DNA from: Candidatus Anderseniibacteriota bacterium
GTDB taxonomy: Bacteria > Patescibacteriota > Andersenbacteria > UBA10190
NCBI GenBank assembly: GCA_021414205.1
Contig: JAIOOW010000002.1
Location: 89,520-153,519, forward strand
DNA length: 64,000 nucleotides
Direction of reading: 5' to 3'
Each line of letters begins with the position of its first letter. Positions within the stretch are counted from its first letter, which is position 1. Below, piece by piece: positions 1 to 64,000 of this stretch. The notes under the pieces are model-generated. The model worked only from the letters and a program-made list of their open reading frames with translations. It was not told the origin of the DNA and ran no database searches. Both the position numbers and the translations under genes were made by a program.

Positions 1-756
1 TATCCGATCTCGCCCGCAGATAATGATTTTGTTGCAGTAAACTGCGGCTTAAATACGCCAACCTCAACAACACGATCATCTACATTTGTTCCCAAAAACG
101 TGATTGATTCCCCTTGCTTAATTTCCCCCTCAACAACGCGTACATACGCAACGACGCCTTTGTAATCGTCGTAGACAGAATCGAAAATGAGAGCACGCAA
201 ATTTTTATCTTTTATTTCCGTTTTTGCAGGAGGAACTTTCTCGCATACTCGATCAAGCAGCTCAATCACTCCTTTTCCCGTCTTCGCAGAAATATGCAAA
301 ATGTCTTTCGGATCGACCCCAAGCAAATTCACAATTTCTTTTGTAACACCCTCTACGTCTGCTGCGGGTAAATCAATTTTATTGATTACTGGAATAATCT
401 CGAGATTTTGCTCGAGTGCAAAATACACGTTTGACACTGTTTGAGCTTGCACGCCTTGCGTAGCATCAACTAATAAAATAGCTCCCTCAACTGCCTTCAA
501 ACTTCGAGAAACTTCATACTGAAAATCCACGTGACCAGGAGTGTCGATTAAATTTAAAATATAATCCCTGTACTCCATGCGCACGGGTTGCAGTTTAATC
601 GTGATTCCTTTTTCGCGCTCCAATTCCATAGAGTCCAACAACTGCGCCTGCATATTTCTCATTTCAACGGTATGCGTTAACTCAAGCATGCGGTCGGCCA
701 GCGTGCTCTTTCCATGATCTATATGCGCAATGATGCAAAAATTACGTATTTCCATA
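1..756 (-). CDS. lepA: Elongation factor 4 (LepA), N-terminal part; gene continues beyond window start
   Basis: Minus-strand translation starts [25 protein letters not shown]...DTPGHVDF...NKIDLP (GTPase G1-G4) from ATG at 754-756. Confidence 0.9.
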
Positions 757-873
757 CAATTCACCTAAAATATCATAATATGGCTCTCTTGACAAGCGCA
801 CTATTTCAAACTACTTTTGATCTACGCGTTTTTTGTTCGCCCTTTCACTTTCCAATTAGATTGCGAGAACAAG

Positions 874-1338
874 ATGAGTGGACTTCCGAGTATTCGAGAC
901 TTGCCTGTGTTTGCCGACAACCTGCATACGTTCAGATTTGTTCAACCTTCAGTTGGCAATGGGGTCATCGCTCTACACCAAACGGATTCGAAGAGCTCTC
1001 CGCATCCGCGACTAGCGGCTATTCGAATACTTACGCTCTACCCATGCACTATCGTGCCCGTGCATGTTCATCGGAGAAAAGAAAAGACCTACATGGTTCG
1101 CGGACTTAGCACGCATCTGCAGGTTGTTATTTGGGATAATGGGGTGCCAACAACGTACATCGCGCAACATCAGCATGACTGCGTCACCGTTCCTGCGGGA
1201 TGCCCCCATGCACTCATATACTCTGCGACCCACGCAAGTGAGCTTACCGTCTATACGACATCGCAAGATGCAGACGACATCGAATGGGAATCCGATCTTG
1301 AGACGCTGCTTAAAAACGAACATTTACAACCTCGCTGA
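874..1338 (+). CDS. Cupin-domain protein (ORF could start at TTG 817)
   Basis: PVHVHRRKEKTYMVRG and VPAGCPHAL two-motif cupin signature; followed by terminator. Confidence 0.5.
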   Translation: MSGLPSIRDLPVFADNLHTFRFVQPSVGNGVIALHQTDSKSSPHPRLAAIRILTLYPCTIVPVHVHRRKEKTYMVRGLSTHLQVVIWDNGVPTTYIAQHQHDCVTVPAGCPHALIYSATHASELTVYTTSQDADDIEWESDLETLLKNEHLQPR

Positions 1339-1363
1339 CCACCAATCCTCGCAACATAGCTAT

Positions 1364-1396
1364 GCCGACACAGAACACTGCTGTCGGCTTTTTTAT
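1364..1396 (+). terminator. Rho-independent terminator after cupin gene
   Basis: GCCGACA-N11-TGTCGGC stem followed by TTTTTTATT. Confidence 0.6.
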
Positions 1397-1402
1397 TCAA
1401 AT

Positions 1403-1432
1403 AAAAAAGGAGCGTAGCTTCTTGCTAGCTCC
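1403..1432 (-). terminator. Minus-strand rho-independent terminator ending the 1433-1847 transcript
   Basis: GGAGC(G)TAGC-TTCTT-GCTAGCTCC hairpin; A-run 1403-1408 is a U-run on the minus strand. Confidence 0.55.
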
Positions 1433-1847
1433 TCGCAATTCAACCAGTGGTGAGTGTTTCTAGCCATTAAGAGCTACTCAATGGCGCAGAATTACCCCTG
1501 CAGTTCATTCATCACCTGCCCGACTCTTTACTAGAAGACGGACGCCGAAGGTGATTCCTAGGGCAGGAAAAGGGCTCGTACACAACCCTATGTACAGCAT
1601 GCCAAACATCCTTCATCAGCATACTAATTCCCTCGCATGTTACCCGACGAAGTCGCCTAGGGAGAATCATAAGGAGATTTCACATAGATCTTGTGTGGAA
1701 TATCCTCATCATCCTGAACTTAGAGTTCAGACATTCACTCACTACGTTTCGCCGCTAAGCAATTCATAGCAAGCCGCTCGAATTTCACGAGACCACCAGT
1801 TTTATAAAGAGCATATTTACGATACCCCCATCATCGCTCACGCGCAA
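1433..1847 (-). ncRNA. Candidate structured RNA or unusually long murJ 3' region (class unknown)
   Basis: About 415 nt without a credible ORF between the murJ stop and a minus-strand terminator; several local hairpins (e.g. CTGAACT-CTA-AGTTCAG). Confidence 0.25.
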
Positions 1848-3470
1848 CTATTCAATCAATCCAGAAAATCTCGGGGTGTCGGTACCCTTTGGTAACTTTA
1901 GTTTACGAGGAATATACCGCTTGATGATTTCCAGCTCCTCGCTCCTCAGTAAAATGCAAATAATAATATATACCAAAATACCTCCAGCAAATGCTCCAAT
2001 TAATTGCGTTAAAATACCCCAGAAGCGCTGCATATCTACCATATTTGCAATCGGAGTTTTAAGAAGCTGCGTCGTGATTGCAGCAACAATAGTTGCAACA
2101 ACCATCTTCCCGATACTCAGCAGCACTTTCTTATCATCAAATCCGTCCAGATGAACATGGAGAATACCAAGCAATACTGCGAGTTGAATAATTGTCGAGA
2201 CAGAAAACGCAATCGCAAGCCCCTGCACGCCGTACATATGCGCGAACGGAAATGCGATAATGCTGTTAATTGCGATACTGCCCAAAGAAATTAAAACGGG
2301 TACTCTCGTATTTTGCTGCGCATAAAATGCTCGAGTTAAAAGCGGAATTGTCGCCTGCGCAAAAATACTTACCACTAAAAATCCGAATGTTTCATATGTA
2401 GCGGTTGTATCTGCCCAGTTGAATGCGCCGTGTCCGAACAGCACGCGAATAATTTGCGCACGAAGCAAATAGAACAGAGCGGATGTAGGCACTACGAAAA
2501 ACATAATATATCGAAATGACTTTGTAATCGTATGTCGGAAGTCTGCTCTTTTTTTACGAGCAAATTGCTCCGCAAGAGTGGGAAATGCCGCCTGAGCAAA
2601 CGCAATGCCAAAAATTCCGATAGGAATATATTGAACATTGTTCGCCAGATGAAACGCTGAAATACTTCCGGAAAGTAGCCCGGATCCTATAATCGTCACG
2701 ATGAATAAGTTCGCCTGCTGCGCCGCGAGCCCGAATACTCTCGGCAACATCATTTTCCAAATCTGCAACAAATCTTTTGAGGAAGATATTAAAACGGGCT
2801 GCCACTTAAACCCAACTTTCAATACGCTCGGCAATTGTACTCCGGCGTGGAGCAATGCCCCGAGGACCACACCCCAACCTAATCCTGCAACGCCGAGATA
2901 TGGAACAAAATAAACGGCACCCGCTATAATCCCCAAATTATACAAAATAGGGGCTAGTGCATATGCAAAAAACTTTTTATAGGAATTCAAAATTCCAGAA
3001 AAGACGAAACTCACGCACAGTAAAATAGGCTGAAGCGCCATGATGCGCGACAGCATCACTGTCATCGCAAGCTTATCTCCAGCAAAGCCCGGGGCAATAA
3101 GCGGGATAATTTGCGGAGCAAATAGCGCAAAGCATACGCTGAATAAGCCGATCCCGATTCCCATCAAGTGTAGGATGGAAAGCGCAAAGCGATGAGCATC
3201 CTCCTCGCCTTTTTTGCCGGCCACCATTTTTTCTGTGAACAACGGAATAAATGCTGCAGACAATGCTCCGATAACAACCAGATTAAAAATAAGATCGGGA
3301 ATACGGAATGCAACGACAAATGAATCAAACGTATCGCCTGCTCCGAACGTTGAGGTAAACACCCGATCTCTCACTAATCCAACAATCCTACTCAATAACG
3401 AAGAAACGCCCAATAAAAGCGCTGCGGAGACTATCATTCCATTACTCGAATTCTTATGAGTTTGAGACAT
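1848..3470 (-). CDS. murJ: MurJ/MviN-family (MOP superfamily) lipid-linked glycan flippase
   Basis: 540 aa polytopic; N-terminus RIVGLVRDRVFTSTFGAGDTFDSFVVAFRIPDLIFNL typical of MurJ. Confidence 0.8.
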   Translation of the reverse strand: MSQTHKNSSNGMIVSAALLLGVSSLLSRIVGLVRDRVFTSTFGAGDTFDSFVVAFRIPDLIFNLVVIGALSAAFIPLFTEKMVAGKKGEEDAHRFALSILHLMGIGIGLFSVCFALFAPQIIPLIAPGFAGDKLAMTVMLSRIMALQPILLCVSFVFSGILNSYKKFFAYALAPILYNLGIIAGAVYFVPYLGVAGLGWGVVLGALLHAGVQLPSVLKVGFKWQPVLISSSKDLLQIWKMMLPRVFGLAAQQANLFIVTIIGSGLLSGSISAFHLANNVQYIPIGIFGIAFAQAAFPTLAEQFARKKRADFRHTITKSFRYIMFFVVPTSALFYLLRAQIIRVLFGHGAFNWADTTATYETFGFLVVSIFAQATIPLLTRAFYAQQNTRVPVLISLGSIAINSIIAFPFAHMYGVQGLAIAFSVSTIIQLAVLLGILHVHLDGFDDKKVLLSIGKMVVATIVAAITTQLLKTPIANMVDMQRFWGILTQLIGAFAGGILVYIIICILLRSEELEIIKRYIPRKLKLPKGTDTPRFSGLIE

Positions 3471-3475
3471 ACACG

Positions 3476-5935
3476 CTATTTTTCAACAACGGCGCCCACT
3501 AACGTGTCGCGCGCTTCATCCCCACGGTAAACGATAGAGGAATCTGAATCAAGAGTAACACCGGAATCTGGCGCATGATCAACAATCCTAAAGCCCTTCG
3601 GGAAGGCGATACTTGCAGATATTGTCGTCCTTTGCTGTCCGGGCTGTTTTACCAACGCAACCGAATATGAAGTAGCAGGATGCAATAGGCTCGGCATAAC
3701 AACTCCATGCGGAATCCTATAATGATACAGAGCAACCGATGTTTGCCCCGGCTTCGTGACCAGCCAATTTGCAAAATACGCATACCCAGATTCGCTGCCA
3801 ATAGTCGTCCCGTTTATCCCGCCATGCTGTTGCTGCTGCCAGTAGGCAATATCCGCATCCGCAGTTAGTTGCAACGTAGTATCTGGGACAAGGGGATGAG
3901 GAACGTCTTTTTCTTGCGTAAACCCTTGCGCATCAAGCAGTACTGCGTTTTTAGGAACAAGCACGCGCTGGTATATAACATTGTCTTTTTGAGACGGATC
4001 CTCTCCTGCTGGATAGGGATAATCAATCTTTTCATCAGGTCCGTGATGGGTTCTTCGAATCGTAGTAACTACATCCACATCTCCGTTTGCAAGTACTGTA
4101 TTGCGCGTGTCTATTTCCTGAGATACAAACTGATCGCTCTTGTGTCCTCCAATATTGGCATTATCGATCATTAAAAATCCTTGAGTATCTTGAGGGATTA
4201 CCCCAGACCAACCCAGATTTTCGACTTCTTGCTGCGCAGATTCGTTCTTGAAATACAGCAAGATATCTTTGTCTGATAGCGAATTCGTAATTGCCGTAAG
4301 AGTCGCCAAGCGATCGGCAGGCTTTGCAGTATCATCAGCTGAAGCAAATAATTTGGACAGCAATATTGGAGTTAGGTCTGCTAGAAACTGCTTTGGCTTA
4401 TTTACCAAATGATCATAATTATACGTAACCTCTCCTTGTGTAACAGTCACAAAATTATCAGCCGTCACATCTACATCGTACCCAGGAACATGGATAGGCC
4501 CAGTTACTGATAATAAATTTTTTATCACATCAGGTGTAAATAAAATCACTCCATCAACCGTAGGGCCGTTTTCCTGCTCCAAGAAGTCGCTGGCTTTTTG
4601 CGCATCCTTTTTATAATCAACAAACCAATTTGAATCCCTCAAATACCAACGATCCGTAATTGGGGTAAGAGGTTCTGGCGGCGCAATAACTGTTTTCAAT
4701 TGCCCATCTCTATCGTAAACGCTTTGCACATCAATATTTTCAACCTTGCCCTTTGAAACATTCACCACTGCCGTACTGCCGATAAACCCGCCCACTGGGC
4801 GCAATTCATCGTTGTTCGCAAACATAATCAGATACTGACGATCTCGATCTGCGCCCAATAACGTGAGCAACGTTCCGCTTTCGGAATTTAAATGATGAAT
4901 AACTGCGAGCAATTTCGGCAACACTGTTTTTAGCGTGATTACCTGGTCTGCTACCTGCTTGGGCAACATTCCCGTAGAAACACCTGCCAGCTGATCATTT
5001 GCAGACGATATATCTTGCTCCGCATTTGCAAGTTCCGGCTGTGCCAGCTTCATCGCATCGGTGAGTGATGTTCCCGTATTTGTTTTTCCAATCATCTGTA
5101 CCGCATTTGCAATATGCTCACCCGCAGAACTAATTTTTATACCGGCAGACAAAAGAGTGGATCCGGATTTAATAGAGCCCGTTACATCCAATACGCTTAA
5201 AATATTTTTATTGCTTGCAAGCGCGCTGTCCATTTCATGCTGAGCCGTTACAAACTCAACGCCAGCAGATGCAAACGAGAGTTTGCTCGCATCGCTGCCT
5301 GTATCCGCCAATGCAGATCCTGCTTTCGTCATATCAGCGATTGCATTTTTTACCCTGCTTTCAACCGATGCAAGCACCTGCATCCCGCGACCGGCTGCTT
5401 GCAGATTCCAAATTGCAAACGATAAAAACGTAAACCCGATAAGCAAGATGATAAGGCCTGGGGTTCGATGCGAAATATTCGGCATTGAGATGCGCGATAA
5501 GCTTGGCGACTTCATCACAGAAGACCTACTTGGCAGAGATACGCCACGATTCAACGACGCTCGAGTAAGACTCGGTGCGCTTTCTTTCAAATTTGCAGTA
5601 CCTGATGATTGAGGGAATCGATAATCGACATCTCGCTCCGCAATAGGCATGTTTCCGAATACCCCAACACTGGAAAATGTATTTTTTGCCTTCTCTTTAT
5701 TTTTTGCGATTATATCAAAGTGGCGCCCACTTGGTTTTCTTTGCCACTTCCCCTTGCTACTCGCACTATCTGCAAGCACATCTTTTTTCTTCCGATAATT
5801 ATATCGAAAAGGATCCGGAGTATCGTTGGGCGGAATGATATCGTACACACTCTCATTATAGCGCGTTCTCGTATGCCCGTATATGCGCCGCTGCCGTACT
5901 GCCTGCCTGAAAACGTTCCGCATTTTGCCGGCCAA
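3476..5935 (-). CDS. DUF4012-domain membrane-anchored protein (start uncertain; the N-terminal ~95 codons overlap the upstream GT gene)
   Basis: ELRPVGGFIGS hallmark motif of DUF4012; single TM (LIILLIGFTFLSFAIW); long Ser/Thr-rich ectodomain. Confidence 0.6.
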   Translation of the reverse strand: MAGKMRNVFRQAVRQRRIYGHTRTRYNESVYDIIPPNDTPDPFRYNYRKKKDVLADSASSKGKWQRKPSGRHFDIIAKNKEKAKNTFSSVGVFGNMPIAERDVDYRFPQSSGTANLKESAPSLTRASLNRGVSLPSRSSVMKSPSLSRISMPNISHRTPGLIILLIGFTFLSFAIWNLQAAGRGMQVLASVESRVKNAIADMTKAGSALADTGSDASKLSFASAGVEFVTAQHEMDSALASNKNILSVLDVTGSIKSGSTLLSAGIKISSAGEHIANAVQMIGKTNTGTSLTDAMKLAQPELANAEQDISSANDQLAGVSTGMLPKQVADQVITLKTVLPKLLAVIHHLNSESGTLLTLLGADRDRQYLIMFANNDELRPVGGFIGSTAVVNVSKGKVENIDVQSVYDRDGQLKTVIAPPEPLTPITDRWYLRDSNWFVDYKKDAQKASDFLEQENGPTVDGVILFTPDVIKNLLSVTGPIHVPGYDVDVTADNFVTVTQGEVTYNYDHLVNKPKQFLADLTPILLSKLFASADDTAKPADRLATLTAITNSLSDKDILLYFKNESAQQEVENLGWSGVIPQDTQGFLMIDNANIGGHKSDQFVSQEIDTRNTVLANGDVDVVTTIRRTHHGPDEKIDYPYPAGEDPSQKDNVIYQRVLVPKNAVLLDAQGFTQEKDVPHPLVPDTTLQLTADADIAYWQQQQHGGINGTTIGSESGYAYFANWLVTKPGQTSVALYHYRIPHGVVMPSLLHPATSYSVALVKQPGQQRTTISASIAFPKGFRIVDHAPDSGVTLDSDSSIVYRGDEARDTLVGAVVEK

Positions 5936-6974
5936 GCAGCTTTAGAGTATTTGCATAATCATCATCCTCCAATACGGCGCTTATCCCTCGAGCAATATCA
6001 TGAGCGCTTTCCGGATTCGCATACCCAGCGCTCTTTTGAAGCAGTTCCGGCATGCTCGAAACATTTGAAGCAACGACGGGCGTTCCGCACGCCTGTGCCT
6101 CAAGTGGCGGTAATCCATACCCCTCATATAAACTTGGGAACGCCATAAGACTTGCCTCTGCATACAACGCCGGCAAAAGCTCATCTGGAACAAAGCCTGG
6201 AAAAACAATATGTTTCGCAAGATTTTTTTCTTGCACATATTCAATCAAATCGCTATAGCCATCTTGATACTTTCCGGTGATAACAAGCGTAGTATCAGGG
6301 TGCGCCTGTAACACTATCTCAAATGCATCAATAAGTCTGAATATATTTTTGTGGCTCATCCATACTCCCACAAAAAGAATGTAGTTATTTTTTGTGTTTA
6401 TATACTCGCGAACTTTTTTCCTGCTATCTTCTGAAATTTCTTGAAAAAATTTCTGTTCCAACCCCTCATAGATAACATCTACTTTTTTAGCTTGAAACGG
6501 CAATAATTGCATATCACGGGCAGTTGTTTTTGAAACGGCAATAACACTTCGAGCATTCTTTACCGCACTTGCAAACACGTATTCATACCCAACTTGCTGC
6601 AATAATGACTGCCGTTTCTGCCCAGGAAAAATAAATCGTGTAATATCATGAATCGTTACGATATATGGTTTTTTGTATAGCACCGGGACATTAAAATGCG
6701 CAAAATGAACTACGTCAATATTTTTCAAGTTATCTAATTGCTGCAAAAACATTGTCTGTTCTTTCAAAGAATAATAGCTTGGCTCCACGCCGATATATTC
6801 GAATATATTATTCGTATCCCCTAATTCGGTTCGAATTACTTCTTCCTGCCCCTCTGGAACAAGTAGTGTAAAGTGGTGCCCGCGCTGATTGTCATAATAT
6901 TCAAATGCCAGATTCCGAATATATCGGCCGATCCCTGTCCAATTCCATGCCCTGGCGTCTAGTGCGATACGCAT
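5856..6974 (-). CDS. Glycosyltransferase family 1 (GT4)
   Basis: MRIALDARAW...GIGRY N-terminus and C-terminal EGYGLPPLEAQACGTPVV motif. Confidence 0.8.
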   Translation of the reverse strand: MRIALDARAWNWTGIGRYIRNLAFEYYDNQRGHHFTLLVPEGQEEVIRTELGDTNNIFEYIGVEPSYYSLKEQTMFLQQLDNLKNIDVVHFAHFNVPVLYKKPYIVTIHDITRFIFPGQKRQSLLQQVGYEYVFASAVKNARSVIAVSKTTARDMQLLPFQAKKVDVIYEGLEQKFFQEISEDSRKKVREYINTKNNYILFVGVWMSHKNIFRLIDAFEIVLQAHPDTTLVITGKYQDGYSDLIEYVQEKNLAKHIVFPGFVPDELLPALYAEASLMAFPSLYEGYGLPPLEAQACGTPVVASNVSSMPELLQKSAGYANPESAHDIARGISAVLEDDDYANTLKLLGRQNAERFQAGSTAAAHIRAYENAL

Positions 6975-6994
6975 AGAAAAAGCGTATCACGAGA

Positions 6995-7050
6995 ATTTTT
7001 AGAAAAGAAAAGAACCCCTTCACGCATTCTCAAATGATGAGAATGAGGGT
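6995..7050 (-). terminator. Hairpin plus U-tract terminator downstream of the 7087-7740 gene
   Basis: CATTCTCA-AATGA-TGAGAATG within a longer imperfect stem, then a TTCTTTTCTTTTCT-like U-rich tract on the minus strand; second hairpin GGAACA-TTTC-TGTTCC at 7058-7073. Confidence 0.45.
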
Positions 7051-7086
7051 TCGTACGGGAACATTTCTGTTCCAATTGCGCAACCT

Positions 7087-7740
7087 TTATGCAGCCACAT
7101 CTGCTTCGCAACGAACTGGAAGGAGCTCGATCGAATCGGCCAGAAAGCGCAGTTCCATTTCTGCTGCCAAGGCGACTTTGTCAGACGCTTTGCCGCTCCG
7201 TTCACCACGCGGCCACACCATAATTGAACGACCAGTAGCCGGATCAATAAGCGGGGTGCGCGCCGTCATGTTCACCATGACGGCAAACTCACCTTCGACA
7301 AGCTCATGGTCAACAAACAACGGATTGATATAGGCTTGCGTTGCCCACATCGATTCTTGAAGCATCGCCCCGAGCATTAGGCGAACCTGGTCCCGAATGT
7401 TGATGAAAGCTGGCTTTGGTTCGGCGAATTCCTTTCTCGCAAACACAAACCGAACGATGTACGCAGGCTTGCCTCCACCGCTTGCTGGCCTCGGCTGGTA
7501 GAATGCGTCCACCAGGACGTACCCAAGCCCATCAAGCTCTGCCAACGCATCAGCAACACCGACATCCTGAGTTGGAGTTATAAACTCCTGGCCAGTCGCT
7601 GAATTACTCCGCGAACCTTGTTGTGCGGGCAATGCACGAATGAGCGCTGGAATCAACGCTTCGTTCGTAAACCGAAACTGCAGGCCAACTGTTCGCACTG
7701 ATTGACCAATGCCACCTACGCTCTGATTCTGGACTTGCAC
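7087..7740 (-). CDS. Hypothetical protein, compositionally atypical (GC-rich, Ala-rich); GTG start
   Basis: 217 aa ORF; AAGGAG RBS 7 nt before GTG; own promoter and terminator; no family recognised. Confidence 0.55.
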   Translation of the reverse strand: MQVQNQSVGGIGQSVRTVGLQFRFTNEALIPALIRALPAQQGSRSNSATGQEFITPTQDVGVADALAELDGLGYVLVDAFYQPRPASGGGKPAYIVRFVFARKEFAEPKPAFINIRDQVRLMLGAMLQESMWATQAYINPLFVDHELVEGEFAVMVNMTARTPLIDPATGRSIMVWPRGERSGKASDKVALAAEMELRFLADSIELLPVRCEADVAA

Positions 7741-7802
7741 GACTGTTCTCCTTGTAAAAAACGTGCTATCAAACCGAAAATCAAGACATCAACACTTTCA
7801 TC

Positions 7803-7831
7803 ATAATATTACATAAATTGTATTTTGTCAA
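7803..7831 (-). promoter_or_regulatory. Sigma70-like promoter TTGACA-N17-TATTAT for the 7087-7740 gene
   Basis: Minus strand reads TTGACAaaatacaatttatgtaaTATTAT; RBS AAGGAG downstream. Confidence 0.5.
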
Positions 7832-7843
7832 TATTATTCTGTT

Positions 7844-8959
7844 TTAGGCAACTTTCTCCAAAATATCAGCCACTTTACTTGCAGATTGTTCCCACGAGTA
7901 TTTTTCTAAAATCTGCTTACGAACGTTGTGCGGCACGCGCTTGGGGGTGCGCAATAATTCGGCAAGAACTAAGGCTAAATGGGGAGTGTTGTATGGGTCA
8001 ATTAACGTTGCCCACTGACCTACTACTTCCGGAAGTGAAGAATTAAACGAAACGACTACCGGTGTTCCAGCTAATAGCGCCTCAAGAGGCGGAAAGCCGA
8101 ATCCTTCATAAAAACTTGGATATATGAATAAGTCTGCAGCAGCATATAATGCGCCCTTGTCCTGCTCTTCTACGAAACCGATCATATGAATCTTGTGCTT
8201 GTAATGCGACACCGAGATTGCATCTATAATTTCGCGAGATTTCCACCCGCTCTCTCCCGCCAATACTAAATGGTGAGGAATGCGGTCTGCAATCGCAGAG
8301 AACGCTTCAATAATTGCTGGAATATTTTTTCTCGGCTCGAGCGCACCAAAAAATAAAATAAAATGTTCCGGCAAATGATACGCACTTTTAATTCGATGCA
8401 AATCAACCTGCGACACAACCGGAGTGCTTGGAACCCCTGGATATACAACAGAAATATTGTTTTCAGAAATACCATAATGTTCCTGAAGATCGTTTTTCGT
8501 ATGCTCTGAAACGGCAATAACATAGCTGGATTTTTGAAATAACTTCTTTGGTTGCATGGCTATATGCCATATTTTTCGTTTCCACGTTAAAAATTCCGGA
8601 AACCGTTCATACGAAATATCGTGCGCAACTGTAACGAACGGCTTTCCTGACGACAAGGGAACCAGCCGAGGATTGGGAACGAAGAAAACATCTATTGGAA
8701 CCGGCAGCAATTTGTCCCATTTTGGAAAACCGAATAGTAGCTGCAATGTGTTGAATATCTTATTTGGATAGCGAAATGCATGAACTGAAACGTTTTCTCG
8801 AAACGTTGGCAATTGCACTGCCTTTGCAGCATTGTAAAACAAATGATAGTGATGACGCGGCCGAACGCGAGAAAGCGTATCGATCATTCTGGTTGTATAT
8901 TCTTCTACTCCGGTATGTCGCCCCTCCATTAACGACCGTGCATCAATGGCAATATGCAT
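7844..8959 (-). CDS. Glycosyltransferase family 1 (GT4)
   Basis: MHIAIDARSLMEGRHTGVEEYT N-terminus; EGFGFPPLEALLAGTPVV motif; start chosen at ATG 8959, 4 nt after the upstream stop. Confidence 0.8.
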   Translation of the reverse strand: MHIAIDARSLMEGRHTGVEEYTTRMIDTLSRVRPRHHYHLFYNAAKAVQLPTFRENVSVHAFRYPNKIFNTLQLLFGFPKWDKLLPVPIDVFFVPNPRLVPLSSGKPFVTVAHDISYERFPEFLTWKRKIWHIAMQPKKLFQKSSYVIAVSEHTKNDLQEHYGISENNISVVYPGVPSTPVVSQVDLHRIKSAYHLPEHFILFFGALEPRKNIPAIIEAFSAIADRIPHHLVLAGESGWKSREIIDAISVSHYKHKIHMIGFVEEQDKGALYAAADLFIYPSFYEGFGFPPLEALLAGTPVVVSFNSSLPEVVGQWATLIDPYNTPHLALVLAELLRTPKRVPHNVRKQILEKYSWEQSASKVADILEKVA

Positions 8960-8963
8960 AGAA

Positions 8964-9599
8964 TTAGTCCTCACCCCTTTTAAGTGCTTCATAAAAAAGC
9001 ACAATAAGCGCAGCTATAGCAAGCGCGAACACGAGAGTAATTAACGCGATAGGCAGCACTGCAACACGAACAGTTCCCGTCCAGGCATTTGTCTGAGTAA
9101 GAGAAAATTGAGCCGTGTCTTTATTCTTTTTGTTATAGTCGCTCACCGCGTTTTGGGTAACGCTATCAACGGCGCGTGCCAATGCTTCAGCATTGCTTTT
9201 TGAAGCATCGACAACTGTTACCTGAACGAGCTGAGACGCCGCCTTTTCGGCCTTCACCTGCTTTGCAAGATCAATAGGATCCTGAGATGCAAGAGGAATA
9301 TTTGCAGAAGCGTATGCGCTTACAATTTGCTCCGGGGACATAATAAGCGATGCCAATGTTGCAGAAAACAGTTCAGTGCCGGAAATTGAATAATATCCAT
9401 CATATCGAAAAGCAGGAGAAGCATCGCGCTGTTGCTGCGCGATCATATATGAAAAATGAACCTCATAGGAAGGCGGTGTTTTACTCGCAACCGCATACGC
9501 AATACCAAAAGCTAGTACGCCGACAAGTACCATCATGGGCAAATTGCGCCATAATGCCATAATTGACTGCTCTACATCTTTTTGAGGACTTACATGCAT
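8964..9599 (-). CDS. Wzz/polysaccharide co-polymerase-like protein (two terminal TM helices)
   Basis: N-terminal and C-terminal TM segments around a hydrophilic Ala/Gln-rich middle; sits inside the glycan cluster. Confidence 0.4.
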   Translation of the reverse strand: MHVSPQKDVEQSIMALWRNLPMMVLVGVLAFGIAYAVASKTPPSYEVHFSYMIAQQQRDASPAFRYDGYYSISGTELFSATLASLIMSPEQIVSAYASANIPLASQDPIDLAKQVKAEKAASQLVQVTVVDASKSNAEALARAVDSVTQNAVSDYNKKNKDTAQFSLTQTNAWTGTVRVAVLPIALITLVFALAIAALIVLFYEALKRGED

Positions 9600-9608
9600 A
9601 TCATATGA

Positions 9609-10727
9609 TTATGCAAGCATTTTTGATTGCATGCAAAATTGATCCCAAGCTTGCCGAACAGCACCTCGTATTTCACCAATAAAGCGTTCTTTTGAAAATA
9701 CTAATGAATGCTCGCGAATTGTCTGCGCATTCCATGCAATAGATTGACTTTTTACGATAGCCTCGCACAGAGAAGCTACGGTCTGCTTACGAAATAGCAG
9801 TCCCGTTGTATTTGCCACAACGGTTTCAAGTGCCCCACCGGCTCCATACGCAATAGTTGGAATTCCGGAAGCGGCAGCTTCTAGCGGCGTAATGCCAAAA
9901 TCTTCTTCTTGCGGGAATAACAACGCTTTTGCATTTCGATACAGATTCGGAAGGTCATCATCTGGAACAAATCCAAGAAATTCCACCGTATCTCCTGCTA
10001 ACTCTTTTAACCTATCCATCTCCGGACCAACTCCTGCGATCTTCAGCGGAATCCCCAACACATTTGCTGATTGTATCGCCAAGTCAACGCGCTTGTACGG
10101 TACAAGCCGGGATACGACTAAGTAATATTCTTTTTCACCACTACCTATCGAAAATCGATTCACATCTACTGGCGGGTACACAACAGTAGATTCAGCGTTA
10201 TAATATTTTTTAATTCTCCGAGCTACATAATCAGACAGCGTTACGTATGCATCCACTCGATGCGAAGCAAAATAGTCCCATGTTCGAATATATGAAATAG
10301 CAAGCGGGGCAAACTTTTGGAATATCGCTCCTGATGAAAACTCTCGAACATACCTATGGCTTCCATCCCACGCATAACGAATAGGAGTTAAGCAGTACGA
10401 AATATGCATCGTATTCGGCCCCAAAACAATACCTTTTGCAAATCCATGAGTGTTGGATACAACCACGTCAAAGTTGGAAAAATCGAACTGTTCAATAGCA
10501 AATGGCATCATCGCAAGCGGAATATATCGATGAGATCGCTTTGCCCCGGGGAACCGCTGTAAAAACGACGTGCGAATTCTTCGAGGATTTATATCGAGTG
10601 CAACAGTCTCCTTGTCGTGCACAAGCGTAAAAATAGGCGCATCAGGAAATGCCTCTGCAAGAGCCTCAAGTACCCGTTCCCCTCCGCCAACATGGGTTAA
10701 ATAGTCATGAACGATGCATACGCGCAT
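9609..10727 (-). CDS. Glycosyltransferase family 1 (GT4)
   Basis: MRVCIVHDYLTHVGGGERV N-terminus; EDFGITPLEAAASGIPTIA motif. Confidence 0.8.
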   Translation of the reverse strand: MRVCIVHDYLTHVGGGERVLEALAEAFPDAPIFTLVHDKETVALDINPRRIRTSFLQRFPGAKRSHRYIPLAMMPFAIEQFDFSNFDVVVSNTHGFAKGIVLGPNTMHISYCLTPIRYAWDGSHRYVREFSSGAIFQKFAPLAISYIRTWDYFASHRVDAYVTLSDYVARRIKKYYNAESTVVYPPVDVNRFSIGSGEKEYYLVVSRLVPYKRVDLAIQSANVLGIPLKIAGVGPEMDRLKELAGDTVEFLGFVPDDDLPNLYRNAKALLFPQEEDFGITPLEAAASGIPTIAYGAGGALETVVANTTGLLFRKQTVASLCEAIVKSQSIAWNAQTIREHSLVFSKERFIGEIRGAVRQAWDQFCMQSKMLA

Positions 10728-10734
10728 ACATTCA

Positions 10735-12165
10735 TTACACCGCGTTCTTGTCAGAAATCAAAATGAGAAATGTTTTTACCAACAGCACGGCATCGAGCCA
10801 TAATGACCAGTTTTCGATATATGCGATGTCTAATTTAGCCTCTTCTTCAAATGCAAGACCGGCATTTCCTTCCACCTGCGCCATTCCGCTCATCCCCGGC
10901 TTAATAGCGAAAAGCTTGCGATGCACTTTGCTATATTGCGCAACCTCGCTCGGCAAATGAGGGCGTGGACCTATCAGGCTCATGTCGCCTTTTAAAACAT
11001 TAAATAATTGAGGAAGTTCGTCGATGCGAAGCTTGCGAATAATTTTTCCAACTGGAGTAATTCGCGGATCATTCCTCATCTTAAACAATGGGCCCTTTCG
11101 CTCATTTGCCTTCCCGATTAATTCTTGATATTTTTCTTCCGCCTTCTTCCCCCCATACTGAGCGCCTACGCAATACTCCATATACATGCTTCTAAATTTG
11201 ATAATTTCAAATGGAACCATATTTCTGCCTGCTCGAATTTGCGTATAAAATACCGTACCGGGAGAATTTTTCTTAATAATAAGCGCCGTAATCACAAGTA
11301 GCGGCGACAAAATAATAAGCCCCAATACTGCACCGATAATATCGATACTTCGCTTTGCAATTCTTCCCCAGCCATCAAGAGGGGTGCGAGATAGTTCGAG
11401 AAGCGGAATCGTCCCGATTTGGCGATATCGAACGTTAATCGCATGAGTTTCGAATATATTCGGAACATACTTATAATCGATCTTGTACTGCTCCGCAAAA
11501 TCCAGCAGCACTAGATTATCTTCATCGGGAAGTGTCGGGTTTGTTTGAATCACCTCGTCTAATCCATGACGCTTATAAATTGCCTCAAGAGAACTATACT
11601 CAACATTACTGAGCTCTCCAACGACAACGTATCCAAGTTCTGGCCGCTTGCGAAATAGTGACGCAAGCTCTACTGAAAAAGGACCATTTCCAGCAAGCAC
11701 GACTCGATGAATCCCCAAGCCGCGCTGCAGAAGAACTCGTTGTAATTCACGAATCATTGTTCGACCAAAGGATACAAACAATATCGCAAACACATACGCA
11801 ATAATTAAAATAAATCGAGATTGGAATAATTCAGCGCGTAAGAAAATAAACAAGATAATAATCATGAGCCCTAACGATATCCCGGAGAATATTTTCGTCA
11901 CCTCATCGAATGCTTTTCGAGTAACTCGCATTGCATAGAGTCCCTGCGTTGCAAACACAAATAGAACAACAATAGATACGATGCTCGCTAACTGCATGTA
12001 CTGAGAAAATGGCAAATCAACTTCAAACAATACAGGACGCAGGCCTCGCACAAGTTCGCTCAAGCGAACGTAGTACGCAGCAGCTCCTGCCGTAAGAAGC
12101 ATAATATAGTCGATCGGCACAAGCATCGCCCCGAAAAACAATTCAGACCGTTTCATGCAATCCAT
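10735..12165 (-). CDS. Polyprenyl-phosphate sugar phosphotransferase (WbaP/EpsL-like bacterial sugar transferase)
   Basis: 4-5 N-terminal TM helices; C-terminal KGPLFKMRNDPRITPVGKIIRKLRIDELPQLFNVLKGDMSLIGPRP motif. Confidence 0.8.
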   Translation of the reverse strand: MDCMKRSELFFGAMLVPIDYIMLLTAGAAAYYVRLSELVRGLRPVLFEVDLPFSQYMQLASIVSIVVLFVFATQGLYAMRVTRKAFDEVTKIFSGISLGLMIIILFIFLRAELFQSRFILIIAYVFAILFVSFGRTMIRELQRVLLQRGLGIHRVVLAGNGPFSVELASLFRKRPELGYVVVGELSNVEYSSLEAIYKRHGLDEVIQTNPTLPDEDNLVLLDFAEQYKIDYKYVPNIFETHAINVRYRQIGTIPLLELSRTPLDGWGRIAKRSIDIIGAVLGLIILSPLLVITALIIKKNSPGTVFYTQIRAGRNMVPFEIIKFRSMYMEYCVGAQYGGKKAEEKYQELIGKANERKGPLFKMRNDPRITPVGKIIRKLRIDELPQLFNVLKGDMSLIGPRPHLPSEVAQYSKVHRKLFAIKPGMSGMAQVEGNAGLAFEEEAKLDIAYIENWSLWLDAVLLVKTFLILISDKNAV

Positions 12166-12184
12166 TATACGCTAGGCGCCCAGA

Positions 12185-12212
12185 TTGACAAATAGCGTTT
12201 TTTCGGTACCAT
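12185..12212 (+). promoter_or_regulatory. Putative rnpB promoter (TTGACA-N16-TACCAT)
   Basis: TTGACA at 12185-12190; weak -10 about 7 nt before the RNA 5' end. Confidence 0.3.
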
Positions 12213-12218
12213 ATAAAA

Positions 12219-12551
12219 GCTGATGGATGGATAATCGCCCGTAACAGGGAGGAAAGTCCGGACACCACAAAAAGGGTGACAGGTAACGCCTGCCCCCTCG
12301 CCCTAAAAAGCAAGGGAGGGATAGTGCAACAGAAACATACAGCCCCTCCTCGGAGGAGCAATGGTGAAATCGTGAGGTAAGAGCTCACGCCCTGTATAGG
12401 TAACTATACAGGGGTGAAAACCCCACCTGGTGCAACCTCAAGTCGACCCGCCTTAAAACGGGTCAGGTAGAGGGCAAAGATTCTAGTAGCGATACTAGAA
12501 CAAGACAGATGATTATCTTCAATGACAGAATCCGGCTTACAGTCCATTAGC
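12219..12551 (+). ncRNA. rnpB: RNase P RNA, bacterial type A
   Basis: GGGAGGAAAGTCCGGACACCACA, GGTAACGCCTG, GTGAAATCGTGAGGTAAGAGCTCACGC and ACAGAATCCGGCTTACAG conserved blocks; P1 GCTGATGGA pairs with TCCATTAGC. Confidence 0.9.
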
Positions 12552-12560
12552 ATATATGCA

Positions 12561-12583
12561 AACCCCCGCCTAAAGCGGGGGTT
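12561..12583. terminator. Bidirectional hairpin terminator between convergent rnpB and rnhA
   Basis: AACCCCCGC-CTAAA-GCGGGGGTT, 9 bp perfect stem. Confidence 0.6.
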
Positions 12584-12586
12584 GCG

Positions 12587-12988
12587 TTATTTCTGCGCGT
12601 CGAGCGCTTCGTTGACGAGTCGATCTGCAATTTTATTTTTACTCCTTGGAACATGCTGAAACGTAAGGGAGGTAAACGCAGGAAACAGTTTTTTGATTTC
12701 TGCGAGCAACTCTTTGAGCTCGTCGTTTTTTACGCGATATTCTCCGCGAACCTGCTTTACTACAAGCTCGCTATCTAAAAAACATTGCACACCTTGAATA
12801 CCTTGCTTTTTTGCTTCCGTGAGCCCGGCAAGCAACGCTCGATACTCTGCCTGATTATTCGTTGCATGGCCGATATACTCGCCATATTCAAGCGGGACAT
12901 TCCCCATTTGGGATAATATAAAACCAATTGCGGCGGGGCCGGGATTCCCCCGTGCTCCGCCGTCGGTAAATAACGTTGCTACTTTCAT
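12587..12988 (-). CDS. rnhA: Ribonuclease HI
   Basis: TDGGARGNPGPAAIG ... NQAEYRALLAGL ... KNKIADRLVNEA. Confidence 0.85.
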   Translation of the reverse strand: MKVATLFTDGGARGNPGPAAIGFILSQMGNVPLEYGEYIGHATNNQAEYRALLAGLTEAKKQGIQGVQCFLDSELVVKQVRGEYRVKNDELKELLAEIKKLFPAFTSLTFQHVPRSKNKIADRLVNEALDAQK

Positions 12989-12992
12989 TGAA

Positions 12993-13262
12993 CTAGCAAC
13001 ACTTGCACTTGCCCTTCATTAACTTCGTAAACCCAATTCCAGCTAGCAGTACTGGCCAAATAATAGACACTGCGCTCTCAGATAACACGCCCCATACTCC
13101 AAGAAGGAACGTAAGAGCAATCAAGATAATCATTACTGGCACCGCCTTGTGGTGAGGGCAGTTACACCCTTTTACGCCACAACACTTTTCACCCCCTGGG
13201 CAATTAGCGCAATCACATCCTTCGCATTTTTTGTCCATGTTTTCCATAAAATTATAGTTCAT
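12993..13262 (-). CDS. Cys-rich small membrane protein (putative metal-binding)
   Basis: CEGCDCANCPGGEKCCGVKGCNCPHH N-terminal cluster, two TM helices, C-terminal KGKCKCC. Confidence 0.5.
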   Translation of the reverse strand: MNYNFMENMDKKCEGCDCANCPGGEKCCGVKGCNCPHHKAVPVMIILIALTFLLGVWGVLSESAVSIIWPVLLAGIGFTKLMKGKCKCC

Positions 13263-13286
13263 TAAGAATAGATTTATACATATATG

Positions 13287-14144
13287 TTACACCGGATGAA
13301 GTAATTTTGAAACCGCTATTTGCAGATGCTCCCAAAAAATTTCTAGGGACGTTTTTTTACATTGTGCAGTCAATCCGCCAATATCTTGAATAGACAATTC
13401 TTTAGAAGCCAAGTTTTTCGGATTGACCATGTAATACATGATAGATGCGGGATTTTCTACGTGCCCCAACCCTAGAGCATGTCCCAGTTCGTGCTCAAGC
13501 ACTAATTGCAAATCGTCATTTTTTGAAAACTCATAAATCGTAATCGTATTCCCCTGATACTCTCCTTGATCAAACTCACGCTGACCGGCATACGTCGTAT
13601 TAAATTGCTGAACATTCGCATTATATGTGCTTACAATTTGCTGCTCTTTGGTAGCAAGGCCGTTTACGGTATCTGCAAGCTTATTCACTGCAACCCGCTC
13701 CTGCTCAAGTTCGTCATAGCTTTTATTGCGATCCTTAACATCTTGCAGATATGCATTTTTTGCCGAGGTATATGAGGCATACGCTTGATCATATTTATTT
13801 TTTGCAGACTGTTGCTGAGCAGAAAGAGTATCAAGCTGATGGGTAAACTGATTTGTTTGATCCACTACTTGCTGGCGCTGATCATATACAAGATTAACAG
13901 TAAATTGAGCGTTCGAATCATATGTAAATAATTGCTTCCCGGATTCATGCTCCCAAACCTTCTCGGCATCTTGAACATCCTTTAAAAAAGTATCTCTTGA
14001 AACATGGAATTGCGGATCTACTCTCCCTATAGAATACGCAATCGGACGAGCGCATGGGGCGGGAAATTCCAGGCTTACCGCAAGATAAAACCCGCCTGTC
14101 AGCACTATTGGCCATACGAGAGCTCGCAATATCTTCATAATCAT
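13287..14144 (-). CDS. Metzincin (matrixin-like) zinc metalloprotease with N-terminal signal/TM and coiled-coil region
   Basis: HELGHALGLGHV (HExxHxxGxxH) followed by SIMYY Met-turn; start at ATG 14144 or 14138 (MIMKILRAL). Confidence 0.6.
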   Translation of the reverse strand: MIMKILRALVWPIVLTGGFYLAVSLEFPAPCARPIAYSIGRVDPQFHVSRDTFLKDVQDAEKVWEHESGKQLFTYDSNAQFTVNLVYDQRQQVVDQTNQFTHQLDTLSAQQQSAKNKYDQAYASYTSAKNAYLQDVKDRNKSYDELEQERVAVNKLADTVNGLATKEQQIVSTYNANVQQFNTTYAGQREFDQGEYQGNTITIYEFSKNDDLQLVLEHELGHALGLGHVENPASIMYYMVNPKNLASKELSIQDIGGLTAQCKKTSLEIFWEHLQIAVSKLLHPV

Positions 14145-14168
14145 ATATACAGTATACTGCAGATAATT

Positions 14169-14687
14169 ATGGAACGAGATGATCAATTTTGGAATATCGA
14201 TACGGCAGCCGGACAATTGCTCCAAGCGCTTGTTTTTACGCATCAGCCAAAAAATATCTTAGAAGTAGGAACATCCAATGGCTACAGCGCTATTCTTATG
14301 GCCGAAATAGCATCCCAATATGGCGGACATATAACAACAATTGAATTCCACGAAAAACGGATTATTTTAGCAAAAAATAATTTACAAAAAGCAGGACTAT
14401 TAAATTTAGTAACTATATTGCAAGGCGATGCGCTAGAAATATTGCATGGCTTCGAAAAAGAACGATTTGATTTCTTCTTCATCGATGCAAACAAAAAACA
14501 ATACGGCGAATACTTTAAAGAATGTATGCGCTTGGCAAACCACGGAGCCATTATTGTTGCCGACAATACAATATCTCATCGTCATAGCTTGGATAGTTTT
14601 TTTAAAGAATTGGAAATAGCAAAAGATTTAGATGTTCTTGAGTCTGAAATCGGAACAGGATTAGTAATAGTCAAAGTAAAAAAATAA
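14169..14687 (+). CDS. Class I SAM-dependent O-methyltransferase (caffeoyl-CoA OMT/YrrM-like)
   Basis: ILEVGTSNGYSAILMA SAM motif I, FDFFFIDANKKQY; start at ATG 14169 (MERDDQFW). Confidence 0.7.
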   Translation: MERDDQFWNIDTAAGQLLQALVFTHQPKNILEVGTSNGYSAILMAEIASQYGGHITTIEFHEKRIILAKNNLQKAGLLNLVTILQGDALEILHGFEKERFDFFFIDANKKQYGEYFKECMRLANHGAIIVADNTISHRHSLDSFFKELEIAKDLDVLESEIGTGLVIVKVKK

Positions 14688-14733
14688 CCGCCATCAAGTA
14701 CAAAGACTCGACGACGGCAACAAGCCTACAGAG

Positions 14734-15216
14734 CTACGCCAAAAGGTTTGGCCCACTCGGAGGATGCATTACAAAGACCACTTCTTTGCGATCGCCTGGA
14801 TTCCAGATCGTAATCATCAAGCTGGACCCAGGCTCGGTGAGTAGCAAGACGTTCTGCGACAATTTGCATTCAACGCATTTGTAACCTTCTTCCATCGAAA
14901 TAATTCCGATGGAAGTGCTGGGGCGACCAGGTTGAGAGTACTGCCACCAAATGCTTTTGATAATCGGCATCGTGCCTGATCGAGTGTATGGCAATCGAAA
15001 TCCTTGCACATACTCCCGCGATCGCAACTTAATAGTGCCAGGACAATAAGGTCCTTCACGTAATTCGAATGGACTGTTCACCGCACTCATTATCACGTGA
15101 ATTGTCTTATCCCACCTTTTCTCAAATCCGCCGGCATAGGCAAAACCAAGAACGCACGCGCCCAGAGCGATCGCAATAACAATAATCGTGAGCATATAAC
15201 GCCTTTCTTGTGGCAT
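14734..15216 (-). CDS. Hypothetical N-terminally membrane-anchored protein; contains three GCGATCGC octamers
   Basis: 160 aa ORF with own TTGACA-N17-TATATT promoter; no family recognised. Confidence 0.5.
   Translation of the reverse strand: MPQERRYMLTIIVIAIALGACVLGFAYAGGFEKRWDKTIHVIMSAVNSPFELREGPYCPGTIKLRSREYVQGFRLPYTRSGTMPIIKSIWWQYSQPGRPSTSIGIISMEEGYKCVECKLSQNVLLLTEPGSSLMITIWNPGDRKEVVFVMHPPSGPNLLA
14788..15175. repeat. Three copies of the HIP1-like palindromic octamer GCGATCGC (14788-14795, 15018-15025, 15168-15175)
   Basis: Exact octamer read three times within 390 nt; no other copy found by eye in the rest of the window. Confidence 0.8.
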
Positions 15217-15263
15217 TTTAAGCTGTGAAGGTGCCTAGCCGCCCAACGAGCGACTAACTTTTA

Positions 15264-15292
15264 AATATACACCTATTTACTAGAAATGTCAA
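15264..15292 (-). promoter_or_regulatory. Sigma70-like promoter TTGACA-N17-TATATT for the 14734-15216 gene
   Basis: Minus strand reads TTGACAtttctagtaaataggtgTATATT; overlaps the recJ 3' end. Confidence 0.45.
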
Positions 15293-16940
15293 GTATTCGC
15301 ACCTCAAGCGTTTGCCGGCCTCTAAATTCGTTAATTCCCAGAGTTGCCAATATATTCATTGGCTTTTCAGCAATGTCCGCTTTTTCCGCCAACCCGAATC
15401 CAATCGCCTCTACGTCTTTATCGCCAAAAGACAGTCGCATTTTAAGATGATCACCCGATGACCCTATAGTCCGAACATCGTATGCTTGGGCGTTTTGGAT
15501 AATAAATGTCGGCTCTGGATTCTGTTCTCCGAAGGGCTCAAATTGCTTGAGCGCTTGTACTGTTTCCCATGTAATGAGTCGCGGATCCAAAATTCCATCC
15601 GCATTATGGTCGACAGGAACGCTGTCGGCGCTTTTTGAAGAAAAATATTCCACTAAGCCGTCCTTCATATACTTTACCGATTCGTGCATGACGGAAAATC
15701 CAGCAGCCCCAGCGTGCCCACCTAGTTTTAATGTATGATGACGAACCGTTTCTAATGCATGGAGCACGTTCGTATTCCCCGCCCCTCGCGCTGATCCGAC
15801 TGCATGGGTATTCATGTCTGGCAGGCCACCTAATACGAACGCCGGCTTTCCGAATTTAGACGCGAGCCTCCCGGCAACTAGGCCAACAATCCCAGCATGC
15901 CAATCTTTATTTACTGCAAACACAAACGGAAGCGCAGGATCAACTGAATCTATTGCATCATCCATAATTTTCTTTGTCATGCTTCTTCGCTCGTTATTCA
16001 GCGAAATCAATTCTTTTACGGCAAGCTGCGCTTGTTCGGGAGTTTTCGCAATCAGGGCATTAAGCGCACTTTGCGGATGACCGATTCTGCCTGCCGCATT
16101 AATAAGCGGAATGATACGGAATGCGATATCTTTTGCAGTCATCACAGAAGGCTCTATACGAGCTTGCTTAATAAGTGCCAAAAGTCCTGGGCGTTTTGTG
16201 CGCATTAACACTTCTTTGCCGAACGTTACGATTGATCGATTCTCTCCGAGAAGTGGCATCACGTCCGCGATTGTTCCGATCATGGCTAAATCAAGTAACC
16301 ATTTCTCTTTATCCGGATCTTTTGCATATCCAGAATCTTCATGACGAAGCAATGCTTGTGCGAATTTCCAGCTCGTTCCGGCCCCGCATAAATGCCCCCA
16401 CCCATACGCGCCGTCCGGATACCGAGGGTGCAAAATTGCGGTAGCATTTGGAATCGTCTCCGGCAATTCATGATGATCTACAATAATAACGTCTTTTCCT
16501 AAGTTCCGAAGCATTGCGACAACGTCCGCATTTCCGATTCCACAATCAACGGTGATCAATACGTCAAACTCCGAACTTGCCGATTGCAGAACATCGCCGT
16601 TTAGTCCGTATCCGTCGTGATATCTATGCGGCAAGTAAGGCACCGCATGCGCGCCAATGCTTTCCAACACGTCCAACATAATAGCAGTCGACGTAATGCC
16701 GTCTGCATCATAATCGCCGTATACCATAATTCTCTCCTTATTCTTTACGGCACGCATCACTACCTCAACTGCCATCTGCATACCTGGCATGTCATATGGA
16801 TTATGAATCGACGACAAATACGATGGTGAAAAGAATGACTCTGCATGCACAGCATCCACTCCGCGATTTGCAAGCAGTCGCTCGATCAATTGCTCTTGCG
16901 TCGCTACAACCTCCTTACTATTTCCTCGTATCGGCCACAT
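15273..16940 (-). CDS. recJ: Single-stranded-DNA-specific exonuclease RecJ
   Basis: DHH family motifs (VLITVDCGIGNAD, IIVDHHELPE), DHHA1-like C-terminal region; start ATG 16940 directly after the eno stop. Confidence 0.85.
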   Translation of the reverse strand: MWPIRGNSKEVVATQEQLIERLLANRGVDAVHAESFFSPSYLSSIHNPYDMPGMQMAVEVVMRAVKNKERIMVYGDYDADGITSTAIMLDVLESIGAHAVPYLPHRYHDGYGLNGDVLQSASSEFDVLITVDCGIGNADVVAMLRNLGKDVIIVDHHELPETIPNATAILHPRYPDGAYGWGHLCGAGTSWKFAQALLRHEDSGYAKDPDKEKWLLDLAMIGTIADVMPLLGENRSIVTFGKEVLMRTKRPGLLALIKQARIEPSVMTAKDIAFRIIPLINAAGRIGHPQSALNALIAKTPEQAQLAVKELISLNNERRSMTKKIMDDAIDSVDPALPFVFAVNKDWHAGIVGLVAGRLASKFGKPAFVLGGLPDMNTHAVGSARGAGNTNVLHALETVRHHTLKLGGHAGAAGFSVMHESVKYMKDGLVEYFSSKSADSVPVDHNADGILDPRLITWETVQALKQFEPFGEQNPEPTFIIQNAQAYDVRTIGSSGDHLKMRLSFGDKDVEAIGFGLAEKADIAEKPMNILATLGINEFRGRQTLEVRILDISSK

Positions 16941-16941
16941 G

Positions 16942-18294
16942 CTAAACGACGACACGGTTAGGAATAAATTCCACTCCACCTTCTGTAGCGTGCACATACC
17001 TACTGGATTGATGTTCATAAAACTTCTGCATACTATGGCCCATCGGCGCGCGTGTTTCATCTTCTATTTGGAGCAATCTGTTATATTTACTCGTTCTATC
17101 GGAACGAGATGGAGCTCCTGTTTTAATTTGCCCCGCACCTACTGCAACAGCCAAGTCTGCAATAAATGTATCTTCTGTTTCTCCGGAACGATGCGAGATA
17201 ACGATATTCTGCCCAGCTTCTTGAGATGCCGTTATTGCCTGTATCGTTTCCGAAAACGTCCCAATTTGATTTGGTTTAATTAATACGGCATTCGTAGCAT
17301 GCAGTTGCACTCCTTGAGCAATACGTTTCGGGTTCGTTACGTACAAGTCGTCTCCGACTATCTGAGTATTTACTCCATTGCTCGCGGTGTATTTCACCCA
17401 ATCGTCCCATGCGTCTTCATGAAATGGATCCTCTATAGAAATAAGTGGGTATCTTTCTTGCCATGTCTTGTACAAATACGCCAAGTCGTTCGCATGTACA
17501 AACGATCCATCGATCATGTATCCATCCTTTTCTGCTTCGTAAAATTCTGATGCAGCGGCATCAATACCCAAGCATACGTCCACCCCGGGTACATATCCTG
17601 ATTGCTCAATCGCTCGAACGATGTACCCAAACACTGCTTCGCTATTTTCTAACTTAGGAGCAAATCCGCCTTCATCACCAACTTCTGTTTGAAACCCTGC
17701 TTGAATTAAAATATCGTGCAGGCTGTGGTGAATTTCCACACCCATACGCAACGCAGTAGCAAAATCTTTCGCACCCACGGGCAATACATGAAATTCTTGG
17801 ATAGAAAGCTGATTGCTTGCATGCATGCCTCCATTAATTAAATTCATCTGGGGCACCGGCATCATCAATTCCTGTTTTGGCATTGCCTGTCGAATCACCT
17901 CATACAACATTTTTTGCTGAGATACTGCCTCAGTCCGAACACATGCCAACGAAACAGCAAGCATAGCATTCGCACCTAGCCGAGATTTTTGCTCTGTTCC
18001 ATCAAGCTCTATCAGGCGACGATCGATTTTTTCCTGATTGCCCGTATCAAGCCCCGACAATGCGGACGAAATTTCCACGTTCACATTATGCACTGCAGTT
18101 AATACTCCTTTGCCAAAGTATCGATGCTCATCACGATCGCGCAATTCTACCGCCTCATGCGTTCCGGTAGAAGCTCCCGAGGGAACCATAGCAGATGCCA
18201 TAATACCACCCTCACACACCACCGTAGCCTGCACAGTAGGCGTGCCGCGAGAATCTATAACCTCCCGAGCCGTAATGAGCTTAATTCTTGCCAT
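16942..18294 (-). CDS. eno: Enolase
   Basis: MARIKLITAREVIDSRGTPTVQA...; SIEDPFHEDAWDDW; ATG confirmed at 18292-18294. Confidence 0.9.
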   Translation of the reverse strand: MARIKLITAREVIDSRGTPTVQATVVCEGGIMASAMVPSGASTGTHEAVELRDRDEHRYFGKGVLTAVHNVNVEISSALSGLDTGNQEKIDRRLIELDGTEQKSRLGANAMLAVSLACVRTEAVSQQKMLYEVIRQAMPKQELMMPVPQMNLINGGMHASNQLSIQEFHVLPVGAKDFATALRMGVEIHHSLHDILIQAGFQTEVGDEGGFAPKLENSEAVFGYIVRAIEQSGYVPGVDVCLGIDAAASEFYEAEKDGYMIDGSFVHANDLAYLYKTWQERYPLISIEDPFHEDAWDDWVKYTASNGVNTQIVGDDLYVTNPKRIAQGVQLHATNAVLIKPNQIGTFSETIQAITASQEAGQNIVISHRSGETEDTFIADLAVAVGAGQIKTGAPSRSDRTSKYNRLLQIEDETRAPMGHSMQKFYEHQSSRYVHATEGGVEFIPNRVVV

Positions 18295-19471
18295 ATAAGG
18301 GAACGAGCCCAGGCAACGATTTGCCTTCCAAAAATTCAATCATGGCGCCTCCTCCTATTGAAACATGCGTATATGCGGATATCAGATTCATTGATTCAAT
18401 CATCGTAACAGTATCGCCTCCGCCAACGATACGATTTGATTGCATGCCGGCTAGGGCGTGAGCTACTGCGCGTGTACCTTCGCCATATTCCGCAACTTCA
18501 TACCTCCCGACAGGGCCGTTCCAAACGATAGTCTGAGCAGCCGCACACGCATCAACAATCTGCTGAACCGATTTCGGCCCGATGTCCCATACCGGACCCG
18601 AGACTTCATCACCAGAATCAAGCTGAATAACTCTTTTGTTTGTCCCATCCTCATTGCCAATCACAACATCTACTGGCAACACAATCTTAGCGCCATGATC
18701 ATCCAGCAGCTTCTTTGCAGTAGCAATCTCCTCCTCAGAAAACGCAGCACTGTTCCATCGTCCCTGAGCTACGAGAAATACGTTTGCAATCTTTCCACCA
18801 ACACAGAGAATATCCACCTGAGATAGCAAATACTCAAGCACTCCGATTTTTGTTGAGATTTTTGCGCCGCTCGTGATTGCCACATACGGATGCTTCGCGT
18901 TATTGCGAAGAGATGAAAGCGTAGCAACCTCGAGGACAGTTCTTCTCCCCGCTACGCTCGGAAGTTTTTTCGGAAGCACCGACACCGACGTTTGATCGCG
19001 ATGAGAAACACTAAATGCTTCGTTGATATATGCATCCGCAGAAGATGCCAGCTCCTGAGCAAATCGATCATTCGGTGCCATCTCTCGATCATCCATCCGA
19101 ACATTCGGAAATAAAGCAACCTCCCCAGGTTCCATCCCCTGAATAATTGCATCCACTTGCGAACCGTATAATTTAGGAAGCAGGCGAACATCCTCTTGTA
19201 TAAGCGTCTGCAGTCTTCTATGAATCGGCGCGATGTCGACAATGCCGTCATCTTCTCCTGGTCTCCCAAGATGCGTTAATAGCAATACCTTGCATCGGCG
19301 CTGGCGCAGCTCGTGAATCGTTTCAAGCGCAGCTTCAATACGATAATCTTCCGTTGCATCAACAATGCCGTCTGCTCCAGCGCTCACATTAAAATCGACA
19401 CGCACAATAACACGCTTGCCATCAAGCTGCATGTCATCCATCCCTCTCAATGCAGGAGCGACGGTATTCAT
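18281..19471 (-). CDS. pgk: Phosphoglycerate kinase
   Basis: GKRVIVRVDFNVS..., GGGDTV..., 396 aa. Confidence 0.9.
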   Translation of the reverse strand: MNTVAPALRGMDDMQLDGKRVIVRVDFNVSAGADGIVDATEDYRIEAALETIHELRQRRCKVLLLTHLGRPGEDDGIVDIAPIHRRLQTLIQEDVRLLPKLYGSQVDAIIQGMEPGEVALFPNVRMDDREMAPNDRFAQELASSADAYINEAFSVSHRDQTSVSVLPKKLPSVAGRRTVLEVATLSSLRNNAKHPYVAITSGAKISTKIGVLEYLLSQVDILCVGGKIANVFLVAQGRWNSAAFSEEEIATAKKLLDDHGAKIVLPVDVVIGNEDGTNKRVIQLDSGDEVSGPVWDIGPKSVQQIVDACAAAQTIVWNGPVGRYEVAEYGEGTRAVAHALAGMQSNRIVGGGDTVTMIESMNLISAYTHVSIGGGAMIEFLEGKSLPGLVPLYGKN

Positions 19472-19474
19472 ATA

Positions 19475-20482
19475 CTATTTTGCCCCCAACGCAAGCACTT
19501 GCTCCACAAGTCGATTGGAATATCCCCACTCGTTGTCATACCACGCCATCACCTTCACTAAGTTTCCTCCAATCACGCGAGTAAGTTGTAAATCAACAAT
19601 TGCGGAATGCGTATCACCGATAAAATCACTTGAAACTACATCGTCCTTAGTAACAGCCAAGACACCCTGATATATGGAGTTTTGAGATGCTTCTTCGAAT
19701 GCACCATTTATTTCATCAACAGTAACGTCCTTCTTCAATACGCACGTAACGTCGATAATGGATACTACGGGAACTGGAATTCGAAGCGAGATGCCGTCAA
19801 ATTTATCCGTAAGCACGGGAATCGCCTTCGTTGCAGCAATAGCCGCTCCCGTGGAAGCAGGTACGATATTTTGAGCAGCTGCCCGCCCTCTTCGAAAATC
19901 TCCTTTTCCGCCTGGACCATCTACAATACTTTGCGTTGCAGTATATGCGTGAGCAGTAGTTAAAAGCGCTTTTTCAACTCCGAATACATTTTCAAGTACC
20001 GCCATCACTGGAGCAGCACAATTCGTTGTGCAAGACGCATTCGAAACAACGTCATTGCCCGCCAGCTTATCATCATTCACGCCCATCACAACCGTAGGCA
20101 CATCTTCACTTTTCGTAGGAGCGGAAATGACTACGTGCTTTGCACCCGCAGCAATATGCTTGCGCGCCCCTTCTGATTCGGTAAAGAACCCGGTTGATTC
20201 AATAACAACGTCGATATTCATATCGCCCCACGGCAATGTTTCCGGATCCTTGCTTTGCAACACCTGGATTCGCTTTCCTCCGACTACTAAGAAATCACCA
20301 TCCACAGAAACATCTGCGCCATATCGGCCATACACCGTGTCGTATCGCAATAAATATGCGAGGTTTTTGATATCGCCCAAATCATTTATCGCAACGATTT
20401 CAGCATCTTCATGAGCGAGCGCAATTTTACATGCCGCTCGTCCAATTCTTCCAAATCCGTTAATCGCAATTCGTGTAGACAT
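19475..20482 (-). CDS. gap: Glyceraldehyde-3-phosphate dehydrogenase, type I
   Basis: MSTRIAINGFGRIGR; SNASCTTNCAAP active-site Cys. Confidence 0.9.
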   Translation of the reverse strand: MSTRIAINGFGRIGRAACKIALAHEDAEIVAINDLGDIKNLAYLLRYDTVYGRYGADVSVDGDFLVVGGKRIQVLQSKDPETLPWGDMNIDVVIESTGFFTESEGARKHIAAGAKHVVISAPTKSEDVPTVVMGVNDDKLAGNDVVSNASCTTNCAAPVMAVLENVFGVEKALLTTAHAYTATQSIVDGPGGKGDFRRGRAAAQNIVPASTGAAIAATKAIPVLTDKFDGISLRIPVPVVSIIDVTCVLKKDVTVDEINGAFEEASQNSIYQGVLAVTKDDVVSSDFIGDTHSAIVDLQLTRVIGGNLVKVMAWYDNEWGYSNRLVEQVLALGAK

Positions 20483-20506
20483 AATAAGTAATAATTAGTA
20501 ATTAAA

Positions 20507-21490
20507 TTAAAGCGTAGCAAATACTCGAGGCGTAATATCGGCATGCTCTTTGATCATGTGCTCGATTGCCGGCCGCTCAAGCAGCCCCTCTCTTGCGCCG
20601 ATATATTGCACGACGGATGTGGAATTTGCATTCCCCCAGCGCATCGCCTCAACTAACGTTTGTTTGTGAATAAGGGCTGCGAGCATTCCGGACCCAAAAG
20701 CATCTCCGGCTCCTGTTCGCTCTACAACATCTCCGGGATAAATATCGAGGTGATATATTTGCCTGCTATCAGACGCATAGGCGCCATCAGGACCGTCAGT
20801 AATTACAACCGTTGCAATACCTATATCATGAAACCCCTGTGCAAGAGTCTTAATATCGCGCGTTTCATTCTCTAATACTTGCGCGGCCTCTTCTCGATTC
20901 ACAAAAAGAAGATTTGTCTTTTTCAATACCGGCATCAACTCGTCTTTCCCTAAATGAATTTGATGCGTCCCCGGATTAAACGCCAGTTTTGTTTCCGGAT
21001 GCTTATCTAAAAATTCCAACGTTTGCGCGTGCAAATCTTTTACCCCACTACCAGAGGCAGATGTTAAGTATATCCATTTCGTAGGCGAAATATCTGGCAG
21101 CTGATACGTTCTCGGTTCATGATATACAAGAATCGTTCGTTCAGTACGAAAGTTAATGACAATAGATAGGTTCGTTCCTCTCTTTTCATCGAATGAAAGA
21201 TACGAAGAATCTACATGGTTTTGCTCAAATACCTCTTTTGCCTTTTTACCCTGATCGTCATTTCCGACAACGGTATACACCCCAGCCTGCAATCCAAGCC
21301 GAGCAATACCGATTGCATGGTTCGCAGCATTCCCTACAGCAGGAACGACCGTTTTGCTTTCTACTGCAATTTTATCCGCATAGTCCAGACACAGCTTGCA
21401 ACTGCCCCCATCAATATCGCACTGCAAACTTGCATCATGAAGACCAAGAAAAATATCTTCGGTAGTATCTCCGACGGCAACGACATCCAT
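20507..21490 (-). CDS. PfkB-family carbohydrate kinase (possibly the phosphofructokinase of this glycolytic block)
   Basis: TGAGDAFGSGMLAAL PfkB signature; sits between gap and fba. Confidence 0.65.
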   Translation of the reverse strand: MDVVAVGDTTEDIFLGLHDASLQCDIDGGSCKLCLDYADKIAVESKTVVPAVGNAANHAIGIARLGLQAGVYTVVGNDDQGKKAKEVFEQNHVDSSYLSFDEKRGTNLSIVINFRTERTILVYHEPRTYQLPDISPTKWIYLTSASGSGVKDLHAQTLEFLDKHPETKLAFNPGTHQIHLGKDELMPVLKKTNLLFVNREEAAQVLENETRDIKTLAQGFHDIGIATVVITDGPDGAYASDSRQIYHLDIYPGDVVERTGAGDAFGSGMLAALIHKQTLVEAMRWGNANSTSVVQYIGAREGLLERPAIEHMIKEHADITPRVFATL

Positions 21491-21495
21491 ATCGC

Positions 21496-22368
21496 TTAGT
21501 ATATACCAGCAGTACCAGACGAGCCAAACAAAGCTATCTTTTCCTCAACAACCACCTGAACAGCATCGCGCGCAGGGCCAGTAATTTTCCGCGGATCGTA
21601 TGAATCATGCGTCTCATCAAAATATGCCTTCACTGCACGTTCAAACCCTATGCGAAGCTCCGTATCAACGTTCACTTTGCAAACATGCGTCTTGCACGCT
21701 TTTGCTAAATGGTCAGACGAAATCCCGGAAGCCCCGTGCAACACAAGTGGCATATTTGGAATTGCTTCCTGAATCTGCTGAAGCAATTCAAATCGTATAT
21801 ATTCTTGCCCGGAAAATGCTCCGTGAATTGTACCCACAGAAACGGCAAGCGCATCTACTCCTGTAGATTCCACAAACTGCTTAGCCTGGTTTGGTTGAGT
21901 GAAAAAAGAATCTGGAGTTTGCCCACCATGCAAATCTTTTACACCCTCCTTACCCACAATCGCTCCAAGCTCAGCTTCAACCCACACTCCTCGAGCATGC
22001 GCATAGGCGACCACTTCTTTTGTTTTCCTGATATTTTCTTCAAATTCCAATACCGACAAATCGATCATTACAGACGTGTATCCAGCTTCTATGCATTTTT
22101 TTGCCATATCTAGGCTTTTCCCATGATCCAAATGCAAAATAACTGGCACAGGAGATAATTCCGCAATTTTTTTATTAATGGCAGTAATTACTTCCAAGCC
22201 AGCATATTCTATAGCCCCTTCCGATGTTTGGATAATAACAGGGGCATTTAGCTTTTCCGCAGCCCGGGCAATACCTTGGCTCAATTCCATATTAGATGTA
22301 TTGAATGCCCCGATCGCATAATCGGATGCAAGAGCATCGGCAAATATCTGATGAGGCTTAACGAGCAT
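21496..22368 (-). CDS. fba: Class II fructose-bisphosphate aldolase
   Basis: YAIGAFNTSNMEL, HLDHG, GASGISSDHL; start at ATG 22368 (MLVKPHQIF). Confidence 0.8.
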   Translation of the reverse strand: MLVKPHQIFADALASDYAIGAFNTSNMELSQGIARAAEKLNAPVIIQTSEGAIEYAGLEVITAINKKIAELSPVPVILHLDHGKSLDMAKKCIEAGYTSVMIDLSVLEFEENIRKTKEVVAYAHARGVWVEAELGAIVGKEGVKDLHGGQTPDSFFTQPNQAKQFVESTGVDALAVSVGTIHGAFSGQEYIRFELLQQIQEAIPNMPLVLHGASGISSDHLAKACKTHVCKVNVDTELRIGFERAVKAYFDETHDSYDPRKITGPARDAVQVVVEEKIALFGSSGTAGIY

Positions 22369-23131
22369 AGTGCTTAGAAACGTTAGAAATAATCTCAAAA
22401 AAATCTCGCGGATGAATAGACGCCCCACCAACCAGAACACCATCGGCCCCTGCACCCGCTATGTACTGGCCTACGTTATCGCTTTTTACGCTTCCTCCGT
22501 ATAAAAGGCGCACTCGATCAGCAAGGTCGCCGTCGAACTTTTGAGAAATGCGCTTCCGTATTAATAGCATCACTTCATACACTTCGTTCGAATCAGGCAT
22601 TTCTCCGGTGCCTATAGCCCAGATAGGCTCATATGCAATAACAGTCTTCAATAAGGACACCCTGTCTAGCGCGCTAATCAAACTGTCAATCTGCTGAAGC
22701 AATACCCGTGTTGTCTGCTCATCAAAACGCTGTTCCTGCGTCTCGCCGATACAAACGATTGGAGTAATTCCATGCGTAAGAAGCAATCTTGTTTTCATTG
22801 CAACCATTTCATCCGAATCATGCTCCCGCTGGCGGACTTCTGAGTGGCCCACAATGCACCAAGAAACGAAATCCTTAATCTGTGAAACGGAGACACTCCC
22901 CGTATATGCTCCTCGGTCTTCTTCGTGAATATTCTGCGCACCTATCGTAAGAGAGGTATGTTTTGCAAGATCGGCAATTGCATGCAATGCCGGAAAAGAT
23001 GGGCACACAGCCACATCAACCTCAAATTCTTTTTCTTTCATCATTTTTTCAAGCGCAGAAAACACTTCAAGGGCACTCTTATGCGACAATTCCATTTTCC
23101 AATTGCCAACCACGACCGGTCGTTTATCCAT
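22358..23131 (-). CDS. tpiA: Triosephosphate isomerase
   Basis: VVGNWKM, AYEPIWAIGTG, GGSV. Confidence 0.9.
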   Translation of the reverse strand: MDKRPVVVGNWKMELSHKSALEVFSALEKMMKEKEFEVDVAVCPSFPALHAIADLAKHTSLTIGAQNIHEEDRGAYTGSVSVSQIKDFVSWCIVGHSEVRQREHDSDEMVAMKTRLLLTHGITPIVCIGETQEQRFDEQTTRVLLQQIDSLISALDRVSLLKTVIAYEPIWAIGTGEMPDSNEVYEVMLLIRKRISQKFDGDLADRVRLLYGGSVKSDNVGQYIAGAGADGVLVGGASIHPRDFFEIISNVSKHYAR

Positions 23132-23158
23132 ATATACAGTGTATGCTATACTCTTTAC

Positions 23159-23905
23159 ATGAACAATGTCGTTCCATATATATCAGTTGTCATTCCTGCC
23201 TACAACGAAGAAAAGCGACTCCCTCACACGCTTCGAGCAACGATCGCATACCTTAAAAAACAGCCGTATTCCTGGGAAATTGCCGTAGTAAATGACGGAT
23301 CGAGCGATAATACAGCTCAAGTAGTACGAACATCTGCCGCCGAAGACTCTCGCGTAATGCTCTTAGAGTATGGGCAGAACCACGGCAAAGGATACGCAGT
23401 GCGATTCGGAATGACGCACGTACATGGAGAGATTCGCGTGTTTATGGATGCAGACAATTCAACATCCATAGATCACTTAGAAAAATTCCTTCCTATCCTC
23501 AAGTCTGGCTACGACGTCGTTATAGGTTCTCGAGATATCGCAGGAGCAACCATAAACGTCCATCAATCAAAAGTAAAAGAGATTCTTGGGGATTTAGGTA
23601 ATTTATGGATCCAGTTTTGGGCAATAGGCGGCATAAAAGACACTCAAGCAGGATTTAAAGTATTCACCAAACAAGCATCAGATGACGTGTTCCCATACCT
23701 CACGATAGATCGTTGGGGATTTGACGTTGAAGCTCTAGCCGTTGCCCGTATGCGCGGATACAAGATATCGGAACAGCCTATTATATGGGTGAATGATCCG
23801 AATAGCAAAGTGTCGCCTTCTGCTTACATGCAAGTACTCAAGGAAGTGGTACAAGTCCGCATGAACATGCTGTCGGGAAAGTACAATCGCCATGAAACAG
23901 TTTAG
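23159..23905 (+). CDS. GT2 glycosyltransferase, polyprenyl-phosphate mannose/glucose synthase-like
   Basis: ISVVIPAYNEEKRL, VNDGSSDNT, DADNSTS (DxD); start ATG 23159. Confidence 0.75.
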   Translation: MNNVVPYISVVIPAYNEEKRLPHTLRATIAYLKKQPYSWEIAVVNDGSSDNTAQVVRTSAAEDSRVMLLEYGQNHGKGYAVRFGMTHVHGEIRVFMDADNSTSIDHLEKFLPILKSGYDVVIGSRDIAGATINVHQSKVKEILGDLGNLWIQFWAIGGIKDTQAGFKVFTKQASDDVFPYLTIDRWGFDVEALAVARMRGYKISEQPIIWVNDPNSKVSPSAYMQVLKEVVQVRMNMLSGKYNRHETV

Positions 23906-24947
23906 TCATCCGCTCGGACAACTTCGCCAAGACCCCATCACCGACAAATGGGTAGCCATGGCAACAGAACGATCAAAACGGCCGGACGCCGAGACGATTT
24001 TAAAACCAACAAATATAGCTCCCCTACCTCGATATAAAGACGATTGCCCATTTTGCAACTTAGCGCACTATCCACAAGAACCGGATGTGCTGCGGCTTCC
24101 AGACGATCCGCACCACTGGCAAGTACACATGTTCGCAAACAAATATCCAGCATTCAAACCCAGCAAGGAATTCCACGCCTGGAATGAAGGCCCTTATCGA
24201 GCGCTCGACTCTGTCGGATACCACGATATTCTTGCGACAAAGTACCATAATCAAGATGAAGCCCTTGCTGACAGAAAATTGATAGCGCTTGAGCTCGAAG
24301 CAATCATCCTCAGATATCGCCAGCTCCAAGGCGAGCTTGGAGTTAACTACATTCAAGTCATCAAAAATCACGGGAAAGAAGCGGGGGCATCCGTCGAGCA
24401 TCCTCATCACCAATTGTTTTCTATCCCAGTATTACCTGCGGATATCGCAGAGCTGCTTCACGGAACCGAACGCTTCGCAAAAAAGCACAACGAGAAAGCA
24501 TTCACCGTTATTCTTGAATACGAGAAAAGAGAGAAAAAGAGAATCGTATTTGAAAACGAATATTTCACAGCGTTTTGCCCGTTTGCTTCCCGAGTGCCGT
24601 ACGAAACGTGGATCATGCCCAATACCTCAAATCCGTTTTTCGAAAGCATCGGCCCAGAAGAGCGTGAGGCGCTTGCCGAAGCGCTTCAGCAAGTATTGGG
24701 CAAGCTATATACGGGCCTTAATAACCCATCATATAATTACTACATCCATTCCGCACCCTGCGACGAATCTGGATTCGTATGCGACAAAAGCGTATTTGGG
24801 CATTTTCGATGGCACGTTTCAATTCTTCCCAGAATTACCACCTGGGCCGGGTTTGAACTAGGGACGGGAATTGAAATCAATACCGTGCTCCCAGAAGACG
24901 CAGCTGCGTTCTTGCGGGAACAACATTTACCTTCTCAACATTCATAA
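23892..24947 (+). CDS. galT: Galactose-1-phosphate uridylyltransferase family (GalT/HIT-like nucleotidyltransferase)
   Basis: CPFC zinc motif and EHPHHQ (HPHxQ) active-site motif; two half-domains. Confidence 0.7.
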   Translation: MKQFSHPLGQLRQDPITDKWVAMATERSKRPDAETILKPTNIAPLPRYKDDCPFCNLAHYPQEPDVLRLPDDPHHWQVHMFANKYPAFKPSKEFHAWNEGPYRALDSVGYHDILATKYHNQDEALADRKLIALELEAIILRYRQLQGELGVNYIQVIKNHGKEAGASVEHPHHQLFSIPVLPADIAELLHGTERFAKKHNEKAFTVILEYEKREKKRIVFENEYFTAFCPFASRVPYETWIMPNTSNPFFESIGPEEREALAEALQQVLGKLYTGLNNPSYNYYIHSAPCDESGFVCDKSVFGHFRWHVSILPRITTWAGFELGTGIEINTVLPEDAAAFLREQHLPSQHS

Positions 24948-24956
24948 TATATTCCT

Positions 24957-25469
24957 ATGTCAATTGCGCTCACTATTGCAGAAAAATTATCTTCGCTTCC
25001 TCCAGAACTAGCAACAATCCTTCTAGGAATGATGCCCGTGGGCGAACTGCGCGGAGGAATCCCTATCGGAATCGCCATATTCAAGTTACCGGCATACGAA
25101 GCACTCATATTGGCAATCATTGGGACAATGATTCCAATTTATTTCATCTTATGGTTATTAGAAGACGTTTCGAGTTGGCTTCGCAAGCATTTTGAAATAT
25201 TTGAAACATTTTTTACTTGGTTATTCGAACATACACGAGCAAAAATGCATGGCCATGTAACAAAGTATGGACTGTTTGCAATTGGGCTTATTGCTGCCAT
25301 TCCAATTCCAATCTTGGGCGGTGCTTGGACGGCAGCCTTAGCAGCATTCGTATTCGGATTCGACAGAAAAAAATCCTTCTGGGTTATTTTTGCAGGAACG
25401 ATTATAGCCGGATTAATTGTATTGGCGCTCACTGAAGGCGGACTGCTTGCAGTGAAAACGATTGGATAA
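24957..25469 (+). CDS. Small multidrug-export-like membrane protein (COG2426-like)
   Basis: 170 aa, 4-5 TM, GELRGGIPIGIA motif. Confidence 0.45.
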   Translation: MSIALTIAEKLSSLPPELATILLGMMPVGELRGGIPIGIAIFKLPAYEALILAIIGTMIPIYFILWLLEDVSSWLRKHFEIFETFFTWLFEHTRAKMHGHVTKYGLFAIGLIAAIPIPILGGAWTAALAAFVFGFDRKKSFWVIFAGTIIAGLIVLALTEGGLLAVKTIG

Positions 25470-25473
25470 ATTA

Positions 25474-26172
25474 TTACGCCCCTTTGCGTCGCACTCTGGT
25501 AGCGTATTCTTCCAGCGCTTCATCGAAATCTGCCGTACTAAATTCCGGCCACAATTTTTGCGTAAACCATAACTGCGAATCCGTAACATCCCACATCATA
25601 AATCCTGCGGATAAATGCGGCTCGCCACCGGTGCGAATAATCAAATCAACAGGAGGCATGTCTTTAGTGAATAGATATTGCTTTACCGTTTCTTCGGTTA
25701 TATCCCTATCTCCATTTTTTACAATATCCTTGATCGCTTGAATCATTTCATCGACCCCATTATATGCCAAAAAGAAATTCAGAAAATGCTTGGAATACCC
25801 TTTGCTCGCTTCAATTGCTTTATCAATATTTGCTTTTACCGGAAATGGAAACTTTTCGCGCCAGCGGCCCAACACGGAAATTTTTACGTTCCTACTATGA
25901 ATATCATCACTAGTAATTAAATCTTTAAATTCGTTCCTAAATAAATTCAGTAATCCCGTTACTTCAGAAATATCGCGCTTGGTAAAATTATCCAACGACA
26001 TTCCCCAAATAGAAATATGCTCAACTCCCCTATCTGCAGCATGCGGCATTATTTTCTTTAACACTTCCGACCCTGCCGTATGCCCATCGATCGCGTTCTT
26101 GTCGTGCGCCTTCGCCCACCGACGGTTTCCGTCGGGAATAATTGCAACGTGCCTTGGAATAGATTCGTTCAT
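25474..26172 (-). CDS. uppS: Undecaprenyl-diphosphate synthase (cis-isoprenyl transferase)
   Basis: HVAIIPDGNRRWAK; FLAYNG. Confidence 0.85.
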   Translation of the reverse strand: MNESIPRHVAIIPDGNRRWAKAHDKNAIDGHTAGSEVLKKIMPHAADRGVEHISIWGMSLDNFTKRDISEVTGLLNLFRNEFKDLITSDDIHSRNVKISVLGRWREKFPFPVKANIDKAIEASKGYSKHFLNFFLAYNGVDEMIQAIKDIVKNGDRDITEETVKQYLFTKDMPPVDLIIRTGGEPHLSAGFMMWDVTDSQLWFTQKLWPEFSTADFDEALEEYATRVRRKGA

Positions 26173-26963
26173 AGAGTAAATGATGCGTACGTATAATCGA
26201 CTATATCATGAAGTTGCTTGGTATTCTTCCCCAGAAACGACAACTCTTTATATGACTCTGCCTTATATTGCTCAGCAAGCCTCATTGTTTCTTCACGACC
26301 AATAACCTTCATAGTCACCGGATCATTATCGCACAAATCGTCCAATAATTGGAATGCCTTGCCCAGCGCTTCGCCAAATAATCTGGCGTGATCAATGGAG
26401 CTATCTGAAGCATTGGCACACCGCGCGCCCATCACGCAAGAAATAGCAATAAGATTTGTAGTTTTTCGTCGTTGCATCTCAAGCAATTCCTCTTTTGTCG
26501 GAGCAGCATCCTTCATAGTCATATCATCCTGCTGACCACCCATTGTTCCTAAGCTCCCAGCTGCTTGTGCAAGATCAACAACTAACTGGGCATTTCCGGA
26601 TTTCCCCAGTATTTCAAATGAGAGCGTGAGCAATGCATCTCCAGCCAAGATTGCTGTAGCTTCGTTAAATTGCACATGACAGGTTGGTTTGCCATTGCGG
26701 AGCGCATCGTTGTCCATAGCAGGCAAATCATCATGAATAAGCGTGTACTTGTGAAGCAGCTCAATTGCACAAGCAGGAAGAAGCGCATCCTCTTGCCTAC
26801 CCCCTAGCGCTTCGCACATAGCGACACATAAGACTGGTCGAATTCTCTTTCCTCCGCTAAACACACTGTAACGCATTGCGGCGTGTAACAATTGAGGAGA
26901 AGTATACTCACTCGGAAGAAGTTCACCTAGCTTTGCATCCACTGACTGCAGAATTGATTCCAT
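26169..26963 (-). CDS. ispA: Short-chain trans-polyprenyl diphosphate synthase (FPP/GGPP synthase)
   Basis: LIHDDLPAMDND (FARM) and LLDDLCD (SARM). Confidence 0.8.
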   Translation of the reverse strand: MESILQSVDAKLGELLPSEYTSPQLLHAAMRYSVFSGGKRIRPVLCVAMCEALGGRQEDALLPACAIELLHKYTLIHDDLPAMDNDALRNGKPTCHVQFNEATAILAGDALLTLSFEILGKSGNAQLVVDLAQAAGSLGTMGGQQDDMTMKDAAPTKEELLEMQRRKTTNLIAISCVMGARCANASDSSIDHARLFGEALGKAFQLLDDLCDNDPVTMKVIGREETMRLAEQYKAESYKELSFLGKNTKQLHDIVDYTYASFTL

Positions 26964-26982
26964 ACGTCACTTTTTACCTTGA

Positions 26983-27390
26983 TTATGAAGCTTGCGCAAG
27001 GTATTCTGCGAGCAAAATACGCGCAGCCTCTGCATGCTCTTGAGAGATATCAGCCTCTTCAATGGCGAGTAATCGCTTTGCCTCCTGACTGGTAAGCGTT
27101 TCATCAATCTCTATATATTCTAAAATATCAGGTAAAACAGCTTTTAATTGTGCGATAAATTCTCGAGTCTTTATGGTTTGCCGTGTCTCACTCCCATCTT
27201 CAACATGAAATGGCACCCCCGCAACAATGTGAGTGATTTGCTCTTGCTTACAAATTTGTTTTATTTTTTCAAAAACATCTTCTCGCTTTCTGTCGATAGT
27301 TGCAAACCGATACGGGATTTTTCCAGAATGATCGACCGTCGCAACGCCAATATAACGCCCGCCAATATCCAATGCGATAATATTAGCCAT
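26983..27390 (-). CDS. ruvX: Holliday-junction resolvase-like RuvX/YqgF
   Basis: MANIIALDIGGRYIGVA...; 135 aa. Confidence 0.8.
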   Translation of the reverse strand: MANIIALDIGGRYIGVATVDHSGKIPYRFATIDRKREDVFEKIKQICKQEQITHIVAGVPFHVEDGSETRQTIKTREFIAQLKAVLPDILEYIEIDETLTSQEAKRLLAIEEADISQEHAEAARILLAEYLAQAS

Positions 27391-28141
27391 TAGACACGGT
27401 TAATATTCTTGGCCCTTTCTTCGTGATTGCAATCGTGTGCTCCTCATGCGCAGATGGTTTTCCGGATAACGCAACAATACTCCATCCATCGTCTGCTGTA
27501 ATCACATCAGGACTAATAAATGTAACCATAGGCTCAATAGCAATTACTAACCCTTCTTCCAATCTTGTTCCTGTGCCCGCTTTACCAAAATTGGGAACCT
27601 GAGGCTCTTCATGCAAATCGTATCCAACACCGTGTCCTACAAGAGCTCTCACAACTTCCAGCCCTTCCGATTCTACATACTGCTGAATAGCGTGTCCTAT
27701 ATCGCCTGTAGTATTACCGACTACTGCCTGCCTAATTCCTATCTTCAAAGCTTTTTTCGTCACCTCCATAAGATGCATATTTTCTTCAGATGCTATGCCA
27801 ATACCGACTGTTCGTGCACTATCTACAACAACGCCATCAAGCCACAAACCTGCATCTATACCAACTATATCGCCATCGGCAAATGGAATATCACGCGGGA
27901 GGCCATGCACTACCTCTGCATTGACAGACACGCAAATTGCTCCCGGAAACGGAGGCTCCCCATATCCCAAAAAGGCTGGCTTTGCACCCGCCTTTTTAAT
28001 TTCTTGCATAGCATACGCATCGAGATCTTTTCCCGTAACGCCAATGTTCGCCATTGCAACAAGCCCATCCAAAATAGAACCTAATAATGCTCCAGCTCGT
28101 GCAATTTTTTCAATGTCCTCAGGACTTTTTTTCGAAATCAT
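27383..28141 (-). CDS. map: Methionine aminopeptidase type I
   Basis: Pita-bread fold motifs; GHGVG, DDGWS. Confidence 0.85.
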   Translation of the reverse strand: MISKKSPEDIEKIARAGALLGSILDGLVAMANIGVTGKDLDAYAMQEIKKAGAKPAFLGYGEPPFPGAICVSVNAEVVHGLPRDIPFADGDIVGIDAGLWLDGVVVDSARTVGIGIASEENMHLMEVTKKALKIGIRQAVVGNTTGDIGHAIQQYVESEGLEVVRALVGHGVGYDLHEEPQVPNFGKAGTGTRLEEGLVIAIEPMVTFISPDVITADDGWSIVALSGKPSAHEEHTIAITKKGPRILTVSNG

Positions 28142-28793
28142 AGCGAGAGATAATACCCATAACTTCTCGATTTACTTCCTCGATACTTTGCGTTCCATCA
28201 ATCGTATACAAAATCCGTTCTTCTCGATATTTTTCAACAACAGGATACGTGTGCTCCATAAATTGGTTATATCGCATCATAAATTTATCTGGAGCATCAT
28301 CAGGACGTTGCCCTACAACACCGCCCATATCTTGGCACCTTTTTTTATCCTCTTCATCTAATACGGGAAATCCGCCCTCAACATCCATGCAATACAATCT
28401 CTTTGCGTTTCGCTCCATCATGATTTCTTTTTTTACTTCTAGATAAATAGCAAGCGGCCTACCATAATTGTGCTCAAGGAAAAATTCATCGATAATTTCA
28501 GATTCCCGAACAGTGCGAGGAGTACCGTCGAAAATTAAACCAGCATCTTCTGTTACTAAATCCTTAATCGCAGCCATAACAACTTCAGCAGCAAGCTCTG
28601 GAGGACACAAAATTCCATTATCGATAATATTTTTTACCTTATGCCCAAGCTCAGTATCTTGGCGAGAAATACTTCGAAAAGCATCTCCAGTAGAAAATTG
28701 CTTATACCCGATTTCAGCACAAAGTTTTTCTGCCTGAGTACCCTTTCCAGCACCCGGCATTCCCATAATATAAATTACTTTTGGTAGCTTCAT
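28119..28793 (-). CDS. adk: Adenylate kinase
   Basis: GMPGAGKGTQAEKL P-loop. Confidence 0.9.
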   Translation of the reverse strand: MKLPKVIYIMGMPGAGKGTQAEKLCAEIGYKQFSTGDAFRSISRQDTELGHKVKNIIDNGILCPPELAAEVVMAAIKDLVTEDAGLIFDGTPRTVRESEIIDEFFLEHNYGRPLAIYLEVKKEIMMERNAKRLYCMDVEGGFPVLDEEDKKRCQDMGGVVGQRPDDAPDKFMMRYNQFMEHTYPVVEKYREERILYTIDGTQSIEEVNREVMGIISRYDFEKKS

Positions 28794-30082
28794 AGGAATC
28801 CTTCGTATTCACGCATTGTAAGCTGGGATTCGATTTGTTTCATCGTCTCCAGCACAACAGAGACAACGATCAGTAGCGCAGTTCCTCCAATCGTAAGCGT
28901 TCGAAGGCCGGTAAATGCCTGCACAATTAATGGCAACACGGCAATTGCCCCTAAGAAGATTGCACCAGCTAACGTAATCCTTCGCACCACATATTCTAAA
29001 TAATTTTTCGTTTGCTTGCCTGGGCGAATACCAGGAATAAATCCGCCCTGCTTCTGCACATTTTCAGCAATTTGATCCGGATCGAACGTAACCGACGTAT
29101 AAAAATATGTAAACAATACTACGAGAATAAAGTAGAAAATTCCGTAGAACCATTGATTTTGAAACAACGAAACAACGTATTGAGCAGCAGCGGCAACTTT
29201 CGCATTGCTTGCTGCCACGAAGAAGTTCGCCACAATTCCGGGAAATAGCATAATGGAAAGCGCAAAGATGATTGGCATCACCCCTGCCTGGTTCACGCGA
29301 AGCGGTAAGTGAGTAGATGTTCCTCCGAGCATTCTATTTCCGCGAACCTGTTTTGCATAATTCACCGGAATAGACCGCTGACCTTCTGTAATCACTACAA
29401 CACCTGCGATAACAACAAGGGAAACAAGCGCGAATGCTCCATACGTAAACAACTGATCAGGAGTCCACGTTGATATAAGCTGCGTAATCGCGCCAGGCAA
29501 TCTACTAATAATACCCACGAAAATAATAATGGAAATTCCATTACCGAATCCTTGCTTAGAAATAAGCTCACCAATCCACATTAAGAAAATCGTACCCGCA
29601 GCAAGCGCAACGAGCGTCAGCACCATTTCGTATGGCGTAAACGTCAGGCTTGCAACGCCAGGAGTTCCGCTATGAGTAAGCAAGTTTAAAAATCCAAACC
29701 CCTGAAGAGCAGAAAATGGCACCGCAAGCATGCGTGTCCATTGGTTAATCTTTCGTCGGCCAGCCTCCCCTTCTTCTTTCTGCATCTCTTCCAATCTTGG
29801 AAAAATCATCGTTGATAATTGAATGACAATAGATGCTGTAATATAGGGCCCGAGTCCAAGCATTACTATTGAAAGGCGAGACAATCCTCCACCGGAAAAG
29901 ATGTCTAACAATCCGAACAATTGATTGCCTTGAAATAATTGCGCCAAGCTTTCCTTAGGCACTCCCGGAACAGGAATAACGGCAGCTATTCGAAATACGA
30001 GAATAAGCCACAATACAATAAGCAACTTCTTCCGAAGCTCCGGAATTCGTACGATCGCCGTAAATCGCGATAAGTCAATCAC
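28790..30082 (-). CDS. secY: Preprotein translocase SecY
   Basis: 430 aa, 10 TM; GLGPYITASIV motif. Confidence 0.9.
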   Translation of the reverse strand: MIDLSRFTAIVRIPELRKKLLIVLWLILVFRIAAVIPVPGVPKESLAQLFQGNQLFGLLDIFSGGGLSRLSIVMLGLGPYITASIVIQLSTMIFPRLEEMQKEEGEAGRRKINQWTRMLAVPFSALQGFGFLNLLTHSGTPGVASLTFTPYEMVLTLVALAAGTIFLMWIGELISKQGFGNGISIIIFVGIISRLPGAITQLISTWTPDQLFTYGAFALVSLVVIAGVVVITEGQRSIPVNYAKQVRGNRMLGGTSTHLPLRVNQAGVMPIIFALSIMLFPGIVANFFVAASNAKVAAAAQYVVSLFQNQWFYGIFYFILVVLFTYFYTSVTFDPDQIAENVQKQGGFIPGIRPGKQTKNYLEYVVRRITLAGAIFLGAIAVLPLIVQAFTGLRTLTIGGTALLIVVSVVLETMKQIESQLTMREYEGFL

Positions 30083-30534
30083 GCCGTTTTTCGTTCAATC
30101 AGTTCTATTGTTCCGCCATTTTTTTCAACAACAGCCCGCGCTCCTGGCGTGCATGCATGAACTCGAACAGTATACTTGCCTTTCAATTCTCCATTTCCGA
30201 TAAGCTTTACGAGATCGGTTCTCTTTGGAACATATCCGCGCTTATGGAGTTGGCCTGGTCCTACAATGCTTCCATCCTCAAATGCTCGAAGTACCCCTAA
30301 TGTAATCGCAATCGGTTTCTTAACCTGAGAAGGATTGATCTGCTTAACACCTCGACCCTTTGGAAAACGCATGTACAGTGGAGTTTGTCCGCCTTCAAAT
30401 CCTTTTTTCGCGCTATATCCAGCACGAGACTTTTGGCCTTTTTGCCCACGACCAGACTTGCCACCATTACGGCCATGTCCTCGGCCTAGGCGATTCTTTT
30501 TCTTTGTTATAGCTGGAAGTGTAAATACTGACAT
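30079..30534 (-). CDS. rplO: Ribosomal protein L15
   Basis: LGRGHGRNGGKSGRGQKGQKSR. Confidence 0.9.
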   Translation of the reverse strand: MSVFTLPAITKKKNRLGRGHGRNGGKSGRGQKGQKSRAGYSAKKGFEGGQTPLYMRFPKGRGVKQINPSQVKKPIAITLGVLRAFEDGSIVGPGQLHKRGYVPKRTDLVKLIGNGELKGKYTVRVHACTPGARAVVEKNGGTIELIERKTA

Positions 30535-30543
30535 ATGATTATA

Positions 30544-31008
30544 TTATACTAGCTCTTGAAAAGCCTTGATAGTTGCTCGCGCATTGCTGATTCTATTCGA
30601 AGAACCGTATCGCTTAGATACCAAGTCGCGAATTCCAACAAGGTCAGCAACTGTTCGAATAATACCGCCTGCAATAACTCCCGTTCCAGGACGAGCTGGT
30701 TTTAATAAAACTTTTGCTCCTTTAAACTTTGCGACTACCTCATGTTTGATCGTACCATCGACAACAGGGATTGTTACAACTCTCTTCATCGCACGAGCCT
30801 GCGCCTTTTGGATTGCCTGCTGAACGTCTCGACTCTTACTAATCCCAAGCCCGATCTTGCCCTGCCTATCTCCAACAACTACCGTTGCACGGAATCTGAA
30901 TCTGCGACCACCCTTTACTACGCGCACGACGCGAGAAATCTCTAACACTTCGTGTCCGAATTGGTTGTCATCAAGTTGTCCTGGTGTAAACGCCATAATG
31001 TAATTCAA
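30544..31008 (-). CDS. rpsE: Ribosomal protein S5 (likely start at MAFTPG, 30996)
   Basis: RVVKGGRRFRFRATVVVGD; directly abuts rplO with no L30 gene between. Confidence 0.9.
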   Translation of the reverse strand: MNYIMAFTPGQLDDNQFGHEVLEISRVVRVVKGGRRFRFRATVVVGDRQGKIGLGISKSRDVQQAIQKAQARAMKRVVTIPVVDGTIKHEVVAKFKGAKVLLKPARPGTGVIAGGIIRTVADLVGIRDLVSKRYGSSNRISNARATIKAFQELV

Positions 31009-31010
31009 TA

Positions 31011-31346
31011 TTAAAACTTGAGTCCGCCTTCTCGCATTGCCTCAGCCAATGCCTTAACTCGCCCGTGGTATCGATATCCACCTCGATCAAAGACAATAAC
31101 GGAAATGCCTTTTTCTTGGGCAGATTTTGCTAAATCTAGTCCTAGCTGCGTAGCAATTGCCGTCTTATTTGTTTTGCCATCAGCAATCTTTCGCGCAGAT
31201 ACAAGCGTCACACCCTTTGCATCGTCAATAATCTGCACTTCAAGCCCTTTAATGCTTCGATATACACATGCTCGAGGACGAGCAGCAGTTCCAACCATTC
31301 GTGATCGGATTTTGCCATGTCTTCGGTTTCTTCGTAGGTGATTCAT
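31011..31346 (-). CDS. rplR: Ribosomal protein L18
   Basis: Sequence and operon position. Confidence 0.85.
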   Translation of the reverse strand: MNHLRRNRRHGKIRSRMVGTAARPRACVYRSIKGLEVQIIDDAKGVTLVSARKIADGKTNKTAIATQLGLDLAKSAQEKGISVIVFDRGGYRYHGRVKALAEAMREGGLKF

Positions 31347-31358
31347 AGTAATTATGTA

Positions 31359-31901
31359 TTATGCTGCAGAACCTACAATTTTACCAACTTTTCTGCGAAC
31401 ATGTTCGCCAACATATCGGATACCCTTGCCCTTATATGGTTCTGGCGGTCGAACTTTTCGAATGTCCGCTGCAATCTGCCCAACCATATATGCATCAAAC
31501 CCTTCAACGGTAACGATTTCTTTTTCCACAGCAAATGTAACCCCTTCAGGCGCCTCGACAATAACCGGATGAGAATATCCAACAAGCAACTGAAGATTCT
31601 TGCCCTGCATGGATGCGCGGTACCCTACTCCTTGTAATTCTAGCTGTTTCTTAAACCCAGTAGAGACACCCTCTACTGCATTAGATAAAATTGCTCGCAT
31701 TGTTCCCCATAGCGCTGAAGATTTCTTCGTTTTTCGCGCAATAGAACACGTAAGGACATTATCTTGAACAGCAACACCGATAACGGAGTGCACCGGTACA
31801 GTAATTTCACCCTTAGGTCCTTTCACAGTAACGTCAGCACCATTAATCGTGACAGTTACGCCAGCGGGGATTACTATTTCTTTTTTACCAATTCGTGACA
31901 T
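31359..31901 (-). CDS. rplF: Ribosomal protein L6
   Basis: Two-domain L6 signature; operon position. Confidence 0.85.
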   Translation of the reverse strand: MSRIGKKEIVIPAGVTVTINGADVTVKGPKGEITVPVHSVIGVAVQDNVLTCSIARKTKKSSALWGTMRAILSNAVEGVSTGFKKQLELQGVGYRASMQGKNLQLLVGYSHPVIVEAPEGVTFAVEKEIVTVEGFDAYMVGQIAADIRKVRPPEPYKGKGIRYVGEHVRRKVGKIVGSAA

Positions 31902-31907
31902 AGGAGA

Positions 31908-32294
31908 TTACCAAATAGCGCAAATAAGTTCTCCGCCCACTTTCTTACCTCGAGCATGCTTTTCATCCATAAGCCCCTCAGAAGTAGACACGATGATCAT
32001 GCCGTTATCTTGCTGAGAATATGGCAGATTATCAGAACCTACATACACTCGTCGCCCTGGCTTACTAATTCTCTTTGCGCCAGCAATCTTTGGCGTTTCA
32101 TCATCTTCGTATGCAAGAGAAACAACTAGTTTTGCAATTGGTGTTTCCTGAAGTCGAACATCGCCAATCAAGTTCTCTTTCTTAAGAAAATCTAGAAAAT
32201 TCTTTGCAAATTTTGAATACGGCACAGCCACGCGTTCTTTACCAACACGCTGTCCGTTTAATAGTATTGTTAAAATGTTTGCTACAGAGTCCAT
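31908..32294 (-). CDS. rpsH: Ribosomal protein S8
   Basis: Operon position; 128 aa. Confidence 0.85.
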   Translation of the reverse strand: MDSVANILTILLNGQRVGKERVAVPYSKFAKNFLDFLKKENLIGDVRLQETPIAKLVVSLAYEDDETPKIAGAKRISKPGRRVYVGSDNLPYSQQDNGMIIVSTSEGLMDEKHARGKKVGGELICAIW

Positions 32295-32304
32295 AATCGT
32301 AAAA

Positions 32305-32490
32305 TTACCAAGATGATTTTCTAATTCCAGGAACTACCCCAGCCTCCGCTTGTTCTCGGAAGCAAATACGGCACATTCCAAAATCCCCCATGTATCCGCG
32401 AGGGCGTCCGCAGAGCTTGCATCGATTTCGAACACGGGTCGAAAATTTCGCCGGTCTCTTGCTCTTTGCAATGGATGATGTTTTTGCCAT
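32305..32490 (-). CDS. rpsZ: Ribosomal protein S14, type Z (zinc-binding)
   Basis: 61 aa, CKLCGRP...CRIC. Confidence 0.9.
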
Positions 32491-32521
32491 AGGTCGTTAG
32501 ATAGTGAGAATACTGTATTTG

Positions 32522-33079
32522 TTATTTTTCATCAAGTTCATCTACTCCGCGGAACGGGAATCCGAGGGCTCGAAGCATCTGTTCTGCCGTTTGATTATCT
32601 TTCGCCGTACTTACAAATGTAATACCTACGCCGAAGATAACGTCTGTTTTATCAGCATGAATTTCCGGGAACGCAAGCTGTTCCGTAAGACCAATGCTCG
32701 CATTTCCATATCCATCCAATACTTTCAATGAAAGTCCTCGGAAATCACGAACTCGAGGAAGAGTAACGTCGACAAATCGAGTAATAAAGTCTTCCATACG
32801 CTTTCCGCGAAGTGTAACACTGTATCCAACAAGATTGCCCTCTCGAACGTTGAATCCTGCGATAGATTTCTTTGCGTGAGTTTCTTTTGGCTTTTGACCG
32901 GTAATAGCAGCCAAGTCTTTTTGAATAGCTTCAACGTATTGTTTATTGTCTCGATTCTTTCCAACACCAACAGTCACCATTACTTTCGTAATACGGGGAA
33001 CTGCATGAATATTTTCAATCTTCATCGCTTCAGCAAGCTTTTTTGTTGTAGGGGTAATAACGGGCATAGGATTATTCAA
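32522..33079 (-). CDS. rplE: Ribosomal protein L5
   Basis: Operon position; 185 aa. Confidence 0.85.
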   Translation of the reverse strand: MNNPMPVITPTTKKLAEAMKIENIHAVPRITKVMVTVGVGKNRDNKQYVEAIQKDLAAITGQKPKETHAKKSIAGFNVREGNLVGYSVTLRGKRMEDFITRFVDVTLPRVRDFRGLSLKVLDGYGNASIGLTEQLAFPEIHADKTDVIFGVGITFVSTAKDNQTAEQMLRALGFPFRGVDELDEK

Positions 33080-33407
33080 TTACTGCATTACATTGCTTGC
33101 ACGTGCGCTGGCGAACGCCGTTTTCTCGAGTGATAGAAACCTTTGTTCCTTTTTTGCATGCTGCGCAAATAACTTGAACATTCGCAAGAGGAATAGGAGC
33201 AGAAATGCTTACGCGTTGGCCCTTCTGGCCTGACTGACGAGGCTTCACATGCTTAAACACGGTATTGAGCCCTTCAATAACAACACGATCTTCTTGCGGA
33301 AGAACAGCAACAACTTTTGCCTTCTTGCCAGCATCTTTTCCGCGAAGAACGCGAACGGTATCGCCTGTTTTAATTTTTGGAGTAATCATAGTCATAGGGT
33401 TTACCAA
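33072..33407 (-). CDS. rplX: Ribosomal protein L24 with C-terminal CxxC...CxxC zinc ribbon
   Basis: KOW motif [18 protein letters not shown]; C-terminus CAACKKG...CKQC. Confidence 0.85.
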
Positions 33408-33772
33408 ACTTCAGAAGCTAGTGAAACAATCTTTTGAAAACCTCGCGCTCGAAGCTCTCGAGCAATTGGCCCGAATACGCGAGTTCCGATCGGTTCTTTT
33501 GATTCTTTATTAACAATCACGGCTGCATTGTCATCGAACCGAATAGCAGTACCGTCTGGGCGCTTGTGCTCCTTGCGCACACGAACAATCACTGCGCGAA
33601 CAATATCACCTTTCTTTACAGAGGCGCGAGGTTCTGCAACCTTAACTGCAGCAACAACCACGTCTCCAATATATGCATACCGTCGATTTGTGGATCCCAA
33701 AATACGGATGACCTTAATCATCTTTCCGCCGGAATTGTCCGCAACTACTAATTTAGCTTCTTCCTGAATCAT
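33401..33772 (-). CDS. rplN: Ribosomal protein L14
   Basis: [17 protein letters not shown]. Confidence 0.9.
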
Positions 33773-34035
33773 ACCGTTTTCTTAATTACTACCCAACGTT
33801 TGCGCTTTGAAAGCGGTCGGGATTCTTCAATTAACACTGCATCTCCAACAGTAATCTCGTTGCTTTCATCGTGAGCCAAATATCTGCTCGTTCGATTCAT
33901 ACGCTTTCCGTAGAGTGGATGAGCCACTACGCGAACGATTTCAACAGAAACTGTCTTTGCCCCAGACTTGCGCACCACAGTACCCGAAAGCTGTCGCTTT
34001 CTTGTGCCTTCCTGTGTTGTATCTGGAGTACTCAT
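33769..34035 (-). CDS. rpsQ: Ribosomal protein S17
   Basis: 88 aa; operon position. Confidence 0.85.
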
Positions 34036-34073
34036 AAGAAATTACTATGAATGAATAAGTGTAAAAACGCAAG

Positions 34074-34265
34074 CTATTTAGCTTCTTTTGCCTTAATTGC
34101 CGTAAAAATTCGAGCAACATCCCCTCGAAGACCTTTGAGCTGTGCAAAATTCTTCTCTTTCCCCGTGGCAACGTTCTGCGCCATAGCGAACAGCTCTTGG
34201 CGAGCGTTCGTCAATTTTACAGATAATTCCTCGAAAGATAGTTGTGCGAGTTCTTGCATGTTCAT
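34074..34265 (-). CDS. rpmC: Ribosomal protein L29
   Basis: 63 aa; MNMQELAQLSFEEL. Confidence 0.85.
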   Translation of the reverse strand: MNMQELAQLSFEELSVKLTNARQELFAMAQNVATGKEKNFAQLKGLRGDVARIFTAIKAKEAK

Positions 34266-34269
34266 AGTC

Positions 34270-34680
34270 TTAAATCTTCTTTACAAACTTGGTTTTAATA
34301 GAAAGCTTCTGAGCTGCTAGGCGAAGCCCTTCGCGAGCCGTTGCTTCGTCCATTCCGTCTACTTCGAATACGATACGTCCTCGACGAACGACTGCCACGA
34401 AGTGATCAACGGACCCCTTTCCTTTTCCCATCGGAGTTTCTGCACCCTTTTGAGTAATAGGCTTATCCGGGAACACGCGAATCCATACTTTTCCGCTTCG
34501 CTTTGCATGGCGAGTAACAGCGCGGCGAGCAGCTTCTAGCTGGCGCGCAGAAATCCATCGGCTTTCCATCGCTTTCAACCCATACTGTCCGAAATCAACA
34601 GAAAGAGAACCTTTGGAAGCTCCGCGAACGGACCCCTTTTGGTGCTTTCGATGTTTTACTTTTCGAGGAATAAATGCCAT
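34270..34680 (-). CDS. rplP: Ribosomal protein L16
   Basis: [12 protein letters not shown]. Confidence 0.9.
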
Positions 34681-34690
34681 ATCAGTTCAA

Positions 34691-35431
34691 TTATTTCTTC
34701 ACCTTATCAGCCAAAGACGGACGAGTGCGTCGAGGCACAGCCTTTTCTTTCACTGGCGCACCGATAGCCTCTCCTGGCTTATCAGTATTTTCCGTTTCAT
34801 ACTCACCTCTGTTAATCCACACCTTTACTCCGATTGTTCCGAATGTGGTAAATGCTGTTTTTGTAGCATATGAAATATCTGCTCTGAATGTGTGCAATGG
34901 AACATTTCCATCTGCAAGCCATTCTCTACGAGCGATATCAGCACCATTAAGGCGTCCAGCAATCGCGATACGCACTCCGCGCGCACCTGCCTGCATAGAA
35001 CGCTGCACAGATTGCTTCAACACTCTCCTATAGGGCATACGTCGCTCAATCTGATCAACTACTTGAGTTGCAACAGCAGTTGCGTCAGTGTCCGGATTTC
35101 GAACCTCTTGAACGTTAATGCGTACACGGATCTCGTTACCCAAAAACTTCTTCAAATCTTTTTGAATTTTTTCGATTCCGCTTCCGCCTCGGCCGATTAC
35201 CATTGCAGGACGAGACGTGTGCACGGTAAGAGCAATTTCCTTTGCTTGTCGCACAACTTCAACTCGAGAAATAGATGCTGATCGCAAGCTTTTCTTTAAA
35301 TACGTTCGGATCTTAACATCCTGAATCAAGTTCGTACTGAAATCTTTTGGATTATCTGAAAACCACTTCGCATCCCAGTTATGGAGAATGTTACCGATTC
35401 GTAATATATTTGGATTTGTTTTTCGTCCCAT
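34691..35431 (-). CDS. rpsC: Ribosomal protein S3
   Basis: KH domain and S3 C-terminal domain; 246 aa. Confidence 0.9.
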   Translation of the reverse strand: MGRKTNPNILRIGNILHNWDAKWFSDNPKDFSTNLIQDVKIRTYLKKSLRSASISRVEVVRQAKEIALTVHTSRPAMVIGRGGSGIEKIQKDLKKFLGNEIRVRINVQEVRNPDTDATAVATQVVDQIERRMPYRRVLKQSVQRSMQAGARGVRIAIAGRLNGADIARREWLADGNVPLHTFRADISYATKTAFTTFGTIGVKVWINRGEYETENTDKPGEAIGAPVKEKAVPRRTRPSLADKVKK

Positions 35432-35453
35432 AGGAAATTATATAGTCTAGATA

Positions 35454-36044
35454 TTATCCAATACTCTTTCTGCGATGTGTCTTCTTGTCCCCACCCTTTT
35501 GATTCATTTTAATCTTACCTGATGCTAACTGCTTTTTGTCTTGAATAGTTTCAACACTGCGTTCTTCCGTCGCATCATGTTTATGTAAATGCTCCTCAGA
35601 AACCACTTGCTCTTCTTCCTGCTCCTTCTGCTGGGATTGCATAAATTCATTTGCAGAAACAGTCTTAATAGATTCAGCTTTCTTGGCTTTCTTCGTGTCT
35701 GCTTTTACAACAGCGTCGCCCTCTACTACAACCGTAACATGAGCAGTGCGCTTTAAAATGGCATGAGCCATACCCTTGGAAACAGGGTTGAATCGCTTCA
35801 TTACCAATCCTTGATTAATAAGAACGCTAGAAATTTTCAAACTGTTCTTATCAAGTTCGTGCGTATTTACAGCATTCGCAACAGCGCTTTTTACTACATG
35901 CAATAAAATTTCAGGAGCTTTGCCTGTAGCAAACATAAGCTGGCTGATTGCCCTATCTGATGCCATTCCTTGAACCAACCGTGCGTATGGACGGATTTTT
36001 CGAGGAGACATTCGAGCGTGTTTTTGTGTAGCAGAAACTTTCAT
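35454..36044 (-). CDS. rplV: Ribosomal protein L22 with ~85 aa charged C-terminal extension
   Basis: L22 core in the first ~110 aa; 196 aa total. Confidence 0.85.
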   Translation of the reverse strand: MKVSATQKHARMSPRKIRPYARLVQGMASDRAISQLMFATGKAPEILLHVVKSAVANAVNTHELDKNSLKISSVLINQGLVMKRFNPVSKGMAHAILKRTAHVTVVVEGDAVVKADTKKAKKAESIKTVSANEFMQSQQKEQEEEQVVSEEHLHKHDATEERSVETIQDKKQLASGKIKMNQKGGDKKTHRRKSIG

Positions 36045-36050
36045 AGGAGA

Positions 36051-36362
36051 TTATTTCTTAGCAGCTGCTGAAGCTGCCTTAGGAGCAGATTCAACTTCCT
36101 TTTGAAGCTTTCCACCATGTCGAACAAATTTTCGAGTCATTGAAAATTCTCCGAGCTTATGACCAACCATATCCTCAGTGATCATTACCGGAATATGTTC
36201 TTTTCCATTATGCACGCCAAATCGAAAACCAACCATCTCCGGGAAAATAGTGGATCTGCGGCTCCATGTCTTAATAACAGTGCGGTCGCCCTGTTTCAAA
36301 TTCTTCACTTTTGCTAGCAAGTGAGCGTCAATGAATGGTCCTTTTTTAAGTGATCGTGACAT
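36051..36362 (-). CDS. rpsS: Ribosomal protein S19
   Basis: [12 protein letters not shown]. Confidence 0.9.
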
Positions 36363-36368
36363 AATAGG

Positions 36369-37211
36369 TTATTTTTTCTTCTTACTCTTTCTTCGTTCTA
36401 ATATAAATTGATTCGAATACCTGTTCGGCTTGCGAGTCTTAACTCCGTTCGCATGCTTTCCCCATTTCGTCTTTGGGTACTTCAATCCAATAGACTGAGC
36501 ACCTTCTCCACCTCCATGAGGATGGTCAACGGGGTTCATTACTTTTCCTCGTACGTTCGGACGCTTTCCAAGGCGACGATTTCGACCAGCTGAACCAATT
36601 GTTTGGAGACGCCAATCTGGATTGCTAACCGAGCCAATTGTGGCATAACATTCCTTAGAAATCAAGCGAACCTCTCCTGATGCCATCTTAATCTGAGCAT
36701 GATCACCCTGCACGTCCATCACCATTCCATATGATCCTGCGGATCGGAATAAGATTCCGCCTCGGCCAGGCATAATTTCTACATTGTGCACAGAAAGCCC
36801 TGGTGTTACGTTCTTTAATTGCATACGGTTACCGTCTTTTTCCGGGGTCTTTTCATCGGCAATCATCATAGATCCTTCAACGGCGCCTGCCCACGCAAGA
36901 ACGTATCTGCGCTCTCCATCCTTATACACAATGCGCGCAAGATATGCCGATCGGTTTGGATCGAATTCAACGTGCTCCACTCGCCCAGGAATGCCAAGCT
37001 TTTCTTGTCCAAAATCTACCATACGAACAGCTCGCTTCACTCCGCCTCCGCGATGTCGTGTCGTAATCTTTCCAGCACTTCCACGTCCGCTTGTAGCAGT
37101 CTTCTTTGTAAGCTTCGCCTTCATCGGCTCACCGCGATACAGATCCGTTCGGTCTACGATCGATGCTTTCTTACGAGCTCCGCGACTTGATTTGTAATGT
37201 TTAATAGGCAT
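36369..37211 (-). CDS. rplB: Ribosomal protein L2
   Basis: 280 aa; GGGEGAQSIGLKYPKTKWGK-like C-terminus. Confidence 0.9.
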   Translation of the reverse strand: MPIKHYKSSRGARKKASIVDRTDLYRGEPMKAKLTKKTATSGRGSAGKITTRHRGGGVKRAVRMVDFGQEKLGIPGRVEHVEFDPNRSAYLARIVYKDGERRYVLAWAGAVEGSMMIADEKTPEKDGNRMQLKNVTPGLSVHNVEIMPGRGGILFRSAGSYGMVMDVQGDHAQIKMASGEVRLISKECYATIGSVSNPDWRLQTIGSAGRNRRLGKRPNVRGKVMNPVDHPHGGGEGAQSIGLKYPKTKWGKHANGVKTRKPNRYSNQFILERRKSKKKK

Positions 37212-37214
37212 AGG

Positions 37215-37643
37215 TTATGCGTGAGATACAACAGCTTGAATATTATCAACTTTTACGTATGCCTTTTTGAACTTATTCGTAACACCTTCCGTAATCCCTC
37301 TTCGGCGAATACGAGGATGAGACAATGCGGTTCGTACAGCAAGTACATGAACGCCATATGTAGCTTCTACCACGCTCGTGATTTGAGACTTCGTAACATG
37401 CGGAAGCACTTTGAATACAGCAGTTCCTTGCGTCTGTTGCATAATGCCTTTTTCGGAAACGACTTCCGTAAGACCGATTAAGCCAGTAGATAGCGCATGA
37501 GTATCAACAGGTGCTTTCTTTTTCTTTGCAGAATCAGCAACTGATTTCAGTTTCTTGTTTCGTACGGGAGCTTTTTTAGCGTCTTTCCCGAGAATTCGTT
37601 TTGATAGTGTAAGAAGTGACATAGGGCCGGTTATATTGAGCAA
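37215..37643 (-). CDS. rplW: Ribosomal protein L23 with Lys-rich N-terminal extension
   Basis: L23 core in the C-terminal ~95 aa. Confidence 0.8.
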   Translation of the reverse strand: MLNITGPMSLLTLSKRILGKDAKKAPVRNKKLKSVADSAKKKKAPVDTHALSTGLIGLTEVVSEKGIMQQTQGTAVFKVLPHVTKSQITSVVEATYGVHVLAVRTALSHPRIRRRGITEGVTNKFKKAYVKVDNIQAVVSHA

Positions 37644-38269
37644 CGATTTTCAATGATAGGAAGAGCTGTTTCATCAACCCACACTTCATGAGCGGATACG
37701 ATATCAGACAACAGCACCTTGTGCGCATATCGAACATGCACTGTAGGCACGTTGCGCATTGCGCGCTCTACTTGCTTGTGAGACTCATCAAGAATGATCA
37801 AGAGCCCAGCTTTGCCAGCAATGTCTTTTGCAACATCTTTCGTCTTTACCGGCATATCCTTTGGCAATCGCATAATCATCATCGATTCATTCTTTACATG
37901 CATTGCAAGCACTCCTGAAAATGCGCGTCGTCGTTCCTTGAGCTGTGTTTTTCGAACAGTCGGCTTGATACTTCGTGGTCCAAATGTAATTCCACCGCCA
38001 ACCCAAATAGGAGATCGAGTTGATCCGTGTCGAGATCGTCCTGTTCCTTTTTGCTTCCACGGCTTTCGTCCTCCGCCTTGTACCTCAGAACGTTCTTTTG
38101 TGTGCGCCTTTCGAATACGCATTCGCTTGCTTGTAGTATGAATTGCTCGCGCAATTAATTCCGGAGTATCAACACCAATAATGTATGCAGGAATAGCAAC
38201 CGTGTCCTTAGAAGCTTTGGATCCAAGTTCTCGTACTGGCAACGTTTTTGTTGTAGTTTTGGTAGCCAT
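37631..38269 (-). CDS. rplD: Ribosomal protein L4
   Basis: 212 aa; operon position. Confidence 0.85.
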   Translation of the reverse strand: MATKTTTKTLPVRELGSKASKDTVAIPAYIIGVDTPELIARAIHTTSKRMRIRKAHTKERSEVQGGGRKPWKQKGTGRSRHGSTRSPIWVGGGITFGPRSIKPTVRKTQLKERRRAFSGVLAMHVKNESMMIMRLPKDMPVKTKDVAKDIAGKAGLLIILDESHKQVERAMRNVPTVHVRYAHKVLLSDIVSAHEVWVDETALPIIENRCSI

Positions 38270-38271
38270 AA

Positions 38272-38880
38272 TTATTTCGATTCAATACCACGGATAGAAA
38301 CGATGCTGCCGCGCGGCCCTGGCACTGCGCCTTTCACAGCAACAAGATTGTGCTCAGCATCAACCTGCACAATTTCCAAATTCTTTACGGTTACCTGATC
38401 AGCACCCATTCGGCCTGCCATGCGTCGTCCTTTTACTACGTGCTGCGGGAATCGACCTCCGATAGAACCTGGTCGGCGAAGTACGTGTCTATGACCGTGA
38501 GATGCTGGACCTCCTGCAAAATGATGACGCTTTACCACACCCTGATTTCCTTTTCCTTTTGAAACGCCAGTTACTTCGATTGCATCGCCTTGTGCAAATT
38601 GGTCAACACCAACAGATTCGATATCTGCAGGAAATTCTCCTTTAAATTCTTCTCGTTTTGCGAACACTTCTTTATATGCGTTCGGGGTTCGCTTCTCTCC
38701 AAGTTTCGCTCCCTCTTTCTTTGGGAGTGCTAATTGGACAGCAGCGTATCCATCTTTTTCTACTGTTCTGCGAATAGTAACGGTATTAGGAAGCGCGGAA
38801 ATTAGGGTAACAGGAATAACATCTCCTTCGGGAGAGAATACCTGAGACATGCCGATTTTTCGTCCTAGAAGCGCTTTCAT
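38272..38880 (-). CDS. rplC: Ribosomal protein L3
   Basis: MKALLGRKIGMSQVF. Confidence 0.9.
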   Translation of the reverse strand: MKALLGRKIGMSQVFSPEGDVIPVTLISALPNTVTIRRTVEKDGYAAVQLALPKKEGAKLGEKRTPNAYKEVFAKREEFKGEFPADIESVGVDQFAQGDAIEVTGVSKGKGNQGVVKRHHFAGGPASHGHRHVLRRPGSIGGRFPQHVVKGRRMAGRMGADQVTVKNLEIVQVDAEHNLVAVKGAVPGPRGSIVSIRGIESK

Positions 38881-38973
38881 AATGTGTTACTCGCATGGAG
38901 CTGAAAATAAAAAAGCTTATGTAATTAAAAGCTTATAAAACGACTTTCCCACACCTAAGCACGGGTATTTGTC

Positions 38974-39002
38974 AGGATAGAACATGCTCAGAAAAAAGTC
39001 AA
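38974..39002 (-). promoter_or_regulatory. Putative rplC-operon promoter (TTGACT-N17-TATCCT) ahead of a ~90 nt leader
   Basis: Correct spacing but weak -10; leader carries a 2x AUAAGCUUUU direct repeat. Confidence 0.3.
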
Positions 39003-39052
39003 AGAAAAAAGGGGTGAATTGGGCAAATCGCTGCACCAACCACCCATTGTAC

Positions 39053-39409
39053 TCAAGAGAGCTCATCTGCATGCCCAGAGGTACCCCTAAACACGACTAC
39101 ATGGAGTATCTTACCTGGCGGATCCCGAACAAGCCAAAAGCGTTGGCCTACTAGAGGACAAGACTCTGTCATCCCCTTCCAAATCACCCACTCCTTATGT
39201 ATCTCTCGTGGATCTTGAAGCGATGCACGATACACCACTACACCACGCGCCCATAATCGATCAGCAATATAGCACTGACCACTTACAAGCTCTGTTGGCA
39301 TAATTGACTTCTGCACCCCGCGAGATCTAGGAATAACTACTACTAGAAAGAGTAGAAAAACCGGAATAAAAACCAACCAAGCAATAATCAAGAACTTAAC
39401 AATCAGCAT
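39053..39409 (-). CDS. Hypothetical small membrane-anchored protein (orphan insertion in the S10 cluster)
   Basis: ATG 39409 with AAAGGAAG RBS (the ORF track's upstream start is TTG); predicted N-terminal TM (by eye); no recognised family. Confidence 0.5.
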   Translation of the reverse strand: MLIVKFLIIAWLVFIPVFLLFLVVVIPRSRGVQKSIMPTELVSGQCYIADRLWARGVVVYRASLQDPREIHKEWVIWKGMTESCPLVGQRFWLVRDPPGKILHVVVFRGTSGHADELS

Positions 39410-39598
39410 CGCTATTCTTCCTTTCGAAATACTTATCTTTTCGGACAAGAGCCCAGAAAAGAATCAAGGGGAACGCCAATGGCCAGATCCTAAACAAAAA
39501 ATCAAGCGTATCTTCATCGATCTCCATGATCTCATACTCCCTCTTCTTGAGGATAAAACGAGCTATTTGCACATATACCCGTTGTATATTGCTATATC

Positions 39599-39627
39599 AT
39601 AATATATTAAAAAGTATTAATTGTCAA
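39599..39627 (-). promoter_or_regulatory. Sigma70-like promoter TTGACA-N17-TATTAT for the 39053-39409 gene
   Basis: Minus strand reads TTGACAattaatactttttaataTATTAT. Confidence 0.5.
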
Positions 39628-39639
39628 GTATTGATAGAT

Positions 39640-39679
39640 AAAAAAACGGCAGTCGAATCACGAAGTGAAACAACTGCCG
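39640..39679 (-). terminator. Rho-independent terminator of the 39700-40089 gene
   Basis: CGGCAGT-N19-ACTGCCG stem followed by UUUUUUU on the minus strand. Confidence 0.55.
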
Positions 39680-39699
39680 AAAAAGAGCTGTCCGCTATC

Positions 39700-40089
39700 C
39701 TACTTCACAAGAAGCCCCGTAGACGGATCTGCAAATCGCTCGAATAAACATTTCTGAGAAACCTCTTCTCCATTGGAAAGCGGAACAAAAGCCCCGGAAC
39801 CATTCGGGCAAAACTCGCGACGGATGTGTTCCGGAATTCCTTCTCGCAGTACTGCCAACCAGATTTCTCCGCCAACAGTCACAACGACAAACTTACCATT
39901 ATTATATCCGGAACTTCCAAGTTCGTTCTGTCGAACCTTTTCACCAATAACATACTCGGGAGATCCTTTGTGACCGTAGACCTGAAGGCCAGTCACGTGG
40001 ACAAAGCCGGCATGACGGAGAGTTTCTCTTTGCTCTTGCGTCGTCGGCGTTCCTTGAAAAATGGTGAATTGCTCAGTTGAAACGGACAT
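39700..40089 (-). CDS. Hypothetical soluble protein (orphan insertion in the S10 cluster)
   Basis: 129 aa; AAGGAG RBS 7 nt before ATG; own promoter and terminator; no recognised family. Confidence 0.5.
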   Translation of the reverse strand: MSVSTEQFTIFQGTPTTQEQRETLRHAGFVHVTGLQVYGHKGSPEYVIGEKVRQNELGSSGYNNGKFVVVTVGGEIWLAVLREGIPEHIRREFCPNGSGAFVPLSNGEEVSQKCLFERFADPSTGLLVK

Positions 40090-40105
40090 CTGTTACTCCT
40101 TCGCG

Positions 40106-40156
40106 CCTGCTGGCACTTCTAGCATACTTAAGCCCAAGACGGTTACCTGCTGGCAC
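40106..40156 (-). repeat. Direct repeat GUGCCAGCAGG (x2, 40 nt apart) in the 5' UTR of the 39700-40089 gene
   Basis: CCTGCTGGCAC at 40106-40116 and 40146-40156 on the plus strand, each followed by GCACTTCT-like sequence. Confidence 0.6.
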
Positions 40157-40183
40157 CCTATGCACTTCTCAAGCTCGATTGCA

Positions 40184-40211
40184 ATTATACATAATTATAT
40201 AAATTTGTCAA
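40184..40211 (-). promoter_or_regulatory. Consensus sigma70 promoter TTGACA-N16-TATAAT for the 39700-40089 gene
   Basis: Minus strand reads TTGACAaatttatataattatgTATAAT. Confidence 0.55.
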
Positions 40212-40237
40212 CTATTTATATAAAAAAATCCAGATAA

Positions 40238-40265
40238 CAAAAGACCCCTTTCTAAGGGGTCTTTT
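40238..40265 (-). terminator. Rho-independent terminator immediately after rpsJ
   Basis: AAGACCCCTT-TCTA-AGGGGTCTT perfect 10-bp stem then U-run on the minus strand. Confidence 0.65.
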
Positions 40266-40283
40266 GAGTGGCTTTTACGCCTA

Positions 40284-40628
40284 CTAGACAGTCTTCATTG
40301 ATACATCCACTCCTGCCGGTAAGTTAAGACTCATGAGAGTATCAACTGTTCGGGGTGTAGCCTGTACAATGTCGATCAATCGCTTATGTACTCGGATCTC
40401 ATATTGATCTCGTGCGTTCTTGTGAACGAACGTAGATCGGTTCACCGTGTACTTTTTCTTCGCAGTAGGAAGAGGGGTTGGACCGGCAACTTTCGCGCCG
40501 TCCCGCTCCACCGCATCCATAATCTGCTTTGCAGACTGATCGATCAACTTGTGATCGTATGCCTTCAGCTTGATCCGAATCTTCGGAACAGCTACTGGCG
40601 CTTCAGATTGTTTGGTAGCGTCGCTCAT
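40284..40628 (-). CDS. rpsJ: Ribosomal protein S10
   Basis: [15 protein letters not shown]...; start overlaps the tuf stop (TAATG). Confidence 0.9.
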
Positions 40629-41824
40629 TATTCAATGATTTTTGTAACAACTCCGGCACCAACGGTTCGTCCACCTTCTCGGATAGCGAATCGCATTCCG
40701 TCTTCCATCGCAACCTTTGAACCAAGTTCAACAGTGATTGAGATAGTGTCGCCTGGCATTACCATCTCTGTTCCTTCAGCCAAGAATACTTCTCCAGTTA
40801 CGTCCGTTGTTCGGATGTAGAACTGTGGCTTGTATCCCTTAAAGAATGGAGTGTGGCGTCCGCCTTCGTCTTTTGTAAGAACGTATACTTCAGCTTCGAA
40901 CTTCTTGTGAGGGTTGATAGAACCTGGCTTTGCAACAACCTGTCCTCGTTCAACGTCTTCTTTCTTCAAGCCTCGAAGAAGAACACCGGCATTGTCTCCA
41001 GCTCGTCCTTCATCTAATTGCTTGTTGAACATTTCGATACCGATAATTGTTGTCTTCTGCGTGTCGCGGATTCCAACGATTTCAGCTTCGTCTCCAACTT
41101 TGATAAGTCCTCGTTCGATTCGACCAGTAACCACAGTTCCTCGACCCTCAATAGAGAACACGTCCTCGATTGGAAGCAAGAATGGTTTGTCTACATCTCG
41201 AACTGGTTCTGGAATTGCTTCATCCAATGCTTGGATCAAGTCAAGAATAGGCTTAGCATCTGGATCGTTCAAATCCTTTGAAACCAATGCCTTTGTAGCA
41301 GATCCGCGAATGATTCGCGTATTAGCTCCATCGTATTCGTACTTTGTAAGCACGTCTCGGATTTCTTCCTCAACGAGGTCGATAAGTTCCGGATCATCAA
41401 CAAGGTCAACCTTGTTTAAGAATACAACGATGTTAGAAACACCTACCTGACGAGCCAAGAGAATGTGTTCTCGAGTTTGCGGCATCGGACCATCCGTTGC
41501 AGCTACTACGAGAATTGCTCCATCCATCTGAGCAGCACCGGTAATCATGTTTTTGATGTAGTCGGCGTGGCCTGGGCAGTCTACGTGTGCATAGTGTCTG
41601 TTGTCAGACTCATATTCACAGTGAGCGGTGGAAATTGTAATTCCACGAGCCTTAGATTCTGGAGATTTATCGAGATCATCGATAGACATCACCTTTTTAA
41701 CTCCGCCCTTCATGTTCATCACATGCAGGATTGCAGCAGTCGTGGTCGTCTTTCCATGGTCAACGTGACCAATGGTACCTACGTTCACGTGCGGCTTGTT
41801 TCGTACGAATTTTTCAACAGCCAT
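40628..41824 (-). CDS. tuf: Elongation factor Tu
   Basis: [24 protein letters not shown]. Confidence 0.95.
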
Positions 41825-41935
41825 AGGCTTAAAGTACTTAGAAATAAAATAATAAAATGCCCTCTGGCGTTTTATCCAGTTATTTTTCTTCCCTACAAAA
41901 AGAGCAGAAAAACAACCGCCTCAAGGTCGTATATA

Positions 41936-41964
41936 TTTGTACCAGAAGATAGTTTGCAAGTCAA
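41936..41964 (-). promoter_or_regulatory. Putative tuf promoter (TTGACT-N17-TACAAA, or TTGCAA-N18-TATATA)
   Basis: Good -35 element; -10 imperfect. Confidence 0.3.
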
Positions 41965-41966
41965 TA

Positions 41967-42003
41967 ATAAAAAAGGGCCGGATGAGTATGCACTCAAACG
42001 GCC
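41967..42003 (-). terminator. Weak hairpin plus U-tract terminator after the 42008-42802 gene
   Basis: GGCCG-N18-CGGCC stem followed by UUUUUU on the minus strand. Confidence 0.35.
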
Positions 42004-42007
42004 GCTA

Positions 42008-42802
42008 TTAATCTTTCAGGGTTACCAGATAGTCGAAGAAATCCGTGGCTACGTCCAGGAATTGTGCTGGCTCAGTCTCCAGATACTGGATGCAGAAACT
42101 ATTCACCCGGGCATCGTTTCCTGCTCGAGTCCTTTTCACAAGAAAATCCAATACCGTTTGCGCATTACTAGCCACAGCATCCCTGCTTTTTGCCAGAACG
42201 AGCCCTTTTTCAAGAAGTTTTCGCCACTCATAGACCTCGGGCAATAATGCCACCGTGGATCGCAATGTATGCGCAAGAGGGTTTGGATAGTTGGCGAGCT
42301 TACTTGCAACTTCGTTGCTCCGGTATAGCACTATCTCAGATCCATCTTCAACGAACTTTGAAAACGCGTACCCTTGCGCATCAACCTCAAGTGGCGCGGA
42401 AAGGAATTTCCACATCTCCTGCACAAGACCGTTCGCCTTGCTTTGAACAATACGCACGCGTTTTCGCATGTATTGCTGCCACACCAGATCTTGCAACGCC
42501 TGATACGCGTGTCGAAGTTCGTGACAGAGGACAAATCTCTGCACACCCTGCTGCCGAGCAAAGAAGTACTCACCCAATGCGATATGGGGAGCTGGATTCA
42601 TAGAAAACCCAGCACTACTTGTTTCAGGGTTGCAAAGCCGCGTACCAACCGTCTCCCACCCCTGAAGACTGCAAACATCCGCATATTGAAGCGGAGGAAT
42701 TGCAAGATCTTCTAAGGCCATAATGATGTCAGCATTACAAATCAAATGCATCGCATCCTGCTGCCTTCCAGGGAGAGTAACAATGCGCAAGATGTTCTGC
42801 AT
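42008..42802 (-). CDS. DUF4157-like zincin (HExxH) domain protein, orphan insertion between fusA and tuf
   Basis: GEYFFARQQGVQRFVLCHELRHAYQ resembles the DUF4157 block (Y-F-A-R ... HELxHvxQ); own promoter and AGGAG RBS. Confidence 0.5.
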   Translation of the reverse strand: MQNILRIVTLPGRQQDAMHLICNADIIMALEDLAIPPLQYADVCSLQGWETVGTRLCNPETSSAGFSMNPAPHIALGEYFFARQQGVQRFVLCHELRHAYQALQDLVWQQYMRKRVRIVQSKANGLVQEMWKFLSAPLEVDAQGYAFSKFVEDGSEIVLYRSNEVASKLANYPNPLAHTLRSTVALLPEVYEWRKLLEKGLVLAKSRDAVASNAQTVLDFLVKRTRAGNDARVNSFCIQYLETEPAQFLDVATDFFDYLVTLKD

Positions 42803-42859
42803 AGCACTCGCTCCTTTCTCATAGAAAGTGTTAACGATCAGTCAAAATAGGGAAATCAC

Positions 42860-42887
42860 ACTATACCCTATCTCCTCAAAAAGTCAA
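42860..42887 (-). promoter_or_regulatory. Sigma70-like promoter TTGACT-N16-TATAGT for the 42008-42802 gene
   Basis: Minus strand reads TTGACTttttgaggagatagggTATAGT. Confidence 0.5.
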
Positions 42888-42894
42888 TCTATGA

Positions 42895-43341
42895 TCAGTC
42901 CTGCAGATGCGGGCTTAAGTCGCCTCTATCAGATTCGAATCGGATTTTTGGTACAGGAGGAGGTGTTGGGCGAGTGTACATATTCAAATCATCATCCTCA
43001 TGCACCTCTTCTGCAATATCATCAATTTCATCCTCTTGTTCAAATTGTTCCTGCGCAGCAGTTAAGGCAATATCCCGGTTGATACGGTCAATCACATCAT
43101 CCCCGATTTCCGCATCAATATTTTTCCGAATAGCACTTGCCATCGTATCTGTATCCAAAAATAACTCTAATTGCTGTTCTTCTTGGTGCATTGCCATATG
43201 CTCTTCTTCAAGCGCTTCTCGAGATGCCAATACGAATTCCCGACCCTCATCGTCCATAAATGTAAACTTTCCGCCTAAATCCGATAACACCTGTAAAATC
43301 GGCTCTAATGTTTCTTTAATTGTTTTGGATTCTGTTTGCAT
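42895..43341 (-). CDS. Hypothetical highly acidic protein (Asp/Glu-rich), start at ATG 43341
   Basis: 148 aa; EEEHMAMHQEEQQLE, EDEIDDIAEEVHEDDD; the ORF track's upstream start is TTG. Confidence 0.45.
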   Translation of the reverse strand: MQTESKTIKETLEPILQVLSDLGGKFTFMDDEGREFVLASREALEEEHMAMHQEEQQLELFLDTDTMASAIRKNIDAEIGDDVIDRINRDIALTAAQEQFEQEDEIDDIAEEVHEDDDLNMYTRPTPPPVPKIRFESDRGDLSPHLQD

Positions 43342-43363
43342 GTATTTAAAGTATAGGGAGAAC

Positions 43364-43388
43364 AAAAAACGCGCAATGCGCGTTTTTT
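43364..43388. terminator. Bidirectional A6-CGCGC-AAT-GCGCG-T6 terminator after fusA
   Basis: Perfect palindrome with flanking A-run and T-run. Confidence 0.45.
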
Positions 43389-43391
43389 GTA

Positions 43392-45485
43392 TTATTTCTT
43401 TGCTCGTGTTCCTGCAATTTCTTCTTGAATGTTTCTCGGAACTTCTTCGTAATGGTCGAAGTGCATCGTATAGTTCGCACGCCCTTGGCTCATAGAGCGG
43501 ACCGTCGTTGCGTATCCGAACATTGATCCAAGCGGAACAATTGCATCGATAACTTTAAGATTGGTTCGATCTGTAAGAGATAAGATTTGTCCCCGCCTGG
43601 AATTCAAGTCTCCTACAACATCTCCCATGTATTGCTCAGGAGTTACTACTTCAACTTTCATGATTGGCTCAAGAATAACCGGATCAGCATTTTTCATAGC
43701 TTCTCTAAATGCCATTGCACCCGCAATCTTAAACGCGATTTCAGATGAGTCCACATCGTGGTAACTTCCATCAAATGCAGTTGCCTTTACGTCCACAACA
43801 GGGAATCCGGCAACAATACCGTTCTTCGAAGCTTCATCAACACCCTTTCCAATTGCTGGTAGGTATTCCTGTGGAATAACTCCACCCTTGATCGCTTGCT
43901 CATATTCAACACCTTTTCCGCGATCCTGCGGTTCCAATCGAATCCATACGTGTCCGTATTGTCCGCGTCCTCCAGACTGCTTGATATACTTTCCTTCTGC
44001 TTCAACGGTCTTTCGAATTGTTTCCTTATAGGCAACCTGCGGCTTTCCAACGTTTACTTCAACGCCGAATTCTCGCTTCATACGGTCAACGATAATTTCC
44101 AAATGCAATTCTCCCATTCCTTCCATAATCATCTGCATCGTCTCTTCATCAGTATGCGCTCGAAGGGTCGGGTCTTCTCCCATAAGCGCCTTCAATGCCA
44201 TACCCATCTTTTCTTGGTCTGCCTTAGACTTCGGTTCGATCGCAAGAGAGATAACTGGTTCATGGCCCACGATACGTTCCAAAATAATCGGCGCATCTTC
44301 CGCACATAGCGTATCCCCTGTCGTCGTCGCCTTCATACCAACTAGGGCACCAATTCCACCGGCAGAAATTTCCTCAACTTCTTCTCGCTCGTTAGCATGC
44401 ATGCGCAAGATTCGGCTAATACGTTCTCGCTTTCCGTTCGAAGCGTTGAGTACGTAAGATCCTGTCGTAAGCTTTCCGGAATATACACGGAAGAATGTAA
44501 TCTGCCCGACGTATGGGTCGGTCGCAACTTTGAACGCAAGCGCTGCGAAGGGCTCTGTATCTAAAGGCTTTCGAATAAGAACCTTTTCCGGATCATCAAC
44601 ATCAACACCCTCAACTGGAGGAACGTCAGATGGTGAAGGCAAGTATGCAACAACTGCATCAAGCATTCGCTGTACGCCCTTATTCTTCAACGCCGTTCCG
44701 CACAAAATTGGAACAACCTTGCTTGCAATAACAGCAGATCGAAGTACTGCGTTTAATTCATCAACAGAAATATCTTCTCCGTTTAAATATTTCTCCGTAA
44801 GAGCATCATCAAACCCGGCGATTACATCAACCATTTCTGCACGTCGAACCTTTGCATCTTCCAATAATTCTGCAGGGATATCTTTTTCCACAATCGTCGT
44901 TCCCATTTCTCCTTCGAAGTACCACGCCTTCATAGAAAGCAAATCGATAATACCTTCAAACGCTTCTTCGGATCCGATTGGGAGCGTTAAAATCACGGTC
45001 GTTTTCGTAAGTCGTTCGTGAATAGAATCAACTACTTTCCAAAAGTCTGCGCCCGTTCGATCAAGTTTATTTACGAAACACATGCGCGGAACTTTGTGCT
45101 TGTCCGCTTGGCGCCACACTGTTTCTGATTGCGGCTCAACTCCGGCAACGCCGTCGAATACAACCACAGCTCCGTCCAATACGCGCAAGCTTCGCTCTAC
45201 TTCAACGGTAAAGTCTACGTGCCCTGGTGTATCGATCAAGTTTAATCGGTACCCTTTCCAAAATGCCGTAGTCGTCGCAGAGGTAATCGTAATACCGCGC
45301 TCTCGTTCCTGTTCCATCCAGTCCATGACGGTATCCCCCTCATGCACTTCACCAATCTTGTGAGTTAATCCTGTATAAAACAAAATACGCTCCGATACCG
45401 TTGTTTTTCCAGCATCGATGTGCGCAATAATTCCAAAATTTCTTACCTTCTCAATAGGTACCTGTGGGAACTTTGTATCGGCCAT
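43392..45485 (-). CDS. fusA: Elongation factor G
   Basis: [22 protein letters not shown]; 697 aa. Confidence 0.95.
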
Positions 45486-45500
45486 ATGTAATATAAAAAA

Positions 45501-45977
45501 TTAACGAGCAAAATGAGAGAACGCTCGGTTCGCCTCAGCCATTCGATGCATGTCTTCACGCTTCTTCATAGCTCCGCCTTCTTTATTCGAAGCTTCAATA
45601 AGTTCTGCGGCAAGCTTTTCTGCCATCGATTTTCCACCGCGAGATCGCGATGCATCACGAAGCCATCGCATAGAAAGCGTGTCTTTGCGAGCAGGGCGTA
45701 CTTCTTGCGCGATTTGATAGTTAGCACCACCAACTCGGCGAGCCTTTACTTCAAGTACTGGCGCAACGTTTCGAAGCGCAGCATCAAACACCATAAGAGG
45801 ATCGTTCTTTGTCTTCTCAGAAATAATCTCAAGAGCATCATACATTACTCGCTGAGCCGTGCTCTTCTTTCCATCATACATGATGTAGTTGATAAACTTA
45901 GACAACGCCAAGTTTCCGAACTTTGGATCCGGCTGCAAATGTTTCTTATTCTTATATACTCGCTTTTTTCGTGGCAT
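45501..45977 (-). CDS. rpsG: Ribosomal protein S7
   Basis: 158 aa; operon position after rpsL. Confidence 0.9.
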   Translation of the reverse strand: MPRKKRVYKNKKHLQPDPKFGNLALSKFINYIMYDGKKSTAQRVMYDALEIISEKTKNDPLMVFDAALRNVAPVLEVKARRVGGANYQIAQEVRPARKDTLSMRWLRDASRSRGGKSMAEKLAAELIEASNKEGGAMKKREDMHRMAEANRAFSHFAR

Positions 45978-45985
45978 AAAATAGA

Positions 45986-46408
45986 TTATTCAGATTTTGG
46001 TTTCTTAGCTCCGTATCGGCTTCGTCCTCGTCGTCGAGCCTCAACTCCAACAGTATCGAGCACGCCTCGCACTACCTGGTATCGAATACCTGGCAAGTCT
46101 TTTCTTCGTCCGCCTCGGATTACTACGATGGAATGCTCCTGGAGGTTATGACCTTCGCCTGGGATAAACGCAGTAACTTCCATTCCGTTCGTAAGTCGCA
46201 CACGAGCAACTTTTCGAAGAGCGGAGTTCGGTTTCTTTGGAGTCATCGTCTTTACCTGCAAGCATACTCCACGCTTAAACGGGGATCCTTTAGGAAATAC
46301 CGTTGGCTTGTCGATTAATGTATTAAAACCTCTCTGCAGGGCAGGAGTCTTGGATTTCGATGGTTTCCGTTCTCGGTTTTTTCGTACTAATTGATTAATA
46401 GTTGGCAC
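45986..46408 (-). CDS. rpsL: Ribosomal protein S12
   Basis: [10 protein letters not shown]...[10 protein letters not shown]. Confidence 0.95.
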
Positions 46409-46441
46409 AGAATTGTAGTGTAGGCAATCGGGGAAAAAATG

Positions 46442-47128
46442 TCAAAGAATATGCACAAGATCCGTAAACGGCACCCCCATAATGTACGCCGTAAGGCTGA
46501 ATGCGGGCAAGAAAACGAATTGAGTCAAGAACCCAGGAGCTAAAATAATAATGCCGAGCAAGATAAACATGCCATACTGCTCAAATCGAGCGATCAGGTC
46601 TGGGCGCTTGTCAAAAAACAAGAATAAAACCTTCGACCCATCGAGGGGCGGGATCGGCATCAAGTTAAACATCATCAAAATACCGCTCACTAACCCGATA
46701 ATGAGGAATAAATATGGCATTGCCGTATTTTCTGGGGAAATCCTATACAGCAATCCGGAAACCAAAAGAATTATAAAGTTCGTCACTGGCCCGGAGAGCG
46801 CCACGATAACAGGTCCCCATTTCCCATATTTTAAGTTGTAATAATTCACTGGTACCGGCTTTGCCCATCCAAAGACGAATCCCGCATGACTAACTATAAG
46901 TAATAGTGGAATAACAATAGTTCCCCACATATCCACATGCTTAATCGGGTTTAAAGATAGTCGGCCAGCATATTTTGCCGTGGGGTCTCCAAGCTTGTTT
47001 GCTACCCAGCCGTGAGACACTTCATGCAAAATAACGCCCACTCCTAAAGCTACGATAGATGCTGTAATACTAAGACTTTGCGGGATTTGAGAAATATCAA
47101 TCATACAATTACCATACCATAGTTGCAT
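46442..47128 (-). CDS. Site-2 protease family (peptidase M50) membrane metalloprotease
   Basis: HEVSHG (HExxH) and NLMPIPPLDGSKV (LDG) motifs; polytopic. Confidence 0.7.
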   Translation of the reverse strand: MQLWYGNCMIDISQIPQSLSITASIVALGVGVILHEVSHGWVANKLGDPTAKYAGRLSLNPIKHVDMWGTIVIPLLLIVSHAGFVFGWAKPVPVNYYNLKYGKWGPVIVALSGPVTNFIILLVSGLLYRISPENTAMPYLFLIIGLVSGILMMFNLMPIPPLDGSKVLFLFFDKRPDLIARFEQYGMFILLGIIILAPGFLTQFVFLPAFSLTAYIMGVPFTDLVHIL

Positions 47129-47150
47129 TTTATTTCTATCTTATTTATAG
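47122..47150 (+). promoter_or_regulatory. Sigma70-like promoter TTGCAT-N17-TATAGT for rpmB
   Basis: Read directly; ~12 nt leader without SD. Confidence 0.45.
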
Positions 47151-47162
47151 TAATCCCTATCT

Positions 47163-47354
47163 ATGGCACGAATTTGTGAAATCTGCGAAAAGCGAAAACA
47201 ATCGGGCAACCACCGAAAGCTGTTGCGCGGTCATTATAATATCACCGGAAAGCGTTTCTTTAAGCCGAATCTCCAAAAGACACTGCATGAGGGTAAAAAA
47301 GTACTCGCTTGCGTAAACTGCATCCGCACCCAAGCGAAACACGCCGCAGCGTAA
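47163..47354 (+). CDS. rpmB: Ribosomal protein L28
   Basis: MARICEICEKRKQSGNHRK...; 63 aa. Confidence 0.85.
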   Translation: MARICEICEKRKQSGNHRKLLRGHYNITGKRFFKPNLQKTLHEGKKVLACVNCIRTQAKHAAA

Positions 47355-47366
47355 CCCAAATAGCCT

Positions 47367-47391
47367 AAACACCCCGCAAAGGGGTGTTTTT
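47367..47391 (+). terminator. Rho-independent terminator after rpmB
   Basis: AAACACCCC-GCAAA-GGGGTGTTTTT. Confidence 0.65.
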
Positions 47392-47402
47392 ATATAGAGT
47401 AC

Positions 47403-47431
47403 TTGACTTTTTATAATATATGGATTATAAT
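47403..47431 (+). promoter_or_regulatory. Consensus promoter TTGACT-N17-TATAAT
   Basis: Read directly; drives the 47511-47873 gene (AAGGA RBS). Confidence 0.5.
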
Positions 47432-47510
47432 AGTACGTTGGTCTTTTTTCAACCTTTGGCACATGCGTGCCCCGCCATCTCAACGGTTTTGAGGCAATGC
47501 AAAGGATTGC

Positions 47511-47873
47511 ATGATGAGAAAAGTCTTGGAAGAATGCGTGCTGATTTCAATCGTTCTCGGCTTTCCGCTAGCAATGATACTAGCGATACCCGGAGATGGG
47601 AAAATCGCCATCCTATCGATGCTGCCGATTTTCATACTCGGCGGAATTGCATGGATGAAGCTGGGTCTTCGCGAACAACTCTTCTTTGAGCCATGGATCG
47701 CTAAGTGCCCAATGTTCGGCGTACCGATTCTGGTAACACTGCTTGCAGGTATCGTCTTCGGAGAAATGCGGATCATTATTCGCACAAAACTCCCCGAACT
47801 TGCTATCCAAAAGCCAGCAACCCAAAAAGAAGTCCAGCAAGCGCTCGCAGAAGAATTCCCTGAGTTTCGCTAG
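47511..47873 (+). CDS. Hypothetical small membrane protein (3 TM)
   Basis: 120 aa hydrophobic ORF with promoter, RBS and terminator. Confidence 0.5.
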   Translation: MMRKVLEECVLISIVLGFPLAMILAIPGDGKIAILSMLPIFILGGIAWMKLGLREQLFFEPWIAKCPMFGVPILVTLLAGIVFGEMRIIIRTKLPELAIQKPATQKEVQQALAEEFPEFR

Positions 47874-47904
47874 AAAGTATCAACGTGATTTGCATCTTTG
47901 ATTA

Positions 47905-47945
47905 GTCGCCCGATTGGTTTACTCCGACGGGCGATATTTATTTTG
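47905..47945 (+). terminator. Hairpin plus T-tract terminator
   Basis: TCGCCCG-N15-CGGGCGA then TATTTATTTT. Confidence 0.45.
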
Positions 47946-48069
47946 TTAAATAATATTGACAAAATTTTTCACCATTCGTACATTGATAATGGTTAAGTAA
48001 TTCGATGCTGTAGGAATCTTTCATAAGAAGGAAGCAGCAAAGAGAACGCACATTTGGAAGGATCTCGTA

Positions 48070-48435
48070 ATGTTTCTCGGACCGCGCCTCATCGACCTAG
48101 TCTGCCTCACTGTTATTGCAGCTATTATTGGCAGCTCCTACATCCAAGAATATCGGTACCACAACACTACCCCATCTGAAGTAAAACAATTTCATACAAC
48201 AATGGCCCGCAAGCTACGGCAAGCCGAGAATAGCGATTTTTTCGAATTGATCGATAATCGAATCGGCATAGTCGTCATGCAAAAACCAAAATTCGACGCC
48301 ATCTTTTTCAAGCTTCATCCACATGACAAGGTTCGAAAAATGAGCTGCTTTAAGCTTGGCAAACTAACGAAAAGAATTATACAAAAAGATACTGACGAAT
48401 GGCATGATATGGCAGGGCTATTCTTGCGACATTAG
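48070..48435 (+). CDS. Hypothetical protein with N-terminal TM
   Basis: 121 aa; GGAAGGA RBS 8 nt upstream; TTGACA-N17-TACATT upstream at 47956-47984. Confidence 0.45.
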   Translation: MFLGPRLIDLVCLTVIAAIIGSSYIQEYRYHNTTPSEVKQFHTTMARKLRQAENSDFFELIDNRIGIVVMQKPKFDAIFFKLHPHDKVRKMSCFKLGKLTKRIIQKDTDEWHDMAGLFLRH

Positions 48436-48452
48436 CATTACTTACCTCAAGT

Positions 48453-48484
48453 CCACAAGACTATCAAATCTTGTGGGCATTTTC
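48453..48484 (+). terminator. Rho-independent terminator (CCACAAGA-N8-TCTTGTGG then T-run)
   Basis: Perfect 8-bp stem between convergent genes. Confidence 0.55.
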
Positions 48485-49651
48485 TTACTTCAGTTTTCTT
48501 ACCCTGCAAATAAACGATTTCAAATACAAACTTTCCGGAAAATATACCGAGAGCGGGTGATCGGATGCCTGGCGAACTACTTCAAGTACATCTAGCTGCA
48601 ATCCAGCCTGCACAGACGCCCTGCGCAATGTGTATGCAAAATCATCTTCTGTAAAAAAATGAGAACAACTCGAGGTTACGAATATACCCCCATCCTTCAC
48701 CAGTCGCATACCCGCACGATTTACAAAGTGATATGCTTTTTTTGCCTGCTCTATTTCTCGCTTTGTTTTTGCAAGTGCAGGAGGATCAATAATAACCATA
48801 TCGTATGCAGTATCCTTTTGAGCACCGAGCCACGCAAACGCATCCCCTTCTTGAGTAGTTATTTTCTTACTATCAATGCCGTTGAGCGTTGCGTGCTTTA
48901 GGCATAACTCTAACGCGGCTTTCGACTCATCGACGTTATGAACGCTCGCCGCTCCGCCGAGCAATGCAGCGATTCCTGTTGCTCCGGTATACGAAAAAGC
49001 GTTCAATACAGATTTTCCGTGCGCATATTTTTTTACTGCTTGGCGTAATTCTTTTTGATCAAAAAAGAATCCCGTTTTTTGTCCACCCATCACATCTGCT
49101 GTTAATTTTATTCCATGCTCTAAAAACCCAACTGCCTCGACAGCCTTGCCATCGACAACATTCGATTCACCTTCGCTGCGATCAATAATTGCAATCGGAT
49201 TAAATAGTTTTTTACACGCGCGTATTACAATCGGAGACAGATTACTCATACCAATAGTCGAAATCTGAACGACGAGGACGTCCGCATATCGATCAATAAC
49301 AAGGCCCGGCAGATTATCTGCTTCACCGAATACTATTCGATATCCAGTAGTATCCGTATCTGGGCCATACCCAAGCAATAGTCGCTGATCATTCGCCTGC
49401 TCAATTCGATTCGTAATCCATTCCTCATTTATTTCAGTTTCAGAAAAATCAAATACGCGCACTGCAATACTAGAATCGCCCTCGAATGTTCCTGTGCCAA
49501 TAATTCTGCCATTGCGATCTGCAATATGAACAAGCGCCCCTTCTTCAAGATTATCCGGGATAGATTCTATTGCGCCAGAAAATACCCATGGGTGATGAAA
49601 CCCAACGCTTGCCTCTCGCCCCATCTTTAATTGAATTACTGGATATGCCAT
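48485..49651 (-). CDS. Class I SAM-dependent rRNA methyltransferase, RlmI/RlmK-like (PUA plus MTase)
   Basis: VIIDPPALAK (DPP motif IV), GGIFVTSSCS; start ATG 49651 (MAYPVIQ). Confidence 0.6.
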   Translation of the reverse strand: MAYPVIQLKMGREASVGFHHPWVFSGAIESIPDNLEEGALVHIADRNGRIIGTGTFEGDSSIAVRVFDFSETEINEEWITNRIEQANDQRLLLGYGPDTDTTGYRIVFGEADNLPGLVIDRYADVLVVQISTIGMSNLSPIVIRACKKLFNPIAIIDRSEGESNVVDGKAVEAVGFLEHGIKLTADVMGGQKTGFFFDQKELRQAVKKYAHGKSVLNAFSYTGATGIAALLGGAASVHNVDESKAALELCLKHATLNGIDSKKITTQEGDAFAWLGAQKDTAYDMVIIDPPALAKTKREIEQAKKAYHFVNRAGMRLVKDGGIFVTSSCSHFFTEDDFAYTLRRASVQAGLQLDVLEVVRQASDHPLSVYFPESLYLKSFICRVRKLK

Positions 49652-49669
49652 GCTATTACTATACCCGAC

Positions 49670-50326
49670 ATGAAACAATATTCGCTACAAGACCGCAAAC
49701 TCCGAGCTGAAATTATTCACCACGAACTGGAAAAGTTATTTCCTGGCAACTTAGCAACGCCGCTTGATTACACAACAGAATTTCAGTTACTCGTTGCCGT
49801 TATCTTATCCGCACAATGCACAGATGAACGCGTAAATATAGTAACTAAAGCGTTGTTTAAAAAATATAGAAGTGTAAAAGATTTTGCGAAAGCTGACATT
49901 CACGAACTAGAGCAACTCGTTTTTTCTACAGGATTTTATAGGAGCAAAGCAAAGGCAATTAAAAATAGTGCAATTATTATTCATGAAACATATAACGACA
50001 AATTACCAAGCACGATGCAAGAATTATTAGAACTACCTGGAGTTGGCAGAAAAACTGCAAACGTTATCTTGGGACATATATTCGATACCGTGGAAGGCAT
50101 CGCAGTAGACACGCACGTAAAACGCCTGGCATATAAATTCGGCCTTACCCAAGAAACAGATCCAGATAAAATAGAGAAGGATTTGTGTAAGCTGCTCCCG
50201 CAAAAAGATTGGTGGAATTTTTCCTATCGCCTAAAAGCCTATGGCCGACAATACAGCAAGGCGCATCAGAAAGATTTGAATACGGATCCGGTGAGTATTG
50301 CCCTAAAAAAAGAATCCTCTACGTAG
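49670..50326 (+). CDS. nth: Endonuclease III-like HhH-GPD DNA glycosylase lacking the C-terminal 4Fe-4S cysteine cluster
   Basis: LPGVGRKTANVILGHIF...DTHVKRL; only two Cys in the whole protein; start ATG 49670. Confidence 0.7.
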   Translation: MKQYSLQDRKLRAEIIHHELEKLFPGNLATPLDYTTEFQLLVAVILSAQCTDERVNIVTKALFKKYRSVKDFAKADIHELEQLVFSTGFYRSKAKAIKNSAIIIHETYNDKLPSTMQELLELPGVGRKTANVILGHIFDTVEGIAVDTHVKRLAYKFGLTQETDPDKIEKDLCKLLPQKDWWNFSYRLKAYGRQYSKAHQKDLNTDPVSIALKKESST

Positions 50327-50338
50327 AGGATTCTTTTT
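50305..50338. terminator. Bidirectional terminator (AGAATCCTCTA-CG-TAGAGGATTCT with A6/T5 flanks)
   Basis: Perfect 11-bp stem between convergent nth and ndk. Confidence 0.6.
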
Positions 50339-50346
50339 AATTCAAA

Positions 50347-50940
50347 CTATTCGAGTATCCCGTCCAGATTCACGTCGTATAAGATTTGTTCCTGGAGGAG
50401 TCGGTATGAAACAATGTCTTCCTTATTAAACCATAATGGAATTTCTCGCTGAGCTTCTTCTGGGCTATCTGAACAATGAACGAGATTTCGAACTGCTCGA
50501 TTATCTAAACTAGAAAGAGAATATGAGTCTACTGTCAGGTCTCCTCTAATAGTTCCGATGTCAGATGTTGCAGGCTCTGTTTCACCAACGAGCTTCTTCA
50601 CAATTGCAACAGACTGGTTCCCTTCAATCACAAATGCTAATACTGGGCCGGATGTGAAGAAATCAACGTTTGACTTAATAATGTCTTTTCCATACTCGAT
50701 TACTTCTTTTTCAATTGGCATTCCATGAGTCTTTCGATCCTCAACGATACGGGTCCCCTTTTTCATGAACCATTCCTCATCTTTATTATAATGCTTCCAG
50801 CACTGGTCAGCTTCCGGAACTAAAAACTTAATAGCAACAAACTTAAGGCCGGTGCGCTCAATGCGTTTCATAATCTCGCCCATAAGCGAACGCTGTACTC
50901 CGTCTGGTTTTATGATTACTAATGTTTGTTCTGACTTCAT
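50347..50940 (-). CDS. ndk: Nucleoside diphosphate kinase with ~45 aa insertion
   Basis: TLVIIKPDGVQR; NLVHCSD in place of NxxHGSD; 197 aa. Confidence 0.75.
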   Translation of the reverse strand: MKSEQTLVIIKPDGVQRSLMGEIMKRIERTGLKFVAIKFLVPEADQCWKHYNKDEEWFMKKGTRIVEDRKTHGMPIEKEVIEYGKDIIKSNVDFFTSGPVLAFVIEGNQSVAIVKKLVGETEPATSDIGTIRGDLTVDSYSLSSLDNRAVRNLVHCSDSPEEAQREIPLWFNKEDIVSYRLLQEQILYDVNLDGILE

Positions 50941-50947
50941 AGGATAT

Positions 50948-51715
50948 TTATTTATTCATACAGTAATGTTGCAAAAAAGGCAAATCAGTTTCATGAACAC
51001 ACTTCATAAACCACGAATTGACGCGGAACGCAAGTGTAGCGTCGTACGGCAAGTCAGAAAAAGAAATGTTAGGTGAAATTGCCTGTAATAGGCCTGGAAT
51101 AATGCTTGGCGGTTTCGTTCCGTGCTTCTCCGCGTACAGTATTTTTGCGGGGAACGCTTCCGTAGGAACACTTCCAAGCAATTGTTGCTGCATTTTTGCA
51201 TTCGCATCACCCAAAACAATAATCGACACATCCCGTATATCAGCTCGAAATGCAATTGCAGGACCCCCTGCCATAATACGCAGCGTTATCCTGTTAGCTG
51301 TAATGCGCTGGCCATATTCAGCAAAACGATACGGGATATGCCGACGAACTATTTCACTAATAAGCATTTCGCCCTGAGGGTCTATTTTACCTGATCGTGG
51401 CAACACGACCGCGCCCACATCGTATCGATCAAGAATTGAAACAAGGCTCATAATATCCTCTGATTTCCACGTAGGGACGATAATAACTTCAATCCTTTTA
51501 TCAAACCAAGACATTTTTGAAGGAAGTGAACTTAAAAGTGATTCATCCCCTCCTCCGCCAATAAGCATCTGAACCGTTCCGTCCTGCACAAGAAGTGTAT
51601 TTCCATGTTTCGGATCAAATCGCGTAATACCCACTCCCTGTTGCGGCGCAGAAGACACGAACACAACATACACAATCAACAGAGCACACCAAACAATCCT
51701 GCTATCTATATCCAT
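50948..51715 (-). CDS. ComEC C-terminal metallo-beta-lactamase-like domain encoded as a separate ORF
   Basis: GITRFDPKHGNTLLVQDGTVQMLIGGGGD resembles the ComEC lactamase-domain start; overlaps upstream comEC by 10 nt. Confidence 0.45.
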   Translation of the reverse strand: MDIDSRIVWCALLIVYVVFVSSAPQQGVGITRFDPKHGNTLLVQDGTVQMLIGGGGDESLLSSLPSKMSWFDKRIEVIIVPTWKSEDIMSLVSILDRYDVGAVVLPRSGKIDPQGEMLISEIVRRHIPYRFAEYGQRITANRITLRIMAGGPAIAFRADIRDVSIIVLGDANAKMQQQLLGSVPTEAFPAKILYAEKHGTKPPSIIPGLLQAISPNISFSDLPYDATLAFRVNSWFMKCVHETDLPFLQHYCMNK

Positions 51716-53079
51716 AGTTCTCTAAGATGCATTCTTCGCTGATGCATAAAAAGCACCACGCCACATAGAAGGAGTGCGTAGAAAGCAAAAACGCCCCACC
51801 CCGGCATGCTCAGGTGATCGATATATGCATAGGGAATATACTGAACACTGGATGTGATTCCAATTGTCCACAAAATAAGAATATGAACAACATACGAGAA
51901 CATGAGGGAGATGATGGGAGAAATCACGCTCCCCGCCAACACCAAAAGAATAGCAATTAGCAGTGCTGGAGTAATAGGAACAATAAGTATGTTCACCAAG
52001 ATGCCGAGTGTTGGAATTCCGCCAAAATAGTACACAACGAGCGGAAATGTCCCTATAGTAGCTCCGAGAGAAACAAAGAAGAGTGATGAAACGGGGTGCA
52101 GCCTAAAAGAAACAAGGCGTAGCATAAGGAAAATTCCTGTCACAGCCGCCATGGAAAGTTGGAATCCTGGTGATAAAATCGCTCGAGGATCAAATGTCAT
52201 GAGAAGAGCCAAGACAGCAAGAGGGACGGTAGATGCACCAATAAGTACTCGCGCCCGGTAGGCGAGCGCGTAGAGGGTCCAAAACACGCCCGCCCGCACA
52301 GCAGACAACGGAGCCCCGATGCTCGCTATATATACCCACATAACAATGGCCATAATTCCAAATCGGAATATGGGCGGAATTGGCAACAACTGAAGCACGA
52401 GCGCTAAAACTCCCACAAGAATAGAGACGTGGAGCCCAGAAATGGAAAGCACGTGACTTATTCCACTCACACGAAATTCGTCTTGAATATTTTGAGATAT
52501 CGTACCGCGATCCCCCAGCAACATTCCGATCGAGATCGACGCATCGGGCTCGCTTAAATACCGAGATAGCGTCTCAATTCCCCTTATTCTCAATGTATCA
52601 ATTATAGATGTCCCTTTATGTAACACCTCTACGTTTGCATGCTTAACGATTAAATCTATTCCATCGTCTTGCAAAAATATCGACGAAATAACTTGAGAGC
52701 CTTGAATATGCGCTTGAGTGCCGCGGGCAAGTAGCGGAAATCGATTCATGTATACCAAAATTGAACATCCATCATTTCTCTTGAACACATATACTGCTTG
52801 GTCGAATGATATCGAATATGCATGATCGAGCGTAGCATATGAAGTTGTTTCACCCTGGCATACAGTAGCGCGCGGTTGAACAATGCCCCCACCATAGATA
52901 AATCCGAGATAGATCAATGCAATAACTGCAATAAAAAATTGCGTTCGAAGACGCATATAATATGCTATTGCCAACATACTCAGCCCGCAGGCGCCAAGCA
53001 ACATCGGAACTGCTTGAAATACTCCAGCAGTTATCCCAACCACCCACGAAACAACAAGTATGCAAACAGAAGCTCGCAT
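51706..53079 (-). CDS. comEC: ComEC/Rec2 DNA-uptake channel (DUF4131 plus competence domain)
   Basis: Polytopic; FRVSGISHVLSISGLHVSILVG competence-domain motif. Confidence 0.75.
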   Translation of the reverse strand: MRASVCILVVSWVVGITAGVFQAVPMLLGACGLSMLAIAYYMRLRTQFFIAVIALIYLGFIYGGGIVQPRATVCQGETTSYATLDHAYSISFDQAVYVFKRNDGCSILVYMNRFPLLARGTQAHIQGSQVISSIFLQDDGIDLIVKHANVEVLHKGTSIIDTLRIRGIETLSRYLSEPDASISIGMLLGDRGTISQNIQDEFRVSGISHVLSISGLHVSILVGVLALVLQLLPIPPIFRFGIMAIVMWVYIASIGAPLSAVRAGVFWTLYALAYRARVLIGASTVPLAVLALLMTFDPRAILSPGFQLSMAAVTGIFLMLRLVSFRLHPVSSLFFVSLGATIGTFPLVVYYFGGIPTLGILVNILIVPITPALLIAILLVLAGSVISPIISLMFSYVVHILILWTIGITSSVQYIPYAYIDHLSMPGWGVFAFYALLLCGVVLFMHQRRMHLRELWI

Positions 53080-53109
53080 ACTTGTAACTCTACATCAGTT
53101 GCAGATCAC

Positions 53110-54345
53110 CTACACCTCTTCTTGTCCGAGATTCTGTTTGCGCTCGCGCATTTTCCTGCGGATAAACGTCGGTACTTCCAAATCCTCATCCTCTTGCTGT
53201 TGCTGCATTGGCATGATTCTTGGCTTTGGAGCAGGCTGATTTTGCTGAGACAAATTCACAGAAGGCATACCATACGGGGATCTCATTGGCTGCACTCGCG
53301 GTTCATTCTGAGGCATCTGTTGCTGTTGTTGCGATTGCTGGTTAGTTGCATACCCGGGCGTATTTCGAGGACGGATAATTGCTTGTGGCTTGTCAAAACC
53401 AGTAGCAACAACGGTAATCTTAATCTCTCCCTCTTCTACTTGGTCCGAATCAATTACCGCACCAAAAATAACCTTTGCATTCGGATCCGCATGTTCCGTG
53501 ATCGTTCGGGCCGCAGCGTCCACTTCATACATACGAAGATCGGGGCCGGATGTAATATTGAATACAATTCCCTTTGCGCCATCAATCGTCACGTCAAGCA
53601 TAGGACTATCAATTGCCGCGCGCGCAGCTTCCACCGCTCTATTTTCCCCAGAAGCTTTTCCAATACCCATAAGAGCAGATCCGGCATTTTGCATAATCGC
53701 CTTAATGTCCGCAAAGTCTACGTTGACCATTCCGTGATGAGTAATCAAATCGGAGATACCTTGAACGCCTTGTCGCAATACATCATCCACCACTCGAAAT
53801 GCGTCAATGAGGCTTGTTTTCTTATCGATGATTTGAAGCAGCCTGTCATTCGGGATAACCACAGATGCGTCCGCCCTGCTCTGTAACTCTGCAAGCGCTT
53901 CTTCTGCAATAGTCATGCGCTGCTGTCCTTCAAACGAAAATGGCTTCGTTACAACTGCAACAGTAAGAGCTCCTACTTCGCGAGCAATTTCCGCAACAAC
54001 GGGGCCTGCACCAGAACCGGAACCGCCACCGAATCCAGCGGCGATAAACACCATGTCAGCTCCTTTTAGTAATTCATAAATTTCTTCTCGACTTTCTTCT
54101 GCCGCTTGCTGCCCAAGCAGAGGATTCATTCCAGCTCCCAAACCTTTAGTAACCGTTTGTCCAATATGAAGTTTTGTAGGGGCAGCGGAATAGTGAAGCG
54201 CCTGCGCATCGGTATTCACCGCGATAAATTCAACGCCCTTAATATTCGCCTCAACCATTCTATTAAGCGCGGCGTTTCCGCCTCCACCCACACCAACAAC
54301 TTTGATGTTTGCTACGTTTTCAATACTGGCTCGTTTTAGTGGCAT
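53110..54345 (-). CDS. ftsZ: Cell-division GTPase FtsZ
   Basis: [25 protein letters not shown] tubulin signature. Confidence 0.95.
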
Positions 54346-54431
54346 ATCATCTTCATCGTACGAACGAAAAAAAGAATGTCAATAACAATATGTGTACAAC
54401 CCGTACACACTTTGTGTTCACGAATATTTTT

Positions 54432-55676
54432 TTACGGCAGGAATGACTTAGTCCAATCTCTCAGCTTTTGCACGGTACCACTAATATCGGGTAAAGATAG
54501 AGATTTATGAGAAACTTCTTTGCCCTCCTGATCAAGCGCAAACGCAATCAGTCCGATTGCAACTGCAAATTCCGGTCCATCTGTTTGATCGGATAATCCA
54601 GCCAATTTTTTCGGATGACCAATTCGAACCGGCAAGCGTAATCGCTTTTTTGCCAATTCAACAATCCCATCCATGTACGCTCCTCCGCCAGTTAATATCA
54701 CTCCCGCGGGCAACAATCCAGACCGTCCTATGTTCTTAAGTTCACGATCAACATGAGAGAATAGCTCGTCTAATCTGTCGGAAATAATTTCAGCAACTTC
54801 TTTTCTTGAAATAGATTCTTGCTCGCCGTCCTGCCCTTCAACAACAATCATATCGCTTTGAGAAATACCTTCTACCGTGGCAGTACCGTGAGATAACTTA
54901 ATTGCTTCTGCAATCTCTATTGAAGTGCGAAGACCAATTGCAATGTCGTTCGTAATATGTGATGCGCCCACAGGCAGCACACTTGTATGTAATAAAATAT
55001 TCTCCTCGTATACCGCGAGGCTCGTTGTACCGGCTCCCAAATCAATGAGCACAACCCCTAACTCTTTTTGACGTTTTTCAAGAACGGCAAGTGCTGCTGC
55101 GAGCGGAGCGAACACAAACTCGTCGATATGAACACCAGATTGATTCACAACCTTGGTCAGGTTTTTAATTGCCGGGGAAGATCCTACGATTGCATGCGCC
55201 TCCACTTCGAGACGCACTCCCGTCATACCAACAGAATCCTGAATATGCTCTTGCCCATCAACAATATAGTTTTGAGGCAGAATGTGCATAATCTCTCGAT
55301 TAGGCGGAAGAGATATTGCTTGAGCTGCATTAATAACTCGGTCAACATCATCCGGAGTAATCTCACCGTCTGCACGACTTATAGCAATAACACCACGCAA
55401 TTCTTGGGATACTAAGTGCGCACCATTCACGCTCACCACCGCTTTTTCTACAGGTATTCCGGAAATACGCTCTGCTACATCGAGAGCAGTTCCCAGGCAA
55501 GCGACAGCTTCTTCCACGTCTGTTACAACGCCTTTTTGCATTCCGCTCATGACAGCCTTCCCAACACCGAGAATCTTTACCTCACCATCTTCCGATTGAG
55601 GATTTTTTTGCGCAACAACAACACGAACAGCACTGGATCCAATATCAATCGCGGTATATATATGCGGTCGGTTCAT
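54432..55676 (-). CDS. ftsA: Cell-division protein FtsA
   Basis: Actin-like ATPase; IDIGSSAVRVVV, DLGAGTTSLAV. Confidence 0.9.
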   Translation of the reverse strand: MNRPHIYTAIDIGSSAVRVVVAQKNPQSEDGEVKILGVGKAVMSGMQKGVVTDVEEAVACLGTALDVAERISGIPVEKAVVSVNGAHLVSQELRGVIAISRADGEITPDDVDRVINAAQAISLPPNREIMHILPQNYIVDGQEHIQDSVGMTGVRLEVEAHAIVGSSPAIKNLTKVVNQSGVHIDEFVFAPLAAALAVLEKRQKELGVVLIDLGAGTTSLAVYEENILLHTSVLPVGASHITNDIAIGLRTSIEIAEAIKLSHGTATVEGISQSDMIVVEGQDGEQESISRKEVAEIISDRLDELFSHVDRELKNIGRSGLLPAGVILTGGGAYMDGIVELAKKRLRLPVRIGHPKKLAGLSDQTDGPEFAVAIGLIAFALDQEGKEVSHKSLSLPDISGTVQKLRDWTKSFLP

Positions 55677-55703
55677 AATGAAGATATTCTACACCTATTG
55701 TAC

Positions 55704-56069
55704 CTAAAAAAGATTGGGAAGAAAAATCAATACCCCAACAACGCAAGCTGCAATAGTAACGACGAGAACAGCTCCTGCGGAAATATCCTTCACATTCCGA
55801 ACAATCACACTGTATTCAGGATGCACCATATCGGATAACAACTCGATTGCGGTATTTACCATTTCAAAGGCAAGCACAAGCAAAATAGCAATAATGCCGA
55901 TTCCTATGCCTGCTAAAGATACATGCAAAAAAACCATCATGAACAAAATAATTGTTCCAATAAAAAGTTGTATGCGAATATTTCTCTCGCGCAAAATTGC
56001 GGTTGCAATTCCTCGAAGGGCAAAAGCAAGTGCTTCAAAAAAAGATCTACTTCGGTGCCAGCGCTTCAT
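55704..56069 (-). CDS. dgkA: Diacylglycerol/undecaprenol kinase (DgkA family)
   Basis: 121 aa, 3 TM; FEMVNTAIE motif. Confidence 0.75.
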   Translation of the reverse strand: MKRWHRSRSFFEALAFALRGIATAILRERNIRIQLFIGTIILFMMVFLHVSLAGIGIGIIAILLVLAFEMVNTAIELLSDMVHPEYSVIVRNVKDISAGAVLVVTIAACVVGVLIFLPNLF

Positions 56070-56497
56070 ATTGAAAATAATGTTACAGCAGAAAACCCTG
56101 TCTCTGCCAGAATTTGCTTTTCCAATTCTTCCGTCTTCAATTCTTCTGCATCAGATGCCTCATGATCCATTCCCAGCGCATGCAAGAATCCGTGAGTCGC
56201 AAGCAATGCAACATAGTCAGCAAGCCCGACTCCTCGTTCTTGCGCCTCATCCATTGCAACATTCATGCAAATAGCAATATCGTGCTCGTTTTCATCATAT
56301 GAAAATGTGAGTATGTTTGTCGGAGAATTTTTGTGCCGATAAGTTGCGTTCATGTTTGTTATTTCATCAATTCCAACACAGCGCAATGTCACGTGCCCAT
56401 CGTGTCGCATATTCAGCTTATCGCATGCGCAATCCAATATCTTCATTACCTGCTCATGCGTAAGTGGAAATTGTTCGCACTGCAACTCAAGCGTCAT
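56066..56497 (-). CDS. ybeY: rRNA maturation endoribonuclease YbeY
   Basis: HGFLHALGMDHE zinc motif. Confidence 0.85.
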   Translation of the reverse strand: MTLELQCEQFPLTHEQVMKILDCACDKLNMRHDGHVTLRCVGIDEITNMNATYRHKNSPTNILTFSYDENEHDIAICMNVAMDEAQERGVGLADYVALLATHGFLHALGMDHEASDAEELKTEELEKQILAETGFSAVTLFSI

Positions 56498-56512
56498 ATA
56501 TTACATGCGCTA

Positions 56513-57253
56513 TTACAGCTTGTCGTTCGGTGCAGGAACAAGCGGATTATGCCCGTGCGCAACCTCGCTTCCATCCGAATATCCATCTCCATCTGTATCA
56601 GGATTAAACGGATCAGTACCCATTTTACGTTCCACTGGATCAGTCAAACCATCATTATCAGAATCAAGCGCACCAGCTCCAAGCGGATTATATCCATTCT
56701 TCACTTCCTCGCCGTCATTATATCCATCTCCGTCAGTATCAGGATTATTCGGATCAGTACCATACAAACGCTCCTCCGCATTATTTACCCCATCCTTATC
56801 AGGATCATCGCCATCGGATCCGACTTGGGCCGAAGATGTGGGCGGGGGCGTACTAGACTCCGTCACTACAGGCTGCTGACTTTGAACCGGAGCTGCGTCG
56901 GGAGTAGGGGTAATATCCGTAGCAGTTTTTTGCGCAGCAGGTCCGGAAAACATTTTCATTGCAATCGCGACGCCCACAACAACAAGTAAAACCACAATTC
57001 CAATAACTATAAATACAAGCGTCTTTGCGCTTCGCTTTCTTGTTGGCATTTCTGGCTTTACGAATACGGGCTGGTCGGTCTCCAAGGACTCATCAACCTC
57101 TGGAGGTGTAATAAGAGGGTTAGGCTGACTGGTTTTATCAGGCATTGAAGATACATCCTCAAAAGGGTCCGGCACATCGAATCCAGTTGCGGGAGCACCC
57201 CCTGCAGGAGGGATCGGCGGAATCGGTAAATTTGGGGGGAGTTCATTGGCCAT
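56513..57253 (-). CDS. Membrane-anchored protein with Pro-rich N-terminus and thrombospondin type-3-like Ca-binding repeats
   Basis: DPNNPDTDGDGYNDGEEV, DSDNDGLTDPVE, DPFNPDTDGDGYSDGSEV; single TM. Confidence 0.6.
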   Translation of the reverse strand: MANELPPNLPIPPIPPAGGAPATGFDVPDPFEDVSSMPDKTSQPNPLITPPEVDESLETDQPVFVKPEMPTRKRSAKTLVFIVIGIVVLLVVVGVAIAMKMFSGPAAQKTATDITPTPDAAPVQSQQPVVTESSTPPPTSSAQVGSDGDDPDKDGVNNAEERLYGTDPNNPDTDGDGYNDGEEVKNGYNPLGAGALDSDNDGLTDPVERKMGTDPFNPDTDGDGYSDGSEVAHGHNPLVPAPNDKL

Positions 57254-57280
57254 ATAACTTCTTCATTATACCTATAAATA

Positions 57281-57318
57281 CAAAATAAAACACCCGGGCT
57301 TTTACCCGGGTGTTTTTA
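57281..57318. terminator. Bidirectional terminator after rpsU (ACACCCGGG-N6-CCCGGGTGT)
   Basis: 9-bp perfect stem with A-run and T-run flanks. Confidence 0.6.
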
Positions 57319-57322
57319 TCTG

Positions 57323-57574
57323 TTAGAACCGCTTACCTTTCTTTTGAGGATATGCGAATTCGTCTATTTCCCCCATCTTGATTGCTCGTTCGCGTTCGGT
57401 CTGCAATTCGCTTCTTCGTTGCGCAGCTTCACGAACTTTCATTTTGCTTTGTTTTTTTTCGTGGTATCGAACCTTCTTCGCCTGTAACAACACTCCGCTT
57501 TGTTGCACAACACGAGAAAACCGACGGATTAATCCTTCGGAATTTTCATTATCACGTTTCTGTACTTCTAACAC
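57323..57574 (-). CDS. rpsU: Ribosomal protein S21 (GTG start)
   Basis: LIRRFSRVVQQSGVLLQAKKVRYHEKK...; AGGAGG RBS 9 nt before GTG. Confidence 0.8.
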   Translation of the reverse strand: MLEVQKRDNENSEGLIRRFSRVVQQSGVLLQAKKVRYHEKKQSKMKVREAAQRRSELQTERERAIKMGEIDEFAYPQKKGKRF

Positions 57575-57618
57575 AGGAAAAAGTCACCTCCTAAAAATAA
57601 TAACAAACTCTAGTAAAC

Positions 57619-57647
57619 ATCCTACCACGTGATAAGTTGCATGTCAA
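57619..57647 (-). promoter_or_regulatory. Sigma70-like promoter TTGACA-N17-TAGGAT for rpsU
   Basis: Minus strand reads TTGACAtgcaacttatcacgtggTAGGAT. Confidence 0.45.
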
Positions 57648-57650
57648 TGA

Positions 57651-58061
57651 CTATTTCCCCGTACTTCCGCTGACTGCAGTGCCGTTAAAATAATCTGCCG
57701 GCTTAGTAACACCCAAGACAGTAAGAAGCGTATTAATAAGCACGTATGCAAGCAATATAATAGCCAACCCAATCAATGCCTCTATGACCGTTTTCTTGCC
57801 TGCCGCAAGATTATCTTCATCCACTGAATAGAGGAACATTTTTATCCCGCCATAAATCAAGAATACAAACGCAACAATAGCGCCCATACCTAATAGATAA
57901 TTAAAGATATCGACAAATATCTTGAAAAAGTCATTAATATCGCATGGCTTCCCTCCAGGATTACCGCATTTAACAAGCCCCGTATCTTGCGCAAGCCCAG
58001 CAAAGGGCAATGTTGCAATAAATAAAAATGCATACATTCGCATTATGTATTTCTTATTCAT
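57651..58061 (-). CDS. Small secreted two-TM protein with TrbC/VirB2-pilin-like topology
   Basis: Signal peptide (…AGLAQ), mature part with two hydrophobic helices separated by a short charged loop; 136 aa. Confidence 0.35.
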   Translation of the reverse strand: MNKKYIMRMYAFLFIATLPFAGLAQDTGLVKCGNPGGKPCDINDFFKIFVDIFNYLLGMGAIVAFVFLIYGGIKMFLYSVDEDNLAAGKKTVIEALIGLAIILLAYVLINTLLTVLGVTKPADYFNGTAVSGSTGK

Positions 58062-58426
58062 AACGATGACGCATTACAAATAAGCGGTCCCAAATCTTCT
58101 CCGCCAACAATATGAAAATGCAAATGACGCACTTCTTGTCCCGCATGCTTGCCCACATTTGTAATCACGCGATATCCAGATTCAAAAATACCCGCATCGC
58201 GAGCAACATGCGTTGCTTCATGCAATAGCTTGCCAATCATTGCATGGTCATCGCCTTGAATAGCATCGAGTGATACCAAATGCTTTTTAGGAATTCCGAT
58301 AATATGCACAGGAGCCTTCGGATTGATATCTTTGAAAAATAGCGTATCCCCGCCATCAAACAAAACATCTGCAGGAACAGCTTGTTCTGCGATACTACAA
58401 AAAATGCATTCTGATTCAGTCGACAT
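58058..58426 (-). CDS. HIT-family nucleotide hydrolase/transferase
   Basis: HLHFHIVGG histidine triad; start at MSTESECIF. Confidence 0.8.
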   Translation of the reverse strand: MSTESECIFCSIAEQAVPADVLFDGGDTLFFKDINPKAPVHIIGIPKKHLVSLDAIQGDDHAMIGKLLHEATHVARDAGIFESGYRVITNVGKHAGQEVRHLHFHIVGGEDLGPLICNASSL

Positions 58427-58451
58427 ACTAAGCGTAGTATATCGTTTTTTA

Positions 58452-59819
58452 CTACTCGCGTACAATATGCAGCCGTTTTTCCAATTCTTGCACGAGCTTA
58501 TCCCGATCAACAACTTCTTGCATCCCGCTTTCCATGTTTCTCAAAATAACAGTATTATCGATTACTTCTTTTTGTCCGATAATAATCGACCATTCAACCT
58601 TCAGCCTGTCTGCCATATGCAATTGTTGTTGCATGCCGTCCCTATCAATACTTTCAGAAAACGGAATATCTGCATCGCGAAGCTGTTTCATCACCTTAAG
58701 TCCCACAATCTTTGCTTGCTCTCCTAATTGCGCAATAAACAATTGAGGCTGATCCATAATCATCAAATCGATTCCTTCCGCCTTCACACGGTCGATCACG
58801 CGCTCAACTCCGATCCCAGCACCAATCGCAGAGGCCTCTTTGCCACCCAATTCCTTAATCAAGTTATTATATCGACCACCGGCAGCGAATGAACTTTGCT
58901 GACCCTCTCCGCGAGTAGACTTTGGCACAAACTCGAATACAGTGTGCGTGTAATAGTCCAGTCCGCGAACAAGAGATGGGGAAACCTCGTGCGGAACTTC
59001 CAATTCGCGCAAGCTATTGAGAATAAATTCAAAATGCTTTTTCGATGCATCAGACAAATGATCAAGCAATCGCGGTGCAGTATTGCTTACTTGTACACAT
59101 TTTTCCTCTTTGCAATCAAGCAAGCGAAGCGGATTCGTCGTAAGGCGTTCTTTGCAATCACGGCATAATTTTGTTCGATTTCTTCGAAAATGCTCTTTTA
59201 ACAAACCAATATACGTTTTTCTCTCGGATGGCTCGCCCAATGTATTAAGCAGTACAACATAATCCTCTAAGCCAAGCGACTTAAAGTAATTATGCATCAC
59301 GTAAATAAGCTGAACATCGGTAATAGGATTGCCTGCTCCAATAATTTCCAAATCAATTTGATGAAGTTCTCGAAATCTTCCAGCTTGCGGACGATCGTAT
59401 CGGAAAAATGAACCAATTGTGAATAACTTCACCGGCTTCGGCCAGCTTCGCATGCCGTGCTCGATATACGCTCGAATAATTGAAGCAGTTGCCTCTGGAC
59501 GCAGTGAATAATTTGCGCCTTTTCCGCGAGATTTCAATTCAAATAATTCTTTATCAACAATATCTGTACCCTCCCCAATACCGCGCGTAAATAACGCCGT
59601 TTCTTCAAACATAGGAGTTTCGAGCTGCTGGAAGTGCCATCCACGCATGAACGTCTTTGCATTTTCTGTTACATATTCCCAATATTTCTGATCTTGAGGG
59701 AGAATATCTTGCGTACCCCGAGGGCTGTGCAATGGAAATTGAACGGTCTCGGCTGGTGATGTTTTCTTTTTAGATGGCATATGAATGCTCAGTATAGCGA
59801 TGAACGGGGTAAAAATCAA
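58452..59819 (-). CDS. hisS: Histidyl-tRNA synthetase
   Basis: Class II aaRS motifs; RPEATASIIRAY, GGRYNNL. Confidence 0.9.
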   Translation of the reverse strand: MIFTPFIAILSIHMPSKKKTSPAETVQFPLHSPRGTQDILPQDQKYWEYVTENAKTFMRGWHFQQLETPMFEETALFTRGIGEGTDIVDKELFELKSRGKGANYSLRPEATASIIRAYIEHGMRSWPKPVKLFTIGSFFRYDRPQAGRFRELHQIDLEIIGAGNPITDVQLIYVMHNYFKSLGLEDYVVLLNTLGEPSERKTYIGLLKEHFRRNRTKLCRDCKERLTTNPLRLLDCKEEKCVQVSNTAPRLLDHLSDASKKHFEFILNSLRELEVPHEVSPSLVRGLDYYTHTVFEFVPKSTRGEGQQSSFAAGGRYNNLIKELGGKEASAIGAGIGVERVIDRVKAEGIDLMIMDQPQLFIAQLGEQAKIVGLKVMKQLRDADIPFSESIDRDGMQQQLHMADRLKVEWSIIIGQKEVIDNTVILRNMESGMQEVVDRDKLVQELEKRLHIVRE

Positions 59820-59821
59820 GC

Positions 59822-60490
59822 CTACGACTGAGGGGATACGAAACTTGGTACCAAGGAATGAAACGTCGTAAGTCGATCAAACGGCCACGCGCGAACCCAG
59901 ACTCTCCCGACTATCTCGCTTCTTTTTACCAGCCCCCACACTCTTGAATCAGAACTAGACGGGCGATTATCTCCCAAAACAAAATACTCGTCGCTGCCCA
60001 AGCGAACATCTACCTGGCCTCCCGTAGTAACATCAGATGACAAGTACTGAGATTCATTCAACAATACCCCATTCGGATATGAAGTATTTTTTATTTCAAT
60101 CTGCGAATTATCAATAATAACTTCGTCGCCGGGCAACCCTATAATCCTCTTAATAAAAAATTGCGACTCATCAAGGGGGTATCGAAACACAATAACATCA
60201 TCTCTCTTCGGCTGGCTTAATCGATATGACAACTGATCAATGACCAAGTATTCACCGTTATGAAAATTCGGCTCCATCGATGCGCCACGAACGAAAAATG
60301 GCTGCGCGATGAAGTATCGAATCGGTACAATGATGACCATCGCAAGCAAAAATGCTTTCAGCAATTCCCAAAAGAATGAGCCTACCACCCACACAAACGA
60401 CCGGTTCTCAAACGACTCTTCATCCATATTGGCAAGTTTACTAGGATGCAGTATGATATGCAAGACATGGAAGAACCACATAAAGGGCAT
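59822..60490 (-). CDS. lepB: Signal peptidase I
   Basis: RGASMEPNF, VIVFRYP, GDNRPSSSDSR. Confidence 0.85.
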   Translation of the reverse strand: MPFMWFFHVLHIILHPSKLANMDEESFENRSFVWVVGSFFWELLKAFLLAMVIIVPIRYFIAQPFFVRGASMEPNFHNGEYLVIDQLSYRLSQPKRDDVIVFRYPLDESQFFIKRIIGLPGDEVIIDNSQIEIKNTSYPNGVLLNESQYLSSDVTTGGQVDVRLGSDEYFVLGDNRPSSSDSRVWGLVKRSEIVGRVWVRAWPFDRLTTFHSLVPSFVSPQS

Positions 60491-61900
60491 TCAAACGCAT
60501 TTCGCATTACTCGAGCCATTCTTATCGTTCTCGTTATTTTCCTATTAACTGGCGCGGGCGTATTCGGATATAAAATTCTTTCTGCAAGCAATAGCATTAG
60601 TACTGCGAACCAAACAATCTTCGGACAACTTTCAGACCTCCTGTTTAAATCTGGTAACAAGCTAAAAGGAGAACAAGACGATCGAATCAACATCCTTCTT
60701 ATGGCAATTGGCGGAGATGGTCATGATGGACCGAACCTTAGCGACACCATCATGATCGCCAGCATTCAGCCAAAGGAAAAACGGATTGCTCTCCTCTCTC
60801 TTCCGCGCGACTTATACGTACAGGTACCAGGCCAGCAATTCTACTCAAAATTAAATGCAGTGAACGCATATGGAGAGGCAGCGAAACCTGGAAGCGGAGC
60901 TTCCTTGCTCGAACAAAAAGTGGAAGAGATTACCGGACTTAAAATGGACTACTATGCCCGAGTAGACTTTACGGCATTCAAAAAGATCGTAGATGCAGTT
61001 GGCGGTGTCAACATTAAAATTGATAATGGATTTTTTGACTACTGGCACAAAATCGCCTTCCCTGCAGGGACAGAAACAATGAATGGCGACAGAGCGCTTG
61101 CATATGTTCGAGCCAGGTACGTAGAAGGTCCTGAGGGAGGGGACTTCAAGCGCACGGCGCGACAACAGCAAGTCGTTCTTGCAATCCGCGATAAAGTATT
61201 CTCCGTATCAACTGCGCTTGATTTCAATGCGATCAGCGGAATTTTCTCGTCATTATCTGAAAACATCCGAACAGACATGCAAACATGGGAAATGAAGCGA
61301 TTCTTTGAATTGTTCCGGCAAATCGACCCTTCAAGCTACAAATCTGACGTCATGAGCACTGGCCCGAACGGCATCTTAAAAAGCGACACGGTAATGCTTG
61401 GCGGTGTTCCCGCATCTGTATTAAAAACCCGAACAGGAGATTTTTCAGAAATTAAAACATTAGCCCAAAACATGTTCTCGTCATCAACGGGAACGGATTT
61501 ATCTGCGAATCAAGCAGACACGTCAGTGCATAACATTGATGCAAACGGAGATATTATTCCAAGCATTTCTCCATCAGCATCGCCTACTCCAGATGCAAGC
61601 TCGACACCAGTATCCGCATCCGCAACGATCGAGGTTCGAAACGGAACAAGCACTTCGGGTCTTGCAGGAAAAACAGCAACGAAACTCAAGAGTCTCGGAT
61701 ATAAAGTTATTGCGACAGGTAACGCCGCATCAAAAACGATTACAAAAACAACAGTGTACTCTCCAAATGTCACTCAATCAGACAATGCTACAAAAATCGC
61801 ATCAAGCTTAAACGCATCATCTGCAACAGATATTCCATCTACCGAAGCAAAAACAAAAGCAGATATACTCGTTATCGTCGGATCAGACCAGGCGCAGTAA
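60446..61900 (+). CDS. LytR-CpsA-Psr (LCP) family cell-envelope glycopolymer transferase with C-terminal LytR_C-like domain
   Basis: ILLMAIGGDGHDGPNLSDTIMIASI, LLSLPRDLYV; true start may be an internal Met (60458 or 60467). Confidence 0.8.
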   Translation: MQYDMQDMEEPHKGHSNAFRITRAILIVLVIFLLTGAGVFGYKILSASNSISTANQTIFGQLSDLLFKSGNKLKGEQDDRINILLMAIGGDGHDGPNLSDTIMIASIQPKEKRIALLSLPRDLYVQVPGQQFYSKLNAVNAYGEAAKPGSGASLLEQKVEEITGLKMDYYARVDFTAFKKIVDAVGGVNIKIDNGFFDYWHKIAFPAGTETMNGDRALAYVRARYVEGPEGGDFKRTARQQQVVLAIRDKVFSVSTALDFNAISGIFSSLSENIRTDMQTWEMKRFFELFRQIDPSSYKSDVMSTGPNGILKSDTVMLGGVPASVLKTRTGDFSEIKTLAQNMFSSSTGTDLSANQADTSVHNIDANGDIIPSISPSASPTPDASSTPVSASATIEVRNGTSTSGLAGKTATKLKSLGYKVIATGNAASKTITKTTVYSPNVTQSDNATKIASSLNASSATDIPSTEAKTKADILVIVGSDQAQ

Positions 61901-62444
61901 TTGCTTCAGTTATCGCATCGAGCACGCCTTGCTTCTTGCTATCAAAAATCATTCGTTCTTGTTCCGTAAACTTTTCTAGTACAAAGACATCGATAGGCTT
62001 CTGATCCGCTGGCCTACCAATACCAATCCGCAATCTTGGAACTTCCAATGTTCCCAAATATTCATGAATGCTGCGGACGCCGTTATGGCCTTTCGCACTT
62101 CCAGATTCTTGCAACTTCACTTCGCTTAATGGTAATTCCAAATCGTCATGAACAATAAGAATATTCTTATGATCAACTTCGTTATATCGCAAATACTGCA
62201 TCACCGCTTTCCCGGATTCGTTCATAAAAACATCGGGATATAAAATAGTTATCTTTATATTATTAAAAACAACCTCTTGAATACGCGCATGCAACGATTC
62301 TTTCGATTGAACGACTTGCACATCTGCGCCCCTTTCTCTCGCCAACTCAACCCAGCTCAACACAATATCTTGACCAAGATTATGCCTCGTATTCTTAAAT
62401 TTTTCTCCAGGGTTTCCTAATGCAACAACTAAAACATGCTCCAT
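61872..62444 (-). CDS. pth: Peptidyl-tRNA hydrolase
   Basis: LVVALGNPGEKFKNTRHNLG. Confidence 0.9.
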   Translation of the reverse strand: MEHVLVVALGNPGEKFKNTRHNLGQDIVLSWVELARERGADVQVVQSKESLHARIQEVVFNNIKITILYPDVFMNESGKAVMQYLRYNEVDHKNILIVHDDLELPLSEVKLQESGSAKGHNGVRSIHEYLGTLEVPRLRIGIGRPADQKPIDVFVLEKFTEQERMIFDSKKQGVLDAITEAITAPGLIRR

Positions 62445-63016
62445 TACCCTATCGTACTATTGTCCGCAATGTTCCGCCAGCAAGGTATCTCCTGGAATCT
62501 AGGAGGGGGTGATTCCAGTGAAATATTCTTAACTGGCAGAACGCTAATGACAATAGTGAAAAGGACTCATAAATGTACCCTGAAACAGAAAAGTGTGTCA
62601 AAAGAAAAAGACCCGGAAGCGCAACACGTGCTGCGCCCCGGGCCCCCCTTACAAAGCGGCGAGCACCTTCCAAGGTACCCTGCGTTTGCCGCTTTGGAGC
62701 AGGAGCCGCTACTATAACACTTTATGTGAAATATGCAAGAAAAAACCCGAAGGAAACCGGAAGGTCTCAATCGGGCGAGTCTGAAACTCTGCGCAAGTTC
62801 GCGTAACGCATCAAGCGAACTTATAAAATGTGCACTCCTGCTCGGGTCGCTGGTCTCTTCTTCCATGAAGAGACGGATACGGTCAATGAGTCATGACGCA
62901 TTTCCTCCTCCAAAGAATTCGGCCTAGTAACGACGCCCTTTGTCAGAGAATGAATCTCCGACAATCCGATTTGGGGTCTCGAGAATTCCCAATCGAATAC
63001 TTAGAGTGTAATCCAT
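62445..63016. ncRNA. Candidate structured non-coding element of unknown class (strand undetermined)
   Basis: 570 nt with no credible ORF; locally GC-rich; several perfect hairpins and a long-range GGAGCAGGAG / CTCCTGCTC pairing. Confidence 0.3.
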
Positions 63017-63799
63017 TTATTCTTTTTCGTCAATACCTTTTGCAGACTCCCAAGCAAGGTCAAACAATGCTCGCATCATGTTTGCCATTTGTTCACTTTC
63101 AATGATTACACCAAACAATTTACCAGTAAACGATCCAATAGCAACCCTGTCTCGATAAATTGTCATACCTGCTGGGACAGGAAACTTATTATGGGGGACG
63201 TACCTTCGTTCTGTGTGTCGGCTGAACTCCTGAGATGACCAATATTTTCTCAATTGTTCAGAAGTCGTGGAAAATATCGTCTTACCCTTGATTCCCTTTG
63301 CAACGCGTTGCACATAATTCGTATGTTCATCATCAGGAAAAACTCCCACGAGATGGTCCGCAGGGGTAAAATTATATATCGTATCCTCTGGGCGCGAATA
63401 CATAACTAAATCTCTTCGAATTGCAGCCAAACCCTCTTTACCTTCGAAATATCTAACGGATGGCTTGTCGCCCAGCGCTTTTGTAAGCATCTGCAATTCT
63501 GGCAAAATTTGCTCTAAATCTTTTTGTCGCTGCTCAATAACCTCTTCTTCTTTTTCCAGTAAGCGCATCAACTGGCGCGGAGCTTCGGCAGAAAACATCG
63601 TTTTCTTGCCTTCCTTATATTTTGTGACCAAGCCCATAGCCATCAGCTCTTCTAAAATCACATAGGTAGTAGCCCTCACTACGTCAGCCTTTTTTGCTAT
63701 ATATTGAGCAGGAGAGGGTCCTAATTGCAGGCACGAAAGATACACGGATGCTTGCTTATCCTTAAGACCTAAGCTCATTAATTCTTGGATAAATTCCAT
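63017..63799 (-). CDS. TrmB-family sugar-responsive transcriptional regulator
   Basis: N-terminal wHTH (QASVYLSCLQLGPSPAQYIAKKADVVRATTYVILEELMAMGLV), TrmB-like C-terminal domain; start ATG 63797-63799. Confidence 0.6.
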   Translation of the reverse strand: MEFIQELMSLGLKDKQASVYLSCLQLGPSPAQYIAKKADVVRATTYVILEELMAMGLVTKYKEGKKTMFSAEAPRQLMRLLEKEEEVIEQRQKDLEQILPELQMLTKALGDKPSVRYFEGKEGLAAIRRDLVMYSRPEDTIYNFTPADHLVGVFPDDEHTNYVQRVAKGIKGKTIFSTTSEQLRKYWSSQEFSRHTERRYVPHNKFPVPAGMTIYRDRVAIGSFTGKLFGVIIESEQMANMMRALFDLAWESAKGIDEKE

Positions 63800-63866
63800 A
63801 GGGGGGTTGCTTGAAAACAGAATGTACAGTAACAATATAAGAATGTCAATCATAGACCTATCTCAA

Positions 63867-63890
63867 TTTTGTCAAAGTATTTTGACAAAA
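63867..63890. promoter_or_regulatory. Perfect palindromic operator TTTTGTCAAA-GTAT-TTTGACAAAA upstream of the TrmB-like gene
   Basis: 10-bp perfect inverted repeat with 4-bp spacer, 68 nt upstream of the regulator start. Confidence 0.5.
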
Positions 63891-64000
63891 TACCAACCAG
63901 AATGGGAGGAGTTTCTGCATGACGTCTCAACAGAACTGACAATTTCTCATAAAGAAGTGGGTATTTCACTGCCGGAAAACCTCAATTTGATGTTCGCGAG

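What the first reader, a model, noticed from the sequence alone, without database searches (positions are those of the whole stretch)
62445..63016. 570-nt GC-rich, hairpin-dense non-coding region between pth and the TrmB-like regulator
In a genome where divergent start codons sit only 18-27 nt apart, a 570-nt gap without a credible ORF stands out. It contains stretches far more GC-rich than the surrounding DNA (GCGCAACACGTGCTGCGCCCCGGGCCCCCC). Several perfect stems are present: CAAAGCGGC...GCCGCTTTG, AAGTTCGC-N12-GCGAACTT, and GTCTCTTC-N7-GAAGAGAC. There is a ~140-nt long-range GGAGCAGGAG/CTCCTGCTC pairing. The 5' end (GGGGGUGAUUCCAG) loosely resembles the tmRNA 5' consensus GGGGCUGAUUCUGG, but I could not find the matching 3' acceptor, T-arm or CCA. 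It could be a divergent tmRNA or other housekeeping RNA, a novel structured RNA or pth leader, or a degraded mobile element.
Basis: seen in the sequence. Interest (0 to 1): 0.6.

Follow-up and report, generated by a model that had tools for sequence, protein, structure and literature searches.

The report
Conserved non-coding RNA cluster upstream of pth
The 570-base gap is not a tmRNA but a conserved set of small non-coding RNA genes in an uncultured Andersenbacteria genome: one carries a strong ribosome-binding site and a three-codon reading frame, another forms the folded leader of pth, the gene for the enzyme that recycles tRNAs lost from ribosomes.

Summary
In detail: 62445-63016 is non-coding, locally GC-rich and folds far better than shuffles. 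The relevant strand is the minus strand, because trmB-like and pth are tandem minus-strand genes.

The gap evolves about six times more slowly than neutral sites. The order mfd-trmB-gap-pth-lytR is kept in all 17 distinct related Andersenbacteria sequences. No Rfam family or ARAGORN tmRNA/tRNA matches, in the window or its relatives.

The gap holds three transcription units with consensus promoters and intrinsic terminators:
- **RNA-A** (~260 nt): hairpins, a canonical Shine-Dalgarno sequence, a start + 2 codons + stop mini-ORF and an invariant CANGGA hairpin. The mini-ORF has this length in 12 of 17 sequences, with differing codons and stops.
- **RNA-B** (~105 nt): two hairpins, closest relatives only.
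- **RNA-C**: the pth promoter plus a ~120-nt leader. It forms a 34-pair hairpin, 27 pairs with compensatory changes, capped by an invariant CCCCUCC anti-SD-like loop.

Real genes in this window essentially lack SD sequences.

My best reading, which is inferred, is a translated minigene RNA coupled to the pth leader that tunes Pth. Rivals are CsrA-type binding, uORF attenuation, or unrelated sRNAs. These are new RNA families of a known general kind.

The parts
63005..63033 (-). Promoter P_A of RNA-A: -35 TTGACG (63033-63028) inside the last codons of trmB, 17-nt spacer, -10 TACACT (63010-63005) just after the trmB stop codon
   Evidence: Promoter scan. The same geometry is seen in most of the 16 related loci listed: TTGAYN, about 17 nt, then (TG)nTATANT at the stop codon.
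62737..62998 (-). RNA-A, a structured non-coding transcript of ~260 nt. The start near 62998 is inferred from the -10 box; the end lies in the U-tract of terminator T1.
   Evidence: Only ~4% different from L001 while 4-fold sites differ by 29-37%. The same hairpin order H1-H2-H3, SD, mini-ORF, H5, terminator is seen in 12 lineages.
62964..62998 (-). RNA-A hairpin H1 (AUUCGAUUGGG...CCCAAAUCGGAU)
   Evidence: MFE fold. A hairpin with a different sequence sits at the same place in relatives.
62942..62962 (-). RNA-A hairpin H2 (GUCGGAGA-UUCAU-UCUCUGAC)
   Evidence: Window versus L001: G-C to A-U, G-U to A-U, and two A-U to G-U changes all keep the pairing.
62904..62911 (-). Shine-Dalgarno sequence GGAGGAGG of the mini-ORF
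   Evidence: A G-rich SD is conserved in all 17 sequences; L072 has AAAGGAGGUG and L057 AAGGAGGU. Real genes in this window do not use GGAGG.
62883..62894 (-). Mini-ORF AUG ACU CAU UGA (M-T-H-stop), 9 nt after the SD
   Evidence: 12 of 17 sequences have start + 2 codons + stop, using different codons and all three stop codons. The other five have 5-11 codons.
62853..62874 (-). Hairpin H5: GUCUCUUC-AUGGAA-GAAGAGAC, carrying the invariant CANGGA loop motif
   Evidence: C, A, G, G, A are invariant columns in 12 sequences. The inner helix is 91.7% paired. It is the only such hairpin in the 64-kb window.
62795..62822 (-). RNA-A 3'-domain hairpin AAGUUCGC-N12-GCGAACUU
   Evidence: Inverted repeat I17; MFE folds.
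62737..62775 (-). Intrinsic terminator T1 (stem 62775-62746, U-tract 62745-62737)
   Evidence: Terminator scan; -16.6 kcal/mol. RNA-A ends in a terminator in all 12 aligned lineages, and the stem covaries.
62711..62738 (-). Promoter P_B: -35 TTGCAT, 13-nt spacer to the TG, extended -10 TGTTATAGT (16 nt between the hexamers)
   Evidence: Read from the sequence, coordinates. Also present in L001, L058 and L062.
62600..62704 (-). RNA-B, ~105 nt: hairpin B1 (62696-62652, apical UUGGAAG loop) followed by the strong terminator T2 (62648-62600)
   Evidence: Terminator scan; T2 is -30.8 kcal/mol. The window and L062 share the two-hairpin shape with different stem sequences. RNA-B is absent from the more distant lineages.
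62572..62601 (-). Promoter P_C of the pth leader: TTGACA, 18 nt, TACATT
   Evidence: Promoter scan, 10 of 12 matches. TTGACA-N17/18-TAC(A/G)(G/T)T is readable in nearly all the related lineages shown.
62445..62565 (-). RNA-C, the 5' leader of pth, with a three-helix hairpin at 62557-62456
   Evidence: 34 consensus pairs, 27 with compensatory changes. 89.6% of cells are paired versus 33-48% when the 3' partners are slid. The covariance model scores 119.7 bits on the minus strand and 31.5 on the plus strand.
62500..62511 (-). Apical loop CACCCCCUCCUA with the invariant CCCCUCC (anti-Shine-Dalgarno-like)
   Evidence: CCCCTCC occurs once in every related IGR examined except L070, which has two. 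It sits 64-65 nt before the pth ATG in the main group. Its columns are invariant.
62451..62456 (-). -10-like hexamer TACGAT 6 nt upstream of the pth ATG, a possible second promoter giving a leaderless pth mRNA
Evidence: TACGAT, TAGGAT or TACAAT lies 6-7 nt before the ATG in most lineages.

Best explanation
**What is there.** The gap holds a tandem cluster of minus-strand non-coding RNA genes that is specific to Candidatus Andersenbacteria.

- **RNA-A** has its own promoter, which overlaps the trmB stop codon, and its own intrinsic terminator. It is a multi-hairpin RNA. Its centre is a canonical Shine-Dalgarno sequence, then an AUG, two sense codons and a stop (a 'minigene'). A hairpin with an invariant CANGGA loop follows 8-25 nt later.
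- **RNA-B** occurs only in the window's closest relatives. It is a promoter, a GGA-loop hairpin and a strong terminator.
- **RNA-C** is transcribed from a consensus promoter and runs into pth. It forms a 34-bp hairpin that ends about 11 nt before the pth AUG. Its apical loop carries an invariant CCCCUCC that mimics the anti-SD tail of 16S rRNA.

**How I think it works.** Ribosomes load on RNA-A's SD and translate the mini-ORF. This is one of very few strong SD-AUG sites in a genome whose genes do not use SD. Such minigenes are known to release peptidyl-tRNA, which is the substrate of Pth. The C-rich loop of the pth leader can pair with RNA-A's G-rich SD. How much RNA-A is free of ribosomes would then set how much pairs with the pth leader, and so how well the structured pth mRNA is expressed. 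The result would be a feedback loop that ties Pth supply to translation and drop-off status.

**What is shown and what is inferred.**
- Shown: the conservation, the RNA-C structure, the retention of the SD, mini-ORF and CANGGA hairpin, the consensus promoter and terminator matches, and the absence of any known family.
- Inferred: that the units are transcribed, that the mini-ORF is translated, that RNA-A pairs with RNA-C, and the direction of the effect on pth.
For: **Constraint.**
- The IGR differs from L001 at 33 of 572 positions (5.8%), while 4-fold degenerate sites of pth and trmB differ by 29% and 37%.
- Most of these differences fall in loops or keep the pairing in local hairpins.

**Synteny.**
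- All loci with the orthologous TrmB-like gene show mfd-trmB-IGR(343-865 nt)-pth-lytR. They come from independent samples, with pth identity down to 42%.
- Outside this clade the gap upstream of pth is usually under 150 nt.

**Strand.**
- The minus strand folds at z = -11.3 versus -6.1 for the plus strand.
- Model R1 scores 119.7 versus 31.5 bits.
- U-G pairs are seen only in the minus-strand sense.

**RNA-C.**
- 34 pairs, 27 with compensatory changes; 0 of 500 shuffles reach the observed values.
- CCCCUCC is invariant.

**Transcription signals.** Two terminators and the promoters are found by the scan. P_A and P_C are conserved in position across lineages.

**Mini-ORF.**
- 12 of 17 sequences have exactly start + 2 codons + stop, in 11 different nucleotide versions that use UAA, UAG and UGA. 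The rest have at most 11 codons.
- Window and L058 differ strongly in this ~35-nt patch, yet both keep an SD, an AUG, two codons and UGA.
- The single window/L001 change inside the mini-ORF is synonymous. The three changes in the overlapping 26-codon frame are all non-synonymous.

**SD usage.** The SD is canonical in deep lineages (AAAGGAGGUG in L072), although 0 real genes in the 64-kb window have a GGAGG SD.

**Pairing potential.** The SD site is among the three best duplex sites for the RNA-C loop in every lineage tested, at -9 to -15 kcal/mol.

**Link of minigenes to Pth.** Toxic minigenes act by sequestering tRNA as accumulated peptidyl-tRNA (PMC2490762 abstract), and Pth hydrolyses accumulated peptidyl-tRNA to relieve tRNA starvation (PMC5238795 abstract); both abstracts are. 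Natural regulatory minigenes are documented (PMC8708949, PMC3262186).
Against: - There are no expression data. Transcription starts, translation of the mini-ORF and any RNA-RNA contact are all inferred from sequence.
- The loop is invariant, so the SD:loop pairing cannot be tested by covariation. RNA-A contains several other G-runs that pair with the loop equally well or better.
- L073 keeps the SD, mini-ORF and GGA hairpin but has no CCCCUCC hairpin. The proposed pairing is therefore not universal.
- In L057, L070 and L072 RNA-C is followed by a U-tract or a terminator. There it looks like a stand-alone sRNA rather than a pth leader.
- A conserved -10-like hexamer 6-7 nt before the pth ATG could give a leaderless pth mRNA that bypasses RNA-C.
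- Three deep lineages have mini-ORFs of 8-11 codons.
- Adjacency to pth could be inherited synteny without any functional link.
Confidence: 0.35

Rival explanations
1. RNA-A and RNA-B are ligands or targets of a CsrA/Rsm-type RNA-binding protein. The protein would bind the invariant CANGGA hairpin loop and the GGA inside the SD, and so control ribosome access to the mini-ORF or be titrated by these RNAs. Under this reading the link to pth is indirect or absent.
For: - The H5 loop and closing bases read UCA(A/C/U)GGA(U/A)G in 12 lineages. This fits the RsmE/CsrA consensus A/U-CANGGANG-U/A and resembles the hcnA hairpin CUUC-ACGGAU-GAAG; both comparisons are recalled from memory.
- Every SD contains GGA about 45-50 nt upstream.
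- RNA-B carries a UUGGA(A/G)G loop hairpin followed by a terminator, like small Rsm RNAs.
- Deep lineages and L073 also have an ANGGA loop hairpin after the mini-ORF.
- csrA transcripts are reported among highly expressed genes of ultra-small groundwater prokaryotes (PMC9938205).
Against: - GGA is only about 1.4-fold enriched, and only 1-3 GGA per RNA are unpaired in the MFE fold. This is unlike CsrB or RsmZ.
- No csrA is detectable in the 64-kb window by tblastn. Its presence in Andersenbacteria could not be checked.
- This reading does not explain why the ORF length and stop codon are retained.
Confidence: 0.2
2. RNA-A is a classical ribosome-dependent transcription attenuator of pth. Ribosome stalling or slow termination on the mini-ORF would remodel the leader so that the terminator is read through, for example under translation stress or with drugs that promote drop-off. 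This would add transcripts to those from the basal pth promoter.
For: - The layout promoter, SD, tiny uORF, intrinsic terminator lies directly upstream of the gene in every lineage.
- In L073 the unit ends in a U-tract only about 20 nt before the pth ATG, with no CCCCUCC hairpin in between.
- The mini-ORF stop lies 5-8 nt before H5 in the window and L067. By the usual ribosome footprint, a terminating ribosome would melt the base of H5 (inference coordinates).
Against: - I could not identify a conserved antiterminator alternative to the terminator stem.
- The mini-ORF is 170-300 nt from the terminator.
- A consensus promoter (P_C) is conserved between the terminator and pth.
- In the window lineage, read-through would have to pass two terminators, the second at -30.8 kcal/mol.
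Confidence: 0.15
3. RNA-A, RNA-B and RNA-C are lineage-specific small RNAs with targets elsewhere in the genome. For example, RNA-C could be a RoxS/RsaE-like C-rich-loop sRNA that masks G-rich sites. Their position next to pth would then be inherited synteny only.
For: - Each unit has its own promoter and, in deep lineages, its own terminator.
- RNA-C is a stand-alone unit in L057, L070 and L072.
- A weak RNA-C-like hairpin with a CCCCUCC loop lies on the opposite strand, downstream of pth, in an unrelated MAG (L029, 26 bits, E 0.0013).
Against: - Adjacency to pth holds in all 17 sequences, down to 42% pth identity, while the RNA sequences themselves have diverged beyond blastn recognition.
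- In the main group RNA-C has no terminator and ends about 11 nt before the pth AUG.
Confidence: 0.2
4. The region encodes a highly divergent housekeeping RNA (tmRNA, SRP RNA or 6S RNA) that the standard models miss.
For: The sizes are suggestive: RNA-A is ~260-330 nt and has an mRNA-like piece, and RNA-C is a ~100-nt hairpin with a conserved apical loop. RNase P RNA from the same window is detected normally, so it is not the missing RNA.
Against: - ARAGORN finds no tmRNA.
- Rfam gives no hit at gathering or at E up to 10 in the window gap, and none in 17 related loci.
- By reading the sequence I found no acceptor stem, T-arm or CCA. The ORF has an SD and an AUG, which tmRNA tags lack.
- The apical loop is CCCCUCC, not a GNRA tetraloop with SRP domain IV loops.
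Confidence: 0.03
5. The gap holds a small protein gene, or is the remnant of a mobile element or pseudogene.
For: Gene callers predicted a 77-aa antisense ORF in L058/L059 and 42-70-aa ORFs in L062/L064.
Against: - None of the five ORFs tested in the gap matches Pfam.
- The 77-aa ORF is frameshifted in L001 and diverges in L062.
- The 20-27-codon sense frame is not conserved as a peptide and took 3 of 3 non-synonymous changes between the window and L001.
- The sequence is single-copy in the window.
- Strong purifying selection together with covarying stems is the signature of an RNA.
Confidence: 0.02

Closest known systems
Minigenes (phage lambda bar; regulatory minigenes in axe-txe and in the EHEC LEE1 leader)
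   Same: A strong SD, an AUG, 1-5 sense codons and a stop. Such units are known to release peptidyl-tRNA and to depend on Pth (lambda bar from my own knowledge; PMC2490762). Some natural ones modulate a neighbouring gene (PMC8708949, PMC3262186).
   Different: Here the minigene sits in its own ~260-nt structured RNA with its own promoter and terminator. It is conserved across a whole bacterial lineage and lies next to pth itself. No toxicity or regulation has been tested.
Leader-peptide transcription attenuators (trpL, ermCL, ABCF-gene leaders)
   Same: A promoter, an SD-led short ORF, hairpins and an intrinsic terminator upstream of the controlled gene.
   Different: The ORF has only three codons. 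No antiterminator or anti-antiterminator could be identified. A conserved promoter separates the terminator from pth, and the window has two terminators in series.
C-rich-loop sRNAs of Firmicutes (RsaE/RoxS) and anti-SD sequestering leaders
   Same: An unpaired C-rich motif (CCCCUCC) presented in a hairpin loop and able to pair with G-rich SD sequences. The properties of RsaE/RoxS are from my own knowledge.
   Different: There is a single C-rich loop on a 34-bp hairpin, no sequence or Rfam similarity, and fusion to the pth mRNA in most lineages. The host genome hardly uses SD sequences, so the potential targets are few.
CsrA/RsmE-binding hairpins (hcnA leader, RsmZ/RsmY/CsrB)
   Same: An ANGGA hexaloop on a short stem with the flanks UCA-N-GGA-N-G, plus a second GGA overlapping an SD.
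   Different: Only one invariant GGA hairpin per RNA, with no array of GGA sites. CsrA is not demonstrated in this lineage.

Membership tests
tmRNA (ssrA) | tRNA-like domain: paired 5'/3' acceptor stem, T-arm and 3' CCA, detectable by ARAGORN or Rfam | tested here: not met
   ARAGORN found 0 genes in the window. There is no tmRNA hit in Rfam at gathering or at E up to 10, and none in 17 related loci.
tmRNA (ssrA) | Tag reading frame entered without an SD or AUG at a resume codon | tested here: not met
   The conserved ORF has a canonical SD and an AUG or GUG start, and is mostly 3 codons long.
Bacterial small SRP RNA / 6S RNA | Match to the Rfam covariance models (domain IV loops and GNRA tetraloop; or central bubble) | tested here: not met
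   No hits at permissive thresholds in the window or in relatives. The apical loop of RNA-C is CCCCUCC.
Regulatory or toxic minigene | SD at functional spacing, a start codon, at most about 5 sense codons, and an in-frame stop | tested here: met
   GGAGGAGG, 9 nt, then AUG ACU CAU UGA at 62894-62883. 14 of 17 related sequences have 3-5 codons.
Regulatory or toxic minigene | Translation produces peptidyl-tRNA drop-off, with a phenotype that depends on Pth | not testable with these tools
   This needs expression in a pth-deficient host or in vitro translation.
Leader-peptide transcription attenuator | uORF followed by an intrinsic terminator upstream of the regulated gene | tested here: met
Leader-peptide transcription attenuator | Mutually exclusive antiterminator structure coupled to ribosome position on the uORF | tested here: inconclusive
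   No conserved alternative pairing with the terminator stem was seen in MFE folds or in RNAalifold. I did not run a dedicated search.
Leader-peptide transcription attenuator | The regulated gene depends on read-through and has no promoter of its own after the terminator | tested here: not met
   A consensus promoter TTGACA-N17/18-TACAGT is conserved between the terminator and pth.
CsrB/RsmZ-type sponge RNA | Many GGA motifs, mostly in hairpin loops | tested here: not met
   5-12 GGA per RNA against 4-9 expected, and only 1-3 are unpaired in the MFE fold.
CsrA-controlled translation initiation region | A GGA in a hairpin loop plus a GGA overlapping the SD, within reach of one CsrA dimer | tested here: met
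   Invariant CANGGA hairpin and SDs that contain GGA. This is a sequence pattern only.
CsrA-controlled translation initiation region | The organism encodes CsrA | not testable with these tools
   Only 64 kb of the genome is available. tblastn with E. coli and B. subtilis CsrA found nothing in it.
RsaE/RoxS C-rich sRNA | Homology to the Rfam family and several C-rich unpaired motifs | tested here: not met
   No Rfam hit, and a single C-rich loop per RNA.

The most novel reading that the evidence does not exclude
RNA-A is a natural, chromosomally conserved minigene that the cell uses as a built-in reporter of peptidyl-tRNA drop-off or Pth sufficiency. Ribosome occupancy or stalling on the three-codon ORF would gate RNA-A's pairing with the anti-SD-mimic loop of the pth leader, or read-through into it. 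Pth synthesis would then be feedback-controlled by its own substrate load. This would be the first dedicated regulatory circuit described for pth, and a physiological role for a minigene.
Probability: 0.2. Interest if true: 0.85.

Novelty: new variant of a known kind. Interest (0 to 1): 0.6.

Why it matters
- **Regulation of pth.** Pth is essential in bacteria, yet I know of no described mechanism that regulates its expression (own knowledge). Minigenes have so far been studied mainly as toxic curiosities of phage lambda or as engineered constructs.
- **A testable link.** This lineage keeps an SD-led three-codon ORF RNA and an anti-SD-like leader hairpin next to pth, in a genome that otherwise dispenses with SD sequences. 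That gives a concrete hypothesis connecting minigene translation, peptidyl-tRNA drop-off and Pth supply.
- **New RNA families.** Whatever the mechanism, the work defines at least two RNA families absent from Rfam, in Patescibacteria, a group with very few described regulatory RNAs. RNA-C is strongly supported by covariation. RNA-A is supported by conserved architecture.
- **Annotation.** Gene callers have placed spurious ORFs in this gap, and that can be corrected.

Tried and rejected
- **tmRNA, tRNA and Rfam families.** ARAGORN and Rfam found nothing relevant, at gathering or permissive thresholds, in the window or in relatives. The only window hit is RNase P RNA elsewhere. The ctRNA_p42d hit (20 bits) is simply terminator T2. 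The Ysr141 hits lie inside mfd coding sequence.
- **Protein coding.** Pfam found nothing on the five gap ORFs tested. Antisense and long sense frames are not conserved.
- **Repeat or mobile element.** There is no second copy in the window.
- **Whole-gap alignment.** Alignment across distant lineages fails outside the leader. I worked module by module instead.
- **CsrB-like sponge.** GGA counts are too low.
- **General CANGGA regulatory hairpin.** There is only one in 64 kb, against 1.5 expected by chance.
- **SD:loop co-variation.** It cannot be tested because the loop is invariant, and several G-runs compete for it.
- **A long-range helix closing RNA-A (CACUCU/AGGAGUG).** Rejected, because the 5' arm overlaps the -10 box and so lies upstream of the inferred start.
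- **The mfd 'GGGAGGAG' as another SD.** It lies inside the mfd reading frame once the conserved upstream ATG is used.
- **The same architecture upstream of pth in about 50 other bacterial lineages.** Not found.
- **Literature.** Three full-text searches turned up no described pth leader or Andersenbacteria RNA.
Full report
**1.

- pth occupies 62444..61872 and the TrmB-like gene 63853..63017. Both are on the minus strand. The 572-nt gap therefore runs from the trmB stop to the pth start and is not a divergent promoter region.
- None of the five ORFs tested in the gap matches Pfam.
- GC reaches 0.61 at 62600-62699, against roughly 0.34-0.50 in the flanking genes.
- The minus strand folds to -234.6 kcal/mol (z = -11.3). 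The plus strand folds to -192.8 kcal/mol (z = -6.1).

**2. It is not a known RNA.**

- Rfam at gathering thresholds finds only RNase P RNA, at 12219-12555.
- A permissive Rfam scan of the gap returns only a 20-bit ctRNA match, which is simply a terminator.
- ARAGORN finds no tRNA or tmRNA.
- Seventeen related loci also give no Rfam family. Permissive scans of eight of them give nothing inside the gap.

**3. The source and its relatives.**

- The TrmB-like protein is identical to a hypothetical protein of a Candidatus Andersenbacteria MAG.
- Through pth, the TrmB-like protein and exact-protein look-ups I collected the homologous locus from 17 distinct sequences in independent samples.
- Where the flanks are held, the order is mfd, trmB, a gap of 343-865 nt, pth, lytR; every locus has trmB, the gap and pth. 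pth identity goes down to 42%.
- In about 50 pth loci from other phyla the upstream gap is usually under 150 nt.

**4. The gap is under strong selection.**

- Against L001, pth and trmB differ at 29% and 37% of 4-fold degenerate sites.
- The gap differs at only 33 of 572 positions. Most differences lie in loops or keep the pairing, for example G-C to A-U in hairpin H2.
- The sequence is single-copy in the window.
- The 77-aa plus-strand ORF is frameshifted in L001 and diverges in L062.
- A protein gene, a pseudogene and a mobile-element remnant are therefore excluded.

**5. Anatomy on the minus strand (coordinates).**

- **P_A.** This promoter has its -35 TTGACG inside the last trmB codons and its -10 TACACT just after the stop. 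The geometry is kept in most of the related lineages listed, usually as an extended -10 TGTTATANT.
- **RNA-A (~62998-62737).** It comprises:
  - hairpins H1 to H3;
  - the SD GGAGGAGG (62911-62904);
  - an out-of-frame AUG;
  - the mini-ORF AUG ACU CAU UGA (62894-62883);
  - hairpin H5, GUCUCUUC-AUGGAA-GAAGAGAC (62874-62853);
  - further hairpins;
  - terminator T1 (62775-62737).
- **P_B and RNA-B.** P_B is TTGCAT followed by TGTTATAGT. RNA-B (~62704-62600) is a GGA-loop hairpin plus the very strong terminator T2. It occurs only in the window's closest relatives. L062 has the same shape with different stem sequences.
- **P_C.** This promoter reads TTGACA-18-TACATT (62601-62572) and is readable in nearly all the related lineages shown.
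- **RNA-C.** The ~120-nt pth leader runs into the pth ATG at 62444.

**6. RNA-C is a real structured RNA.**

- Sixteen sequences give a 34-pair, three-helix hairpin.
- 27 pairs show compensatory changes and 89.6% of cells are paired. The figure is 33-48% when the 3' partners are slid. None of 500 shuffles reaches the observed values.
- A covariance model scores 119.7 bits on the minus strand and 31.5 on the plus strand.
- The model finds nothing in the other phyla except one weak hit in L029.
- The apical loop carries an invariant CCCCUCC, at a fixed 64-65 nt before the pth ATG in the main group. It resembles the anti-SD tail of 16S rRNA.
- In L057, L070 and L072 the hairpin is followed by a U-tract or a terminator, so there it looks like a stand-alone sRNA.
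- L073 lacks the hairpin altogether.

**7. RNA-A carries a conserved minigene.**

- The RNA-A sequences of distant lineages cannot be aligned by blastn. The module order is nevertheless the same.
- The core is a G-rich SD, which is a perfect AAAGGAGGUG in L072, followed 6-10 nt later by a start codon.
- In 12 of 17 sequences that start is followed by exactly two sense codons and a stop. The versions are MTH, MIK, MGG, MGT, MSK, VSG and MTN, and UAA, UAG and UGA are all used. Two sequences have 5 codons and three have 8-11.
- By my own estimate, without selection a stop at exactly the fourth codon has a probability of about 0.045 per lineage.
- Window and L058 are about 97% identical around this site, yet they differ heavily in a ~35-nt patch. 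Both still keep the SD, the AUG, two codons and UGA.
- The overlapping 20-27-codon frame is not conserved as a peptide. It took three non-synonymous changes between the window and L001.
- Downstream, C-A-N-G-G-A is invariant in the loop of H5. The inner helix of H5 is 91.7% paired, but its covariation is modest.
- H5 is the only such hairpin in the 64-kb window.

**8. Genome context: almost no SD use.**

- Only 8 of 63 likely genes have even a loose SD match.
- No real gene has GGAGG at SD spacing.
- Several starts appear to have a -10-like box a few bases upstream, or a YCCU-AUG context, by my reading of the list.
- A conserved canonical SD-AUG is therefore exceptional in this genome.

**9. 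Mechanism.**

- *Shown:*
  - separately promoted, terminated units, as judged from consensus matches only;
  - a covariation-supported leader hairpin;
  - selection for an SD-led three-codon ORF and a CANGGA hairpin;
  - constant adjacency to pth.
- *From the literature and my own knowledge:*
  - toxic minigenes sequester tRNA as peptidyl-tRNA (PMC2490762 abstract);
  - Pth clears accumulated peptidyl-tRNA and so relieves tRNA starvation (PMC5238795 abstract);
  - that SD-led ORFs of a few codons release peptidyl-tRNA and harm cells with too little Pth is my own knowledge;
  - natural minigenes can regulate neighbouring genes (PMC8708949, PMC3262186).
- *Inferred:*
  - RNA-A is translated at the mini-ORF;
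  - its SD can pair with the CCCCUCC loop of the pth leader. The SD site is among the three best duplex sites in every lineage tested;
  - ribosome occupancy of RNA-A could thereby be coupled to expression of the structured pth mRNA.
- I put the anatomy at about 0.85 and this functional coupling at about 0.35.

**10. Rivals.**

- **CsrA-type binding (0.2).** H5 and the GGA within the SD fit the RsmE/CsrA consensus, as I recall it. RNA-B resembles a small Rsm RNA. Against this, GGA is only about 1.4-fold enriched and CsrA could not be checked. PMC9938205 reports csrA among highly expressed genes of ultra-small groundwater prokaryotes.
- **Classical uORF attenuation of pth (0.15).** The layout favours it, especially in L073. 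Against it stand the conserved P_C promoter, the lack of a recognisable antiterminator, and two terminators in series in the window.
- **Unrelated sRNAs kept near pth by synteny (0.2).**
- **A divergent housekeeping RNA (0.03), or a protein gene or mobile remnant (0.02).** Both are effectively excluded.

**11. Novelty and limits.**

- RNA-A, RNA-B and RNA-C have no Rfam counterpart, and I found no publication describing them.
- In kind they belong to known classes: leader hairpins, uORF/minigene RNAs and C-rich-loop RNAs. The combination and its placement at pth are new.
- All functional statements rest on comparative sequence analysis of metagenome-assembled genomes. No transcript, translation or binding data were available.

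Noticed in passing
window 12219-12555 (+): Bacterial RNase P class A RNA at 230 bits. It is the only Rfam family found in the window.
   Followed up: no
window, all gene starts (one search list): Genes in this window essentially lack Shine-Dalgarno sequences: 8 of 63 have a loose match and none has GGAGG. Several starts appear to follow a TATAAT-like box by 6-7 nt, which looks leaderless, or sit in a YCCU-AUG context, notably in the ribosomal-protein cluster around 30-41 kb.
   Followed up: partly
window 63868-63889: A perfect palindrome TTTGTCAAA-GTAT-TTTGACAAA lies upstream of the trmB promoter. It is conserved in L001, L058 and L062 and recognisable in L002 and L064. It is probably the operator of the TrmB-like regulator, suggesting autoregulation.
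   Followed up: no
window 63799 versus 63853 (-): The TrmB-like ORF probably starts at the ATG at 63799 (MEFIQELMSLG...), as in all relatives. The mechanically longest start at 63853 is probably not used. The promoter TTGACA-N17-TACATT lies just upstream of 63799.
   Followed up: partly
window 62451-62456 (-) and homologous positions: A conserved -10-like hexamer (TACGAT, TAGGAT or TACAAT) lies 6-7 nt before the pth ATG, with a TG extension in L056, L067 and L068. pth may therefore also be made as a leaderless mRNA that bypasses the RNA-C leader.
   Followed up: partly
window 62883-62918 (-) versus L058 3381-3420: A ~35-nt hypervariable patch covers the two AUGs and the mini-ORF, inside an otherwise ~97% identical RNA-A. 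It looks like a cassette replacement that preserves the SD, an AUG, two codons and UGA.
   Followed up: partly
L062 keeps only GCAGG/CCUGC. A single 9-mer pair in 572 nt is within chance expectation.
   Followed up: partly
L029 4693-4812 (-): A weak RNA-C-like hit (26 bits, E 0.0013) in an unrelated MAG. It is a long hairpin with a GCGCCCCUCCAA apical loop, about 110 nt downstream of pth on the opposite strand. About five TAACGTT repeats lie next to it at roughly 4650-4700.
   Followed up: partly
L073 1254-1596: A divergent lineage (TrmB 56% identical) with a 343-nt gap. It keeps the SD, a 3-codon ORF (MTN) and a CAGGAC hairpin but has no CCCCUCC hairpin. A different long hairpin and a U-tract end about 20 nt before pth. 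A second SD-led 9-codon ORF lies just upstream.
   Followed up: partly
L070 3272-3967, about 3714-3740: A second CCCCUCC-containing hairpin (AAUCACCCCUCCUCGGAGGGA) lies inside the long 3' domain of RNA-A in this lineage.
   Followed up: no
trmB 5' UTRs, window about 63800-63825 (-): The trmB translation start region (CAAGCAACCCCCCU-AUGGAA) resembles both the RNA-C loop (AAUCAACCCCUCCUAU) and the 5' strand plus loop of H5 (CCCUCUC-AAGGAA). These three pyrimidine-rich elements may share a binding partner.
   Followed up: no
window 61872-61900: The pth and lytR-family genes converge and their 3' ends overlap by 29 nt. The same overlap is called in most related loci.
   Followed up: no
L060, L064, L067, L069, L057, about 900-1500: Sub-threshold Rfam Ysr141 matches (16-36 bits) fall inside the mfd coding sequence. 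They are probably an artefact of a model built over a protein-coding region.
   Followed up: no
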